Of a DNA stretch of 64,000 nt, positions 1-64,000 are shown one piece after another; the first letter of the stretch is position 1; every line of letters begins with the position of its first letter. The DNA lies in IMG/VR virus record IMGVR_UViG_3300028549_000507, positions 108,040-172,039 of that record, one strand, 5' to 3'. Origin of the DNA: a virus. Made by a program: the position numbers and the translations under genes. The notes beneath the pieces are model-generated. The model was not told the origin of the DNA and did no database searches. It was given only the letters and a program-made list of their open reading frames with translations.

Positions 1-650
1 GCATTATTGATATCTTTATATGCGTCACTAACATCATTATCAAGCGTCGTAAACATTGAACTTGTTGATTTCATAATAGATACCAGATTGATAATCTTAA
101 TATAAAGATTATTAAATTCATTTCTATTACCACCGTCACGCATATCTACATCTCTATAGAATGCTGGCATAACGAGTAGTTTACTCATGAATATCTGTTC
201 TTTTTCTAAACTCTTAATGAATCTGGATCTATTGAAACGTATACCAGACTTAACATCTCCAGTATCAAACTTCAATTTCTCCCAATTTTCATATAAGAAA
301 TCAACTCCAGATCCAACTTTAGCATCACTCGGAGCAACTCCTTCTACTTTACAGATGTCACCATCTTTGATATAGAATTCACCATCACCATTTATCAAAT
401 CCATATACTGTCTTTTAAGAGATTTCAACTCAAATAAACAGTGTGGATGAACGAATTTTACAGATAAATCGATATATGCAAATCTCTTTTTACGTTCTTC
501 TGTGCCCGGGAATCCAAATATCTCGTAAGACGCAAGTCCCTCAGGATCAGGTTCGCCCGGTCTTTCAAATATCTTAGAGGATACAACTTCAACAAGTCGT
601 TCACCTGCTATAAGTTTATCATCAACCTTTAAAATATCGTATTTAAACAT
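1..650 (-). CDS. rpoC: RNA polymerase beta' subunit N-terminal part (3'-truncated by window edge); probably virion RNAP
   Basis: Not in the ORF track. Hand translation from ATG at 650 is open to the window edge: MFKYDILKVDD...PDPEGLASYEIFG...FAYIDLSVKFVHP...LLVMPAFYRD...NEFNNLYIKII, matching beta' motifs GLFxxxIFG, GHIEL..P, LPVLPPDLRP and DLNDLYRRVI. Lies downstream of the late-type promoter at 1515-1526. Confidence 0.85.
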   Translation of the reverse strand, partial: MFKYDILKVDDKLIAGERLVEVVSSKIFERPGEPDPEGLASYEIFGFPGTEERKKRFAYIDLSVKFVHPHCLFELKSLKRQYMDLINGDGEFYIKDGDICKVEGVAPSDAKVGSGVDFLYENWEKLKFDTGDVKSGIRFNRSRFIKSLEKEQIFMSKLLVMPAFYRDVDMRDGGNRNEFNNLYIKIINLVSIMKSTSSMFTTLDNDVSDAYKDINN

Positions 651-665
651 AACTATTCTCCAAAA

Positions 666-1490
666 TTAAATTACAGATAAACCTTCGTTGAATATAGTTA
701 GTTCACTATTATTAGGACCAACTCTATCACTTTTATATAACTGGTATGCTACCTCGAAATATCCGGCTTCTATACCATTATGTACAGAAGGACCAATTAG
801 ATTGAGGTTATATCTATGAGAATCCTCAATATAATCGAATGCATGTCCTAAGTTTTGCAAAATAAAAATATCAACTTCTGCGCAATTTTTGACCAAAAAT
901 TCATATTCATTTTTATAATTATCCAATGTAGCTACACTAATTGGAATATTAAATCTTCCTGTAAAGTAATTATCGTAGAATGACTTTGCAAAGGATTCGA
1001 TTCCTTCAAAATGAGTTCTAAAACAGAGTAAGACATTCTTATATATAGGCTCACATCTAAAGAATGGCATAAAGAATGATGACGCTGGTGATTTTTTAAG
1101 GATCTCTGCGTAATTATCTTTTTGGAAATCTTTTATAAATTGATCAGTTAGAGTTACTTCATATTCCGTAAGGAAAAATGATTTAACAAATGTAATATAA
1201 TCAGTATTATCATATCCTCTGTAGAAGAATTTAGTGTAATCCCAAACTATACCGGCATCTTCATGAACGTATTCTAAAAGACATTCTACCAATCCTATAG
1301 TTGTGAACTGCATCATATCATCCCAAAACAATATGACGCTTTTCTTAGATTTTTCTTTTGGAGAAAACTTCTCTTCCATCTCACGATAATGTCCCATAGT
1401 CATTTCGGTATTATCGAACGTTATGGTTTCCTCATCACTTAACAGTCGTTTAAATATATTAGTGGCATTTTTCTCGGAACTTAGATTCAT
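666..1490 (-). CDS. hypothetical protein, possible degenerate HAD-fold protein
   Basis: 274 aa ORF with SD (AGAGG) and late promoter; VILFWDDMM resembles HAD motif I lacking the first Asp (weak). Confidence 0.6.
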   Translation of the reverse strand: MNLSSEKNATNIFKRLLSDEETITFDNTEMTMGHYREMEEKFSPKEKSKKSVILFWDDMMQFTTIGLVECLLEYVHEDAGIVWDYTKFFYRGYDNTDYITFVKSFFLTEYEVTLTDQFIKDFQKDNYAEILKKSPASSFFMPFFRCEPIYKNVLLCFRTHFEGIESFAKSFYDNYFTGRFNIPISVATLDNYKNEYEFLVKNCAEVDIFILQNLGHAFDYIEDSHRYNLNLIGPSVHNGIEAGYFEVAYQLYKSDRVGPNNSELTIFNEGLSVI

Positions 1491-1514
1491 ATCGCCCTCT
1501 TTTAATTTATTAAC

Positions 1515-1526
1515 TATTAATATGTT
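1515..1526 (-). promoter_or_regulatory. late-type promoter AACA-N6-TA
   Basis: Minus strand AACA-TATTAA-TA upstream of 666..1490; same motif recurs in 14 intergenic sites. Confidence 0.75.
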
Positions 1527-1542
1527 TTGGATATAATTATAT

Positions 1543-1574
1543 AAAAAAAAGAAGAGGAGACAAATGTCTCCTCT
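1543..1574 (-). terminator. intrinsic terminator
   Basis: AGAGGAGACA/TGTCTCCTCT inverted repeat followed by T-tract on minus strand, just after the stop of 1582..2298. Confidence 0.8.
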
Positions 1575-1581
1575 ATATTTT

Positions 1582-2298
1582 TTAGAAATCTAATTCATCA
1601 TCTTGATAAATACCATTACCGCCGCCACTATTGCCACCACCAGAATTTCCTCCACGAGGACTATATGTCGGTTTATTATAGCTTCCGCCGCCACTATTAC
1701 CGCCGCCATTTTTGTTAGCGACAACATTAAACAGTTTCTGCATAGAGGCGTTCTGCCACATGAACATTGACCATTGTGAAACAACGTTACACAGACGGAG
1801 GAATGTTACATCACCAACGTCAAAAGTTGTGCCGAATGATGTATTAGCTTCAACTTCCCCAACCAATCTCATATCACACAATACTACTGAATTAACTGTA
1901 GAGTTACGACCGACTGTAATCTGAATTCTCTTAACACCTTCAACTTCAACAGTGTCGAATTTGATTGTAGAGAATACTACAGGTTTACCATCAATATATC
2001 CACTTACATTCATGTAGAAATTGCTAATATCGCTGTATGGTTTTCCTGCACGATATTCTTCAACTCGACTTTTGAGGATAGACTGGAGCATACCGTTGAG
2101 GATAAAGATATGACTTTCTCCAATACTTACTTTATTATCCTTATTTTCAGAAGATTTTTCACCTTTCTTCCAAAAATTCATATTCAGTCTACCTGCATAT
2201 GCTCCAACATTGAAGCCGCAACCGCCATTGATTCCATCAAAGAACCCGTTTTCAATATTATATCCCATTGAAAGCGGTTTTGTAAAATTCTCAGACAT
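1582..2298 (-). CDS. putative single-stranded DNA-binding protein
   Basis: 238 aa; beta-rich body, Gly/Asn/Ser linker (GGNSGGG x3) and acidic-aromatic C-terminal tip YQDDELDF typical of SSBs; downstream of DNA polymerase. Confidence 0.6.
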   Translation of the reverse strand: MSENFTKPLSMGYNIENGFFDGINGGCGFNVGAYAGRLNMNFWKKGEKSSENKDNKVSIGESHIFILNGMLQSILKSRVEEYRAGKPYSDISNFYMNVSGYIDGKPVVFSTIKFDTVEVEGVKRIQITVGRNSTVNSVVLCDMRLVGEVEANTSFGTTFDVGDVTFLRLCNVVSQWSMFMWQNASMQKLFNVVANKNGGGNSGGGSYNKPTYSPRGGNSGGGNSGGGNGIYQDDELDF

Positions 2299-2311
2299 GG
2301 ATACCCTCGTT

Positions 2312-3553
2312 TTAAAAATTGTTTATAGGACTTGATACATTTGTTTCAAAAGATGTCATGGAATTTATTGTATCATATGTAGAAGATTGGTATTTAATAC
2401 CCCTAACGCCAGTTTCAATTCGTTTTTTGCTATTATCTCCAAGGAGAATTGTCAAATCGTATTTAAGATCGGTTAATCTACCGATTACTCTACAATTATC
2501 ACACATCATAACGATATCAGCTAACGCGTTTGATACGCCAAAGTCTTCAATAACATAAGAAATAAAGTCCACTATTATATCTGTTGGGGCTGGATTATAA
2601 TAAAATTTTACTGATGGTAGAACTAACCTATTAGTATCAGAATCAAATATGAAATCTACAGAGTTTATCTGGTATCTCTGGCAGATTCTGAATAATCTCG
2701 AGAATAATTCATTTATAAGGCTAGTCATTAAACTAAACTTAATATGTAATGGCATAAAGTCTTTCATAGTACTCATGACATTATTATCATTATCCAAATA
2801 AGTTAACTCGGAATTGACATTATTATCATATTCATAATCCAAATCACCTCTATCAGTTATTCTATTATGCACAAGCTTATGTCTAGTTGTAACACTATCG
2901 AATAAATGTTTTCCAGGGATTCTACCCGAATGAGTTATTATAGGATCTTCCCTATTAGCTTCAGCATGCATTCTGCTATAGAATTGTGGTTTCGGAATTG
3001 GCAATATAGTTTGGAAAGTATCTCCGTCAAAAGATACTTCCAATTTAGCAGCCATTTCCATAGTATTCATCGTGACACTTTTTCTAAAATGACTTGTGGA
3101 CAATTTCATATCCATCATATTTAGAATACTAACGCCCATCGGAGCAGATGTCATAGAACCATTATTATCCCATAGCCCTATGTATGACGTATACGCATTA
3201 AGTATTCTAAAATAAGAGTCATATATAGAAGAATCAGTAACAACTCCATCAGTTAGATCTGTAGTTATGGGTATTTGTATTTCCCCATTATACACGGTTT
3301 TACATAAAACTATGCCAGGATTAAAATTTGTATCATAGTTATATCTACCATCTAATACTGATAGATTTATCAATGTACATTTAACACTATGTATACCTTC
3401 AATAGCACTGCGTTTTAGATCCACATCGGAATGTAGGATTATGACACGTTTTCTATCCAAAATATCTACACAACCATTAAATGAATCATCGTATAATAAA
3501 CCTATACTTTCCTCATCTATAATATTTTCTTTAGATATAGTTGGAATAAACAT
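2312..3553 (-). CDS. hypothetical protein
   Basis: 413 aa ORF with GGAGG SD; no recognised motif. Confidence 0.75.
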   Translation of the reverse strand: MFIPTISKENIIDEESIGLLYDDSFNGCVDILDRKRVIILHSDVDLKRSAIEGIHSVKCTLINLSVLDGRYNYDTNFNPGIVLCKTVYNGEIQIPITTDLTDGVVTDSSIYDSYFRILNAYTSYIGLWDNNGSMTSAPMGVSILNMMDMKLSTSHFRKSVTMNTMEMAAKLEVSFDGDTFQTILPIPKPQFYSRMHAEANREDPIITHSGRIPGKHLFDSVTTRHKLVHNRITDRGDLDYEYDNNVNSELTYLDNDNNVMSTMKDFMPLHIKFSLMTSLINELFSRLFRICQRYQINSVDFIFDSDTNRLVLPSVKFYYNPAPTDIIVDFISYVIEDFGVSNALADIVMMCDNCRVIGRLTDLKYDLTILLGDNSKKRIETGVRGIKYQSSTYDTINSMTSFETNVSSPINNF

Positions 3554-3567
3554 CTATCCTCCAATCT

Positions 3568-3774
3568 TTACCGATCAATCTTCAAATCAGCGTTACATCG
3601 TCCGGCTTTGTCAAGAATGAGCCATCTTACGAGATTAACTAAATCTCTCTTAGAATGACGTTCTCCAACAAGCGTCATTGCAAGCATATCGGCTGCAAAT
3701 CCTTCAGGAGTATCAAGCTCCATAGGATGAGATGCGGTTATCTCATCCTCATAAGTCATCTTTTTTTCACTCAT
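3568..3774 (-). CDS. small hypothetical protein
   Basis: 68 aa, GGAG SD, fills the gap between neighbours, preceded by an early-type motif. Confidence 0.7.
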   Translation of the reverse strand: MSEKKMTYEDEITASHPMELDTPEGFAADMLAMTLVGERHSKRDLVNLVRWLILDKAGRCNADLKIDR

Positions 3775-3809
3775 AGGTTCTCCATAGTAAATTGTAATTT
3801 GTCAATATT

Positions 3810-3825
3810 CTATATATATTTAAAA
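3810..3825 (-). promoter_or_regulatory. early-type promoter motif
   Basis: Minus strand TTTTAAATATATATAG, similar to motifs at 11348, 16218, 18337, 31254, 33928 and 46244. Confidence 0.5.
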
Positions 3826-5838
3826 TTACAATATGGTTAATGGTGATATATGATTTCTAGAACTATTAACTCTGTTAATATATATCCCTATACTTGGTAG
3901 TAACGATGTTAATGAATTAACATGTCTTTCAACAATATTATTCACATCAATAATATCAACTAACCAAGGTGGGAGTTTTTCAAGAGTATCAGGTACAGCA
4001 ACAGTTCTAAGTCCAAATTTTACAAGATCTGGATGAGGTGGTAGATCGAAAATTGCAGCTTTCAATGCATGTCTCACACTATCATCCTTAACCATATAAA
4101 GATCGGCAACCTTCTCGACTTTAGTTTTAAATACATAAATCTTATTATAAGGTTCAATCTTATTGCTAGGATAAAGATGATTCCAGATCTCAACACCTCT
4201 GATTCTACTATCACTATATGGGTTAGATTTCATACTATTCTTATAGGACGAAGTTATCCCAAATGTAACATCTCCCGAAAGTAGGCTATTTCGTATAGAT
4301 GATTCTAAATCATATATACGTTTCATAATACGCATCACAGAAACATCTTTTACAGAATGAATCTCTTTGAATATTATATCATTCATAGTCTTACTAACGA
4401 ATTTATTCATATTAGAACCGGTCAAAGCTAGTCCAGTATTATTAACTTTATTAACAATAACACCTTCTCTTAACACAGTCCATGCTGAATAATTCTTCTT
4501 AATGAATGGGTATAGTATCAAACTCTTAAAGAAGAATTCATTTTTCAATGCAATTCGTTGACAATGCTCTTTTGGAACATAGCAATTTCTTGCCATATTT
4601 CTACCCATAAAATTACATATGTCAGTAGATATATAGTTCATGATATTAGCAGCACGGTAAACGTCAGACTCATCATAATATGTATCAAATTTATAGTCTC
4701 CAACTGAAGCCACAAAACCTGTCCATTCATCCAATCGCACGATGATTGAGTCTGTATCAGAGATTGGTACGATATATCTTCCACGATTAACATATTTATC
4801 AACTCTATCATAAGTTCCTATAGGAGTTGTTACAAAGTGTTGAAGTACCTCACACAATTCATCCAGTTTTGGAATATATGCACAAGACTCATTCTTAACC
4901 ATAACTTCTCTAAGAGGGGAGTTGAATTCCAATTTAGCTTTCATAATTCTATTAATGATATCCATAACATCAACATTCATACTTAAGAATTTGTATAGAT
5001 TATATCTATAATAAAAACTTATAGCTTTAGAAGGATCTTTGGATATATTTAAAGCTAAAAGGTATAGTGATTTACTATTCTTAGCAACCTCACGCTCATG
5101 CTCAGGAACAAATGCCAACAATTCAATCATTCGAACTTTAATCTGTTCAAACGTTGGTACTACGATATTATATTTAGTTATAAAATCGATAGACATTGGT
5201 AAATTCAGTATCTCATTTATATATGAGTAGAACTCATTCATATCTTTGAATACCATATTATTGCCAAGAAGCTTCTCAACAGTCCATAGCATTTCAGAAA
5301 TCAATTCTCTCGCTTGGAGAGTGATCATTGAACTAGAGTCTGGAGAGTAGAAGAATCCTCCGGGCATAGTCGTAATACCATATGAAGAGTTATTATTCTC
5401 TTTTCTTGTATTTTGCAAGTTATCATTTTTACGAATACCGCCAACATCATTAGCTTCTTCGGCAATAAGTAGAAGTTTCTTTAAGTCACTTCGCTGTTTA
5501 AGCCATAGTATTAGAAGCTCGGATAGCTCTGACATCCTTACATAATGTCTAACCGTAAAGGTTCCATTTGCACCAATTATAAGGTGATTATCCTGAACCA
5601 TTATAAGTACGTCGTTAAGTTCCATTTCCCAAAAACGTTCTTCGTAAATATTTCGCATTTTCGCAATAGGATTATGTGATTTAGCAAGTATTTCATCAAG
5701 GTATCTATTGATTCCATCTTCCTTAATCCCATCATTCCCATAAATATTACGAAGCGTCTCTTTAACCTTAAGTTTCCAAAAAGCTTTAAGAGTCATACCT
5801 GCTGATTGAGGTATCTTATCTTCAATACTAATATCCAT
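3826..5838 (-). CDS. family B DNA polymerase, polymerase-domain half of a split phiKZ-type enzyme
   Basis: 670 aa; motif B RKENNNSSYG, ITLQARE, motif C ISDTDS, LKNEFFF, KKNY; no exonuclease motifs recognised. Confidence 0.85.
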   Translation of the reverse strand: MDISIEDKIPQSAGMTLKAFWKLKVKETLRNIYGNDGIKEDGINRYLDEILAKSHNPIAKMRNIYEERFWEMELNDVLIMVQDNHLIIGANGTFTVRHYVRMSELSELLILWLKQRSDLKKLLLIAEEANDVGGIRKNDNLQNTRKENNNSSYGITTMPGGFFYSPDSSSMITLQARELISEMLWTVEKLLGNNMVFKDMNEFYSYINEILNLPMSIDFITKYNIVVPTFEQIKVRMIELLAFVPEHEREVAKNSKSLYLLALNISKDPSKAISFYYRYNLYKFLSMNVDVMDIINRIMKAKLEFNSPLREVMVKNESCAYIPKLDELCEVLQHFVTTPIGTYDRVDKYVNRGRYIVPISDTDSIIVRLDEWTGFVASVGDYKFDTYYDESDVYRAANIMNYISTDICNFMGRNMARNCYVPKEHCQRIALKNEFFFKSLILYPFIKKNYSAWTVLREGVIVNKVNNTGLALTGSNMNKFVSKTMNDIIFKEIHSVKDVSVMRIMKRIYDLESSIRNSLLSGDVTFGITSSYKNSMKSNPYSDSRIRGVEIWNHLYPSNKIEPYNKIYVFKTKVEKVADLYMVKDDSVRHALKAAIFDLPPHPDLVKFGLRTVAVPDTLEKLPPWLVDIIDVNNIVERHVNSLTSLLPSIGIYINRVNSSRNHISPLTIL

Positions 5839-5859
5839 CCAAACTCTCCTTTAAACTAA

Positions 5860-5918
5860 CATTAAGGTGTTTTCTGATTTATATTTTTAAATCCCCTCAT
5901 CTTAGAAACATTATAATG
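5860..5918. promoter_or_regulatory. divergent pair of late-type promoters
   Basis: Minus strand AACA-CCTTAA-TG (5860-5871) toward polB; plus strand AACA-TTATAA-TG (5907-5918) toward the 5952 gene. Confidence 0.75.
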
Positions 5919-5951
5919 AATTAAAATTATCCCCAGTATATGGAGCAAGTT

Positions 5952-6416
5952 ATGAGTAAAAATTTCGAAGTTACAAAAGCAATGCTTAAACATTGTCCTT
6001 CACTCGTAAGAAGTGAAGAAACCGTACACCAGTTGGTCATGCGTGGATTCCTCGATATGCATACTGGAATGGAATCTATTGATATCCTTAAATCTCTCGA
6101 AGATGATGATCAGGTAGGACATGAAGCAGAACCTGCAACTGAAGCAGAACCATCTGATGGTCTCAAATTCCCAGATATCCATGCTGCTGTAGTTATCAAA
6201 ACTACAATGGAACTCGCATCTGGTGATGAGAAAGAAGCATTCAATCGTAAGCTTGATGAACTCAATCTCGCATTCCAGACAGCTTTTAAAAGACGTAAAG
6301 CGGATATCATCCGTCTCGTAAAAGAAGTTGTTGAAATTGACGGTGCCGTAAATGATGAAGCAGTAGCTATTGCTAAAGCAATCAAAGATGATCAGATCGT
6401 AGTTATCAAACGATAA
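5952..6416 (+). CDS. hypothetical protein (late gene)
   Basis: ORF track start 5940; ATG at 5952 has a GGAG SD; own promoter and terminator; short EAEP duplication. Confidence 0.75.
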   Translation: MSKNFEVTKAMLKHCPSLVRSEETVHQLVMRGFLDMHTGMESIDILKSLEDDDQVGHEAEPATEAEPSDGLKFPDIHAAVVIKTTMELASGDEKEAFNRKLDELNLAFQTAFKRRKADIIRLVKEVVEIDGAVNDEAVAIAKAIKDDQIVVIKR

Positions 6417-6423
6417 TACATTA

Positions 6424-6454
6424 ATAAATACCGGGAGTATATCCCGGTATTTAT
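6424..6454. terminator. bidirectional terminator between convergent genes
   Basis: 13-bp perfect inverted repeat ATAAATACCGGGA/TCCCGGTATTTAT. Confidence 0.8.
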
Positions 6455-6473
6455 ATATATTTTAATGACGTTA

Positions 6474-7316
6474 TTAAGCTAATGCTCCGATATACTTATT
6501 AACAATTGTTAATATAGCATTTTTTACATCACCATTTGAATCATCTATAAGTAATGCGGAATCTCTAAGATTAGTAATATCTCCTGAAATAATATCTAGG
6601 AGGTCGTTCAAACGATCTCTTTCACCATCTAATATAGATTCTTTATTTATAACAGTTAATTCCTTGGCAGCCAATGCTACTTCTTTATCAGCTAGATTAC
6701 TTATACGTTTTCTAAAACTAGACTCAGATATATCATTAGCTCTCTTAGAATCTTCGTAACTCTTAGTTTTTGATTCAACATATTCATTATAACTTGTAAG
6801 TTCTCTTAAAGTCTTTGACGTTTCAAAGTAAACATTTACAGGATAATCGCCAAATTCTTTAATATTTCTAAGAGATTTCTTTAAATCTTTTTCAAGATTT
6901 TGAAAGAATTCTCCTCTATCATACGTAAGAGCACTATAAGATATAACATCCTCAACTCTTACAATAATTTTATCACACTCAATAAGTCTATCAGTCCTAT
7001 CAAAGTTTATAGTAAACTTAGGAATTAGTATAGGATCAGTGTCTTCAACTATCCCTTGAATAGGATCATCTTTAACAAGAACCGCTACATATATAGTAGG
7101 CTCTACTTGTAGAGTTGTTACATATGTCGATATACTCATACCATGTCTAGCAAAATACTCAGAGAAAATAGAGTCTACACTATAGTATTTACCTTGTTCT
7201 TCTGAGGTTATCGCGACTATTTTAACTGTTGCGAATTCCGGATTATCACTATCCCATGGAGTCTTATATCTAACATTATAAAACTCCCCTATATTAAGTC
7301 TATTCATCAAAACCAT
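6474..7316 (-). CDS. hypothetical protein with C-terminal coiled coil, probably virion-associated
   Basis: 280 aa; third gene of the late unit starting at 10125-10136. Confidence 0.7.
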   Translation of the reverse strand: MVLMNRLNIGEFYNVRYKTPWDSDNPEFATVKIVAITSEEQGKYYSVDSIFSEYFARHGMSISTYVTTLQVEPTIYVAVLVKDDPIQGIVEDTDPILIPKFTINFDRTDRLIECDKIIVRVEDVISYSALTYDRGEFFQNLEKDLKKSLRNIKEFGDYPVNVYFETSKTLRELTSYNEYVESKTKSYEDSKRANDISESSFRKRISNLADKEVALAAKELTVINKESILDGERDRLNDLLDIISGDITNLRDSALLIDDSNGDVKNAILTIVNKYIGALA

Positions 7317-7319
7317 AGA

Positions 7320-8735
7320 TTATCCTCTCTTATACGCATGAAGTACGAATGTCATACCGAGCATATCAAATTTAATACTAGAAATGATATCAATGTTACC
7401 ATCTCTAACCCTATCGACTCTGAAATTTAGAGATGGATTTAAGTTTAATGCTTTAGATATTTCATCATCATTCATATAGACAAAATCAACCCAATCATTC
7501 ACGCCTATAAGATATTTGACGAAAAGTTTAATATGGAATGAGAATGATTCCCAAACAACACTATCAGACTTTGCACCAGTAAATCTATTGTTATAATTTG
7601 GAAACAATGTTTGTATAGGATGAGTAACGATATCGGAATGAGCTACAAATGGGAATAATATATTTTTATCAGCTTTACTGGTAATGTTGAATATATCATC
7701 TTTAGAGTTGGCACATTCGATATTAAATACATCAATATTATCCCCAACAGTTAGAATCTCATTATCATCCAAGTCAAGTATATTCATAATATTGGATATA
7801 CTTAGAATATTGGAAGATAGTGAACCTATAGTTCCATCATTATTTACAAAATATGCTGGAAATATATTAACATCTCCAACTGTAAATAGGTCTGGATAGT
7901 CTCTAACCAAGTATTGGTTAGCTACAATTCCATATAACAGCAAATACTTATCAGTAAGATATCCCTTAATGGCCGATATTTTTTGTTGGTCAAGAGGTTG
8001 ATATTTGTCCGATAGGTGACAATATATGAAGAATGTTCTTACATATGAATATACGAAAGTAGTACCTTCATGATGTCTATATGTAGTATTAAACTTCGAT
8101 ATATTTGTATAATTTCTATCACTTTCAAATTTGAATGGAGAATCTATAGGATCATTCATTAAATTTGATAAACTGGTAGTACTAACTGTATAATTATTTT
8201 CATCATGAGTTATATCATAGTATCCGATCTTATTCCAATTGTAGAAAATAAGATCATCAGGAGTAAGATATATCGTCATTGAGTAATTGTTATCAAGTAT
8301 TTTATACTGAAAATTTAGTTTAGATATTCTATTTGGAATGTATAAACTTCTATGCACCGCAAGACTACCCGCGGTATAATTCGGTAATGTATCAAGAATT
8401 CTAGATATTTCTAAATCAGTTTTAGAATGATCCAAATTTATCTGTGATAATTTGTTAGTAAGAGCATTGATACCGCTAGTATCGAAATCTGTTATATTTG
8501 CGATATATTCATCGCTTTCAAACATATTCTCTATAACAAGATTATTATAACCATTAACTAAACTGTGCGGTTTTATTAGAAAACTAAAGACATCACTAAT
8601 AGAGTAGTCAAATATAGGATTTACTGCATCGGCTACAGTAAATCCAAATTTAGATTTAAATGAACTACCATTAGGGATATCTAAAGATTTATTTTCATAA
8701 TAAAACCCTACCATTGTAAAAGTAGGAGTTGACAT
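7320..8735 (-). CDS. putative virion structural protein (paralog of 8737..10092)
   Basis: 471 aa; shares GFYYE, KFGF, PIF, IS.V, KP and YPDLFT..DVNI with its neighbour. Confidence 0.7.
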   Translation of the reverse strand: MSTPTFTMVGFYYENKSLDIPNGSSFKSKFGFTVADAVNPIFDYSISDVFSFLIKPHSLVNGYNNLVIENMFESDEYIANITDFDTSGINALTNKLSQINLDHSKTDLEISRILDTLPNYTAGSLAVHRSLYIPNRISKLNFQYKILDNNYSMTIYLTPDDLIFYNWNKIGYYDITHDENNYTVSTTSLSNLMNDPIDSPFKFESDRNYTNISKFNTTYRHHEGTTFVYSYVRTFFIYCHLSDKYQPLDQQKISAIKGYLTDKYLLLYGIVANQYLVRDYPDLFTVGDVNIFPAYFVNNDGTIGSLSSNILSISNIMNILDLDDNEILTVGDNIDVFNIECANSKDDIFNITSKADKNILFPFVAHSDIVTHPIQTLFPNYNNRFTGAKSDSVVWESFSFHIKLFVKYLIGVNDWVDFVYMNDDEISKALNLNPSLNFRVDRVRDGNIDIISSIKFDMLGMTFVLHAYKRG

Positions 8736-8736
8736 A

Positions 8737-10092
8737 TTATACTGCCTTTGATACTATAAATTTTACACTATTAAAATTGAAAGTTACAGTATTAGTGGAA
8801 GAAACATACGTTACTTGGTTCTCTATAAGTGTCGTCGGAATTGTCACATTCTTAGTAACCTTATCAACGGCAATCTTTAAGAGTTTATAAAACTTTTCAC
8901 TAGCATTACACGCCGAGAATGCTTTAGTATCGATATCCGAATACATATTATAAGCATTGCTTAATACGACTGATATAGGTCTAGTTTGATCGGCTATAGC
9001 AACATTATAAGCTATAGCCATTGTCGAAATATCTGTAAGATTCGGTCGATATATAGGAAGCATTTCTGCATTTTTAAAATTGTTATCAGTAGAGTTCACG
9101 CCATTTCTAACAAGAATATCCGTTATATCTTTAACATTATAGGGAACTTTATTTGTAATATTTGGAGTATATACTGCCAAGATATTCACATCTTTATTAG
9201 TAAATAAATCCGGGTAATGATCAATAGCTAAATTAAAATCATTATTATAAGCCGCTAATACAAATTTACGTATTTCATCAAGAATGATATTTGTATTAGT
9301 AGATATATCCTCCAATGAATATAGGAAGAATATATGATCATAAAATTTAGCAGCATTTATCGATTTTCTAAGTGGATAATATTTAACAACGTAACTGGTC
9401 TTATGGTCGTATCGAGCATTGCCGAATATATCGATATGTTTTTGACTAATCTTGGTTTCCCATTCACCTTTAGATATAGTATCCCAACCTGGAGTTTCAT
9501 ATGCATCACTATCGGTATACAGGTATACTTCAATACGATTTATATACTCATCAGCGAGTAGTTCGTCCGGGTTAAAGAATATTTCAAACATAACAGGATC
9601 AAGTGTAGCAGTAACATCCAAGTCAAGTTTAAACATCACCTTCTTAATACGTCCAGCGCCCATAGTATCATCTAACACAACTTGAAGAGTATCTTTTACA
9701 TAATATGACCAATTTGTACTATTAGTATTTACATAATTTACAATATTTGTTTCAGGTGTACCATCATTGTTTACATCCGAATTAAACTGATACTTGTAAA
9801 GGAGTGATATAATCAACATAGCTTGATCAAATGCGGTCGCCCAATCACTCTGTTTGAAGGTTGTAGAGTCTACACTATATATGAGATTTCCAAAGTTACC
9901 ATTTGCATTGGCGAATGTGCTAATTGGTTTCTTGAAAATATCATTAACTTTACTTATAGTTGTTTCAAATATAGGTACATTTACTCCGGTGTTGAATCCG
10001 AATTTTTCAAACGGACTATGACTTTTATTATAATCCTGTGATCCTATTTCGTAATAGAATCCTTTAATCTTTTCAAAATCAGATATAGACAT
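8737..10092 (-). CDS. putative virion structural protein (paralog of 7320..8735)
   Basis: 451 aa; AAGGAG SD, late promoter, shared motifs as above. Confidence 0.7.
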   Translation of the reverse strand: MSISDFEKIKGFYYEIGSQDYNKSHSPFEKFGFNTGVNVPIFETTISKVNDIFKKPISTFANANGNFGNLIYSVDSTTFKQSDWATAFDQAMLIISLLYKYQFNSDVNNDGTPETNIVNYVNTNSTNWSYYVKDTLQVVLDDTMGAGRIKKVMFKLDLDVTATLDPVMFEIFFNPDELLADEYINRIEVYLYTDSDAYETPGWDTISKGEWETKISQKHIDIFGNARYDHKTSYVVKYYPLRKSINAAKFYDHIFFLYSLEDISTNTNIILDEIRKFVLAAYNNDFNLAIDHYPDLFTNKDVNILAVYTPNITNKVPYNVKDITDILVRNGVNSTDNNFKNAEMLPIYRPNLTDISTMAIAYNVAIADQTRPISVVLSNAYNMYSDIDTKAFSACNASEKFYKLLKIAVDKVTKNVTIPTTLIENQVTYVSSTNTVTFNFNSVKFIVSKAV

Positions 10093-10124
10093 TTTAGTCT
10101 CCTTTAAAGATTTTATTTATCATA

Positions 10125-10136
10125 CATTATAATGTT
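10125..10136 (-). promoter_or_regulatory. late-type promoter AACA-N6-TG
   Basis: Minus strand AACA-TTATAA-TG. Confidence 0.75.
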
Positions 10137-10141
10137 TTGAT

Positions 10142-10173
10142 AAAAAAAAAGGAGACGTATTATATACGCCTCC
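10142..10173 (-). terminator. intrinsic terminator of tubulin gene
   Basis: Minus strand GGAGGCGTAT/ATACGTCTCC hairpin (one G-U) followed by T9. Confidence 0.8.
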
Positions 10174-10182
10174 AAATTAATA

Positions 10183-11313
10183 CTAGATTCTTCCTGTACG
10201 GAATGAGTCTAGTAGTTTCTTAGATGTAGGAATCTCTTCCCCAACCACAACTTCAACATTATTTTTACGAATGTTATAGTGGAATACATCTTTCTTAAGA
10301 GCATTTAGCGAGTCAACACCGTTGCCCACATCATCCGCAGAATCAAGTTCTTTGAGTTCATCAAATCTCTTACGATATGCAACAGTCTCTTTACGGAGAC
10401 TGTTAAACCCGTGAAATGCGACAACTCCAACTTCATCACTCGTATATCCGAATTTGTAATCAAGATGAACACCTGCAAGTACAGCTTCTTCATATAGTTC
10501 GCAATTCTCTTCAGGAATCTCCGCCATAACGTGTTTAACTTTATTAGATCCGGGCTCAACGAATGGACTCTTGTCAACATTACACTCTCTCAATCTATTG
10601 AATGAATGTAATCCTGGATAAGCTAATCCTACACGTTTATCATTCAAATCTAGAACTCCACCAGTCTTAGACTGATGAGAACCAGTAACGTAATCCATAA
10701 ATAATGTTATAGACGTTTTATTGGCGGTAGTACGACGATCATTAAAGGATGACCCTTCGCCAGTATTCTTAACCAGAGCATATCTCCCACCATTCAGGAA
10801 ACTAGTCTCAATTTCCCCAAGAGCAAGTAGATTATTTTTATGAATAGTTATACCTTCATCAAATGATGGAAGTAGCGCAAATCCAATAACTGATACATAT
10901 TTAATATCTGTCTGCTGTTCCATAAGATTAAACAATGTATTTGTAAGGGCTGGTCCAATACCTGAACCAGTGCCTCCACCAGTCGTAAAACATGTTGCAA
11001 CAACATCGATATCATCTTCAATAACGCGTTCTCTGATAAGATCGATTAATTTATCATAATCGAATTTATCAGCAAAGGTATCGAGAGCCAAATCGCGATT
11101 CTTACCGGCACCACCATCCATAGTTCCAACATGAAACTTACCATTGAGTAATGCTGTATTAAACATTCCGAGCTCATCAGCACAGATGTTTACATAGATC
11201 GGTTCACCGTATTTAGAGTTTTTACCACCCTTTTGAGATTTCAGCTTAGTACTAATTTCTTTAGCATAGTTACTTCCACCAAGACCGATTCCGATAGGCA
11301 ATACTTTAATCAT
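10183..11313 (-). CDS. phuZ: phage tubulin (PhuZ/TubZ family)
   Basis: IGIGLGGSN (T1 loop), GGAGKNR, signature GGGTGSG, LDLND (T7 loop). Start moved from 11412 to ATG 11313, which has an AAGGAG SD. Confidence 0.9.
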   Translation of the reverse strand: MIKVLPIGIGLGGSNYAKEISTKLKSQKGGKNSKYGEPIYVNICADELGMFNTALLNGKFHVGTMDGGAGKNRDLALDTFADKFDYDKLIDLIRERVIEDDIDVVATCFTTGGGTGSGIGPALTNTLFNLMEQQTDIKYVSVIGFALLPSFDEGITIHKNNLLALGEIETSFLNGGRYALVKNTGEGSSFNDRRTTANKTSITLFMDYVTGSHQSKTGGVLDLNDKRVGLAYPGLHSFNRLRECNVDKSPFVEPGSNKVKHVMAEIPEENCELYEEAVLAGVHLDYKFGYTSDEVGVVAFHGFNSLRKETVAYRKRFDELKELDSADDVGNGVDSLNALKKDVFHYNIRKNNVEVVVGEEIPTSKKLLDSFRTGRI

Positions 11314-11347
11314 GAAAATCTCCTTTGATTTCATTAAACATTCATTC

Positions 11348-11368
11348 GTAATATAATATATAATCACA
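11348..11368 (-). promoter_or_regulatory. early-type promoter motif
   Basis: Minus strand TGTGATTATATATTATATTAC upstream of tubulin; ends in TATATTAC. Confidence 0.55.
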
Positions 11369-11390
11369 TTACCATTTTGAATTAAAGATA

Positions 11391-11409
11391 GTGAGGGTAA
11401 TTCCCTCAC
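11391..11409 (-). terminator. probable terminator hairpin
   Basis: GTGAGGG/CCCTCAC stem immediately after the stop of 11414..11977; weak T-tract. Confidence 0.55.
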
Positions 11410-11413
11410 CACT

Positions 11414-11977
11414 TTACTTAATTATTGAAAACCCTACACTGGCACCATATTTAAAAGAAATCGATTCATAATCATTACTAATCATTCCAAGATTAACTCC
11501 TAGAATAGTTCGTCCGATTGTGAGATGCGGCGTTGTTGATAAATCAAATCCACCACCACGAATGTAGTTTCCTCCAAATAAGATACCAAACCCTATGAAA
11601 TTATCAAGTTTGAGTTTAGATACTGAATATGCTATTTCATCAAACCCTTCATTGATAGTTTCATCAAGCTTATCGTTTTGAGATTTAAGGGATAAGAGTT
11701 CATTTGAAGCCTTATCTAAATTATCCTTGATAAGGTAATTCGTCAAACGTATCTCTTTTATAGTCGCAATATTAGCAGAATCATTAAACTCCAATAATGT
11801 CCTTACCGAATCTACTTCAGTAATAATACCGCATAAGCGATATATCATTTCAACACTTTCTTTGTAAGTTTTGGGAAGATCTCGTTCATAGATGTCACCT
11901 TTATATTTAAATGTAACAACTTCTCCACCCATAACAAATGATACAGCAATAACTATTAATAACAATACTGTTTTCAA
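11414..11977 (-). CDS. exported protein: signal peptide, coiled coil, C-terminal amphipathic beta strands (possible outer-membrane/spanin-like)
   Basis: MKTVLLLIVIAVSFVMG signal; heptad region; four Gly/aromatic strands ending YGASVGFSIIK; TTG start. Confidence 0.6.
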   Translation of the reverse strand: MKTVLLLIVIAVSFVMGGEVVTFKYKGDIYERDLPKTYKESVEMIYRLCGIITEVDSVRTLLEFNDSANIATIKEIRLTNYLIKDNLDKASNELLSLKSQNDKLDETINEGFDEIAYSVSKLKLDNFIGFGILFGGNYIRGGGFDLSTTPHLTIGRTILGVNLGMISNDYESISFKYGASVGFSIIK

Positions 11978-11979
11978 AA

Positions 11980-12324
11980 TTATTCCTTTTTCTTAAATCC
12001 GCTATCTTTTATATTAGATTCAATAGAGGTATCTAGACTGATTATTTTATTACCAATAATATCTCTATCACTCATCAATGATTCGATCTTTTCTTCTATA
12101 TGTTGAGACTCTTTTTTAGAATCTTCAACATTATCCTCAATACGACCTACAGTCTTTTTAGATTGTTTAGTCGTATCTTTGATAGAATCTTCTAGATCAG
12201 AAATAGTCTTCTTAACTTTAGACTTACTTCCTTTTTTGATAAATGTATTCATTATAAATGTAAATACCACAACAATAAATGCTGCTATTGCTCCCATTGG
12301 ACCATATTCATTAAGAATTTCCAT
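11980..12324 (-). CDS. single-TM coiled-coil membrane protein (holin/i-spanin-like)
   Basis: 114 aa; TM helix GAIAAFIVVVFTFIM, basic patch, then coiled coil. Confidence 0.6.
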   Translation of the reverse strand: MEILNEYGPMGAIAAFIVVVFTFIMNTFIKKGSKSKVKKTISDLEDSIKDTTKQSKKTVGRIEDNVEDSKKESQHIEEKIESLMSDRDIIGNKIISLDTSIESNIKDSGFKKKE

Positions 12325-12327
12325 TAG

Positions 12328-12510
12328 TTACTCCATCGAGATAGAACGTTTATCGGGAGCACTATTCCACTGCTCTTCAGTAATTTGATTCAAGTCTGTA
12401 ATAGGTTTAGAAAAAGTCCCATTACCCAACCCTTCACGTACAACATTGAGTCCCGTAGAATTACCATTATCAGGTTTCGGTGTTCCAGGAAGTCCAAATT
12501 TGCTATTCAT
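12328..12510 (-). CDS. small hypothetical protein
   Basis: 60 aa; ATGA overlap with the upstream gene; its 3' end carries the SD of the next gene. Confidence 0.6.
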   Translation of the reverse strand: MNSKFGLPGTPKPDNGNSTGLNVVREGLGNGTFSKPITDLNQITEEQWNSAPDKRSISME

Positions 12511-13013
12511 TTTCTCGAATCCTTCTTTAAAAGATTTAAAAACTTACTCTCTACATTGTGTATAATATTAACAAAGAACAATACAACCTTTGTTGTCTTA
12601 CTATACAATTTTGATCTCGGTGGCAGTTTCTTATGAGATTTCACAACAAGCTCTAATTCATCCACCACCTTACGAAGATTACCGTATAAGCTATTACATA
12701 CGCCAGGACAATCGATGTCTACCCCAATCGCATTGCACGAATTTTGCGACTTAAACGCCTCTTCAAATTTATTAGCAATCTCTGAGATTTTGATGTTAAA
12801 TGCTCTTTCCTCATCTAAGATATTTTTAAGGTATATATTCTCATGAATCATACCTTTCAATCTTCGACCCATCCAGAATATTCTATCAATATCATCTTTA
12901 TCAGCTCTACCAATCCTACATAGTTCGGCAAGAGTTTGAACATTTTCAAACTCCTCCACGAACCAGTAGTCAGTATGCGGTTTGCGCACATTATTTTTGG
13001 ATTCTTCAGACAT
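12507..13013 (-). CDS. hypothetical protein
   Basis: ORF track start 13055; ATG at 13013 has an AGGGGG SD-like run. Confidence 0.65.
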   Translation of the reverse strand: MSEESKNNVRKPHTDYWFVEEFENVQTLAELCRIGRADKDDIDRIFWMGRRLKGMIHENIYLKNILDEERAFNIKISEIANKFEEAFKSQNSCNAIGVDIDCPGVCNSLYGNLRKVVDELELVVKSHKKLPPRSKLYSKTTKVVLFFVNIIHNVESKFLNLLKKDSRK

Positions 13014-13044
13014 AAAACCCCCTAACATTACACTCGGTAACAGT

Positions 13045-15420
13045 TTATGAGACATCTATCCCTATGAAATCAAACGCTTTAGACGTAATTTTTCTAGGAG
13101 TATTGAGATTTCTCAAGTTTATAGTTTTTAGGCTAGAAGTTCCTGTTTCGGATATAAATATTCCCAACTGATCTCGTATTTGTAAATCAACAACCCCGAC
13201 ACCTGTACAAGTGTATCCTTCAAATAAGTATAGTTTCTTTAATTTATTTGTTCTATTCATTTGTGGGATATCACTGATTTTAATAGTATAAACACAACCA
13301 CCTACAAGTTTTGAATCTAACAATACTACCAAGTGATTATATTTAATAGGATCAACCAGTGTCATATGTACGCCAACCCCACTAGAGAATCCACTCTGCA
13401 CACCACCAGCGGTCTTCCCTTTAACGGGAATGTCGGTTATCTTAATATACTGATACTCACCTTTTTCATTTGTGAAAAGGATGAACTTATCACTATCTTC
13501 TTCTCTTACAAATAAACAATTTTCAATTATAGTATTTGTATTCGATATTCTATTCGTTATAGTTTCCGATTCGAGTCGTTTAAGTTGACCATCATTCGTT
13601 ATACAAACAATAGTTCCACTAGAACCATATATAGGACATGCTATTTTTATATGATTATCAGCTTCTTGAGAAGGTATCCAGCAATTCACAGTCGTAGGGA
13701 GTATCGAATTAACACACCCATTCTCATAGAATATCGCTATCGAAGAAATATTTTCATCAATTCTATGTGATCCAACGATTTCTTTAACCCATTTGCCATC
13801 AATCTTAACACCCTTGAACCCGTTCAGAATCTTCTTACCCGATATAATGTTCGAAGAGTCGAATATTCCTATACTATTTCTAGTAGAAAGTATTGCTCCA
13901 TTAGAAATTACGATATCTTCTCTATCCATTAGTCTAGAAAGAACTTTTGTACGTCTAGGTCTACCGTATTTAGAAATTAATTCATCGAGATCGTTTATAA
14001 GAATATCGTCGATTCGGGTTAGATCTGTAGCGTTTGTAATGATACTAACTCTAATCTTTTCAATATTCTTTGCAAGGTCATCTTTAGATCTCTTTGTAAG
14101 TGATCCAAGTTGCATCTCATAAATACCTTTAGCTTGAATAAGCGTAAGATCAAACTTCTTTTTGAGATTTAAGACAGTTATATCTTTTGAATCGTTCGAA
14201 GTTCTAATAAGATCAATAACCTTATCCACATTATCGTATACTTTATAGAGACCGTCTAGGATGTGTACTCTATTTTCAAGACTATTTATGACATGAATAA
14301 TCTTTCTACGACGGTTATCATAGTTTACATCATACCAATCTTTGATAACATCTCGGATTGTACAACGTTTAATTTTACCATTAAAGTTAGTTGTAAGTAT
14401 AAAACTGTTTGATATTTGAAGATTTGTATTTTTATACAAGTTATCAAGTATCTCAACAAGATTAACCCCACTCTTACAGTTTACAGCGATATACGGGTTA
14501 CCATTATTGTTATCCTTACATTCGCCAGCATACAATATTCCACCAGCCATGATTGGATTTTTAGGATTTCCCTTATCATCTTTATCATTCTGTATAAACT
14601 TGATCTTCGAAATTATAGAATCGAAGTCATAAGGTATTGGTAAACTGCGGATAATAATTCTATTATTAACATTATCAATCTCAGCATCACCACGAAGCTT
14701 AATAGTTGTAGAAAACTCCGCATCATAGTAACATTTCCTGAGGTCGTCGCCGTTTGTGATTGTACATCCATTTACATAATCCGGGTAAATATTTCTTGAT
14801 AATTCGTACGATGTAACACTTTTGTTTCGTATATATCGTTTACAAATTTCAGCAATATCAATCAAATTATGTTGTGGAACATCCGAAGTAAATGACTCAG
14901 CAATACCAAAAGAACCATTGATAAGTAACAATGGAATCTTAGTAGGAACGTACATCGGCTCATACTCACCAAAGTCGGCTTCAGATTCGATCATCTCCAT
15001 AGCATGTTTATCCATAAGAGATACCATTACATCCCAACCGAAATCTGATACTTTGGTTTCAATGTATCTTGGAGCTGCTGCCGACATATCAGATATATTA
15101 CCAAATGATCCCTTAGGATGCAATAGTGCATGATTATTTACAACATTACGAGCAATATTCACAATAGAATCTGTAATAGATTTATCGCCATGAGGATGAT
15201 ATGCAGCAACCATACCTCCGAGTTTATTCAACTTAGTATTTGAATAAATCTTATTTTCCCAACAAACATACATGATACGGCGTACAACAGGTTTCAGCCC
15301 ATCAAAACTACTAGGAATCATTCGATCGAATGTAGCTATGCCATACTTGTAGATATCATCTTTAACACGGTCTACTACCTCTTCTTCATCAGGCATATTC
15401 TCAGGGTTCAAGATCATCAT
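13045..15420 (-). CDS. gyrA: type IIA topoisomerase subunit A (GyrA/ParC-like) with C-terminal beta-pinwheel region
   Basis: DGLKPVVRRI, YHPHGD, GSFGN, catalytic AAAPRY, PLLLINGSFGIA, PQHNL, YGRPRRT; C-terminal blade-like KGKTAGGV. Confidence 0.93.
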   Translation of the reverse strand: MMILNPENMPDEEEVVDRVKDDIYKYGIATFDRMIPSSFDGLKPVVRRIMYVCWENKIYSNTKLNKLGGMVAAYHPHGDKSITDSIVNIARNVVNNHALLHPKGSFGNISDMSAAAPRYIETKVSDFGWDVMVSLMDKHAMEMIESEADFGEYEPMYVPTKIPLLLINGSFGIAESFTSDVPQHNLIDIAEICKRYIRNKSVTSYELSRNIYPDYVNGCTITNGDDLRKCYYDAEFSTTIKLRGDAEIDNVNNRIIIRSLPIPYDFDSIISKIKFIQNDKDDKGNPKNPIMAGGILYAGECKDNNNGNPYIAVNCKSGVNLVEILDNLYKNTNLQISNSFILTTNFNGKIKRCTIRDVIKDWYDVNYDNRRRKIIHVINSLENRVHILDGLYKVYDNVDKVIDLIRTSNDSKDITVLNLKKKFDLTLIQAKGIYEMQLGSLTKRSKDDLAKNIEKIRVSIITNATDLTRIDDILINDLDELISKYGRPRRTKVLSRLMDREDIVISNGAILSTRNSIGIFDSSNIISGKKILNGFKGVKIDGKWVKEIVGSHRIDENISSIAIFYENGCVNSILPTTVNCWIPSQEADNHIKIACPIYGSSGTIVCITNDGQLKRLESETITNRISNTNTIIENCLFVREEDSDKFILFTNEKGEYQYIKITDIPVKGKTAGGVQSGFSSGVGVHMTLVDPIKYNHLVVLLDSKLVGGCVYTIKISDIPQMNRTNKLKKLYLFEGYTCTGVGVVDLQIRDQLGIFISETGTSSLKTINLRNLNTPRKITSKAFDFIGIDVS

Positions 15421-15445
15421 ATCCTCCGAAATTAAAATTTATACA

Positions 15446-15585
15446 AAAAATTAAAGTGATGTGTGGGGATTATCCCACACATCACCTTTTTCACTATACC
15501 TATCCTAGTATTTTTGGATAGGAGCTAAGATAGATATAATGCAATCTATCGTAGGAATGTTAAAGGAGCTTAAAATCATACCTAC
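15446..15585 (-). ncRNA. candidate structured small RNA or gyrA leader, about 140 nt
   Basis: Begins at the +1 of a late promoter (15585-15596), contains three consecutive hairpins and ends in a long terminator hairpin plus T-tract. Confidence 0.55.
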
Positions 15586-15596
15586 AATAAATTGTT
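15585..15596 (-). promoter_or_regulatory. late-type promoter AACA-N6-TG
   Basis: Minus strand AACA-ATTTAT-TG. Confidence 0.65.
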
Positions 15597-15612
15597 GAGT
15601 ATTTAATAAATT

Positions 15613-16182
15613 TTAATATCCAAACATTTCGAGAATCTGTTTATTTAGAATCTCTTCTTCCCGTTCTTTAGGAAGACCTATCAGATTGATCGCACATGTA
15701 TCGTATAATTCTTCAGACTTATGCACATAAACTCCGAGGATAATGAAATCTGTAAGATCACCGTCGAACATATCAGCATGATATGATCTGGTATAGTATC
15801 CGTTTGTACCATGTTCAGCAGGAGCTGCTACAACAGATTGCATAAGTTCTACAAATTTATGTATAGAACCTTTCCAACCTTTCTTGTAATTATCCTGACC
15901 AAATGCGGCAATAATAATTTCAACATCATCAGTAATGTCGATTTCTCCATCATTCATACGCTTGATAAGGGCATGAAGGGATGGTTCACAATACTTAAGA
16001 GAGTCCATAACTTGAAGACTCACAATAACAGTACCAGTTCCATCCTGCTTACCATGTTTAATCTTCTTGAGAGACTTACAATATTGTTTAAGTTTTCCAA
16101 TTCTTACATCTGTTTTATCAGATATAACGCCGAAAACATCATCAAAGAAGTCTACAACAAATTCTCTAGTTTCACTAACCAT
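15613..16182 (-). CDS. hypothetical protein (early gene)
   Basis: Start moved from 16233 to ATG 16182 (GGAGG SD); early-type motif at 16218-16234. Confidence 0.75.
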   Translation of the reverse strand: MVSETREFVVDFFDDVFGVISDKTDVRIGKLKQYCKSLKKIKHGKQDGTGTVIVSLQVMDSLKYCEPSLHALIKRMNDGEIDITDDVEIIIAAFGQDNYKKGWKGSIHKFVELMQSVVAAPAEHGTNGYYTRSYHADMFDGDLTDFIILGVYVHKSEELYDTCAINLIGLPKEREEEILNKQILEMFGY

Positions 16183-16247
16183 GTGTCCTCCACATTTAAA
16201 TTTATATAAGATCACTTTTATATATATAATCAAATACCAAGTTTGAA

Positions 16248-18296
16248 TTAATCCGGCTTTACACCGATATTTACAACATCAACGATTTCATCAGTATAAA
16301 TCGAGTACCCAAGTTGTTGCATAAGTGATACAAATGCGTCACTAGGAATACTACTATCGATGTCTTCGCTCTTGATATTTACATTATGATATACAAATGG
16401 ATCTTCCTCAATAAGCATTTTAGCAACACGATCACGATGTTTCATATTAGTTCCACATCCCGCAAGGAATCTGTTAACTATTTCCGGCGAACATCTATTC
16501 ATCGCAATATTAACTTCCATCTCTCCAAACTTAATAGGAGTAGTTTTAAGCGGAAGAACTTTATTCTTAGACACAGATTTATCAGGCAATCCGTACCCAT
16601 TAACACTACTAATTGATACTGAAGACGATTTACCTTCTGTAGTATGTTTTAGTACCATGATATATTCTTCACCGATAACTACAGCATTCTTAGAAGTATA
16701 CTTCTTGATACCATGAATAGTATCAATTGTAACCTCAACGCTAGATGGATGAACGTCAAATTCCATATAAATCTGCTTCATCTCTTCAAATGTAAGGTTC
16801 TTGAAAGAATGCTGTCTCACATATAATCCGCCAGATTCAATAGTTTGAATGAAGCGAGTTCTATGTTGAGGGGTTGGAAGATTCTTATAGTATTTAACAA
16901 GCTCACCATGACTATCGGCATCAACACGACTCATAAATCGACTAAGAAGTTCAAACTTTGAAGAAAGATTTGGAAGATCTTTCATCTTATCGACTATACG
17001 AGTAGATATGAAATTAAGTTCCTGTTCATACATTTGACCAGGATTACTTCGGCCAACAACGCCACAAGGATTGAAAATGATCTCAGCTCTAACACCATAA
17101 GCATCAAGAGGCATCATGTCGTCCGGTATAATCTTGGTAATAACTCCTTTACCACCAAATCTATTTGTGAGTTTGGAACCCTCAGACAAACACATTTCTT
17201 TTGAGATTGTAAATTTAACAAATGCAAATTCAAAAGGATTTTCGGTAGTTTTATTCATATATTTGATATTATCATCAGTACACGCGTCATAATGATTTTT
17301 ATAATAAGTATACTTCGTATTCGCATACGTTGTAACTTTATATGCTTTATCTCGAATATAAGGTTCGAGGTGTTTGATAATCTTAATCTTATAATCCATA
17401 GACAAATTGTAATACATTAACAATTGTTTTCTATGCTCATAATCTTTTAGCAATTCCGCATTATTATTTACAACAACATCGATATCAATGATTCTCCCTT
17501 TTGCATGGAAGATTTCATCATTAGTATTTGTGATATTATTCAACGAGTTAGAAGTTGTATCACAAACAACATTACTAGAATCGATAGTACGCTTTATACA
17601 GAATATACCATCAGATACTTCTGTAAAGATGTCGGGAAATCCTTTATAGAAGTCCGGAGTTCCGTATTTATTGAGGAGAATATCATTGAAATTCAAAACT
17701 AATTCAATAGTCTTGATTGATGTATAAGTAACTCGTTTAGCAAACGATTCTGATACAACGATACCATCTTCAATATTATCTTTTGTGGAAATATATGCAA
17801 CATTCCCATTAATACCGTATCTATAGTTAAGATTTTCATCATGACTATGAGTCTTAGATATAATTGAACCAGGCTCAATCATCGCCCCAACAGTCTTATA
17901 ATCAAGATCAACCATAGGTTTAGTATACCCATGTTCTTCTGCGAGATTCTCGTAATGTTTATTTTCAATAATATCAATAACACCGGTAATAGTATCTTGA
18001 ACGATCAGAGTATAATGGTGTCCAGGATTGGAAGGAAACTTATCAATTCGATGTAATATCTTATATTGAGCTTTGGCTATCCGTAATGAATCGTTAAAAC
18101 TACCGAATTCTTTTTCAAATCCAGTATATAGTCTAGGAACTTCGGAGTTATTTAGAATCAAACTCTGTTCGAAATACGTTCCAACAAGATGCAATCTACT
18201 ACCAGACGACTTATTATAAAGTGTCATATTATAAATTCCACCAACTTTTTCAGGATCTAACGAATCAGATGCCAAAAGTTCTTCTTTAAGCCCCAT
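16248..18296 (-). CDS. rpoB: RNA polymerase beta subunit C-terminal half, probably non-virion RNAP
   Basis: YGINGNVAY, NIEDGIVVSES, GSKLTNRFGGKGVI, MPLD, IFNPCGVVGRSNPGQ, YIMVLKH, KFGEME match conserved beta motifs. Confidence 0.92.
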   Translation of the reverse strand: MGLKEELLASDSLDPEKVGGIYNMTLYNKSSGSRLHLVGTYFEQSLILNNSEVPRLYTGFEKEFGSFNDSLRIAKAQYKILHRIDKFPSNPGHHYTLIVQDTITGVIDIIENKHYENLAEEHGYTKPMVDLDYKTVGAMIEPGSIISKTHSHDENLNYRYGINGNVAYISTKDNIEDGIVVSESFAKRVTYTSIKTIELVLNFNDILLNKYGTPDFYKGFPDIFTEVSDGIFCIKRTIDSSNVVCDTTSNSLNNITNTNDEIFHAKGRIIDIDVVVNNNAELLKDYEHRKQLLMYYNLSMDYKIKIIKHLEPYIRDKAYKVTTYANTKYTYYKNHYDACTDDNIKYMNKTTENPFEFAFVKFTISKEMCLSEGSKLTNRFGGKGVITKIIPDDMMPLDAYGVRAEIIFNPCGVVGRSNPGQMYEQELNFISTRIVDKMKDLPNLSSKFELLSRFMSRVDADSHGELVKYYKNLPTPQHRTRFIQTIESGGLYVRQHSFKNLTFEEMKQIYMEFDVHPSSVEVTIDTIHGIKKYTSKNAVVIGEEYIMVLKHTTEGKSSSVSISSVNGYGLPDKSVSKNKVLPLKTTPIKFGEMEVNIAMNRCSPEIVNRFLAGCGTNMKHRDRVAKMLIEEDPFVYHNVNIKSEDIDSSIPSDAFVSLMQQLGYSIYTDEIVDVVNIGVKPD

Positions 18297-18312
18297 TTAA
18301 CTCTCCCTTTTG

Positions 18313-18353
18313 AAATTATATATTACTCACGTACAATGAGTAATATATAATTT
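18313..18353. promoter_or_regulatory. 17-bp inverted repeat made of two facing early-type promoter motifs
   Basis: AAATTATATATTACTCA-cgtacaa-TGAGTAATATATAATTT; each arm contains TATATTAC. Confidence 0.65.
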
Positions 18354-18375
18354 AAATAACTTTTTAACCCTCACG

Positions 18376-19869
18376 TTATTTTACTGAGTCATAGTGAGAA
18401 CCTTCGCACTCACAGTAACCATTTTCACTATATTCAACAAGTTTCTTAATGATATCCACATTAGTAGGACTAACATACCCGTCACCAAGACCAGTATACA
18501 TATCACCAACAGCAGCCAATGCTTGTTCATTATAGTATGCATATTCACCCAAATCTTTAATACCATATCTAGGATATGGTGAAGTCATTGAAAGAATGAT
18601 AGACATTCTCCATTCAATAGGCATATTAGCAAATCGTTTCAAATCTAATTCACCAAATTGATTCATGATAATTACATCATTACCCATATGATATTTTGCA
18701 ACAAAACTAATAGCTCTCGAAAGAATTGGATTTTCCAAGCATTTATCGATAAGATTCTTTCTTGTGAATTTAATCTCTGGCAGTATAGTGATATACATAG
18801 ACATTGGGCTTCCCTCGATCCCAAATTTCTTAGCCAGAAGATATTCAAAGTCACTAAGTTCAGGACGATATCCAGTACGTTTGTCGAATACAAATCTAAA
18901 TTCATTTGCAGATACATTAGATTTATTCTTAATCAGATCAAGAGCGTTTACAGAACCGCGAATACTATCACCATAGATAGGATTTCTATCATCGATGGTT
19001 TCTTTCTTGGCGATTCTCCACATACCGAATGACTGATAAATCTGCTCATATCCACCCTTAAGTTTTTCACCTGCTTTAAGGTTTGGATGGTAACTCTTAG
19101 GTCTATCAAACATTCCCATCGGAACTTCTTTACTAAGGTGGTTGATAAGGATAAGGATGATATTATATTCATCCAATACACCTTTAACCTTTCTCAAGAA
19201 TGCAGTATTATCTTTAGCTTCACGCATACCATCCATATTCTCAGACATCTTATCAATAGCTTTGAATTCCTTCTTACCATCAACTTGCTCTTCTTGAGTC
19301 TGAGCAATTACGAGTGCCGGAATACTATCAACGATCACTACTGTTGGGGGATAAATTTCAATATGTTTACCAGATACATCTGCATATGGTGTAACTACTT
19401 TGAATTTATCTTTCTTAGCAGATTTGGAATGAGCAATTCGTCTAATCACATCATACACATCACCAATCGAGATTGGAGGCGAAGGTGGAATATATCGACA
19501 TTTCTGTCTAAATTCTGATTCACTCCAACGGTTAAGTGTCATAATACGGTCAGGAGTAGTATTTCCTTCTGCATCAACGAATACAAGCATAGCTCCCCAA
19601 CATCTGTCAACGATAGATCCGCCAAGTTGTACCATTGTTGTAGTTTTACCAGTACCGGATTCACCGATAGCACTATAGATTCTCGGGAAAAGTCCACCAT
19701 TAGGAAGGATTAGTCCTGTATCAATATTCTTATCTTTATAAGCAGTCGGATAGTCAAAGTATGTAAATCCACTCATATGACCAATAGCTTTACATTCTTC
19801 AGTACCAATATCGCCAAACATATTTGACTCTAAAATGTACTTAGGATCCTTAGGTCTTCCAATAAACAT
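18376..19869 (-). CDS. recA: RecA/UvsX-like recombinase with C-terminal extension
   Basis: Walker A GESGTGKT, FVDAE, Walker B VIVDSI, ILINH, LKGG, IKNKS. Confidence 0.85.
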   Translation of the reverse strand: MFIGRPKDPKYILESNMFGDIGTEECKAIGHMSGFTYFDYPTAYKDKNIDTGLILPNGGLFPRIYSAIGESGTGKTTTMVQLGGSIVDRCWGAMLVFVDAEGNTTPDRIMTLNRWSESEFRQKCRYIPPSPPISIGDVYDVIRRIAHSKSAKKDKFKVVTPYADVSGKHIEIYPPTVVIVDSIPALVIAQTQEEQVDGKKEFKAIDKMSENMDGMREAKDNTAFLRKVKGVLDEYNIILILINHLSKEVPMGMFDRPKSYHPNLKAGEKLKGGYEQIYQSFGMWRIAKKETIDDRNPIYGDSIRGSVNALDLIKNKSNVSANEFRFVFDKRTGYRPELSDFEYLLAKKFGIEGSPMSMYITILPEIKFTRKNLIDKCLENPILSRAISFVAKYHMGNDVIIMNQFGELDLKRFANMPIEWRMSIILSMTSPYPRYGIKDLGEYAYYNEQALAAVGDMYTGLGDGYVSPTNVDIIKKLVEYSENGYCECEGSHYDSVK

Positions 19870-19870
19870 A

Positions 19871-20455
19871 TTACGCTCCCACTTCTTCTAATGAATCAAT
19901 TCGTTTACAATCATCTGAAATCAATATAGTCAGTTTTCCATAAATAAATGAATCCTCATCTATAGGAGACATTTCATTTCTAACTGCGTCTGTATTGATC
20001 TTTCTAACATCACCTTCTAGCATTTTCATGCGTTCTATAATCTTCATGGTATAGCTTTCCAGTATATTACTAACTTCATTAATAATATCGGAATTGCTAC
20101 TAAAATATATCATAAACCTAGATTTCAAGTGTGGACTCATAGAACCTATGACTTTAACAATTATACCTTGAAACTCTGGTTCGATTGGTGATGATATTTT
20201 CTTAAATACCGTTCTAGTTCCGGTATGATCTCTCTCCGAGAATAGTACAAGCTCGAGAACAGATCTTGTAATAATAGATAGTGCATAAGTTTTAAGTTCT
20301 TCATGCATTATGTTATACGTATAATTCTTTGGAAGATTTGTAAATCTTTTCAAATTATCAATATATCTACCTATAATAATGGATAAATACATAACAGATA
20401 CACTACAAACTAGTATAAAAATGCTTTGGAAAACAATCATTAATCCCTCACCCAT
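19871..20455 (-). CDS. membrane-anchored hypothetical protein
   Basis: 194 aa; N-terminal hydrophobic helix; overlaps the upstream gene. Confidence 0.7.
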   Translation of the reverse strand: MGEGLMIVFQSIFILVCSVSVMYLSIIIGRYIDNLKRFTNLPKNYTYNIMHEELKTYALSIITRSVLELVLFSERDHTGTRTVFKKISSPIEPEFQGIIVKVIGSMSPHLKSRFMIYFSSNSDIINEVSNILESYTMKIIERMKMLEGDVRKINTDAVRNEMSPIDEDSFIYGKLTILISDDCKRIDSLEEVGA

Positions 20456-21227
20456 TTAAAAGTACCGATCTCATTATAGGTAATATGAAGTTTATATAGT
20501 TTTGATCTATACAAACATCAATCCCCTCTTCTCCAGATAAATCCATATTACCATCAAAATAAACTATTTCATTATTCATTTTGACTCCTAATCGATTATC
20601 GTTCAAAATATCTTGATATATAGATATATCTTGACTATTAATATACGATTCTCGCATATGTTTAAGATTGTTGAATATCTTTGTTTCCCCTCGCTTTTGA
20701 CAACTCTCAATCAATCTCAAATGTTTACTTAGGAATTTTTGTAGGAATGGAGAGTTATTACTAACCTCTTCACCAACTCCTTTACAAACAATATTGCCAC
20801 TAATCATATCGAAAAATATAGTAGTTCTATTAAATCTATACATTGAACTGAACGATCCGTCTTTATTTCTAAACTTAACATTACCAAATTCAGTAAACAA
20901 GGGTATCTTATTGTAAACTACTATAGAATCTCTAGTTGTATATATTAAATTTGAAGCTTTTATCTTATTTTTAGTTATAAACATGTTAAGATATTTTAAC
21001 ATAAGAGCATTAACTTTACTTGACAATCCAGGCTCATCTCGCATCATCAAACCTATACGAATATTTCTTTCTTTTTTACTAAAAGTCATGAGTTCATTGT
21101 AAATAGTATCACCTTTTAATTCTCGTATAGCCGTCGATCCCGCAGATTGTATATCGTATTCGGATATATTACCACCAATTATAGTGTCAAATAAAGTGTT
21201 AACGTTAATCAACTTTTCAAGTATCAT
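20448..21227 (-). CDS. small family B polymerase palm-like protein
   Basis: 259 aa; EYDIQSAG (motif A-like), YTTRDSIVV (motif C-like), IVCKGV. Confidence 0.5.
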   Translation of the reverse strand: MILEKLINVNTLFDTIIGGNISEYDIQSAGSTAIRELKGDTIYNELMTFSKKERNIRIGLMMRDEPGLSSKVNALMLKYLNMFITKNKIKASNLIYTTRDSIVVYNKIPLFTEFGNVKFRNKDGSFSSMYRFNRTTIFFDMISGNIVCKGVGEEVSNNSPFLQKFLSKHLRLIESCQKRGETKIFNNLKHMRESYINSQDISIYQDILNDNRLGVKMNNEIVYFDGNMDLSGEEGIDVCIDQNYINFILPIMRSVLLNG

Positions 21228-21259
21228 AGTTAAACCTTATTTTTTATGAAACATAAATA

Positions 21260-21271
21260 CATTAGATTGTT
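21260..21271 (-). promoter_or_regulatory. late-type promoter AACA-N6-TG
   Basis: Minus strand AACA-ATCTAA-TG. Confidence 0.7.
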
Positions 21272-21289
21272 ACCTCAAACTTTATTAAA

Positions 21290-21319
21290 TAATAAGGAGG
21301 GAATGTTCCCTCCTTATTA
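21290..21319 (-). terminator. terminator hairpin
   Basis: TAATAAGGAGGGAA/TTCCCTCCTTATTA inverted repeat after 21331..22710. Confidence 0.75.
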
Positions 21320-21330
21320 TATATAGTCAT

Positions 21331-22710
21331 TTATACCGTTTCAGTAAACCATATTCTTTCAACAAGTGAAGAATTAAGTAAATTCTTATCAGGATATCTT
21401 GAAATATAATCCGTAAGAGGGTATTTAATAACACCTTTAGAGTGGATAGTATATTTTTCAAATGCTCCATCAATAAGAATCATATCTCCAACATTAATTT
21501 CTGGGAAATTGATGTGGAATGGATACGGGTAATTCTTACGACAATTGGTCTCTCTATGCAATTTAACGGTTTTATTAGGATTTAAGCTAGAAAACTTAAC
21601 TAATTTATAATCGTAAATTCCAGGAAGAAGACTTTCTAGATATTCAACAGTACTGGATTGTAGGTGGTTACCATATTCTCTCTTATAATCATCAATAACT
21701 TCAAGAAGTTTATTATAAGTTCCCAATAGTTCAACATTACCATTTTTACCAATACGATATGAAGTTCTAGGAAGAATAACTCCATTACATATTATGAAAG
21801 AATTTTCATCAACATCAGCTTCAAATGATAGTTCTGACAGGTAATCGAATCTAACCTTACTATTATTAAAATCAACCTCAACATCATTATGCATCTGGTA
21901 ATCACTACCATATGTATCAATTTTGAGGTTATTCCATTTGAATATTTTCAAATCGAATACATATCCTTTAAGCTCTTGAGAACTATTGAATACTACTGCC
22001 GCAGTATTATCACTGTGTCTGTTGAGTGTCGAATTAGGTTTGAATCCAATTCGTTCAGGATACATAATAGAAAGAGCGTTTCTAATAAATACAGTTTTAC
22101 TATCAAACCTTGTAGCACTAACAAACATTCCGTTAAGCCACACTAGAGTATTATCCAATCCTCCTAGGATTCTATCATCCTTAAGACCAACCTTAAGGTC
22201 TCTAGAACTCACAGGATCATCTGTCGTCGGATTATCGAAGTTTGAAAGTTTAGTATCTACAAGATTCTTATCCTTTTGAGATATTAGAATATTGTGAATA
22301 ACCGTATCAAACTTCAATCCATCAAATTCTCCAATATGAGAAACATTACCAACTGCATCAGTGTAGAATGCTTCTTTTATATCTTTTTCTTGAACTTTAT
22401 ACAAGTTTCTATTTGTAAAGATATTTTTATAGATATTCACATAGCTATTTGTAGTCGTTTTATACAATCCTAGGTCAACCCATTGGGTAAGTGTTCCATT
22501 GTTTATAATATCATAAGATTTATAATATTCTTTTACAATAGGATTTCTACCAAATGTAGTCTTTAATGCTATATACGAATGGATAGGACTAGAAGAAGGA
22601 GTATTGCTACTATAAGCAACAACACTCCCATCCAGAAATTCCAAGTATATGGCACCTTTAGGCATTGAATTTAAAAAAGGTTCAACTTTTTCATTCAATA
22701 TCTGGTGCAT
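21331..22710 (-). CDS. putative virion (baseplate/tail) protein
   Basis: 459 aa beta-rich; last gene of the late unit from 28440; repeated hxNG/hxDG turn motifs. Confidence 0.6.
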   Translation of the reverse strand: MHQILNEKVEPFLNSMPKGAIYLEFLDGSVVAYSSNTPSSSPIHSYIALKTTFGRNPIVKEYYKSYDIINNGTLTQWVDLGLYKTTTNSYVNIYKNIFTNRNLYKVQEKDIKEAFYTDAVGNVSHIGEFDGLKFDTVIHNILISQKDKNLVDTKLSNFDNPTTDDPVSSRDLKVGLKDDRILGGLDNTLVWLNGMFVSATRFDSKTVFIRNALSIMYPERIGFKPNSTLNRHSDNTAAVVFNSSQELKGYVFDLKIFKWNNLKIDTYGSDYQMHNDVEVDFNNSKVRFDYLSELSFEADVDENSFIICNGVILPRTSYRIGKNGNVELLGTYNKLLEVIDDYKREYGNHLQSSTVEYLESLLPGIYDYKLVKFSSLNPNKTVKLHRETNCRKNYPYPFHINFPEINVGDMILIDGAFEKYTIHSKGVIKYPLTDYISRYPDKNLLNSSLVERIWFTETV

Positions 22711-22728
22711 ATATCATCTCCTATATAA

Positions 22729-24318
22729 TTATTTCAAATGACATACGTAAAGTTTTGTAACAAACTTAGACCCATTATCACCAGGTTTGTAGAATTGTAC
22801 AAGAAGTGGAATATTCTTAGAAGCCATTTCTACCGTAGCAATGGCTGTATTCAAGGCAAACCCTGCTCCAGCGTCACCAATAGCTACACCATTTGCAATA
22901 AGTTTAGATCCAAGATTACCATACGGCAATGTATACACATCGAAGTGTGTAGGAACTTTTTCTATACCATTAACAGATACTTTAGCAAATGTCGCGAAAT
23001 CACTAATGCCATCGATCTTGTATACACCATTTGTGGTGGATATTTCTCCATAGATATTAGTCAATCCGCCCATAGCAATAACGTGTTTATTGGTACTAGT
23101 TTTACCAGTAAACGTATATGTCAAACGTTTATCAATAGTACCCATAACTCCGAGTTTGAAATCACTTATAATAGGAGTTGCCAAGTTATTAACAATTGCC
23201 GATGTAGAAGCATCCGCAACTTTACAAGATGTAACTTCATACGAATTACCATTATCATCGGTAGCCCAATATTTCTTAGAAATAGTTGTAACACTATTTG
23301 TATTTGGGGTGAAATATATTGGAGTTATAACCGGATTAGGTACAGTCAGATCGTCTATAACATGAAGTTTTACAGTCTTACTAACAAAATTAGTTCCAGC
23401 AGGATTATATGTAAATGTAAGTAAGAACGGATTATCGCCTGTAATACTTGTAGTATTAATGGTATCAATTCCGGCATTAGTGCCATTCACTTTTATAGTC
23501 AATTTACTTCCAAGAGTATTTGTAACATCAACAACTTGTCCGCCATTATATTTAGCCATAACCATAAATGTAATATCATTTATAGATGCACCTTTGAATA
23601 ATTTAGCATCACCATTAGCAGTTGTACTAGATGGAGTTACAAGGAGTTCAGTGATACCATCGCCAATATCGCCTCCAGCATAATAAAGCATATATTCAGC
23701 ATGGAATACATCTCTATCAATTAGACGCTTAGACTCATCATAGAATTCTACAATATATGTATCACCATCATTAAGAGTTTTATTTGGGAGAATAAAACCT
23801 GGATTAGGCTTCATAACAATCTGATTTGATGACGGAGTTGTTCCCATAGGAATAGGAGTTCCGCCAGAATTCAGAAGATATCCGCCCATAGATACGATAT
23901 TCGTAGTAACTACACCATTATCAATTACTCCTGTAATATACCCACTCCCATCACGAATTGCATAATACTTATACGTATGAGGGTATACCAAGTTCTTATT
24001 GAAATTAACAGTCTTATTTACATTATCAAAAAGAAAATAAGTCAATTCTTTACTAATCAAGCCTGCACTAGCATTGTCGATTACACCAGTATTTTCCAAT
24101 TGTCCAAGTAGATCGGTTACAGCTTTAGATTCACTAACGAACTCCCAAACTCCCGTATCTTTATAAACAATTCTACCAATAGAACCAGTACCTTCGTCAT
24201 CATATACAATTTCATTATCATAAGGAATTATCGCATCGACAGCCGTAAATAGGGATAAAGGCGTAACGATAAATACCGGTCTACCTCTTTTAGCGGGGTT
24301 AACACTATTCATTATCAA
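22729..24318 (-). CDS. putative virion structural protein with Ig-like region
   Basis: 529 aa, Thr/Gly/Val/Asn rich; AKYNGGQVVDVT resembles bacterial Ig-like repeats; ATGA-coupled to the upstream gene. Confidence 0.6.
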   Translation of the reverse strand: MIMNSVNPAKRGRPVFIVTPLSLFTAVDAIIPYDNEIVYDDEGTGSIGRIVYKDTGVWEFVSESKAVTDLLGQLENTGVIDNASAGLISKELTYFLFDNVNKTVNFNKNLVYPHTYKYYAIRDGSGYITGVIDNGVVTTNIVSMGGYLLNSGGTPIPMGTTPSSNQIVMKPNPGFILPNKTLNDGDTYIVEFYDESKRLIDRDVFHAEYMLYYAGGDIGDGITELLVTPSSTTANGDAKLFKGASINDITFMVMAKYNGGQVVDVTNTLGSKLTIKVNGTNAGIDTINTTSITGDNPFLLTFTYNPAGTNFVSKTVKLHVIDDLTVPNPVITPIYFTPNTNSVTTISKKYWATDDNGNSYEVTSCKVADASTSAIVNNLATPIISDFKLGVMGTIDKRLTYTFTGKTSTNKHVIAMGGLTNIYGEISTTNGVYKIDGISDFATFAKVSVNGIEKVPTHFDVYTLPYGNLGSKLIANGVAIGDAGAGFALNTAIATVEMASKNIPLLVQFYKPGDNGSKFVTKLYVCHLK

Positions 24319-27300
24319 TCTCCAGTCGCTTTAAATGTTGGACCTCTACCCACAATGATATCATCACCTTCAAATGTGACATCTGCTCTTATTGGTAGTA
24401 AGTCTCTTTTAAATATTCTATTGCTATGTTTAAACTCTTCATATCTTTCAAATCCGTCCTGTATACTCAGTTCGTTTTCTACACAACATTCTAAGAAATT
24501 TTTAACAGTTTCACCATAATCAAATCCACCATACGTTTCGCGCTTTGTAGATAATTCTATATTATTAATTATAGAATTTAACCAAGGTCGAAGTATAACA
24601 TCTCTATTAGTTTGACCTATATCTAAGAATATTTCAAGCTCATTTAATATATTCAAAGGGATATCTTCATAAGATTTCCACTGATGATTACATCTATCGC
24701 TTATAAAATATCTAAGGTATGCGTCTAAATATAGATTATATCTAGGGGATATATACTCAGATGATCTAATTCTATTAGGAGTTTTGTAATTTGAATCTAC
24801 ATATTTATCAAATGACTCATATAATGCATCACTTTCAAGTCTACCAAGACCATTAACCATACCTTTAAAATCTATATCATAATTACTAAAAGAGTGTTTT
24901 ATGAATTTCTCAAAGTTACTCTCATTATAGAATTCTATAAAAGGTGCTAGTTGCGTAAATGAAGCTCTCAAGTTAAATTCAACAAATACGTTTTGAAGAC
25001 TTACTTCCTCATCATACAATCTAATAAGTTTATCAGACAATCTGTTTATATACTTCGGGTTTATGGATTTATTATTAGCATAAACTCTAGTATATCTACT
25101 AGAATATGGAAATTTCATCTTACTCAAATATAAAAGTCCATACTTATTAGGACCAGTATCTTCTATATTCATTGAAGGATATTCGAAACTATTGGTATAT
25201 TCTGGCATGATTGCGATATTAATAATACTATCAGCTTCTAATTCTCTTTTGAAAATTATACAAGAACCTCTAATTGCACTTGTATTAAGTTGATGTTTTA
25301 TCATATAATCGATACCTTCGAACAACCGATATCCCTCACCCTCAACCGAAACAGAGAATGCCCCAGTATGTATAATTGGAACTTTAACATCGTGATATTC
25401 ATCATTGTAATAGAAAGATTCAATTCCGGCATATAAACCTTGAAATAATGATTCGTAAGTATCATTAAAATCTTTTACTTTAACTTGTAATAGTTTATGA
25501 TGTTTTAGGGAAGTGACGATTACCATATCAAGACGAGGATCATCTTTAAAAAACTTTTTTTCAAAGTTTATATAAATCTTACCATCACCACCGATAAGTC
25601 TCGGAGCCTCTGATCCTGGTATAATTCTAAAACCATACTCAGAGTCATCTATATAAATCCCAATAGGATCAAATTCCCGTTTCACAAGAGCAATAACTTT
25701 AAAGTCATCTATAGAATGTATTGAACCAAATGTATCCAATACAGCCATATATACATTATTATTTCCAAAGTTATCTACAAATTCAGATCCTTCTAGACGT
25801 TGTACTGGCACAATTTTATAAGATGAGTTGTAGTATATAGATGAACTCTCTATTATTACAACATCATTATCACAGCCAACTTTAAACCATTTCTTATCTA
25901 CATCAGTCGAATGATATCGCATATTATCATGAACTATAAACTCTTCAATAGAAGCAATCTTACCATTCACATCAATTATACGTATAACCTTTGTTCCAGA
26001 GTCATAAGTTATACTATGTCCAATTGTAACATGGTCAGCAATACCATCATAACAAGCAAGTTTTCTAACTTCTTCTGCGGCAAAGTAATCCATAAAATCG
26101 GAAATAAGATATCTACATTTATTCAATATCATTTGAATTCTCTGATTAACGTCTGGAACATTGTATAATTCTTTTAAGAATAGCATGAAATCCGCATAAT
26201 CGAATCCCTCACCCTCTATAACATTATTCATAATTCCGACAGGATCAACAATAGATAGCGGTTGGGTATCTTTTACTAAATTATTATATCTAGTAATGTA
26301 TTCTTCTAGATTAGAATTATTTGTATCATTCATAAGTAATGATGTAACGCCTCTAACACCTATCATATTATATATATAATAATCTTCATTATAGATCTTA
26401 ACATTTTCGGTTGAAATAATATCATTATCCGTAAATATGATACTATAAGTATCTCCAGCGGAGATAGACTCATTTAAACAATGATAATCAACTCTACCAA
26501 CTTGAGTTATGGACGAATTCTCTATTCTTAATCCGTTTTTGAAAAACATACAATTATCTACAGATATAGGACCGTATAATGGATCCATAAATTCAAGTTC
26601 ATCGGAATTTGAGTTATTATATCTACCTATACTGAATGGTATTTTATCAAGTGGGGCATCTATACTTCTTGTAGAAGAGTATTTTATAGATCTATCGATA
26701 AATATTTCAACATTACCAGATATAAGCTTATTGAAATTTACTCTATAAACCCAATTGGAAGATGATACTGTTGATATAATATTTCCGATATATATCCCAT
26801 CAACGAATGCAATTACGCTCATTTTTTCACTAGATATATTTCTATGAGAACCATATCCAAATTCTATAAATGATGAGTTATTACCCTTAACATATACACC
26901 CGCATAAGTATTATCTGTAAACTGTCTACGTTCAACAATTATATCAAATTTAGTAATACTGCTATTATTCTTAAATACTGGAAGAGATTTTGACAAAATT
27001 ATATTTGTACCACTCTTGCCAACGTAAAGAAGAACCTCGCTATCAGGAATCTTATATCCATTAACATAAACGAATAAACTATCCTTATTATTTCCAAATC
27101 TAACATTTGATCTATGAAAATCGGGAGTATCACAACCGCTCAATTTCATATTTGTAAATATATTAAACGCATCAAGTATACCATATCTATTTGTAGGCTG
27201 TTGCGGGATGGTTAATAATGGTCCATCCCCAACCTTACATGCCCCATTGAATATATAATTTTTACCAGATGGAGTAGTACAACTGGCTGTATCAAATTCA

Positions 27301-27416
27301 AAGTCCATGATTGATTTTATACTACTATCACCAAGTTCCAATCTAGAAGCTACGGCGATAGATTTCGTTAAAAGGTCATTGTATATTTCCAATGAACTTA
27401 CACCAGATCCAAACAT
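24315..27416 (-). CDS. large putative baseplate/virion protein
   Basis: 1033 aa; repeated VYVNG/FVDG/FKNG beta modules; AAGGAG SD. Confidence 0.6.
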   Translation of the reverse strand: MFGSGVSSLEIYNDLLTKSIAVASRLELGDSSIKSIMDFEFDTASCTTPSGKNYIFNGACKVGDGPLLTIPQQPTNRYGILDAFNIFTNMKLSGCDTPDFHRSNVRFGNNKDSLFVYVNGYKIPDSEVLLYVGKSGTNIILSKSLPVFKNNSSITKFDIIVERRQFTDNTYAGVYVKGNNSSFIEFGYGSHRNISSEKMSVIAFVDGIYIGNIISTVSSSNWVYRVNFNKLISGNVEIFIDRSIKYSSTRSIDAPLDKIPFSIGRYNNSNSDELEFMDPLYGPISVDNCMFFKNGLRIENSSITQVGRVDYHCLNESISAGDTYSIIFTDNDIISTENVKIYNEDYYIYNMIGVRGVTSLLMNDTNNSNLEEYITRYNNLVKDTQPLSIVDPVGIMNNVIEGEGFDYADFMLFLKELYNVPDVNQRIQMILNKCRYLISDFMDYFAAEEVRKLACYDGIADHVTIGHSITYDSGTKVIRIIDVNGKIASIEEFIVHDNMRYHSTDVDKKWFKVGCDNDVVIIESSSIYYNSSYKIVPVQRLEGSEFVDNFGNNNVYMAVLDTFGSIHSIDDFKVIALVKREFDPIGIYIDDSEYGFRIIPGSEAPRLIGGDGKIYINFEKKFFKDDPRLDMVIVTSLKHHKLLQVKVKDFNDTYESLFQGLYAGIESFYYNDEYHDVKVPIIHTGAFSVSVEGEGYRLFEGIDYMIKHQLNTSAIRGSCIIFKRELEADSIINIAIMPEYTNSFEYPSMNIEDTGPNKYGLLYLSKMKFPYSSRYTRVYANNKSINPKYINRLSDKLIRLYDEEVSLQNVFVEFNLRASFTQLAPFIEFYNESNFEKFIKHSFSNYDIDFKGMVNGLGRLESDALYESFDKYVDSNYKTPNRIRSSEYISPRYNLYLDAYLRYFISDRCNHQWKSYEDIPLNILNELEIFLDIGQTNRDVILRPWLNSIINNIELSTKRETYGGFDYGETVKNFLECCVENELSIQDGFERYEEFKHSNRIFKRDLLPIRADVTFEGDDIIVGRGPTFKATGD

Positions 27417-27425
27417 ATTTTCTCC

Positions 27426-28433
27426 TTACTTGGAGTTTGAGAATACTGTCAAAAGAGCATCCACAATATTATCAACCTGACTTTTAATAGCCTTTGAGAT
27501 AAATTTATCATTATAAAACCCAATAGGCACAGTTAGTATCATATTCATAAATGAGGTAGAATGTTCAATAGAAAACCATGAATTTGCACCATACATCTTC
27601 TGCCACAGGTTTGCAACAAGTCGAATATTGAATGTACCTTCACGAATATAATCACTAAACTCATAAGCATAAACTTCTAAGAATTCTGTAAGAGTTTCGA
27701 ACTGCAATTTACCTTCTCTAAGTAGCTTACAGTCGCCTTCAATACTAGCTCTATCAGATATTCTTGATGAGAATACTATATTTTTAGCATCTTCAATACT
27801 ATATCCGAAGAAAGTTTTCAAGCAAAATACTGCAGATAGGAATAGTGATACAGAGAATACATCAGAGTTTGCTGATATAGGGTATGCTCTATCGATACAT
27901 TTTGAAAAAAGTCTAGAATATGCTATAGCAGTATTCTTAACAATGACTCCAGATTTATCTATAATAGCTTCATTCTTCTTACAATTAGCATCAACATATG
28001 CGAATTGTAGAAGTGAATACAGTTCTACTTCTTTAATCTTGAGAGATTCTACATTTTTCATAGTATCTCTTGTATATCTCGCTCTAGAAGATAGATCAAC
28101 ATATCCCACAATACCTCCAGGAGTACTGAATGTGGGGATTGTTGTTGTAAGGATTATAGGTCTATCCTTCAAATCCTTAGGCTCTACAAGAAGAAGTGGT
28201 TTAATAGTTTCTTCTAATGCAGCCTTTACAATAAGTCTACTAAGCGGGTACTTATACGATCTCATAGCTTTTACCATGAAATCATAGTGTTTACTTTCTA
28301 TAGTATATTTATCTACACTCTGAGATATGTCAACAAGGGTTCGCATGAGTGACCCTTTGAAGCTTGCGTCCGCTAATTTGAATAGCTCACATGAACTTAA
28401 TTTATTCAAAACTTCCTCCAAATTTATTAACAT
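27426..28433 (-). CDS. hypothetical protein, first gene of a late structural unit
   Basis: 335 aa helical protein; ATG 7 nt after the predicted +1. Confidence 0.7.
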   Translation of the reverse strand: MLINLEEVLNKLSSCELFKLADASFKGSLMRTLVDISQSVDKYTIESKHYDFMVKAMRSYKYPLSRLIVKAALEETIKPLLLVEPKDLKDRPIILTTTIPTFSTPGGIVGYVDLSSRARYTRDTMKNVESLKIKEVELYSLLQFAYVDANCKKNEAIIDKSGVIVKNTAIAYSRLFSKCIDRAYPISANSDVFSVSLFLSAVFCLKTFFGYSIEDAKNIVFSSRISDRASIEGDCKLLREGKLQFETLTEFLEVYAYEFSDYIREGTFNIRLVANLWQKMYGANSWFSIEHSTSFMNMILTVPIGFYNDKFISKAIKSQVDNIVDALLTVFSNSK

Positions 28434-28439
28434 TTAAAT

Positions 28440-28451
28440 CATTCATATGTT
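28440..28451 (-). promoter_or_regulatory. late-type promoter AACA-N6-TG
   Basis: Minus strand AACA-TATGAA-TG. Confidence 0.7.
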
Positions 28452-28468
28452 CTTGGCGTCTATTTTAT

Positions 28469-28507
28469 AAAAAAAAATGGGTGAGGGTTGAACCCTCACC
28501 CATTTTT
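28469..28507 (-). terminator. intrinsic terminator
   Basis: AAAAATGGGTGAGGGTT/AACCCTCACCCATTTTT with long T-tract on minus strand. Confidence 0.85.
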
Positions 28508-28525
28508 CTCTTTTCACATTCTCCC

Positions 28526-30313
28526 CTAAGCGCCTAGAAACTCATTAAGGTTCCAGATATCTTCAGGATCATAGTTGAATGTCTTATTATTTTTATCAAG
28601 AGAATCATAGAAATCTCTTGAAGTTATAATTTTGGTTTTATCAACTTTACTTTCATTAATATGTTCAATTCTATCATAATTAACTTCTGTATCATTGAAA
28701 TATCCATCTACTTTACATTTCTTATCGATTTCTCGAACAGTTTTGATAGCGATGAATTTCTTATAATTGAATGGAAACTTAATACTACTTTGAATCTCAC
28801 TAAGAGGTTTGAACTTATGTTCACCAATAGCGATAGGCTTATACGCTTTATCAAAGAATGATCTTAAGAAACTGTATTCATCTTTAATAAGTGCCATATT
28901 AGAATTGTAATATCCACCAGATCTATCGAGGATAAGTTTAGAAGGTCTAAATCCTTCTTTAAATGCCTCGATAACACAGAGTTCTTTAGGAGCATATACA
29001 TTCAATACGTCTCCGTCAAAGTCTCCGTTAAATTCAACAAGTGAATTATGCTGGATAGTTAGAATATTATTTTTAGCATCTTTAAATACATCTGCTACTC
29101 TTAAGCACTGAATAGATCCTAGGTCGAAAGATGGGTTTCTGTTAACGATTACCCAGATTCCGTCATCTCGTCTATTATGTACAAGCTTATAAATAATATC
29201 AAAGATAAATGGATCAACCTCTTCAGAATACTTACATTTATTAACATACACTCGACATTCGGGCGTAGTCATATTTGCAAATATAGGGTTACCAATACCT
29301 TTAAGCATACAATTTATAATTTCAAGTTCAAACATTCCCATAAAACACTTATAAGACATTTTCACAGAATCAATGTCGTCTATATCTGTTTCGGAAACGA
29401 TAACCATTCGACTACTATACCAAACTCGACCAGAAATAATACTACTTCTAATCAACTTTTCCTTACCAATTAATCTAGAGATAGTCAACTCATAGATCTG
29501 CATAAGGTTTCTTTGGATAGTACCGAGTATCTCCATAGCTTTAATACCCACACGATCTCCTTTTTTAACCAATCTAATATTTGCAATAATCGATATAAGT
29601 ATCGCATTAATATTATGGAAATTGAAAGATACGTTTTTAGTGGAAATAAATCCTGGTCTATGGGCTGGACTCATTACATAAATCTTACTTGAAAAAGTAA
29701 TATTACGTCTATCCATAAGTATCTGATAAAGCTCTGGTTTGGTTGTTGACTGTTTGAAGTATTCCAATACTTCAACATATCGACGTTCAAATTCCATCAT
29801 ACCAATCCCTTTAAAAGGATTCGCGACATCCTTTTTGAATGTGTCGGGATCTGAAGTATCAAGGTGAATAATCTCATCGATTATAAATGAACGTTTTCTC
29901 TTACCAATGTAAGCTTTAATCTTGTGATAAATTGATGGAATGATTATTTTATATTCCAACAAGTCAATCCACCCTCTACGGAGTAACTCAACGGAATATT
30001 TAATCTCAACTACAGAAGAACAATCAGGGCACGTCTGACCTTCGTTATATCTTCCTATAAGTTTCCCACAATCACAAGAGTATTCGATAATTTTATTATC
30101 AGTTTCAACTGGAATATTGAATCTTGGGTCAAATACACTATTGTTATTCGGCTTCATGACGTTCTCTCGGATAACATCCGAACTTTCCATCATGATCGGA
30201 TTGCCCAATTCCAAGTCTTTTTGATATTCTCTTTCCCAGTCAGAATGATCCATTCTATAAACTGTTCGCGCTATAGAATAGTCGCGTCTAGTTAATTTAC
30301 TTAAGTCAATCAA
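28526..30313 (-). CDS. rpoC: RNA polymerase beta' subunit N-terminal half with catalytic motif, probably non-virion RNAP
   Basis: Zn ribbon CDCG...CPDC, GWIDL, GKEKLIR..IISGR..YSSRMVI, NRNPS, catalytic FNGDFDGD; TTG start with GGAGG SD. Confidence 0.93.
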   Translation of the reverse strand: MIDLSKLTRRDYSIARTVYRMDHSDWEREYQKDLELGNPIMMESSDVIRENVMKPNNNSVFDPRFNIPVETDNKIIEYSCDCGKLIGRYNEGQTCPDCSSVVEIKYSVELLRRGWIDLLEYKIIIPSIYHKIKAYIGKRKRSFIIDEIIHLDTSDPDTFKKDVANPFKGIGMMEFERRYVEVLEYFKQSTTKPELYQILMDRRNITFSSKIYVMSPAHRPGFISTKNVSFNFHNINAILISIIANIRLVKKGDRVGIKAMEILGTIQRNLMQIYELTISRLIGKEKLIRSSIISGRVWYSSRMVIVSETDIDDIDSVKMSYKCFMGMFELEIINCMLKGIGNPIFANMTTPECRVYVNKCKYSEEVDPFIFDIIYKLVHNRRDDGIWVIVNRNPSFDLGSIQCLRVADVFKDAKNNILTIQHNSLVEFNGDFDGDVLNVYAPKELCVIEAFKEGFRPSKLILDRSGGYYNSNMALIKDEYSFLRSFFDKAYKPIAIGEHKFKPLSEIQSSIKFPFNYKKFIAIKTVREIDKKCKVDGYFNDTEVNYDRIEHINESKVDKTKIITSRDFYDSLDKNNKTFNYDPEDIWNLNEFLGA

Positions 30314-30331
30314 ACTGCCCTCCGTTTATAT

Positions 30332-30366
30332 AAAAAGAAAAAGAGGTTCCCATAAAGGGAACCTCT
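30332..30366 (-). terminator. intrinsic terminator between GM-rich gene and beta' gene
   Basis: AGAGGTTCCC/GGGAACCTCT stem then TTTTCTTTTT on minus strand. Confidence 0.75.
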
Positions 30367-30392
30367 CTAAAATAGTAATGGTATCTAGGAAC

Positions 30393-31118
30393 TTAGATAG
30401 AACCGAAGCCCATACCCATAGGCATTCCCATTCCCATACCCATTCCAGGCATTCCCATTCCCATACCCATGCCGAACTGCTGTGGAGCACCGAATGGACT
30501 GAATCCGCCCTGAGCCTGTTGTGGTTTAGCATTAGGATCTTTCTTAGCGAACGGACTAGTTGGAGCCTGCTGCTGACCGAATCCCATACCCATACCAGGC
30601 ATTCCCATACCCATACCCGGCATTCCCATACCGAACTGAGCGCCACCCATACCCATAGGCATTCCCATTCCCATTCCCATACCCATACCGAACTGAGCAC
30701 CAAAACCCATACCCATCCCCATACCAGAATTCTGCATGATCTGCATTACACGTTCCTGAGGAAGTGCGCCAGAATAAATTGCAACCTGAGGGCTTGTACG
30801 TACGATAGCAGATTCAAAGATAGCGTTAAGCTCTTTGATTGTTGCTTCATCTTCAGTCACTTCGATACCCTGAGATTTGTAACCTGCAGCAAGGAAGGTT
30901 TTGATGTCTTCGATCATATAGTGACGACCATATGCACCCTGCTGGGAAGCTGGCTCATACTTGATACCCTTCTGTTGAAGTTGAAGGATGATCCAAGTAG
31001 GATCAATCAGACTATTGAACTTGCTTTCAGTAATGAGAGCAGAGAGTTCAGTTCCGACTTTTTTAGCAGAAGCATTGGTACCATTTGTTGCCGTACCGGC
31101 AGAAGTTTGCTGAGACAT
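30393..31118 (-). CDS. protein with Gly-Met/Phe-Gly/Gln low-complexity C-terminal half
   Basis: 241 aa, GGAGG SD; about 130 aa ordinary N-terminal domain then (GM)n, AQFG, PGMG and QQ repeats. Confidence 0.85.
   Translation of the reverse strand: MSQQTSAGTATNGTNASAKKVGTELSALITESKFNSLIDPTWIILQLQQKGIKYEPASQQGAYGRHYMIEDIKTFLAAGYKSQGIEVTEDEATIKELNAIFESAIVRTSPQVAIYSGALPQERVMQIMQNSGMGMGMGFGAQFGMGMGMGMGMPMGMGGAQFGMGMPGMGMGMPGMGMGFGQQQAPTSPFAKKDPNAKPQQAQGGFSPFGAPQQFGMGMGMGMPGMGMGMGMPMGMGFGSI
30402..30726 (-). repeat. imperfect 6-bp coding tandem repeats (GGTATG/GGAATG) in two blocks
   Basis: Plus strand (CATACC/CATTCC)n at about 30410-30471 and 30583-30726; encodes GMGMGM. Confidence 0.9.
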
Positions 31119-31253
31119 AAACGTCCTCCAAAAGATTTGTTAAAAGAAACTAGAAAAGAGTTATTTTTCTTCCATCAGTATTTTGTTATAATAACAATAT
31201 TTTTTTATTTACTGATAGGAGATTGTGACATCTATAAACTAGAAGTCACAATC

Positions 31254-31269
31254 TTATATATAATTGAAA
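31254..31269 (-). promoter_or_regulatory. early-type promoter motif
   Basis: Minus strand TTTCAATTATATATAA. Confidence 0.6.
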
Positions 31270-31290
31270 TGTAGGTTTGAATAAATCAAA

Positions 31291-33849
31291 TTACATCATA
31301 GGTCCGAATCCGAAGCCCTGTTGTTGTTGATTAAACCCACCACCGAAACCACCACCGAAACCACCAAACATCTGTTGCTGTTGAGATGCCATCTGTTGCT
31401 GTTGCATCATCTGTTGTTGCATCATTAACTGTTGATCAGGTGTAATGTATTGTCCATTGAAGAACGTTGGGGAATTAAATCCATTTTCCATGTAGTTATT
31501 CCCAACTACTTTACTCTGATTAGCTTCGATATACTGACGGATACTGCATGGTCCCGAGCACGTAGCAACTACGGTCTGTAATGCTTTAAGTGCGAAAGCG
31601 ACTTCAACCTTGGTTCGATAAACCTGAGGCTGTATCACAGTAATATATCCTTCTTTATCCAAGATAGACAATCTAACTCGACGATCGTCCAAGTTCATAT
31701 TTCTATAATCTTTGAATTTATCTCCAAGGAACTTTGGAAGAGACTTCTTACCAACAGCACGTCTCCAGTCAATACGGTCACCATCCTTGTTGGTTTTCCG
31801 ATATTCAGGAGATAGTACGAATGTAGGCCAGAAATCACCATTGTACTCAGGAGATCCTTCAAATGGTTCACCTTCCACATAGAACTGTGCAGTAGGTGCT
31901 ACACCATTCTGTTCCGATACCGTTTTAATGATTTCATTGAACTGCGCCATGTCTTTATTGACATTTACAGGACGAATACTATCATTCTTAAAGTAACGGG
32001 ATACAGTAGGAGATGGAATCATAGTTCTATTGAATTCATAGTAGATATGAAGTTGTGATTGTGGGAATTCGGATTTAATATTGTGTACAAGTACACCAAT
32101 AAGAGATCCAAGACCATCACGAACGAAAATATCCAATGATTCAATATAGTCTGTAATCGTAACATTGATAGTTCCGTCCGCTTTAGGAGGAATCATAATG
32201 AAACGAATTGCCGCTGTCATATGCATAGACAGATCTTCATACCCGATACTCGCACCTTTGGCAAGAGCGATTCTGTTAGAAATTTCTTTACGATATTTCC
32301 ATTCATTATCGAGATTTGGATTATCCCAACGAGAGATAAGAGCAATACTCTTCGTTGCAGCAACATCAACATTACCTGAACAGTTATCAAACGTAAATCT
32401 GTCGATTGTCGGTTTGTCTTTCTCACTTGTAGTGTAGAAATACTGATCACTGTCTTCAATAATGGAAATAGGTTTAAAGATACCTATAACTTTGAGATTA
32501 AATGCAATCTGTTTAGAGATCGATTTAACAACACGGTTAAGGCGTTCGTCACGAATCATATCGGAATAAACGATATACGTCATAACGTCATATTCACAAT
32601 CACTCTGATCAAACGTATAACGTAGACGAGAATTTATCTCATTTTCCGCATGGTAAGATCCACCAGGAATATCTGTATTGATGAAAATCACACGGATAGA
32701 TCCTTCGAAATCAACTACAGGACACTCATGTGTTCTTTCATCGATATATAGTTTGTACTTAAGGTCACGAGCTCCGCGTTTCTTAAACAACTTAAGAATA
32801 CGATCTACAACCTTTTTAGCATTTGAATCATCATAATCTTCGATAAGATCTGTAAATCTTGAACGAGAAACGATGTTATAGATATGCTCTTCACGTCCAT
32901 CAATTTTGAATACATCGTCTTCAGAAGCTTCTTTGTTCTGATTGATCATATCCTCAATTACAGCATCACGAGTAACCTTAACATCAGCGATTCCACTAAA
33001 ATCATTAGCTTGAGATGAGAAGTCTTCATTCTTCTCTTCGACAACTGATTTAGGTTGAGACGCCCAGAAATCTTCACCAAGATCTTCATCGAGATCATCG
33101 ATAGGATTGGATGGAAGATCTTCATTAAGTTCTTCTTCTTCAATCTCATCATCGACAACATCATTTTCATCAACTTCTACATCATCCCCGAATAATCCAT
33201 CAAGATCATCTTCATCATCGAAGAATGAACCATACGCTTCACCGGCATTATCCGGAACTTCATCTTGTTTAGCCATTTCCTCTTCCTCTGGTTCGGTGGG
33301 GGCTTCGTCCTCATCGATTTCAGGTTCATCAACTTGATCAGCAGCAATTTCATCCTCAATAACTTCTTCTACAAGCGATTCTTGAGAAGTTTCTTCAGAA
33401 TCATTCATCATAGATGCTCCAGGAGCCATTCCGAGATTGCTACGGAGTTCTTGAAGAGCTTCAACCAATTCCTCTTCAGACAGTCTACATTCAGAATCAG
33501 TTTCAGGTACGTAGAATCTGTACTGATCTAGTGGTTTGAGGTATGAGTTTTTGAACTTAGGAATATCAAATTCCATAAGATCTAACTCTTTGCGATAATC
33601 GGAGATACGTTTCTTAAGAGGAAGATTAGCCCCTTGTACGTATTTACATCCCCCACAAACGTGAACAGATGTTGGATCACCGTCCCGATTCTTGACGGTT
33701 TTAGTTCTCTTAAGCTCTTCAATAGAAGAGCTACTTCTATCCGCAAGACAGCACTTGCAGATAACTTTACCTTCTTCAAGAAAGTACGGTTCAAACCCCA
33801 CAATCGTGGAGAGCTCCGAATTCAGTTCTTGTAGGGTGTTGGATTCCAT
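31291..33849 (-). CDS. multidomain protein: Zn finger, long acidic linker, Hef-like endonuclease-related core, Q/FG-rich tail
   Basis: CKCC...CGGC; Asp/Glu-rich region; tail QQQMMQQQQ...MFGGFGGGFGGGFNQQQQGFGFGPMM. Start moved from 33861 to ATG 33849 (GGAGG SD). Core assignment is tentative. Confidence 0.7.
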   Translation of the reverse strand: MESNTLQELNSELSTIVGFEPYFLEEGKVICKCCLADRSSSSIEELKRTKTVKNRDGDPTSVHVCGGCKYVQGANLPLKKRISDYRKELDLMEFDIPKFKNSYLKPLDQYRFYVPETDSECRLSEEELVEALQELRSNLGMAPGASMMNDSEETSQESLVEEVIEDEIAADQVDEPEIDEDEAPTEPEEEEMAKQDEVPDNAGEAYGSFFDDEDDLDGLFGDDVEVDENDVVDDEIEEEELNEDLPSNPIDDLDEDLGEDFWASQPKSVVEEKNEDFSSQANDFSGIADVKVTRDAVIEDMINQNKEASEDDVFKIDGREEHIYNIVSRSRFTDLIEDYDDSNAKKVVDRILKLFKKRGARDLKYKLYIDERTHECPVVDFEGSIRVIFINTDIPGGSYHAENEINSRLRYTFDQSDCEYDVMTYIVYSDMIRDERLNRVVKSISKQIAFNLKVIGIFKPISIIEDSDQYFYTTSEKDKPTIDRFTFDNCSGNVDVAATKSIALISRWDNPNLDNEWKYRKEISNRIALAKGASIGYEDLSMHMTAAIRFIMIPPKADGTINVTITDYIESLDIFVRDGLGSLIGVLVHNIKSEFPQSQLHIYYEFNRTMIPSPTVSRYFKNDSIRPVNVNKDMAQFNEIIKTVSEQNGVAPTAQFYVEGEPFEGSPEYNGDFWPTFVLSPEYRKTNKDGDRIDWRRAVGKKSLPKFLGDKFKDYRNMNLDDRRVRLSILDKEGYITVIQPQVYRTKVEVAFALKALQTVVATCSGPCSIRQYIEANQSKVVGNNYMENGFNSPTFFNGQYITPDQQLMMQQQMMQQQQMASQQQQMFGGFGGGFGGGFNQQQQGFGFGPMM

Positions 33850-33927
33850 ACTAACCTCCATTTAAAACACTTTTTTACACATTAATATATTGACAGTTTA
33901 ATTAATAATTATTTTATAGATCATCAC

Positions 33928-33945
33928 GATATATATAATTGAAAG
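33928..33945 (-). promoter_or_regulatory. early-type promoter motif
   Basis: Minus strand CTTTCAATTATATATATC. Confidence 0.6.
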
Positions 33946-33957
33946 TATGATTTAAAT

Positions 33958-33988
33958 AAAGAAAAGAGAGGGATTTCTCCCTCTCTTT
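33958..33988 (-). terminator. intrinsic terminator with GAAA loop
   Basis: Minus strand AAAGAGAGGGA-GAAA-TCCCTCTCTTT then TCTTT. Confidence 0.8.
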
Positions 33989-34000
33989 ATAATACAAAGA

Positions 34001-35335
34001 TTAAACTTCTTTGGTATCTCCAACGAATTTACCATTACCGCCACGACCAAAATCTTTAGAACTAGTACCAGAAGCATCAACTTTAATGTCGATAATTCCT
34101 TCTGAAACAGCTTTCTTAAGAGCTGACTCAACGATAGACAAGATATCACCTTGATCTTTAGTAATTTTGATAGACTCGTTATTGAGGGTGATAGTAAGAT
34201 TAGATATTTCAGAAACTTCTTTAGTAAGTTTCACGATGATATCTCTAACGCCATTCAACGATTTAAGACGTTCCGCACTGATACCGCCATCAGCAGTTCC
34301 TTCATTACTGTCAACAAATTTAGCAATACTCTCTGAAACTTTTTCAAGAGTATTGTAAATAGCTTTAACTTTAGTATTTTGATTTTTACCAGACTGTTTT
34401 ACGAGGTTGGTGGTAATACTCTGAACAGTTCTAAGCTCAGTACTAAATCCAGAATTAGACCCTTGACGGAGGAAACGTTCACATTGTTTTGTAACTTTAA
34501 CGTTAACTAGTTCAGGATCTTTTCTAACAACACTACACGCTTCAGCAAGAACAAGTGCATTTTCAAGATCACCAGAAACTTCATTATCAGCAATAGCACC
34601 AGTAATTTCTGTTTTAAGTTTAGAAATTGCTGTTTCTGTGCCATCTCCGACAGAATCCGCTTTAGAAGTCATGATACTATTAGCTACAGAACCAAGATTG
34701 TTAGAGATTTTTCCTCTATAATCTAGTGATGCATTTGCAGATTCTTGTGCTTTATTGATAGCTTTAGCATGTTCAACTACATTAGCAGAATTAGCAATAC
34801 GTTTAGCTTCATCTTCAGCTTTTTTGGCCAATTTTGCATTTCTCGCTTCGATTCTATTTTTATTGCGCTGAAGATTGTCGGCGTGAGCTGTACTTTTTCT
34901 CTTTGCAATAATCTCTTCAACAACTTTTTCAACTTTAGGCGCATCGCCTGATTTAAGCTGAGCAACCATCGCTGTTACAACTGTTGCCTTTGCATTGGTT
35001 TTTCCAAAAAGACCACCAATAATACCACCAATCCATTTAAAGAATCTGGTAAGCAGTTCAATGATTTTGTTGAAAATTTTTTTAACGAATTCAACTACAC
35101 CTTTGAAAACATTTCCAACACCCTCAGTAGAGGTTGTAAAATTTTCAAATCCATAGTTTTCCATAACAAAGAATGCACTTTCGATAGCCATCTGATCACG
35201 CACGATCATACCGTACGATTCAGCAGAATCAAGTCCATCAAGTTCTTCTTCTTCCTGAAGCCCGATTCCATCATATTCTTCTTCAAGACCCATGATAGCA
35301 GTTAATTCAGATTCAAATGAATTGTAAATACTCAT
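34001..35335 (-). CDS. putative inner-head/ejection protein with acidic propeptide
   Basis: 444 aa; N-terminus rich in (S/A/G)-x-E sites (SFE, GLE, SAE, AIE, GFE, STE) then amphipathic FVKKIFNKIIELLTRFFKWI and coiled coils. Confidence 0.65.
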   Translation of the reverse strand: MSIYNSFESELTAIMGLEEEYDGIGLQEEEELDGLDSAESYGMIVRDQMAIESAFFVMENYGFENFTTSTEGVGNVFKGVVEFVKKIFNKIIELLTRFFKWIGGIIGGLFGKTNAKATVVTAMVAQLKSGDAPKVEKVVEEIIAKRKSTAHADNLQRNKNRIEARNAKLAKKAEDEAKRIANSANVVEHAKAINKAQESANASLDYRGKISNNLGSVANSIMTSKADSVGDGTETAISKLKTEITGAIADNEVSGDLENALVLAEACSVVRKDPELVNVKVTKQCERFLRQGSNSGFSTELRTVQSITTNLVKQSGKNQNTKVKAIYNTLEKVSESIAKFVDSNEGTADGGISAERLKSLNGVRDIIVKLTKEVSEISNLTITLNNESIKITKDQGDILSIVESALKKAVSEGIIDIKVDASGTSSKDFGRGGNGKFVGDTKEV

Positions 35336-35397
35336 TATGATTCTCCTTAATAAGTTGTATAAGTTTCAAATTATTTATCTTCGGAAATTTTAAGATT

Positions 35398-36405
35398 TCA
35401 ATTGTTGATAGACTTGATGATTTTCACCATCTCAGCATCTGATTGATTCTGAAGTTTTTCACAATCAATAATCGTTCTACCGAGTTGGATGTTAGCTCCG
35501 GTGGCTTTTGACATAACTTTAAGCATATAATTAACTTCTCTGATAACAAACTGTGACGTTTCTTTGTCAGATGGATCCATTTTAGCAATGTCATATTCCA
35601 ACTCATCCATCAATTTGAGAACAGATGTGATGATTTTTTCATTCTCACCAGAACTAAGAAGTTGTGAAGCACGTTTATTGCGTTCTTCGCGTTTGTTATC
35701 AATTCTAGACTGAGTATATGATTTTTTGAGAGTGCTAAATACATCTTTAGCTTTACCAAAGATATTCTTTTTCTTAATCTCTCCAGATACCTGAGTTTCG
35801 ATAACGGTTTCAAGCTCTGTACAATCCGTAGAAAGGTCAGGCTTCTCAGTCTTCCCTTTACTTTTCACAAATCCAGAGAACTTTGGAAGTTTAGATTGAA
35901 TTTTCTTAAGAACTTTACCAATTTCAGCTTTACTTGTAGCAATAATCCCGACAACTTCATCCGCTTTCGCAGGGTCAGCTACTTCTTTTTCAGGATCAAT
36001 ATTCTTACCAAGTTTAGCAGCAGCTTCCGATACAGTTTCTTTATCAGTCTCAGCAATAGTCTTACTATTCTGTCTCCACTCACCTTTTCCAAAGATCCAA
36101 AGGAAAGCATTCTTAATCCATCTGAAAAAACCACGAATGCCATCAAGGATTTTCTTTACTACTTTTTTGATAAAGTTACCAATATCTTTAAGTAAATTAC
36201 CTTCCATTGAGAAATTGTCAGATTCGATAGACAAAGTCATAAATGATAATTGTGCTTCAGTAGTAAGTTGGAGTTCGATAAGACTCATAGATTCTTCTAT
36301 AATATTCAAAGAATTACCGTCCACATCCCCATCAAGAAATTCAGCATCTGGATCGTTTTCAATCCCAAATATACTCGTGAGTGCGGCTTCGAGTGAATTG
36401 TCCAT
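35398..36405 (-). CDS. putative inner-head/ejection protein, paralog of 34001..35335
   Basis: Start moved from 36444 to ATG 36405 (GAGGAG SD); SLE, GIE, SIE, SME sites then FIKKVVKKILDGIRGFFRWI. Confidence 0.65.
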   Translation of the reverse strand: MDNSLEAALTSIFGIENDPDAEFLDGDVDGNSLNIIEESMSLIELQLTTEAQLSFMTLSIESDNFSMEGNLLKDIGNFIKKVVKKILDGIRGFFRWIKNAFLWIFGKGEWRQNSKTIAETDKETVSEAAAKLGKNIDPEKEVADPAKADEVVGIIATSKAEIGKVLKKIQSKLPKFSGFVKSKGKTEKPDLSTDCTELETVIETQVSGEIKKKNIFGKAKDVFSTLKKSYTQSRIDNKREERNKRASQLLSSGENEKIITSVLKLMDELEYDIAKMDPSDKETSQFVIREVNYMLKVMSKATGANIQLGRTIIDCEKLQNQSDAEMVKIIKSINN

Positions 36406-36441
36406 ATATGGCTCCTCGGCTATATATTGATTTATTATTAC

Positions 36442-36468
36442 CACTTATTTGTTCAAAACATAATATTG
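36442..36468. promoter_or_regulatory. back-to-back divergent late-type promoters
   Basis: Minus strand AACA-AATAAG-TG (36442-36453) and plus strand AACA-TAATAT-TG (36457-36468), 3 bp apart. Confidence 0.75.
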
Positions 36469-36498
36469 ATAACGATAATTCAATAGAAGGGTTTTACA

Positions 36499-37821
36499 AT
36501 GAGTAATTACATCAATAAGAGTAATGGAAGCTACCTGACAAAATTTGGAAATGTTGATGAGATTTCTTTTAAAAATACTAAGACAGATGATGCTAAAGTA
36601 TCATCCCTTATAAGAAATATCTCAGCATCTTCTGATTCACGGAGAAGAGCATTCTCTATATATCAAACAATGGCATCGATTGCTATAACAAAACCCGATT
36701 CAACGGGAACCGTATATCATACTTATAGTGATATCGCTGATATCATTTTCACTCCATTTATCAATGGGTATGGTAAATTTGATAAGAACTTCAACGTGTT
36801 TAAAATCACAAATGATATTAGAATTAAACTGATTACTCAGTTTAAAAATCTTACAAAATGTCATAGATTGAACGTTGTATTTACTAAATCAACATCAACA
36901 TATCTCTCAGAAGAAATCGAATTCTTCTTCAATGATTCAAATATTTCTGCTGGCGATAGCTTTAAATTTAAATTCGGCGCAACAGGGATTACATTATCCG
37001 ATAAATCGACTATTACGATGGTAATACCTATCAGATATATCGAAAATATCATTGAACAAACTTGCAAAAGAGTAATCTCAGACTTCCATGGTAAAGATGT
37101 TAAGTTGGAATCTATGGATCTTCGAGTTAAAAATGCAGTAAGTTCTAAAATTCAAGATAAAGTTGGAAAACGTATCTATGAAAATATGATTGCAGCATTA
37201 TATAAAGAATTCATCTTTAATAACTTTGCGACAAGTACAGTTCGTCTTTGTAAACAGGTCGGAACCGTAAATATCGATACAGCTACAACTGTTGCTATCC
37301 AAGGTGAACATGCGTCATGCTCAAATCTTAGACTCGATCAGATTTCTAACATGTTGAATTCGAGCGATATTAGTGAAATTAATCCATATATGCTTCTTGA
37401 TATGTTTGAGATTTCTGATAAAGAGACTGATTTCTTTGTAAGGAACTTCCTTAGAAGTGAAGATTATGAAAATATTTTGACTCCGAATTATTACAGACTT
37501 TCTCTTAAGAAAGAAGACTATTTGGATGAAGAATCTTGGATCAGTGCTAGTGTAATCCATAATACAAAATTGAACTATATGATTTTGGCACTTATGATTA
37601 TTACAAAATCTAGTATAAAAGAGATTGATAGAGCGATATATGTAGATAGAATTCAAGCTGCGGTTAAAACTGCTCTTTCATATTCAACTACATCTGTCGT
37701 TACAAATAATAAAGATGATATTGCTAAAGAAATCTTTGAACAATTGAATCTTATGAATCTATTGTCTAGCAACATTATCAAGCTCAAAAAGATAAATGAA
37801 TTAATCTCGAAAGCGATCTAA
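36499..37821 (+). CDS. hypothetical protein (late gene)
   Basis: 440 aa; GAAGGG SD; late promoter; 2-bp gap to the peptidase gene. Confidence 0.75.
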   Translation: MSNYINKSNGSYLTKFGNVDEISFKNTKTDDAKVSSLIRNISASSDSRRRAFSIYQTMASIAITKPDSTGTVYHTYSDIADIIFTPFINGYGKFDKNFNVFKITNDIRIKLITQFKNLTKCHRLNVVFTKSTSTYLSEEIEFFFNDSNISAGDSFKFKFGATGITLSDKSTITMVIPIRYIENIIEQTCKRVISDFHGKDVKLESMDLRVKNAVSSKIQDKVGKRIYENMIAALYKEFIFNNFATSTVRLCKQVGTVNIDTATTVAIQGEHASCSNLRLDQISNMLNSSDISEINPYMLLDMFEISDKETDFFVRNFLRSEDYENILTPNYYRLSLKKEDYLDEESWISASVIHNTKLNYMILALMIITKSSIKEIDRAIYVDRIQAAVKTALSYSTTSVVTNNKDDIAKEIFEQLNLMNLLSSNIIKLKKINELISKAI

Positions 37822-37823
37822 TA

Positions 37824-40800
37824 ATGAGTCATAAAATATCACAAGAAGTTTACTTTGGAGAAAAACACCCATTTAGCCAAGGGATGTTGATCGCTGTAAG
37901 AGATCTAAGAAATGCGGTTGTATCTAGTATTGGTGCGGAATGGTCTGAAACTGATAAGCGTTCCAATATTAAAACTGCAAATGATATGTGTAATAATATT
38001 GATGGATTTGCCAAAGTTAAAGAATGTTTGTTAGCTATGGAATTGTTAATTGCAAAGCATTGTAATGTGGAGCGTGTATATGTAGGACTTTCGTCCGACT
38101 TTAATGCATATACATACCCTCCACTATATTATGATGATGCAATTCTCGATGAAGCATTCCCCAGATCTAAAATGGTAACGAAGAGTCCTGAGGAGTTGGA
38201 TAAATTCTATAATGATATCGACTCTATTATTCTTGATAGAGCAAATGGGTATAGATTCAAGAGTAGTAAAAATAAAGTTATGATAATAAATATCGGACTA
38301 AATTTATTACTACCTACTCAATACTCAAAATTCAATTTCAGACAAGTGAATATGACTGATGAGGATGTTTGTTCTATAATATTCCATGAGATTGGACATA
38401 ACTTCCAACACATCCTTGGCGGATGTAAGAGAATGATTGCCAATTATGATATGAGAATGGCCATAGCTCTTTCAGATGTGTTAGGTATGCTATTTTTTCC
38501 AGGTTGGTCATTTTTAACATATGCAATAATTAATATATTCCTTTCAGATACTATTGGAGTTATCAAAGGTGGCGATAAGGGTGCCGCTAGAGATCATATT
38601 ACAAAAATACTAAAAGCTCATCTAAATACAACTGTTAATGGTGAGAAAGTTAATCGCGATGTTTTGGGTAAAGCTATAACAAAGGATATTCTTGGAGTCA
38701 TCCAAAGATATAACTCTGAACAGAAGCCGATACCTCAGTTTATAGGCGCGGTAGTTGGTCTACTTATCAGAGGACTTATAATGTGGTGGACCACAACAAT
38801 GATCATGGGTAAGAAGTTACTTATACCATTCATTGTAACTGATACTCTCGTTAATGGTATTATTGCCGATTTGATTGGTACAAGTAAATATGTTGATAAA
38901 TATAAGCAATACGAACAGTTCGCAGATGCATTTGCCCTTGCATACGGATTCCCTTTCCCTAAGAATTTCACAAAAGCAATACTTAATCTACGAGCTGGCG
39001 GTGATGTAACATCTGACTATCTTCCGATATTCAAGTGGGTACCGATTTTAGGCGATCTATCAATGGTTACAAGTGATGCGTATAATGAAAGAATGATAAA
39101 TATCGGAGGATATGATACTGACATTGATAGATTCCAAAATAGTCACAGATTATTGTTGAAAGAATTGGAAAAGAATAATATCCCTAAAGAATTAAGAGAT
39201 GAAATCTTAGTTAAAATTGAGAAGCTTGAAAAAGAAAATGATCAATTAATGAAAGATAATGAAAATTCAAAAGGATTGATCTTTACAAATTTCATCTATA
39301 AATTGATATCAAGAAACCACACTAATAATATCGACAAAGTTGGCGAACGAACAGATATCGATAGATTATTTGATCAGGTTGAAGGGTATGCGAATACAAA
39401 TGATATAAATTCTGCTATAAATACTAATGATGGTATAAAACAGTATACAACTATTAGTAAACTTATAGCCGGATCATTCAATAAACTCGGTGACTTTATG
39501 AAAAAACTTCCAAAGTTTAAAGATCTCGAGTTTGTAAATAAGTTCGATTTACAACCGGTAGGGGGTACAAGTTTTGAAAATGAACTTACCAGCATGATGG
39601 GAATTGAATCTGATAATGCGTCATTTGGCGAAAGAATTGTTAAATCTTTGGAATCCGGCGATAGTAATCCGTCATATTCCGAAGAAGCTTATTTCGGTTC
39701 AACCCACCCATTCAGTCAACAGATGATTAATCATGTTAAGAATCTTAGAGAAGAACTTCGTAAACTTCTTGGAGCTAGTTGGAAAGATGTAAATAAGAGA
39801 AATCTTATCATCCGTAAAACTCTAGAACCTAAGGATAATATTACAGATCTTCAAAAGATACTTGAAAATATGGGTAAGTGTATTGCATTCCATTGTAATA
39901 TCGAGAATGCTCATATAGGATTATTCCCTGAGTTGAATGCTTATACGATTCCTTTATCTTGGGATAGTTCTATACTATTTAAAGATATGAGTAAAGGAGT
40001 ATATAAGAAAGCTGGTATGTATTATATCAATGAAAGAGAGTTAAGAACCAATTCTGATATAGAGTCGCAACTTATAAAACTTGATGATATCGTTCTTAAT
40101 AAAGATGGTTGGAAGTTTAGAAATAAAGATGGTAAAGTATTCATAATTTCATTAGGAATACCATTACTTCTTGACGATAACTTCGAAACAAGTGATGAAG
40201 ATGTTTGTTCTGTAATATTTCACGAAATAGGACATAACTTCCAGCAGATTCTCCATGGAACTAACCAAATGTTTATCGATTATTATATAAGAAGTTGTAT
40301 ACAATTCTTATATAGTGGACCATTCATAAGTATACTTATGTATTTTGATAATCTTATTGTTGGAGAAATTCTTAAGTCAGTAGTTGATGGGAGTGGTAAG
40401 AGTAGCAATATACGGTATGATATTATAAGAGAAATGCTTATGGGAAATATAACCGTAAATCGTGATGGAACTATTACTACCAGAGATGATATCGGTAATG
40501 AGATGAAGGATTATCTGTATAAGGTGATTAAGTATGCTCGTGAACATGGTGCATTTGAAAAGCTTCATGCTATATTTAAAGTTGGTAGATTCATATTTAC
40601 TAATATAAGTAGAGTTATTGAAATTGGAATGGCACCTCTTACAGGTATTGCTAATACACTATATAGAAATGGTTTCAATTCTAAATATGAAACTCTCATA
40701 AAAGATAATAAGAAGTATGAACAGTTTGCGGATATGTTTGCTGTTTCATATGGATTTGGTTCAAGTAGTGCTAAACTATATCTAAATACTAGTAAATTCA

Positions 40801-41378
40801 TTGGAGAAGAGTATCCTAGCGTAGCTATTGAACCTCTTAATCATATTCCGATCTTATCAGTTATTGTTGCTGAAAATCGGTTGAGAAACTTGAAGATGAT
40901 GTACAATGTAAACGGATATGATGAACACTATGTGAGAATTGCTCAAGCACATAGAGCATTAGAATATGAGCTAAAGAATAACAAAGGTATCACTTCTAAA
41001 CAAAGAAGTGAAATCGAAGAGCATATGAAAATAATAAAATCCGACTACGATGAATATCGTAAACTCGAGATGGAAAACTTTAGAGGCAAAGGAAGTCTTT
41101 CTAAACGACTAATGGACAAATTCCGGTCAGGGGATATTACATCGGTTGCAGATGAAAGTGGGATTGTCGATCAAGTTTTGGAAGTAATCAAAAACTATGA
41201 GGAGAATGGTAACAAAGTTGTCGGACCTAAAATTGTAGAAGATTTTAAATCGGTGAACGGTTTATCTAAATTTAAGGAAAGAATGACATCAATGTTGTCT
41301 AAAAATATCTCAGAGTTGAATGATAAATTCAAAATAAAGTTACCATTCTCAAAGAATGAATCGGATTTATTACTATAA
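37824..41378 (+). CDS. tandem-duplicated zinc metallopeptidase-like protein (two HEIGH units)
   Basis: Both halves carry YFG..HPFSQ, HCN.E, NAYT.P, DEDVCS.IFHEIGHNFQ, YEQFAD.FA..YGF and GYD...R. Confidence 0.8.
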   Translation: MSHKISQEVYFGEKHPFSQGMLIAVRDLRNAVVSSIGAEWSETDKRSNIKTANDMCNNIDGFAKVKECLLAMELLIAKHCNVERVYVGLSSDFNAYTYPPLYYDDAILDEAFPRSKMVTKSPEELDKFYNDIDSIILDRANGYRFKSSKNKVMIINIGLNLLLPTQYSKFNFRQVNMTDEDVCSIIFHEIGHNFQHILGGCKRMIANYDMRMAIALSDVLGMLFFPGWSFLTYAIINIFLSDTIGVIKGGDKGAARDHITKILKAHLNTTVNGEKVNRDVLGKAITKDILGVIQRYNSEQKPIPQFIGAVVGLLIRGLIMWWTTTMIMGKKLLIPFIVTDTLVNGIIADLIGTSKYVDKYKQYEQFADAFALAYGFPFPKNFTKAILNLRAGGDVTSDYLPIFKWVPILGDLSMVTSDAYNERMINIGGYDTDIDRFQNSHRLLLKELEKNNIPKELRDEILVKIEKLEKENDQLMKDNENSKGLIFTNFIYKLISRNHTNNIDKVGERTDIDRLFDQVEGYANTNDINSAINTNDGIKQYTTISKLIAGSFNKLGDFMKKLPKFKDLEFVNKFDLQPVGGTSFENELTSMMGIESDNASFGERIVKSLESGDSNPSYSEEAYFGSTHPFSQQMINHVKNLREELRKLLGASWKDVNKRNLIIRKTLEPKDNITDLQKILENMGKCIAFHCNIENAHIGLFPELNAYTIPLSWDSSILFKDMSKGVYKKAGMYYINERELRTNSDIESQLIKLDDIVLNKDGWKFRNKDGKVFIISLGIPLLLDDNFETSDEDVCSVIFHEIGHNFQQILHGTNQMFIDYYIRSCIQFLYSGPFISILMYFDNLIVGEILKSVVDGSGKSSNIRYDIIREMLMGNITVNRDGTITTRDDIGNEMKDYLYKVIKYAREHGAFEKLHAIFKVGRFIFTNISRVIEIGMAPLTGIANTLYRNGFNSKYETLIKDNKKYEQFADMFAVSYGFGSSSAKLYLNTSKFIGEEYPSVAIEPLNHIPILSVIVAENRLRNLKMMYNVNGYDEHYVRIAQAHRALEYELKNNKGITSKQRSEIEEHMKIIKSDYDEYRKLEMENFRGKGSLSKRLMDKFRSGDITSVADESGIVDQVLEVIKNYEENGNKVVGPKIVEDFKSVNGLSKFKERMTSMLSKNISELNDKFKIKLPFSKNESDLLL

Positions 41379-41393
41379 GATTTTATTATTTTA

Positions 41394-41421
41394 AATAAGA
41401 GGGGATTACTCCCCTCTTATT
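41394..41421. terminator. bidirectional terminator
   Basis: AATAAGAGGGGA-TTAC-TCCCCTCTTATT between convergent genes. Confidence 0.8.
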
Positions 41422-41424
41422 AAT

Positions 41425-43914
41425 TTATACTATTGGAGCTTCTTCAACAACTCTACCATACAATATTACATCAGTATCTCGTTTACCAGAAGATCCTCTA
41501 GTACCTTGAAGAGGACTAGTTATCTTCTTAAAATTCTTAAAGTCTGCACATATAGGGTTAACTATAATAGAATCAACCTTAAATGTACTAGAATTACTAC
41601 CATTAGAAAATATCTTCATAGAAATATTTTTACCATAATCTTCATATACACCACTATTTATAGCAGATCTATTGATAGAATGAGTTCCTTCTGTTTTAAA
41701 TTCCGAAGGCCCATCTACATTATCAGTGTTGAAAGTTAAACCACTTCCACCCTTTAAAGTAAATGTATTATCCATTCTTGGTATATTTTTAAGAGTCATA
41801 GTTGTAATCCTATCACACATCATAACTGTATCACTGGCGCTGAATTTACCGGATATATCATGGATATCAAGTATACCAGATGCTATATTATTATATCTAA
41901 AGATCGCTTGTGATATACTATGGATTGTTAAACTCTTACCAAATACAGTACCATTTATAAACTCGGCTACAGTATTCTTCGATGTTTTAGAACTAATCTC
42001 CATAGAACCAGTATCAAATGAAGAATCTTCAAACATAAATTTAGAATCATCTAACATATCACAAACGAATGACTCACTAACAACTTCAGTATCTTTCATT
42101 TTAACACTTGTACTACAGATAACCGTAAGACTATCGGAACACTTTATAGACGATTTAGCAGTACTAACTTCCCCTGCATCTAATATCAATTTCTTAGATG
42201 TAATTTTGGAATCAGCACTAATATCTATAATGTTTGGACGTTTTGCCATAGTTTTATATAATGTATCTATATCAATAGTTGATCCAGATATATTAAAAGT
42301 TCCAAGATCCCCACCAGAATTGACCAATGTACCACATTTAATATTACAATCGGAAAGCTCAACCTCAGCCAGATCATTGAGATCTAATATGTTGAGGAAT
42401 GTACCATTTCCAGTATAATTAAACTTCTTAAAAGTTAGATCGCTGAATTTCGTAACCATTACAAATTTAGGATTATCAGAAGTAACAGATCCTTCAGTTA
42501 AAGTAACTGTTTTACACAGGTCAATCTTTAAAGGTATTCCTTTAACACCTGCGGATGAACTAAATTTAGTAATATCAACTTCCTCAAATCCTGCAAGTGA
42601 GAATTTTGCTCCATCATCTTTACCATTATAGTTCAATGTCACATCACTAAGATCAATCTTTGATAGATTTTCTATAGCACTAGATATCATGACTTTGAAA
42701 TCGGAATCAATATACATTCTATCAACTTTAAGATCTTCACCTTTAACATCTATAGATAGAGTTCCATTATCTATGCTAGATTTGAATCTAGTATTCTCAA
42801 TGGAGAACTTACCCGTAACGGTTATCTTATTATTCGCAACTTTTACACTACAATCTTTAAAGAGTAACTCATCAAAATTAGATACAGGAGGAAGGTTTAT
42901 CATCATGAATCTATTTTTTATATGTACTTTCTTAAATCGTTTTATAAATTTCTCAAATATTGGAAGAGATACTTCACAATCTAATATATCGATCTTATTG
43001 TCAGGTTTATCTATATGATTTTCAATTATAACTTTTTCAAATTTATAATCTTTTAATCTAATATCCTTAGTAAGTATCTTTAAACCGGCTTCCATACACC
43101 CAACCATAGGTAAAATATACCGTATAAATGGAGTTTTCTCAGCGTATACTTCTGATAAGAAGTTTTTAGTATAATGATTATTAGGGAGTTCGTAATCATA
43201 ATCTTTATCTAATACGACTTTATCATTAACAAAGTATCCATCGGAAAATGATAAGAAAGTTATAACTCCACCAGTAGTAGGATCTGTATCCGGTATATTA
43301 TACTCAATTCTAGTTATAGTTGGTGGAATTGTACTTGAATCAGTTGTAACCTGTTCAGTCTTTTTGCTAGTCTGAAATTCCATACGAGTATCCATATGGC
43401 TCTCTCGCAATTTATAATCTTTACTTATAGTAATTCTATCCAAAGCTACAGGTGTTGATTTATATAATAATTTTGGATTACCAATTTTTCTAAAACTTTG
43501 TACCTTTTTAGCAATTAGAGTATAAGTTCTATCTTTCTTTCCTTCTTTATACAATGACATAGAAGGAACGCTCGGTATACTATCATCGACTCTACCACCG
43601 ATTCCATCATTATATTCATCATTCGAATTATACGTTGTGGAGTTATCTACAGCAATATTAGTATATACTGAGTTTGGTGGTTTTGAATATATATCATCCG
43701 ACGTTTTACCAAAGAATCGTCTACCACCAGGACCAGTCCCTATCTCCCTAGGAATCTCTTCAGTTTTAACTATAAGAGTCTTTGTTTCTTTTCTCTTATC
43801 AAAGTCGAGGATAGTACCTTCGGCATCTGCAAGATGGATGGCGAAGCATATAAATTTCTCTACTTTAAATTGTTGAGAATCGAAGTTGTTAAGTTCAACT
43901 ACTTCTTCTGCCAT
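41425..43914 (-). CDS. putative beta-helix virion protein (spike/baseplate-like)
   Basis: 829 aa; C-terminal two thirds are short alternating beta repeats; in a late unit. Confidence 0.55.
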   Translation of the reverse strand: MAEEVVELNNFDSQQFKVEKFICFAIHLADAEGTILDFDKRKETKTLIVKTEEIPREIGTGPGGRRFFGKTSDDIYSKPPNSVYTNIAVDNSTTYNSNDEYNDGIGGRVDDSIPSVPSMSLYKEGKKDRTYTLIAKKVQSFRKIGNPKLLYKSTPVALDRITISKDYKLRESHMDTRMEFQTSKKTEQVTTDSSTIPPTITRIEYNIPDTDPTTGGVITFLSFSDGYFVNDKVVLDKDYDYELPNNHYTKNFLSEVYAEKTPFIRYILPMVGCMEAGLKILTKDIRLKDYKFEKVIIENHIDKPDNKIDILDCEVSLPIFEKFIKRFKKVHIKNRFMMINLPPVSNFDELLFKDCSVKVANNKITVTGKFSIENTRFKSSIDNGTLSIDVKGEDLKVDRMYIDSDFKVMISSAIENLSKIDLSDVTLNYNGKDDGAKFSLAGFEEVDITKFSSSAGVKGIPLKIDLCKTVTLTEGSVTSDNPKFVMVTKFSDLTFKKFNYTGNGTFLNILDLNDLAEVELSDCNIKCGTLVNSGGDLGTFNISGSTIDIDTLYKTMAKRPNIIDISADSKITSKKLILDAGEVSTAKSSIKCSDSLTVICSTSVKMKDTEVVSESFVCDMLDDSKFMFEDSSFDTGSMEISSKTSKNTVAEFINGTVFGKSLTIHSISQAIFRYNNIASGILDIHDISGKFSASDTVMMCDRITTMTLKNIPRMDNTFTLKGGSGLTFNTDNVDGPSEFKTEGTHSINRSAINSGVYEDYGKNISMKIFSNGSNSSTFKVDSIIVNPICADFKNFKKITSPLQGTRGSSGKRDTDVILYGRVVEEAPIV

Positions 43915-43915
43915 T

Positions 43916-44599
43916 TTAACCTACATAAGCTTTAATTTCTAACCCTCTGTTATCAATAGGAACACCATTCTCAACACGATTGAATCGCATTTGTTCAGGT
44001 ATTCTTTCAACATTGTACCCTTCGATTTTATTACCACTAGAATCTAATGCAACCATAGTTGAATTAGAATCATCATATCTATAGTTTACTCCACCAAAAT
44101 CATATTTCATATTAGTTTCATTACTATTAACCTTCAAGTTCCCAGTAGTCATCTCAGACTTCAATCGATTTTTAAGTTCTTCCGAACCATCAGATACAAT
44201 AGTACCTCTAACATCATTTGCTCTATTAACTTTTCTATCCTCAAAAGATTGTTTCTGAATAGTCTCTGTAAGTTGGCGCATAAGCATTGCAGTAGAGTTA
44301 ACATCTTCATCACCCTTATCAATACGCTCTTTCTTAAGTTTCAATTCTTCAACTTTCATACGAGCATTAAACGCATGACTTGTAGCCATAATCGCATCCC
44401 CACGGATACTACTCATAGATTTCGCAGCTTCAGAAATATCCCGCAATCCGCCTGATATAGTGATACTCTGTTTAGCTTTGGATATAACTACATCAACGAT
44501 ACTTTTTACATTATCATATAACTCTTGAGCCTGTCTATCGTGCTCTTTAAAGCGTCTAATACCTTCTTCAAAATCGTCAAAAGCTTCTTCATTAGTCAT
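43916..44599 (-). CDS. coiled-coil hypothetical protein
   Basis: 227 aa; AAGGA SD; late promoter at 44629-44640. Confidence 0.7.
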   Translation of the reverse strand: MTNEEAFDDFEEGIRRFKEHDRQAQELYDNVKSIVDVVISKAKQSITISGGLRDISEAAKSMSSIRGDAIMATSHAFNARMKVEELKLKKERIDKGDEDVNSTAMLMRQLTETIQKQSFEDRKVNRANDVRGTIVSDGSEELKNRLKSEMTTGNLKVNSNETNMKYDFGGVNYRYDDSNSTMVALDSSGNKIEGYNVERIPEQMRFNRVENGVPIDNRGLEIKAYVG

Positions 44600-44628
44600 A
44601 TTTATTTCCTTATTGATTGTTTATATAC

Positions 44629-44640
44629 CAATGAAATGTT
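44629..44640 (-). promoter_or_regulatory. late-type promoter AACA-N6-TG
   Basis: Minus strand AACA-TTTCAT-TG. Confidence 0.7.
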
Positions 44641-44658
44641 TCCATCAAACTTAAATAT

Positions 44659-44687
44659 AAAAAAAAAAGAGGGATTGCTCCCTCTTT
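44659..44687 (-). terminator. intrinsic terminator with GCAA loop
   Basis: Minus strand AAAGAGGGA-GCAA-TCCCTCTTT with long T-tract, abutting the stop of the beta gene. Confidence 0.85.
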
Positions 44688-46205
44688 CTAATCATCTAAC
44701 GATATGATCTTATTGAAACCAAGTGTATCTGGATCAATGTCACAGTTCGGTAGAATATTAAGAGTTACGCCAGGGCTATTTACGGAAGTACTGATTAGAT
44801 CAGTTCTACCTGTCATAGAGTGGTGTAATCTTTTAAATTCTCTTGGAAGGAAACTCGATTTCCCACTACCTGGAGCTCCGGGTCCAATCTGAGTAGTCTT
44901 GGTTATAGCATGCATTAGACTCAAGTCATTCACATTACTTGTAAACTTACCAATATTTAATCCAGATGTTTTACCATTGATGGCATCCAATATAATGGAA
45001 GGACTAGGTCTAAACACATTCTCTAAAGCTTTGATATCTTTGTAACTACCACGAATCTTAGTAAAACGATTAGCTTTATTTTTCAATTCACTCTTGAGAG
45101 GTTCGATAATATACTCGGATAATCTAAGTCGTTTGTTTACAAGAGATACATCTTTGGATACGTTAGTTGAATAATTGAAAAACATCCAACGAACTACGTC
45201 ATATGTACTATTGATATTTTCTTTACCAATAAACGATTTAATAATGTCACTAGTTCTAGGATCTAGCGCACTCATAAATGTAAAACGTATGCCAGCACCT
45301 TTAGTTAAACAATTAGTTTTATCCAACATAAATCCGAGATTATAAATCCAAAAGTTTACGTCAGAAATATTTGTTTCATTAATAGTACGTTTATCCATAA
45401 GGAGTATTGTAGCAACAAGATCTCGAGTATGAACACTATTTTCAAAAATATATTTTCTAACAAGGATATACAGAGATCCAAATTTGAAGAATAGATAATC
45501 ATTGTATATAACATCATCCGGTTCCGGTAATTCTGTAATCACTCTGAGATATAATCCGAAGTATTTCATTGTGGTATGAAATCCAAAGGTTGCAAAATAG
45601 AATAATAGGAATGGTACATTCTTTAATTTAGAGTGAAGTTTTATAACGAATGAATTCACATTATAAACAACTCCCTTTACATCGCGAATAGTACTCTTGT
45701 ATCGTTGCATTTGAATAGGCTGGGTTGCAGTTCTGAGGATAACCTCATCATACTTACCCTTCGGATCAGTTCTATTAAATGTAACAGCGTCAACCATTTG
45801 GAATGGCACACAATATTTATTACCCTTAATAAGATAATTTACACCGTCATCGGAAATCAATGGAATGTATATAAGCATATCTACTTTACTTATAGATCCA
45901 TCATAACTTAGTTTAAATTTAAACTTATAAGCTCTAGAATAAGTTTCTTCAGTGGAATAAATTTGACCATTGAATGATTTCTTAAATTTAGATTTAGCCT
46001 TATTCATTTCTCTAATTTGATTGAGATTATCGCTTGGTTCAAAGCCATCATATACGACATGATCTCTAAGTTTCTTAGCAATTTCCTTACACAAATCGTC
46101 AACAAATTCGACCATATTGATATCCATATTTCGTCTAGCATTAACTAGATTCATATTAACCAACCGTTCTATGGTGTCGGAATAATATGCAACAAAATCG
46201 ACCAT
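44688..46205 (-). CDS. rpoB: RNA polymerase beta subunit N-terminal half, probably non-virion RNAP
   Basis: IPLISDDGVNYLIKGNKY, SLVNKRLRLSEY, TQIGPG, KRLHHSMTGRTDLISTSVNSPG match beta motifs iPlmt..g.fiinG, hl.nrRlr, s.lGPgg and rdvH.ShyGRiC..eTp...n.G. Confidence 0.85.
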   Translation of the reverse strand: MVDFVAYYSDTIERLVNMNLVNARRNMDINMVEFVDDLCKEIAKKLRDHVVYDGFEPSDNLNQIREMNKAKSKFKKSFNGQIYSTEETYSRAYKFKFKLSYDGSISKVDMLIYIPLISDDGVNYLIKGNKYCVPFQMVDAVTFNRTDPKGKYDEVILRTATQPIQMQRYKSTIRDVKGVVYNVNSFVIKLHSKLKNVPFLLFYFATFGFHTTMKYFGLYLRVITELPEPDDVIYNDYLFFKFGSLYILVRKYIFENSVHTRDLVATILLMDKRTINETNISDVNFWIYNLGFMLDKTNCLTKGAGIRFTFMSALDPRTSDIIKSFIGKENINSTYDVVRWMFFNYSTNVSKDVSLVNKRLRLSEYIIEPLKSELKNKANRFTKIRGSYKDIKALENVFRPSPSIILDAINGKTSGLNIGKFTSNVNDLSLMHAITKTTQIGPGAPGSGKSSFLPREFKRLHHSMTGRTDLISTSVNSPGVTLNILPNCDIDPDTLGFNKIISLDD

Positions 46206-46243
46206 CTGAAACTCCCTTATTTACAGACATTACTACTCTTGCT

Positions 46244-46290
46244 ATTATATATATTTGAAAAATAAATTTGAAAATATACATTAACTTGTT
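46244..46290 (-). promoter_or_regulatory. tandem late-type and early-type promoters of the beta N-half gene
   Basis: AACA-AGTTAA-TG at 46279-46290 and TTTCAAATATATATAAT at 46244-46260. Confidence 0.65.
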
Positions 46291-46304
46291 TCATGTTAAA
46301 TAAA

Positions 46305-46337
46305 ATATAATGGTAGGAATTACTCCTACCATTATAT
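46305..46337 (-). terminator. terminator hairpin
   Basis: ATATAATGGTAGGA/TCCTACCATTATAT inverted repeat. Confidence 0.75.
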
Positions 46338-46345
46338 AAATATAA

Positions 46346-47566
46346 TTAACCACCGGCAGTAATATCACTTATCAATTTACTCTTAAGTTGAGCATAAGTT
46401 ATAGCTCCTCTATCATTTCCATTCTTACAATAAATTATAGTATTATCATTTATAGTTAAAGAATTTCCATTTCCAAGAATTTTATCTCTAACGGTAATAA
46501 ATGATACATTTTTAATATCTGTAGCATTTGAACCTTCTCCACTACCGGTTGAGTAGAACAATATGCTATCGCCATCATTAATATTGTTTTCCGAATTAGA
46601 AGAATTTATAGAGTATTTCTCATCGACCTTCTCCATAATATTTGCAGAAATCAATGACATAGTCACAGTTCCTTCTTCACAATAGAAATTAGCAGAATCA
46701 AGTTCTATGGCCTGCAATACTGTTGTATTCAATATTGATGATTTAAGATCTGGTCCATGGATAGCACCGTATTTTCCAGGAAGAGCACTAGATTTAAATA
46801 GGATAAAATCATCTGCGGGATTAAATTTATCAACACCGAGAGTAAACTCTGGAATGGTAATGCTCTCCAATACGAAATCGGCAATATCACCAATAGTAGC
46901 CCAACCATCTCCAAGACTATCCTTAGAATATATTGAAAGACTATCAGTAACTCTATTAGATTCTATACCAATATTTGATACAATACTCTCAGACAGTTTT
47001 GCAAAAGAAACCTTACCAGCAGAAGAGTTTCCTCTAGTAATAGTAATATTATCTATCAGTTCCAGCTCTTCATATACTTGATTTCCAAACAGCGAACTTC
47101 TAAATACACTATAATCGATCTTAGAATTTTCACCCGCAACAATGAGTCTAACAGAAGTTTCATCAAGATTATCAAGAGATAATACTTCAGCATCACCTTT
47201 GATTATAAACTTAGATATATTTTCTAAGGTTACAAATCCTCTAGCAGTACCTTTAATAGCTCTGATTTTTATCTCTTTAACAACGTCCGTAAAGTCAGTC
47301 TTTCCAAGCAAATATTCATCAATTGCTGCAACGGTAAATTGTTTGTTAAAACTAGCGTTAGAATTTCTCATAGAAAATACGAGATCAGGTTTTATTTCCT
47401 GAGTAGTACCCATATCTGTTCCGAGAATTTTATTCATTAAAGTGCCAAATTTTAAACGTCTATCACCATTTAAACCGCCAGCAATAGGTTCTATAGCATA
47501 AAATAATACATCAGAATTCAACTTATCAAGTTGCATTTCTGTAAAATTTACAACATCATTACTCAT
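46346..47566 (-). CDS. tail fibre-like protein with roughly 35-aa internal repeats
   Basis: 406 aa; recurring units such as DDFILFK..GAIHGPDLKSSI, DSILFYS..NVSFITVRDKI, NTIIYCK..GAITYAQLKSKL. Confidence 0.55.
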   Translation of the reverse strand: MSNDVVNFTEMQLDKLNSDVLFYAIEPIAGGLNGDRRLKFGTLMNKILGTDMGTTQEIKPDLVFSMRNSNASFNKQFTVAAIDEYLLGKTDFTDVVKEIKIRAIKGTARGFVTLENISKFIIKGDAEVLSLDNLDETSVRLIVAGENSKIDYSVFRSSLFGNQVYEELELIDNITITRGNSSAGKVSFAKLSESIVSNIGIESNRVTDSLSIYSKDSLGDGWATIGDIADFVLESITIPEFTLGVDKFNPADDFILFKSSALPGKYGAIHGPDLKSSILNTTVLQAIELDSANFYCEEGTVTMSLISANIMEKVDEKYSINSSNSENNINDGDSILFYSTGSGEGSNATDIKNVSFITVRDKILGNGNSLTINDNTIIYCKNGNDRGAITYAQLKSKLISDITAGG

Positions 47567-47577
47567 ATCATTTCTCC

Positions 47578-50500
47578 TTAATATACCAATTTACCAGAAT
47601 CAACTATAGGAATTCCTTCACAACTAACAAGAGGTTCATTCTCAGCACCACATAAAGTTATAACCTCAGTAGATACTCTAGGAATTGCCTCTTTCTTAAT
47701 TCTTTCGAACTCATTAACAAATGAACCACCACGTTTAACGGTTAGTAATTTGAAACTAGTATTTTCAGAATATCCAACATCACCATAATCAATTCCAAAA
47801 TATTTTATTTTGTTAAGTCGACCAGCTATAAGTTTTGTGAAGTCTCTATTTATCTCATAAGATACAATATCTCCATCATAAGTTCCAACCAAAGCTTTAA
47901 GATTATCTTTATCAAAATCTCTAATAAAAGATAATATCTTACCATCGTCAGAATTCACAACACCCATAGCTTCGAATATAAACAAATCCAAATCTTTATC
48001 GTCAGAGAATGATATATTAGTCACAATTCCAAAGAACTTGTTAAATATACTAACACTATGCGTTTTTGAATGTACCAATTCACCATTAACTCCGCCATGA
48101 AATCTTAACAATTCAACTCCGGTAGAGTTCTTTAAAACCACATCATATCTTAAAGTATCCTTATTATATGATACGATAAGTGTTAAAAATTCAGTAGATC
48201 CTATCTCATAATTCCAACTAGGATTAATATCATAACTTTCACTAAAGTCTCCATTATTTATATCTGTTATCAAACTTAAATTTCCACTACTAGTTATTAG
48301 TGCATCTATTTTAAATCCATAGAACTCAATAAGTGTAGCCCTGAAATTTTTATGAATCATAGACATAGAAAATTCTAGTTTAAAAAATAATCTAGATGAT
48401 GTTAGATCCATATCTATAATTCTTTTCAAATACTTACCAGACGTTTCATAATTGATATGAGTAATAGGTAACTCATTGTACGAATTGTGATGTCGATTAT
48501 ATCCATTCAATACTATAGGATGATCTATAGCCATAGGAACTGTTTCAGTTATATCTCTCTCAATTATAGAATGAGTTATAGCTAATTTACAATTAAATGG
48601 TATCCCACTTGTAGCATCGAAAACCGATATTACATGTAGATTTGTAATAGTGTCACCGATATTGAGCGCATCATCAACAATACTACCAATATCTATAATC
48701 GCCGTTTTAGAATTTGTAAATTTATCATTATCAATTCCATAAAGAGAATAACTAGATAGATCCACTTTGACTTCTTGAACCCCTCCGGAATTCAGTGAAG
48801 TTTCAATATAAAGATATAAGCTTCTCAAGAAATGACCAAGATCTTCACCATTATCATGCGGTTCAATATTCAAAACTAAATATCTGCAAAAGTTTATCTT
48901 ATCATAATCCAGTTTCAATAAAGGTATACCCATATCAGTACCAATTGAATAAGAACTATTATCCATAGATATATTTGAAACGTAATTGAATATACCAACT
49001 TCACCATCAACAGGGAATACATTTACGCTGGTTGATTCTATGTTCTCGCCAGGTAGCACTAATCCGTTATAAGGAGTAACTCCGATCTTATCTCTAAAAA
49101 TAAGACCTCTCTCACCCTCAACACAACCCGGAGCACTTTTCATATATCTGTGTAGGTTATTTATTCCAAATCGTTTAGAATATGCAACCTTAAGAGTGTT
49201 ATGTATTCCTGAATTATTATGTATGGTTCCATCAAATATATTTAGAAACGAAATTCCACTAGATTCAATCATACCAACAAGAGGACCATAACTCTCACTA
49301 TAGAAATAGCAAATATTATCAGAAGGAGTTTTATGATTAATTCCTGACTCAAAGAATAGTATATCCTTATCAAGGGAAATCCCGCCAGCATCTACCATGA
49401 ATTGAACTTTATTATTCAAATAAATAAATTTGGAAACAGTATTAACTACTAAACCATTTACTTTATTAAAAATAACTCCAACTATAGAATTATGATTTTC
49501 GCAAACAAACCATTTATGAACCAGATGATATTGATCATCTCCGGGGGATGGTGTTCCAATATTTAATGCAAAAGGAATCTTAACAATATCTCTATTATTA
49601 GTGACATACTTTTGACATATATGAGGAATTCCATCAATTCTAGCATACTCTATCAAACAATCTTCTTTACCAAATCCTATAAAATTAGGATTACTAGCAT
49701 TAAATTGTGAATTTGTAATTCTATCAATATAATTATCAGTTCTATGCTGTATAAAGTCGTCATTTCTAGTTACGATGAATGACAATGTTGATCTATGACA
49801 CTTATCATTTTCAAAAACAACACTACCACCAAAGTCGGTTATAGAATTATCTCCAGATATACAACTTTCATTGATTATAACATTACTCTTTGAAACGGAT
49901 CTTGAAACATTTGTATTATACAGTAATGGACTTATATCCAATTTTGTATTTTTCAAAATATTAAGATCAAAATCAAGTGTATAAAAATTATCAAGATCAT
50001 TATTAATTACAAGTATCAAATTGTTATTATAAGCACTCAATTTTATATTAACAATATTCTTGTAGTCTGGTATAACTAATGTACGGATAGGGGCAACATC
50101 GTTATCACACTGTTTGATTAGTATAGTAAATTCACTTAATAAGCTCGCGGTAAATACTTTATTACCAAGTTTACAAAAGTCTCCAACAAAACCTTTTGCA
50201 TCTTTACTCTGACAGAGTATCGTTTTACGACTAGCATCATTATTTTGAATAGCATACATATTTGGAGTTTCAACACTCGAATAATTGGAACTTATTGTAA
50301 ATTCGAATAGACTTCCGGCATAATAAAATATAGTTATACCATTACTGTTAGTCATTATCGTTTTTATACCCATAGTTCCTACAAGACTAGGAACGTGACT
50401 ATTTCTCAACTCATAGTATGCACCAGTCGTCGAAATTAATGTTGGACTAATTGACACATAGTTGGCGCTAAGATTTAACTTGAGTCTTCTACACATTGTA

Positions 50501-51975
50501 GTCGGTTTATTCTTTTCCAAAACAATAAATGCTGTAGACGTTTGTTCAACAAACGATTCTACTAATAGATAATTTCCATGAGAATAAACTCTATCGGAAA
50601 TAAGATCAATATTAATAACCTTCAATGTATCAGTAGATGAATCATATTCAAACAATCCGCGTTTTCGAGATGTCAATGTCGAATATTCAATATCATGATA
50701 ACCGCTACATGAGAAGTAAACTTTATTTCCATCAGATGCAACATTTGATGCTACGGTATTTATATCATTCTGGAAGTCCTGTACATCGTATCTATCAAAT
50801 AGATCTTTAAAAATATTATAATTTCCTTTATAGATATTTTTAACAATATACCCTTTATTTTTTAGAGATATATAGAGGAAACCATCATCTCCATAAATGG
50901 CATCATGAATAAATGTTCCGGATATAAATCCGGAAATCCTATCATTGATAGTAGTTAGGATCCCACCTTTTTCAATAAGATATATAGTCCCATTATTATT
51001 TACAATAACTACATTTTCACCATCATTACTGAAATTTATTTTGCAAGTTTCTTCATCTATGTATGGGATTACTGTTGGGTTTTTGATATCATAAAGATTA
51101 TCGCTATCATATATTATACAAATATCATTAGTTGATGGATTTTTAATATTTAAAACTACCTTAAACCCTCCGCCAGGTTTAAATGATAATCCTATAACAT
51201 TGTCGACAATCAAGTTATCTCTACATCCACTATAGTATACTAGAAAGTTTGAATCAGAAATATTAACATTCATATTTCTACTCATTATTCCACTTCTAAA
51301 ACCTTCACGCACAAGATTAAATAGTACACTTTTTTCAAAACCAACACTCATAAGAGAATCCGACAATTGTATACCATTCATATACATGAAATAAATAGCA
51401 CTTACAGTTATAATATTTCCATTATCTATATACAATGCAATTAGTTTTAAAGATTTATGTAGTTCATCTCTAACAAAGTATCTATAAGAATCACTCTTAT
51501 AACTACTAGATGATGAGTCAGTTTTATATAATCTATATTCATTTACAATATAATTATAACCGTGTCTATTATAAGTTTGATTGCTAGAATAATCTACCAA
51601 GATAGAGTCTCCGAGTAAACAATAAAATTCATAACCATCAAAACAAACACAATTCTTTTTAACAAATTGCCCAAGAGATGGGAGTGTTAATGTCGTTTTA
51701 TCTCCATCATACATTCTAACTATATCCAAATAATTATCATGCTGGTAGAAAATTCTAAGAATACCGTCATCAGATTTAACAAATCCAATAACTATTCCGT
51801 CAACCATATCAAATGATTTTGATACAGAAACATCTCCATCAGTATAATTTACTAACCCATTTTCATAAATAATACTACTATATGAATCAGTAATTATAGT
51901 ATCCAATATTTTAACATCATTACTTATATGAGAATCTAAGAGTTGAGTGTAATCTACAATCTTCTTAATATCCAT
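47578..51975 (-). CDS. large beta-rich putative tail/baseplate protein
   Basis: 1465 aa; propeller-like strand pattern; AAGGAG SD; late promoter at 52003-52014. Confidence 0.6.
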   Translation of the reverse strand: MDIKKIVDYTQLLDSHISNDVKILDTIITDSYSSIIYENGLVNYTDGDVSVSKSFDMVDGIVIGFVKSDDGILRIFYQHDNYLDIVRMYDGDKTTLTLPSLGQFVKKNCVCFDGYEFYCLLGDSILVDYSSNQTYNRHGYNYIVNEYRLYKTDSSSSSYKSDSYRYFVRDELHKSLKLIALYIDNGNIITVSAIYFMYMNGIQLSDSLMSVGFEKSVLFNLVREGFRSGIMSRNMNVNISDSNFLVYYSGCRDNLIVDNVIGLSFKPGGGFKVVLNIKNPSTNDICIIYDSDNLYDIKNPTVIPYIDEETCKINFSNDGENVVIVNNNGTIYLIEKGGILTTINDRISGFISGTFIHDAIYGDDGFLYISLKNKGYIVKNIYKGNYNIFKDLFDRYDVQDFQNDINTVASNVASDGNKVYFSCSGYHDIEYSTLTSRKRGLFEYDSSTDTLKVINIDLISDRVYSHGNYLLVESFVEQTSTAFIVLEKNKPTTMCRRLKLNLSANYVSISPTLISTTGAYYELRNSHVPSLVGTMGIKTIMTNSNGITIFYYAGSLFEFTISSNYSSVETPNMYAIQNNDASRKTILCQSKDAKGFVGDFCKLGNKVFTASLLSEFTILIKQCDNDVAPIRTLVIPDYKNIVNIKLSAYNNNLILVINNDLDNFYTLDFDLNILKNTKLDISPLLYNTNVSRSVSKSNVIINESCISGDNSITDFGGSVVFENDKCHRSTLSFIVTRNDDFIQHRTDNYIDRITNSQFNASNPNFIGFGKEDCLIEYARIDGIPHICQKYVTNNRDIVKIPFALNIGTPSPGDDQYHLVHKWFVCENHNSIVGVIFNKVNGLVVNTVSKFIYLNNKVQFMVDAGGISLDKDILFFESGINHKTPSDNICYFYSESYGPLVGMIESSGISFLNIFDGTIHNNSGIHNTLKVAYSKRFGINNLHRYMKSAPGCVEGERGLIFRDKIGVTPYNGLVLPGENIESTSVNVFPVDGEVGIFNYVSNISMDNSSYSIGTDMGIPLLKLDYDKINFCRYLVLNIEPHDNGEDLGHFLRSLYLYIETSLNSGGVQEVKVDLSSYSLYGIDNDKFTNSKTAIIDIGSIVDDALNIGDTITNLHVISVFDATSGIPFNCKLAITHSIIERDITETVPMAIDHPIVLNGYNRHHNSYNELPITHINYETSGKYLKRIIDMDLTSSRLFFKLEFSMSMIHKNFRATLIEFYGFKIDALITSSGNLSLITDINNGDFSESYDINPSWNYEIGSTEFLTLIVSYNKDTLRYDVVLKNSTGVELLRFHGGVNGELVHSKTHSVSIFNKFFGIVTNISFSDDKDLDLFIFEAMGVVNSDDGKILSFIRDFDKDNLKALVGTYDGDIVSYEINRDFTKLIAGRLNKIKYFGIDYGDVGYSENTSFKLLTVKRGGSFVNEFERIKKEAIPRVSTEVITLCGAENEPLVSCEGIPIVDSGKLVY

Positions 51976-52002
51976 TATTGAACTCCTTAAGTATTTATAA
52001 TC

Positions 52003-52014
52003 TATTAATATGTT
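52003..52014 (-). promoter_or_regulatory. late-type promoter AACA-N6-TA
   Basis: Minus strand AACA-TATTAA-TA. Confidence 0.75.
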
Positions 52015-52023
52015 TGAGTATAT

Positions 52024-52056
52024 AATAATGGACGGGAGATAATCCCGTCCATTATT
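52024..52056 (-). terminator. terminator hairpin
   Basis: AATAATGGACGGGA/TCCCGTCCATTATT inverted repeat. Confidence 0.75.
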
Positions 52057-52059
52057 TAT

Positions 52060-55000
52060 CTATCGATCATATATATGAGTATATGCAATACCCTCTTGAC
52101 CAAATGAACTTAACATATCGTCTATAAATTTAGAAAATTTAACACTGTAGATAATGTCATAATCTCCTAATGCAACTCTATCCATCTGAGTTGGCGTAGA
52201 TGATTTCAACTGTATACATTTTCTTCCAGTAGCTTCATCTATTATAGTCGAATATTCTCCGCCCAAATCTACTTTCAATAAAATATCATTAAAGAAGTTT
52301 CTTATAAATATAGATTTATCAGGCATAGTTCTACCGCTAGAAATAACTCTCTTGGAAGAATTATCCACAGTATCACTATCACAGAACATTCTAAATACAT
52401 TATTAACAGACATACTAGAAGGGTTAACCAATGTAGTATTTATTGTAAAAGTATTATTATTAGAATCACATACACACAATGTATCATCAATGATATCCAA
52501 GAAATAACCGTATGGCCCAACACCACCTAAGGATACTCTTAGAGTATCTTTTATAACATAAACGTCAAAGGTATCTGACTTTGATTTTTTCAAAACACCA
52601 GTAATATTATGTCTAACATCCGCCCCTCCTGCAGATATGGAGAATGTTCCGTACAATACTCCACAATATTGTTTGAGTTGAACAATATTAATCCCAGTGA
52701 TATAACCAAGAAAATCAATTCCGTATACACTGTTTATTGTATTAGAAATCGCAACTCTATTGATAGAATCATCCCATTTAAATTGAACAACTCTATCCAA
52801 GTATGGTATAGCATAACCATCATCAAACCAAGATATACTTTCTTTTGGAAATATAATATCATTTAGGTTATAATGAGATTGTACCGGTAGTATCATATCA
52901 TCATCTTTACCAAGCGTAAAGATTTTAATATCAAAATTATCTTTATAAATTATCGAAGGCCCACTATCAGCTCTAACCATTACTACTTTAGGATCCTGAT
53001 TAATATTGAATCTCATATTGGTATATTGACTGATAGACACTATCGGTGTAAGGTTTACACACTCGGTATAATAGTTACTCATTGCAACTATAAATTTACC
53101 AAATTTACCACAATCAACAAGTTCAAGTCTAACATTATCAGAACTATTATCCACGTTTACATATTTAAATCTTAAAAAATTACTATTTTGTATCATTTCA
53201 AAATAGCCACTTTTAGATTCTTTTAATAGTATATACTTCTTATTGTGTAAAAATACATATAAGGTATAATCTCCAACATCCAATTTAGACTTTAGAACCG
53301 AAAGAGTAGTTATTGAATTGTCAGATGATTTAAGATGTGTCACCGCCGAATTCGGAGCAGATGATACTTCATGAATAATACCTAACGAGTTCGAAACAAA
53401 CATTCCCGGATTTTCAGCACGTAAATCTCCCTCAGAAAGCATTTCTCCAAATTTAACTAAATCAGTTCCATCGAAGTTGTATATTTCAAATTTATTAGAC
53501 ACATGTACAATATATACTTTATTTCTGAATACGTCACACTTTATGTCAGCAATATACTCGGTATCTAAATCGATACGTTTAAGACTATCAAAATTTTTAC
53601 CATAGTATACGTGGTCATCTGTCATAACGTTAGAAAAAGAATCTCTAACTTTAAGTCCTATACTTTTTCTAATATCACTACGCCTAACTGTTATGAAATA
53701 TGATCCATTAAGGTAATCAACCCTTGTAACAATTCCTTTTAAATTAGGAATTTCAAGCTTACCCATAAACTTCATATCAGAATTATACATATAAACACCG
53801 GCATCGGAATTTATATATACTACTCCATTTATAATACTAACATCAACTTTCTTAGATCTATTGAAAGGAAGGTTTTCATCTGCAGATTGTGTTAAAATAT
53901 ATTCATTAAACGAATTTTCCAAAGGAATAGTTGTAACTTTAAATATATTATCACTCTCAGTTATATCATATATATTCGAATACGAATTCTTACTATATAC
54001 ATTTGTAGTTAGATCATCCATATCATCAAATGATATAACATAATGTCGATCATTAACAATAAAATATGCTGAAGGGTTTAATTTTATCCCTATAACTCGA
54101 GTATTGATAATGTCGGATGTATTATTGATTGTTATAATTTTGAAATTATCATCACTATTCATAGCAAATAATTCTACATCATTCTCAACATCATAGAAAT
54201 ATGATGTAAATGAAACTAGATTATCATATATAGGAGATATACAATCTGATCTAAGTTTGTAATGTTTTTGAGAATAATTTCCAGTTATAATAGTAGACAT
54301 ACTCTTATTTTCAACATCATTCCCACTTAATACAGTACTCAATACATATCCGACACCATACTGATCTAGGCTTGATGTATTTAATGTAACACAAGTTTTA
54401 TTCACATTCATCTCTAAATAATCTTTTACATTTATAGTGGTTTTATAATTATATCCGAACAAAATTGTATCAAAAAATAATCTATCAGTAAATGATATAT
54501 TATATATATGGTTATCAGAAATAATACTATAAACTTTTCCAAACGATAGGGATACGTGAGAATCATCATATAACGACAGTATTATATGTTGATCCAGTAC
54601 ATTGTATTCTGGCGAATTTAGTAGTGTAAGATTTTGCACTGCAACCGAATTAGGATTAGTTACAAAATCTTTATCAATAACAACCCCAACTCCACCAATA
54701 TCATCAATGTATATTTGTCTATAATAAAGTCTACCATCCGATTCCACATACATTACAAACAATTTATTATCAATATAAAAAAGCTCATACTTAGTTGTAG
54801 AATCACCAAATGCAAATAACGATTCATTCAGTAATCCAAAAGTTCTTGTCAAGACATTGAACCAAACTACTTTACGATTAACTCTATCTCTATTGTATAT
54901 CAATATTAAATTTTTGGAAGCATAATATACTACCGAAAGATTTTCGAATGGTTGAGCAACAGTATCATATTGGTAAATGATATCAAAATCATTACTATCA

Positions 55001-55611
55001 ACTAATTTTATAGTATTGGAATTTGTCAAATATACAAAGATTGATCTAGTTTCAGTTATATCGATATTTTTAACTAAGGTCAATCCTGTGCCACCGATCC
55101 AACTAATCATTCCATCAGGAGTTGAAACGTGTCCGGATCTAGTTACATATAGATTTGACAATTGTGATACATTTGCATTTTTCGTAGTAGAAGGAATCGT
55201 GCTATGGCTAAGTAAAAATTTCAAAGTCTTAAATAGATCTGTAGTTTTGGCTAGTACTAGTCCCGTCGGATCAATGTATTCTACAAAAAATGATTCTTTT
55301 CCAAATCTCTTAAAACTTATAACAAATACTCCTCGTAGTACATCGATTACCCAATTTTTACCAAAATCAAATGATATCGATAGCATTTTAGTAGGTTCAT
55401 CCAAATGTACAAACAACCCATCATCAAATTCACAATACAATTTATCAGATACAGTGGCAGTTTCCTCTGAAATTTCCGAAAGAATCCCAGATCTATTCTG
55501 ACGATTATTGGTGTATTGGAATGGGCTCTTCCCAGAATTACAATTGAAATCCTTGAGGATATTTGTAGTGTATGGTATATCTTTATATGATCTAATCACC
55601 GTAAACCTCAC
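52060..55611 (-). CDS. large beta-rich putative tail/baseplate protein
   Basis: 1183 aa; Asp-box-like SFDFGKNW and TTDLFKTL suggest a beta-propeller; exact start uncertain. Confidence 0.6.
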   Translation of the reverse strand: MRFTVIRSYKDIPYTTNILKDFNCNSGKSPFQYTNNRQNRSGILSEISEETATVSDKLYCEFDDGLFVHLDEPTKMLSISFDFGKNWVIDVLRGVFVISFKRFGKESFFVEYIDPTGLVLAKTTDLFKTLKFLLSHSTIPSTTKNANVSQLSNLYVTRSGHVSTPDGMISWIGGTGLTLVKNIDITETRSIFVYLTNSNTIKLVDSNDFDIIYQYDTVAQPFENLSVVYYASKNLILIYNRDRVNRKVVWFNVLTRTFGLLNESLFAFGDSTTKYELFYIDNKLFVMYVESDGRLYYRQIYIDDIGGVGVVIDKDFVTNPNSVAVQNLTLLNSPEYNVLDQHIILSLYDDSHVSLSFGKVYSIISDNHIYNISFTDRLFFDTILFGYNYKTTINVKDYLEMNVNKTCVTLNTSSLDQYGVGYVLSTVLSGNDVENKSMSTIITGNYSQKHYKLRSDCISPIYDNLVSFTSYFYDVENDVELFAMNSDDNFKIITINNTSDIINTRVIGIKLNPSAYFIVNDRHYVISFDDMDDLTTNVYSKNSYSNIYDITESDNIFKVTTIPLENSFNEYILTQSADENLPFNRSKKVDVSIINGVVYINSDAGVYMYNSDMKFMGKLEIPNLKGIVTRVDYLNGSYFITVRRSDIRKSIGLKVRDSFSNVMTDDHVYYGKNFDSLKRIDLDTEYIADIKCDVFRNKVYIVHVSNKFEIYNFDGTDLVKFGEMLSEGDLRAENPGMFVSNSLGIIHEVSSAPNSAVTHLKSSDNSITTLSVLKSKLDVGDYTLYVFLHNKKYILLKESKSGYFEMIQNSNFLRFKYVNVDNSSDNVRLELVDCGKFGKFIVAMSNYYTECVNLTPIVSISQYTNMRFNINQDPKVVMVRADSGPSIIYKDNFDIKIFTLGKDDDMILPVQSHYNLNDIIFPKESISWFDDGYAIPYLDRVVQFKWDDSINRVAISNTINSVYGIDFLGYITGINIVQLKQYCGVLYGTFSISAGGADVRHNITGVLKKSKSDTFDVYVIKDTLRVSLGGVGPYGYFLDIIDDTLCVCDSNNNTFTINTTLVNPSSMSVNNVFRMFCDSDTVDNSSKRVISSGRTMPDKSIFIRNFFNDILLKVDLGGEYSTIIDEATGRKCIQLKSSTPTQMDRVALGDYDIIYSVKFSKFIDDMLSSFGQEGIAYTHIYDR

Positions 55612-57256
55612 TATGACTTAAAATTTTATACTTAATTTCATCTATAGTTGTATCACCTATAGAACCATTCTCATTGATAAATACCCGACAATCGGAAGAA
55701 TTTTTCAATCTAAATTTAGAATTAATTCCATCAATAAAATCGATCTCAATGACATCGTCATTTTGAGATATAATATTATAAATTGTCTTATTAAATGTAT
55801 CTATAGTCATTACTGCTGGCCGATCTCTAACTACAACGAGATCTAATACGACACCTCTATCTGACAATTTTCTATAGCTATCAGTTTCACCATCTAATTC
55901 ATTTTTCATGATGATTTCAAATTCAACACCATATCCAATATCATCTCCAACAAGATCTAATCGTTTCCAAGTATTAAAATTACTAGGCAAAACATGATTG
56001 CTACTATCTATAATATTTTTAACAATAGAATCATCAACCAATGCAATTTTCATAGCATTCGGGAGAGTATTGTATATATTATTACCAATAAGATACACTG
56101 TTCCAACAATATTCACTGGGATATTTTTTAAAGATATTGTCAATTTTGAAGATGAATCCATACTGAATGACCCGATGTATACACGATCATCCGTACCTAT
56201 AAACAATATCTTATCTTCATAAAAGTTGATACTTTTACAATTCATAGGAAGAGTTCTTGTATCAATATATACTGATTGGGTGGTATTTTTATCGACAATT
56301 ATAGTTGTTATAGAATTATACTTAACAGTATGGGTATAGAAAATTCCATCTTTATAACTAAATTTGATATATTCATATGATACTCTAGATGCCAGAAGTA
56401 TCAATTGACCTGATGGTTTTAAGTTATATACTCCGGTAGGATCACTATATACAATATTTTCTAAATCTTCAGTGATTTGTAAAATTTCTTTGTTTATAAA
56501 TGATGAGTAATTGATATTGACGAGCTCGGCGTTCATTGTAGTTTTAGTAATCTTAACAATATTAGGAATAACGTCCGAACCAGTCAGTGTACGCATAATA
56601 CTTACATAGATAAAATCATTATCTATATATACAACTCTAGATCCAGCGATTACAAACGATCCAGAAAGCCCTAATGATGATGGTGTTATATATTTAAATT
56701 TTACAATAGAATCTATATTATGAATGATAAGTTGATTATCTTTAACATATATACTAAATGTTCCATCCTGTCCAATATGGCTATCTAACATTGTTGGAGT
56801 TGGAACTTTTGTAGAATAATCTTCTCCGGAAATTATATCATATATAGAATTAATTATAGAATCTAATCTATATTTTATAACCGATGGATTAGAAATCACG
56901 AGAGCAGTAGAAGTATTCGATCTAATTGTTTCATAACTCGTTTTCAGGAAACTATACATAAATTTTATATATGAATCAATTTTAACCAAGTGTGCAGTAT
57001 ATTCCGAATTATAAATATCCAAGGCGGTATTTACGCCATTTAACTTCGTATTAATCTCAGTAATAATAGAATCATTACTAATCTCATTTATCATTTCATA
57101 AACCGAATTACATCTAGAAAGTATTATATCACTAGTATACTTACCACTAATGGGGTCTATAGTTTCAAGTAAATCTTTCAACTGGTCAAATACTACTCGG
57201 GATAGGTATACCATATCCATCAGAGCTCTAACTTTTAGATTTATAGTTGTATCCAT
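55592..57256 (-). CDS. putative virion protein (helical N-terminus, beta-rich C-terminus)
   Basis: 554 aa; AAGGAG SD; late promoter at 57283-57294. Confidence 0.65.
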   Translation of the reverse strand: MDTTINLKVRALMDMVYLSRVVFDQLKDLLETIDPISGKYTSDIILSRCNSVYEMINEISNDSIITEINTKLNGVNTALDIYNSEYTAHLVKIDSYIKFMYSFLKTSYETIRSNTSTALVISNPSVIKYRLDSIINSIYDIISGEDYSTKVPTPTMLDSHIGQDGTFSIYVKDNQLIIHNIDSIVKFKYITPSSLGLSGSFVIAGSRVVYIDNDFIYVSIMRTLTGSDVIPNIVKITKTTMNAELVNINYSSFINKEILQITEDLENIVYSDPTGVYNLKPSGQLILLASRVSYEYIKFSYKDGIFYTHTVKYNSITTIIVDKNTTQSVYIDTRTLPMNCKSINFYEDKILFIGTDDRVYIGSFSMDSSSKLTISLKNIPVNIVGTVYLIGNNIYNTLPNAMKIALVDDSIVKNIIDSSNHVLPSNFNTWKRLDLVGDDIGYGVEFEIIMKNELDGETDSYRKLSDRGVVLDLVVVRDRPAVMTIDTFNKTIYNIISQNDDVIEIDFIDGINSKFRLKNSSDCRVFINENGSIGDTTIDEIKYKILSHSEVYGD

Positions 57257-57282
57257 TGGATCTCCTTTTTATTTTTTAACAT

Positions 57283-57294
57283 CATTAATATGTT
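57283..57294 (-). promoter_or_regulatory. late-type promoter AACA-N6-TG
   Basis: Minus strand AACA-TATTAA-TG. Confidence 0.75.
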
Positions 57295-57310
57295 TTGAGA
57301 TAAAATAAAC

Positions 57311-57329
57311 GGAGGGAATAATTCCCTCC
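57311..57329 (-). terminator. terminator hairpin
   Basis: GGAGGGAA/TTCCCTCC stem then GTTTATTTT on minus strand. Confidence 0.7.
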
Positions 57330-57338
57330 ACATATAAC

Positions 57339-58085
57339 TTATCTGTCATGAATTTCCATAGATACACTATTTTCAAATAGAACTCTTTTAGCAAGTTTAA
57401 ATCTATACCTGTTTTTTATATCATAAGTAGAATAAAAAAATGTATCAAATTTAGGACACCATTTTTTGAAACTAGGAGAGCTATGAACTATCTTAACATT
57501 TGATTTGTTAGATTTAATTTTAAACATTATGATTCTATTGACAAATATATCTAGATCATCATTATCTATAAACATTTCATACATCATCTTGCCGCCATAA
57601 ACGACAATATTGATGTCGGAAGGCTCATTTATAGGGGCTCTAGATGTCAACTTTAATGCTTCTAAAAGATCACAAGCATCACTTATAAATGTAATACGAT
57701 GTCCACTCTTTAAAATATGACTATATATTCTATTTTCTACAAATATACCTTCATTAATGTCCAACTGCATCTTGGTTATTACTTTAGGAATATCCGTTAC
57801 AAATACTATCATGTTTCTATTTTCAAATGGAGTATATCCATTTGAGTAGAATGTATTATGTCCGCAAATTATAATAGAATCCTTAGGAGTCTTATTTTTA
57901 TTCGCATTAAAATTTCTAGACTTAGTTTCAAGTGAAAATGTAGATTCTGGAGACATTATTCTCCACGGGAATGCTCCTTCAAACCCGATACCCATAGTAT
58001 CCTCATCAACGGTTACAACCATTGTTGCTTTATATTTAGTAACTGGGTTATATTTCTTTTTACCACAAAATATAGAAAACATCAT
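57339..58085 (-). CDS. dihydrofolate reductase-like protein with insertions
   Basis: VVTVDEDTMGIGFEGAFPW, IIICGHNTFYS, PFENRNMIV, VVYGGKMMY, FDTFF match DHFR motifs. Confidence 0.8.
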   Translation of the reverse strand: MMFSIFCGKKKYNPVTKYKATMVVTVDEDTMGIGFEGAFPWRIMSPESTFSLETKSRNFNANKNKTPKDSIIICGHNTFYSNGYTPFENRNMIVFVTDIPKVITKMQLDINEGIFVENRIYSHILKSGHRITFISDACDLLEALKLTSRAPINEPSDINIVVYGGKMMYEMFIDNDDLDIFVNRIIMFKIKSNKSNVKIVHSSPSFKKWCPKFDTFFYSTYDIKNRYRFKLAKRVLFENSVSMEIHDR

Positions 58086-58117
58086 TCCTCCATTATAATT
58101 TATAAATAAAACTTATA

Positions 58118-58129
58118 CAATATAATGTT
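58118..58129 (-). promoter_or_regulatory. late-type promoter AACA-N6-TG
   Basis: Minus strand AACA-TTATAT-TG. Confidence 0.7.
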
Positions 58130-58144
58130 TAACCGTTGATTAAT

Positions 58145-58173
58145 AAAAAAGAAGAGGGATTACTCCCTCTTCT
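58145..58173 (-). terminator. intrinsic terminator with GTAA loop
   Basis: Minus strand AGAAGAGGGA-GTAA-TCCCTCTTCT then T-tract. Confidence 0.85.
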
Positions 58174-58187
58174 TCTATAATATAATA

Positions 58188-61100
58188 CTACACCAATCGA
58201 CCAATCAAACTCCATTCCTTAGAGTTATCGCCAGATACATTAGCGACATCATTCGGATCTTTGTTAAGACTTGTTTTATTTGCAATAAATACATACGTAT
58301 TTACTCCATTATGTCTAATAACGTTATTACCAATATAATATGTCACAGTAGAACTCCATGTTGAAGGCGTACCTTTAACATTCCAGTCAGCACCTAACCC
58401 CATTCTAACATTGTTATACACAGATGGATCTTTAATTGTCCAGAAATTGGCAGTATACCAAACCCCGTTATAGAAAACCGTGTCACCAAGGTTGTATGGA
58501 GCACCTGCAATATAGTTAGATGTATACTTATAATTAGGAGTAAGAATACGTTCCCAGTCAGGACTTAAAGTAGATCCAACTTGCGGAATATTTCTAGTCC
58601 AATATTTAGCTCTATACACACCAAGAACTCCATCAACAATATGGAATACAATATATCTAAATCCATCAGCATATTGATACTCCACGTACTGAGTATTATT
58701 AGTTCCAGATATGGATGCCGTATTGAAATTAAAGTTAACCTGAACATTTCCAGAATTAGTTCCATTCGGAGTATATATTCCGGTAGAAATATTATGAGGA
58801 ATCATTGGTCCTATCTTAGTATATGTATTAGTGGTTGTACCACTCAATATTGTATCAAAATTTGTTTCAGGATCAATCCCTATAATATTATTTACATTTA
58901 TTCTGTATAGCCAATATCGTCCATCCCCCCCTTTTTTAATAACAAGTCCATCTGTTATCGAGTAGGTCTTGGAAGATAAATATTGGAAATCATATAATAA
59001 CTTATCATCAGTTATAACATTTACGGTAATATTTGACGTAATCGACGTTAACGTATAATCACTAACAGATCCCAAATCAATATTTGTACCATTAATATTA
59101 AGTCTAACATTCAAAATCGCTTTAGTAGTTGATACTGTTATTCTAAAATTATAATCCGAACCAGGGGTCACATTTACAGTTGTACCTGTAACTAGTACAT
59201 TTGATATATTTTTAATAGAGTAATCAGATCCACTACTACTAAATGTTATCGACACAGTCGATACCTCAAATACAACAACATATGTTACATTTGCCGTTAT
59301 ATTTGTCAAATTATCAGTATGCCCAGCAGTATTTATACCAGTCATAGCAACACCATCTTTAGTAATAGATGCAATTTTATATCCGGAATTCGGTGTAAAT
59401 ACTACACTATTACTACTACCGTGATTAACAGATCCTGTACCGGTAACTGTTCCATTTGTCAACGTTCCCGCCGAAATAGTATAAGTAGTAAGTTTAGTAT
59501 CCATACTAATACCAACGTCACCGGAAATATTAGAAAAAGTGTTATCAATAGTAGCACTTGCTAATTGGGTACCCTTGGGATTTCCATTAGCCCCCATCAA
59601 GAATAAACCTTTGGTAGACGTAACGTGATCCTTAATGTATCCGGTATTAAATTTAAACTTAGCATAGAAACTACCGCCAGCATACACTGGAATAACTCTA
59701 CAGTCATAATTTACAGAATTATAAACATGAACTCCTAATGCTCCAGAAGTTATATCAACATCGGAAGCGTCAGTCCATACTCCATTAGGATTTGTAAATA
59801 ATTTTACATTATATTTTATCTTTTCTTTAAATGCTATAGTGACTCTAAATTGACTAGAGTTTCTATAGTATATAGTATTACCGATCATATAAACGTCTCT
59901 AGTATTAGTAGAGTCGATAATTGTACCGGTAGATCCAACTCTGGCAGGGTCGGTAGAGTATTGTCTAGTCGGGGTATACTGGTGATACATTGTCACATGA
60001 TCTAACTCATAATTTGCATTAGGAGTTATTGTAAATGAAAAATAATCAATCAGATTATAATGTCTCGTAGTCTGAACCAGGCTAGTAGTTCCATTGATAA
60101 CTGAATCTGGGTAGATTGTATAATCGATACGAGCGGAAGTTGCATCTATTCTATATAAATCGTTAGTTCCTACAACAAACGTATAAGTCTTAACTCCCCA
60201 AGAATCACCAACGCTTACATCAGCAAACGCAGGACCTGACGCATCAATTGTATTTGTAATTTTTACATTTGTTACACTATAATAATCCAAATGAACAAAC
60301 GAGGGTGTCAATGTTACAGTTACAGAAGTTCCCTCTTCTATCATAATATCTTTAACAGACGGATCTTGTCCGTTAATTGTGATAGTATGCTTTTGAGTAG
60401 AATTCTCATCAATCAACAATACTCTTCGTTTAGGTATAGGAATTAATTCTTGGTTAACCGTAACGGATTCATCGGAGGTTACATTTGTAAAATCAAATGT
60501 ATATGCAGTAGTTCTTCCTCCAACAAAATCAACACGAGTTCTATTTGAAAATACTATAGATGTCATTCTAGATCCAGGAGTTGGAGCAAATGACGCAGAA
60601 AATGTATTACCAAATCTAACCGTATGAGCACCATTACTAGTACCAACACTATTTCCAGACACATTTATCGAATAATTAACTATTGCAACATCATCAGTTT
60701 CAACTAAGAACTTGCAATCTTCAATAATATTATCAACCGTAACTTTTACAAGTTTACCCGATATAGGAACTGTTTCATTCACAGGGGTATTATTCGAGTA
60801 CAATATTCTTATAACCGAATCATCCGGCCTTAACAATTTTACAGTTTTAACATATTTTGTAATCGCCGGAGAAATCGTCATCTCAGGACTATCTTCTCCA
60901 TAAAACAAATCATAGTATAGATTCGTGGGAGAAATAGAATGAGATGTAGGTGATCCCGAAACCATAGTAAGTCTAACAGGAATTTTCTCACATAATGGCA
61001 TTATAGTTTTGTTTGTAGTAATATTTATTATAGTGTGGTATATATTAGAAGTACTTACCACAATCGATCCGTCTATAAGATATCCGGTAAGTCTATACCC

Positions 61101-64000
61101 AAGAGTCATAGTTACATCAAATGTTAACGAATTACCATATTCAACAATATTATTTCCCAATGGAGATATTGTACAACCCTCATTATTTTGAGAATTAACC
61201 GTAAATACCCTGGTCACATATGATACAGTTATATTATAATTGGATCTAACATTTGTTATTGTTATAGTTTTACTAGCTTCATCAAAAACGTAAGTTCCAC
61301 CTGTAACCGAGATAGTATCATATCGATATTTATCAATAGCACTTATCTGAAATGATAGATTGCTACCTTCATCTATTTCAAATGATCCTTCACCGTTATT
61401 CAATTCATCCACAGTACAATTGATAGCACTTACACTTATATAATGCTTTTCGGGCGGTATAATAACAAATGATGCGGTAATAGTTATCGCAGAAATTACA
61501 TTTGGAATAGTAATATTACCATTTGTAATTGCCTGAGATACTCCATTTATAACTATAGTGTTAAGTTTGTACCCAGCATCAGGAACAAGATTCAAATCAA
61601 TACTATCACCATGCTCAACAGTAATTTTACCAGAAGAAATTGTATGCGAGTTAACATTGATAGTTCCAAGTGGTACAGTAGGGATAGTTATCTCATATGT
61701 TTTCTTTGCACACGTCACTTCTAGGTAGATATTAGTATCACTTATAGTATAATCTTTATCGACATTATAAAATGATATATCATTACCTTGTCTTATAATT
61801 CTACCATATATAGGATTTCTAAAATCCGAACCATCAATAAGACTAAGGTATCCCAACCCAGTCTGAGCTCTTACTGTATATTCTGGTTTAAAACCTTCCA
61901 ATACTTGTATATTAAATGATTTAAAACTATCTTTATTTATAACAAATTCGCCAACTTCCATATTATAACCAACACCAGAGAATGTTGTTACTTTATATGG
62001 AGTTAATGGAATTTCTTCAATATTGAAGATTATATTATAAGCCATCTTGATATCTGATATTATAAGTCTATTTGTCAAAATAGTTATATTCCCAGAACTG
62101 GCTGTGTATATCGTTCCATTTATACTTATATTCTTTACAGCATTTCCGAATTTAGGATCCAAATATATCTCTATACTAGAATCTTCTGTAAGACGATTGT
62201 TACTCAGTCCGGTTGGTTCTGAAATATAGTTTAGCATCAGTATATCAGAAACACTCAATGTCAGATCATATTTAGCTTTAGGGATTACTATTAAATCTAT
62301 GGAAATATGAGTATCTTCCATTATATTCTCTAATATAAATAGATCAGTAATGAAATTTATTTTAGAGTTATCTAAAAGTTGACCATTTACATAAATTTTT
62401 TCAAGATAATATCCGTCGTCAGGAATTACCTTATAAGTCAAATTTTGACCAGGCAATACATATCTTGTAACAAAGTTTTCAATACTACCATTAGAAACAC
62501 TAGCAGTAACTTCATACATTGAAACATTATCAACCTCCGTAACGATATCTATGATAATATCAGACGTAACATTTTCAAGATATATATTGTCGGATATAGG
62601 TTTATTAAAACCATTAACCATTATTGACGTTATAGAATATCCAAGTTCAACCTGTACCTTTACATCCATATTCCCACCATCAATGACATTGAATTCATTT
62701 TTTGGGAATACTATGAAATTGGAACCATTAACTTTAACATTCCAATATTTAAACTCATCAACAGATATCGATGCTTGATTAAATAATGATGTTTGGTTAT
62801 CATATTCTTTAACTACACTTCCGAAAATATTCTCAGAGTCAGCCTTTGACACGTGTTTTATAGTCAATTCGTCAAATTCAAAATTATCAAGTATCTCAGT
62901 TTCAATTGTGATAATTCCGGAGAAATCATCAGGAATACTAAAGAATGTGCCATTTATACTCAATAATGAATTAGTGGACGGTTGAACATTCACATTATTC
63001 AGAAGTAAAGATAATGCATTAGGAATAATTTTACTTTGAATAGAACCATTTGTATCTACATTATCATAACAGAATGGTATAATTGCTCTATCGAGTATAC
63101 TCAAATCCTTAGATTTTGTTATAGAGTAATCTTCCATATCATTGTATTCAAGATTACTTCTCATATAGAATATATTATTACCCGAATACATCCCACATTT
63201 TCCAATTTCACGTATAATGTAATCAGGAATTTTCATAGTATTCAATCTAAACTCTACATCATTTACTTTAGAGTAAATATATACAGTAGTCTTATAACAG
63301 GCTGTAGAATTATCTAGCTTACAATATGATTTTATAAACGCATCATTTTCAGCTATAAGCTCATTTATTGTATATTTTCTAACGAGAGAAGAATCTCTTA
63401 ATTCAACATTACTTATATTCAATTTAGTAGATTCATTTGAAGTTATCCGAATATCATTACCATCGGTTAGTCTTGAATTTTTCAATTTCATATTAGTATT
63501 TTCAACTGTCGAAATATCAAACCCAACGTGATCTATAATATTTGACACATTTGAATAATCTACAAGTTCAAAACTATCTCTAAATGTTATAGAGTTATCT
63601 CTAAACGAAGCATATATCTCAGTATCAACAACAAACTTCAATATAGAATCTGTTGCAATTCCCGGGATAGAACTATCTCTGCCAAATGAATTAGTAACTT
63701 CAAATAAACCAGACTCACTAGGTATTATTCCTGAATATGAGAAGTCTATTATATCATGTATTTCAGAGTTTTTACCATAGAATGTATCAATAGAAATATC
63801 TTCTACATAAAGATATATGAAATCTTTATCATATTTCAATCCGAGTTTAATAGATGGTTCAAATTTACCATTATCAGAACTCTTCAATATATATGACACA
63901 TCGATAGTATTTATAAGATCATCAGTTATACATATAGTACCGTAAAATCTCTTAGTGAAATTTGAAAAGTTACCAGATGAAATTACCAATGTATTTCCAT
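58188..64000 (-). CDS. giant tail fibre/adhesin with InlB B-repeat-like domains and C-terminal CBM5/12-like modules (5'-truncated by window edge)
   Basis: At least 1933 aa; frame stays open to 64000. Repeated units V.hG.s..f...P..GY.l..i.vnG......l.NIt.d..i.v.f; C-terminal YNLGDTVFYNGVWYTANFWT..DP and TWSSTVTYYIGNNVIRHNG. Confidence 0.75.
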   Translation of the reverse strand, partial: GNTLVISSGNFSNFTKRFYGTICITDDLINTIDVSYILKSSDNGKFEPSIKLGLKYDKDFIYLYVEDISIDTFYGKNSEIHDIIDFSYSGIIPSESGLFEVTNSFGRDSSIPGIATDSILKFVVDTEIYASFRDNSITFRDSFELVDYSNVSNIIDHVGFDISTVENTNMKLKNSRLTDGNDIRITSNESTKLNISNVELRDSSLVRKYTINELIAENDAFIKSYCKLDNSTACYKTTVYIYSKVNDVEFRLNTMKIPDYIIREIGKCGMYSGNNIFYMRSNLEYNDMEDYSITKSKDLSILDRAIIPFCYDNVDTNGSIQSKIIPNALSLLLNNVNVQPSTNSLLSINGTFFSIPDDFSGIITIETEILDNFEFDELTIKHVSKADSENIFGSVVKEYDNQTSLFNQASISVDEFKYWNVKVNGSNFIVFPKNEFNVIDGGNMDVKVQVELGYSITSIMVNGFNKPISDNIYLENVTSDIIIDIVTEVDNVSMYEVTASVSNGSIENFVTRYVLPGQNLTYKVIPDDGYYLEKIYVNGQLLDNSKINFITDLFILENIMEDTHISIDLIVIPKAKYDLTLSVSDILMLNYISEPTGLSNNRLTEDSSIEIYLDPKFGNAVKNISINGTIYTASSGNITILTNRLIISDIKMAYNIIFNIEEIPLTPYKVTTFSGVGYNMEVGEFVINKDSFKSFNIQVLEGFKPEYTVRAQTGLGYLSLIDGSDFRNPIYGRIIRQGNDISFYNVDKDYTISDTNIYLEVTCAKKTYEITIPTVPLGTINVNSHTISSGKITVEHGDSIDLNLVPDAGYKLNTIVINGVSQAITNGNITIPNVISAITITASFVIIPPEKHYISVSAINCTVDELNNGEGSFEIDEGSNLSFQISAIDKYRYDTISVTGGTYVFDEASKTITITNVRSNYNITVSYVTRVFTVNSQNNEGCTISPLGNNIVEYGNSLTFDVTMTLGYRLTGYLIDGSIVVSTSNIYHTIINITTNKTIMPLCEKIPVRLTMVSGSPTSHSISPTNLYYDLFYGEDSPEMTISPAITKYVKTVKLLRPDDSVIRILYSNNTPVNETVPISGKLVKVTVDNIIEDCKFLVETDDVAIVNYSINVSGNSVGTSNGAHTVRFGNTFSASFAPTPGSRMTSIVFSNRTRVDFVGGRTTAYTFDFTNVTSDESVTVNQELIPIPKRRVLLIDENSTQKHTITINGQDPSVKDIMIEEGTSVTVTLTPSFVHLDYYSVTNVKITNTIDASGPAFADVSVGDSWGVKTYTFVVGTNDLYRIDATSARIDYTIYPDSVINGTTSLVQTTRHYNLIDYFSFTITPNANYELDHVTMYHQYTPTRQYSTDPARVGSTGTIIDSTNTRDVYMIGNTIYYRNSSQFRVTIAFKEKIKYNVKLFTNPNGVWTDASDVDITSGALGVHVYNSVNYDCRVIPVYAGGSFYAKFKFNTGYIKDHVTSTKGLFLMGANGNPKGTQLASATIDNTFSNISGDVGISMDTKLTTYTISAGTLTNGTVTGTGSVNHGSSNSVVFTPNSGYKIASITKDGVAMTGINTAGHTDNLTNITANVTYVVVFEVSTVSITFSSSGSDYSIKNISNVLVTGTTVNVTPGSDYNFRITVSTTKAILNVRLNINGTNIDLGSVSDYTLTSITSNITVNVITDDKLLYDFQYLSSKTYSITDGLVIKKGGDGRYWLYRINVNNIIGIDPETNFDTILSGTTTNTYTKIGPMIPHNISTGIYTPNGTNSGNVQVNFNFNTASISGTNNTQYVEYQYADGFRYIVFHIVDGVLGVYRAKYWTRNIPQVGSTLSPDWERILTPNYKYTSNYIAGAPYNLGDTVFYNGVWYTANFWTIKDPSVYNNVRMGLGADWNVKGTPSTWSSTVTYYIGNNVIRHNGVNTYVFIANKTSLNKDPNDVANVSGDNSKEWSLIGRLV

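What the first reader, a model, noticed from the sequence alone, without database searches (positions are those of the whole stretch)
28526..33945. Two adjacent early proteins with GM/FG/Q low-complexity tails directly upstream of RNAP beta': candidate condensate or compartment system
Seen: the 31291..33849 protein ends in QQLMMQQQMMQQQQMASQQQQMFGGFGGGFGGGFNQQQQGFGFGPMM; the next gene (30393..31118) ends in about 110 aa of GMGMGM/AQFG/PGMG/QQ repeats; each has its own early-type motif; the next gene is the catalytic beta' half; the window also encodes tubulin. Known: nearly uncharged G/M/F/Q sequences resemble FG-nucleoporin and prion-like domains that phase separate; in nucleus-forming phiKZ-like phages the shell gene chmA lies just upstream of the non-virion RNAP beta' gene and PhuZ positions the compartment. 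Inference: these two proteins could build or gate a replication/transcription compartment in a phage where no chimallin was recognised in this window.
Basis: partly seen in the sequence, partly recalled or inferred. Interest (0 to 1): 0.85.

Follow-up and report, generated by a model that had tools for sequence, protein, structure and literature searches.

The report
Chimallin-like shell candidate in AR9-like phage
An uncultured giant phage carries, just before one of its RNA polymerase genes, a large protein whose predicted fold best matches the phage-nucleus shell protein chimallin and a small, likely very abundant protein with a glycine/methionine-rich tail; together they likely build a replication compartment in a phage group not known to make one.

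Summary
Its AlphaFold model ranks the three solved chimallins first among 48,161 chains (Z 9.7-10.1, 333-353 residues, rmsd 5.7-6.5 A). GNAT-only hits follow within about 1 Z, and there is no sequence similarity. It sits in chimallin's slot, two genes before non-virion RNAP beta'. It adds a homing-endonuclease-type Zn ribbon, an acidic linker and a Q/M/G/F tail. It marks one AR9-related clade that lacks sequence-detectable ChmA but has tubulin. The small protein keeps an uncharged tail in 14 of 15 homologues and has the strongest high-expression codon bias of 137 genes. Best reading (0.5): a divergent chimallin-type scaffold plus a Met/Gly-rich condensate partner form a compartment. Against: high rmsd, N-domain not tested alone, moderate codon bias of the large gene, tails lost in a sister subclade, no assembly data. 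The scan noted this same stretch before (e1-5411110); its notes on other genomes were not queried.

The parts
33930..33944 (-). early-type motif TTTCAATTATATATA before the large gene
   Evidence: exact 15-mer, two copies in the genome; resembles AR9 early consensus; promoter role inferred
31291..33849 (-). large gene, 852 aa: Zn ribbon, acidic linker, chimallin-like core, Q/M/G/F tail
33436..33849 (-). N-terminal domain (residues 1-138) with CxxC...HxCxxC Zn ribbon of the type in AR9 g265 Hef-like endonuclease
   Evidence: C31, C34, H63, C65, C68 invariant in 17 of 17; E 7e-5, 1.1e-4; pLDDT above 70
32965..33432 (-). acidic disordered linker (residues 140-295) with FFDDxxDLxxLF-type motifs
   Evidence: pLDDT below 50; alignment
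31534..32886 (-). folded core (residues 322-772): alpha+beta domain followed by a GNAT-fold domain; best whole-core match is chimallin
31294..31491 (-). C-terminal Q/M/G/F tail (about 66 aa), in the position of chimallin's C-terminal arms
   Evidence: equivalence inferred
31255..31269 (-). second copy of the early-type motif, before the small gene
31223..31251 (-). hairpin at the start of the small gene's long leader; hairpins of other sequence at the same place in L016 and L017
   Evidence: read by eye; not folded
30393..31118 (-). small gene, 241 aa: about 129-aa domain of no known family plus 112-aa Gly/Met tail split by a PFAKK hinge
30332..30368 (-). terminator-like hairpin plus T-run between small gene and beta'; similar in L016, L017, L018, L113
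   Evidence: read by eye
28526..30313 (-). non-virion RNAP beta' N-terminal half (DFDGD)

Best explanation
The large protein is predicted to have a chimallin-like core and is likely a remote chimallin homologue that, with the likely very abundant Met/Gly-tailed small protein, would assemble early in infection into a compartment around the phage DNA and non-virion RNA polymerase. Shown: gene order, shared upstream motif, conserved tails, codon bias, clade restriction. Predicted: the fold. Inferred: cores pack into a lattice or scaffold through their C-terminal tails, as chimallin's arms do; the Zn ribbon holds DNA; the small protein's aromatic/Met stickers in Gly/Gln spacers form a gel or condensate that fills or lines it; tubulin positions it.
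For: Top 3 of 48,161 chains are phiPA3, 201phi2-1 and Goslar chimallin, aligned over model 322-772; of the 50 rows shown, only these reach N-terminal of residue 440. Same slot as 201phi2-1 gp105-gp106-gp107. In chimallin the segments after residue 582 are needed for self-assembly (PMC9365700, passages); the model's match ends at chain residue 582, so the tail falls in their place. The last 35 residues pass one composition rule in 4 of 4 chimallins, 20 of 30 family members and 2 of 139 own-genome proteins, these two (rule set after seeing the tails). Large gene found upstream of beta' in 9 of 86 loci scanned, all in one clade of support 1.0. Small protein: tail of 75-137 aa in 14 of 15 homologues with different repeat words; codon bias rank 1 of 137, domain alone 16 of 30 codons; first among neighbours in L016, L017, L018, L115, as ChmA is in 201phi2-1. 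Tubulin in 4 of 5 clade records.
Against: Z lead is small: 10.1, 9.7, 9.7 against 9.1 for a GNAT-only chain; rmsd 5.7-6.5 A and 9% identity, whereas true chimallins superpose at 1.8 A. Model pTM 0.53 from 17 sequences. No sequence link to ChmA: E 0.35, E 0.44 with 4 chimallins, phrog_4795 0 of 1 own and 0 of 5 clade records. The large gene's codon bias is moderate (16 of 137; 51 of 206 in G002), unlike ChmA. A Zn ribbon and 150-aa acidic linker are not chimallin features. L113 and the L116-L120 subclade lack the large protein's tail; L116-L120 also lack the small protein and the ribbon; L113's small gene has low bias (6 of 8, 18 codons).
Confidence: 0.5

Rival explanations
1. The large protein is a domesticated Hef-like (Zn ribbon + EDxHD nuclease-fold + Mom-like GNAT) DNA-binding or acylating regulator. 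Its acidic linker and tail, with the small protein, form a shell-less transcription condensate like SPO1 Gp27. The chimallin match reflects shared domain ancestry, not a lattice.
For: Ribbon matches AR9 g265; GNAT fold with Mom among the hits, Z 7.4; Hef blocks fall in order along the core in 9 of 150 and 4 of 80 order permutations, against 44 of 80 for a decoy; moderate expression; Gp27 precedent (PMC13401047, abstract).
Against: Core against Hef profile is not significant: E 0.097, 0.024, 0.055 and level with shuffles; no EDxHD motif is evident in the family (by eye); does not explain why chimallins lead the list nor the shared gene slot.
Confidence: 0.27
2. The small protein is a Met-rich holdase or assembly factor for the split non-virion RNAP, or a membrane-lining protein, in the manner of GroEL GGM tails or STI1/DP repeats (recalled), and works apart from the large protein.
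For: Met is the most constant residue; L113 has only DPMMLAMLSGG-type repeats with no domain, and P0031 and L112 have DPMM repeats; always next to beta'; high codon bias.
Against: Met-poor tails (QGFGG, GGNQF, QGYG) replace it in P0030, P0032, P0023, which fits stickers better than a Met surface; no transmembrane stretch (max KD19 0.74); identical upstream motif and like tails tie it to the large gene, most clearly in L115.
Confidence: 0.13
3. The tails are neutral slippage products and the neighbours are linked only by a shared early timing.
For: Repeat words and lengths differ freely; some homologues lack tails.
Against: Composition and the two-part layout (W/F-x-K-K hinge in 9 of 15) persist at 26-47% identity; G/C-rich codons against a 33% GC genome with mixed Gly codons; the gene before beta' also holds the top such tail of 213 ORFs in G002.
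Confidence: 0.05

Closest known systems
Chimallin (ChmA/PhuN) of Chimalliviridae: 201phi2-1 gp105, phiPA3 PhuN, Goslar; PDB 8IGG, 8FNE, 7SQT; PMC9365700
   Same: Predicted two-domain core ending in a GNAT fold, aligned over 333-353 residues; slot two genes before non-virion beta'; uncharged G/Q/aromatic C-terminus; tubulin and two multisubunit RNAPs in the genome.
   Different: No sequence similarity; rmsd about 6 A; extra Zn ribbon and acidic linker (about 850 against 631 aa); weaker codon bias; partner is a Met/Gly low-complexity protein, unlike gp106 (E 0.65); beta' groups with AR9/phiR1-37-like phages.
Hef-like / EDxHD homing endonuclease-GNAT fusions (AR9 g265, phrog_559, phrog_3339)
   Same: Same kind of Zn ribbon at the N-terminus; a GNAT-type C-terminal part; weak block order match.
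   Different: Single, fixed gene rather than mobile; core not significantly similar by profile; 470 against 300 aa; no catalytic motif evident; acidic linker and tail added.
SPO1 Gp27 transcription condensate (PMC13401047)
   Same: Phage protein that condenses with transcription machinery: precedent for the proposed behaviour.
   Different: Acts on host RNAP with phage sigma factors; homology was not tested; no shell-fold partner.
FG nucleoporins and Met-rich prion-like domains (recalled; listing)
   Same: Uncharged spacers with about 30% F/Y/W/M stickers.
   Different: Met, not Phe, dominates most tails; much shorter; analogy of composition only.

Membership tests
Chimallin (ChmA) | Sequence match to the family profile | tested here: not met
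   phrog_4795: none in own genome or 5 clade records, control E 1.2e-220; hhalign E 0.35 and 0.44
Chimallin (ChmA) | GNAT-like C-terminal domain | tested here: met
   model 463-755 matches GNAT folds and chimallin
Chimallin (ChmA) | Chimallin-type N-terminal alpha+beta domain | tested here: inconclusive
   aligned only as part of the whole core at rmsd about 6 A; the domain was not folded alone
Chimallin (ChmA) | N- and C-terminal arms (NTS, CTS1, CTS2) | tested here: inconclusive
   segments in the right places, like C-terminal composition; docking not tested
Chimallin (ChmA) | Gene just upstream of non-virion RNAP beta' | tested here: met
Chimallin (ChmA) | Very high expression | tested here: inconclusive
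   codon proxy only: rank 16 of 137 and 51 of 206; ChmA 1 of 9 neighbours
Chimallin (ChmA) | Self-assembly into tetramers, sheets and a shell | not testable with these tools
   needs purified protein and imaging
Hef-like EDxHD endonuclease | Zn ribbon module | tested here: met
Hef-like EDxHD endonuclease | Nuclease domain with EDxHD residues | tested here: inconclusive
   profile tests not significant; motif not evident by eye; no nuclease among the 50 rows, which one domain fills
Phase-separating low-complexity proteins | Uncharged sticker-and-spacer composition | tested here: met
   own simple score, PLAAC was not run
Phase-separating low-complexity proteins | Droplets, gel or foci that depend on the tail | not testable with these tools
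   experiment needed

The most novel reading that the evidence does not exclude
This clade builds a second kind of phage nucleus: a sister or proto-chimallin lattice that still carries the Zn ribbon of the Hef-like endonuclease-GNAT fusion from which chimallin arose, gated or filled by an abundant Met/Gly/Phe gel protein, a phage counterpart of the FG-nucleoporin barrier.
Probability: 0.22. Interest if true: 0.96.

Novelty: new variant of a known kind. Interest (0 to 1): 0.84.

Why it matters
Nucleus-forming phages are defined by sequence-detectable chimallin, and a 2026 review places AR9-like phages outside that group (PMC13282480, passages). A chimallin-fold protein in chimallin's gene slot in an AR9-related clade would extend the phage nucleus beyond Chimalliviridae and show that profile screens miss it. 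It would also give a testable lead on chimallin's origin (an endonuclease-GNAT fusion rather than a toxin acetyltransferase) and on how phage compartments select proteins. Both proteins can be tested without culturing the phage.

Tried and rejected
PHROGs and Pfam gave nothing for either protein and only weak, inconsistent hits for homologues. PDB sequence searches gave nothing below E 0.3. ESM Atlas gave no usable hit; its model of the large protein was poor. tblastn of isolated phages: no match for either protein. Whole records of phiR1-37, BpSp, MarsHill, AR9, LPJP1: small domain 0 of 5, large protein only the g265 ribbon. GTDB genomes: none. My by-eye reading of the core as Hef nuclease+GNAT was not confirmed by profile tests and was marginal by block order. 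L115's small protein as a doubled domain: only a 22-aa match, E 0.004-0.007; the two halves E 0.12. P0034 and P0035 (2 of 15 hits) were dropped: P0035 is a repeat protein, P0034 was not fetched. The 298-aa opposite-strand ORF 30378..31274 is taken as the shadow of the repeats. No RNA holder was listed. No model of the small protein or of the N-domain alone, no Foldseek search and no complex prediction could be obtained: those machines were not available. Paper searches were seen as listings with abstract starts; none names a chimallin-like protein in AR9-like phages, but PMC12625630 (chimallin survey with structure prediction) was not read, nor any supplement.
Full report
Setting. The window lies in a 200,251-base linear virus record, estimated 72% complete. 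Its beta' N-half best matches phiR1-37, BpSp, AR9 and Staphylococcus jumbo phages at 26-28% identity. A second beta' N-half and further RNAP subunits, dUTPase, thymidylate synthase and GroEL are encoded elsewhere. No nuclear shell family hit appeared among 38 window and 104 other ORFs, nor with phrog_4795 on the genome (positive control 201phi2-1, E 1.2e-220).

Observation. Both tails, the shared 15-base motif (two copies in the genome) and the beta' neighbour are real. The tails rank joint first of 166 ORFs by a simple composition score. A terminator-like hairpin separates the small gene from beta' here and in relatives (by eye), so beta' is likely made in smaller amount, by read-through or its own promoter.

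Large protein. Seventeen full-length homologues share an invariant CxxC...HxCxxC ribbon, a variable acidic linker, a 470-aa core and mostly a Q/M tail. The ribbon matches the N-terminal ribbon of AR9 g265, a Hef-like endonuclease (E 7e-5; E 1.1e-4). My first idea, that the whole core is a decayed Hef nuclease-GNAT, failed profile tests and was marginal by block order (9 of 150; 4 of 80; decoy 44 of 80). AlphaFold2 gave confident ribbon and core domains and disordered linker and tail (mean pLDDT 66.7, pTM 0.53). Against 48,161 solved chains the top three are chimallins: 8fne Z 10.1, rmsd 6.5, 353 aligned; 8igg Z 9.7, 5.9, 333; 7sqt Z 9.7, 5.7, 336; each spans model residues 322-772. The other 47 rows shown are GNAT-type folds starting at residue 440 or later, best Z 9.1 with 172 aligned. 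Sequence shows nothing. In PMC9365700 (passages) chimallin's C-terminal domain is compared with the acetyltransferase AtaT, arms at residues 48-61, 590-611 and 622-631 are needed for assembly, and Goslar and 201phi2-1 protomers superpose at 1.8 A. Our match ends at residue 582, so the tail lies where the arms are; the last 35 residues of 4 of 4 chimallins pass the same composition rule as 20 of 30 family members and only 2 of 139 own proteins (rule chosen after seeing the tails; P0018, L114 and L117 left out; a few rows are near duplicates).

Small protein. A profile search of 1.84 billion representatives gave 15 hits, 13 of them at E 1e-10 or better. In the 15-sequence alignment, 14 keep a 75-137 aa tail with 18-34% F/Y/W/M in most, built of different words (GMGM, NPMM, GGNQF, QGFGG, QGYG), and 9 keep a W/F-x-K-K hinge. 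The domain has no known family and was not modelled. By the share of C-ending codons in six two-codon families, the gene ranks 1 of 137 (0.60; median 0.25; domain alone 0.53), the large gene 16 and beta' 25. It is first among neighbours in L016, L017, L018 and L115, but 6 of 8 in L113; ChmA is first of 9 in 201phi2-1. This is a proxy for expression, not a measure.

Spread. Among 80 viral beta' loci and 6 named ones (6-8 kb flanks), the core profile hit 9; with L016, L017 and the window they form one clade of support 1.0 in a tree of 70 distinct sequences. L112 belongs to it but its contig begins inside a DPMM-repeat ORF. L115 has GM tails on both genes; L113 has a tail-less large protein and a pure DPMM-repeat small one; L116-L120 have a ribbon-less, tail-less large protein followed by two unrelated helical proteins, the second ending in the top polar/aromatic tail of 213 ORFs in G002. 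Two clade records of 99% and 94% completeness lack sequence-detectable ChmA, and 4 of 5 have tubulin. So the core is the constant part and the low-complexity parts are exchangeable.

Mechanism. Most likely (0.5): both genes are read early by the virion RNAP (inferred from the motif; PMC5312081, passages); the large protein scaffolds a shell or lattice on phage DNA, and the abundant small protein forms a gel or condensate with it that holds the non-virion RNAP. The main rival (0.27) is a shell-less condensate around a domesticated DNA-binding GNAT protein, for which SPO1 Gp27 is a precedent (PMC13401047, abstract and outline). I put common ancestry of the core with chimallin at about 0.7. It is not filed as a chimallin family member, since the sequence test fails and the N-domain and assembly tests are open; it likely works like one.

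Novelty. A 2026 review lists AR9-like phages outside the chimallin group (PMC13282480, passages). Six paper searches, seen as listings only, showed no description of this gene pair; PMC12625630 was not read and could bear on it. GroEL, STI1 and FG-nucleoporin comparisons are recalled.

Noticed in passing
L116:3781-5861, L118:3677-5794, L119:3628-5807, L120:3627-5799: Two unknown helical proteins (about 380-405 and 303-350 aa) with weakly hydrophobic stretches replace the small gene between the large gene and beta'; the second ends in a G/N/Y/W/F tail.
   Followed up: partly
L113:5465-5908; L112:2-271: Proteins made almost wholly of DPMMLAMLSGG-type repeats upstream of beta'.
   Followed up: partly
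L112:726-3802: Three tandem ORFs that read like family-2 glycosyltransferases (by eye, label recalled) inserted before beta'.
   Followed up: no
L121:109-1248, L122:1528-2667: Tubulin-like genes (by eye) within 5 kb of beta' in a sister clade that lacks the large gene in these flanks.
   Followed up: no
window 1582-2298 (-): 238-aa ORF with a G/N/S-rich C-terminal stretch; a like ORF of 173 aa has high codon bias in G002 (L198:8801-9322); homology not tested.
   Followed up: no
L001:16363-16998 (-): 211-aa ORF with a G/M/N-rich N-terminus, the fourth-ranked low-complexity window of the genome.
   Followed up: no
L006:9896-11761 (-): Phage-encoded GroEL-like chaperonin (phrog_5725, E 2e-78).
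   Followed up: no
L214-L217 chimallin termini: Chimallins themselves carry Q/P-rich N-tails and G/Q/Y/F-rich C-termini.
   Followed up: partly
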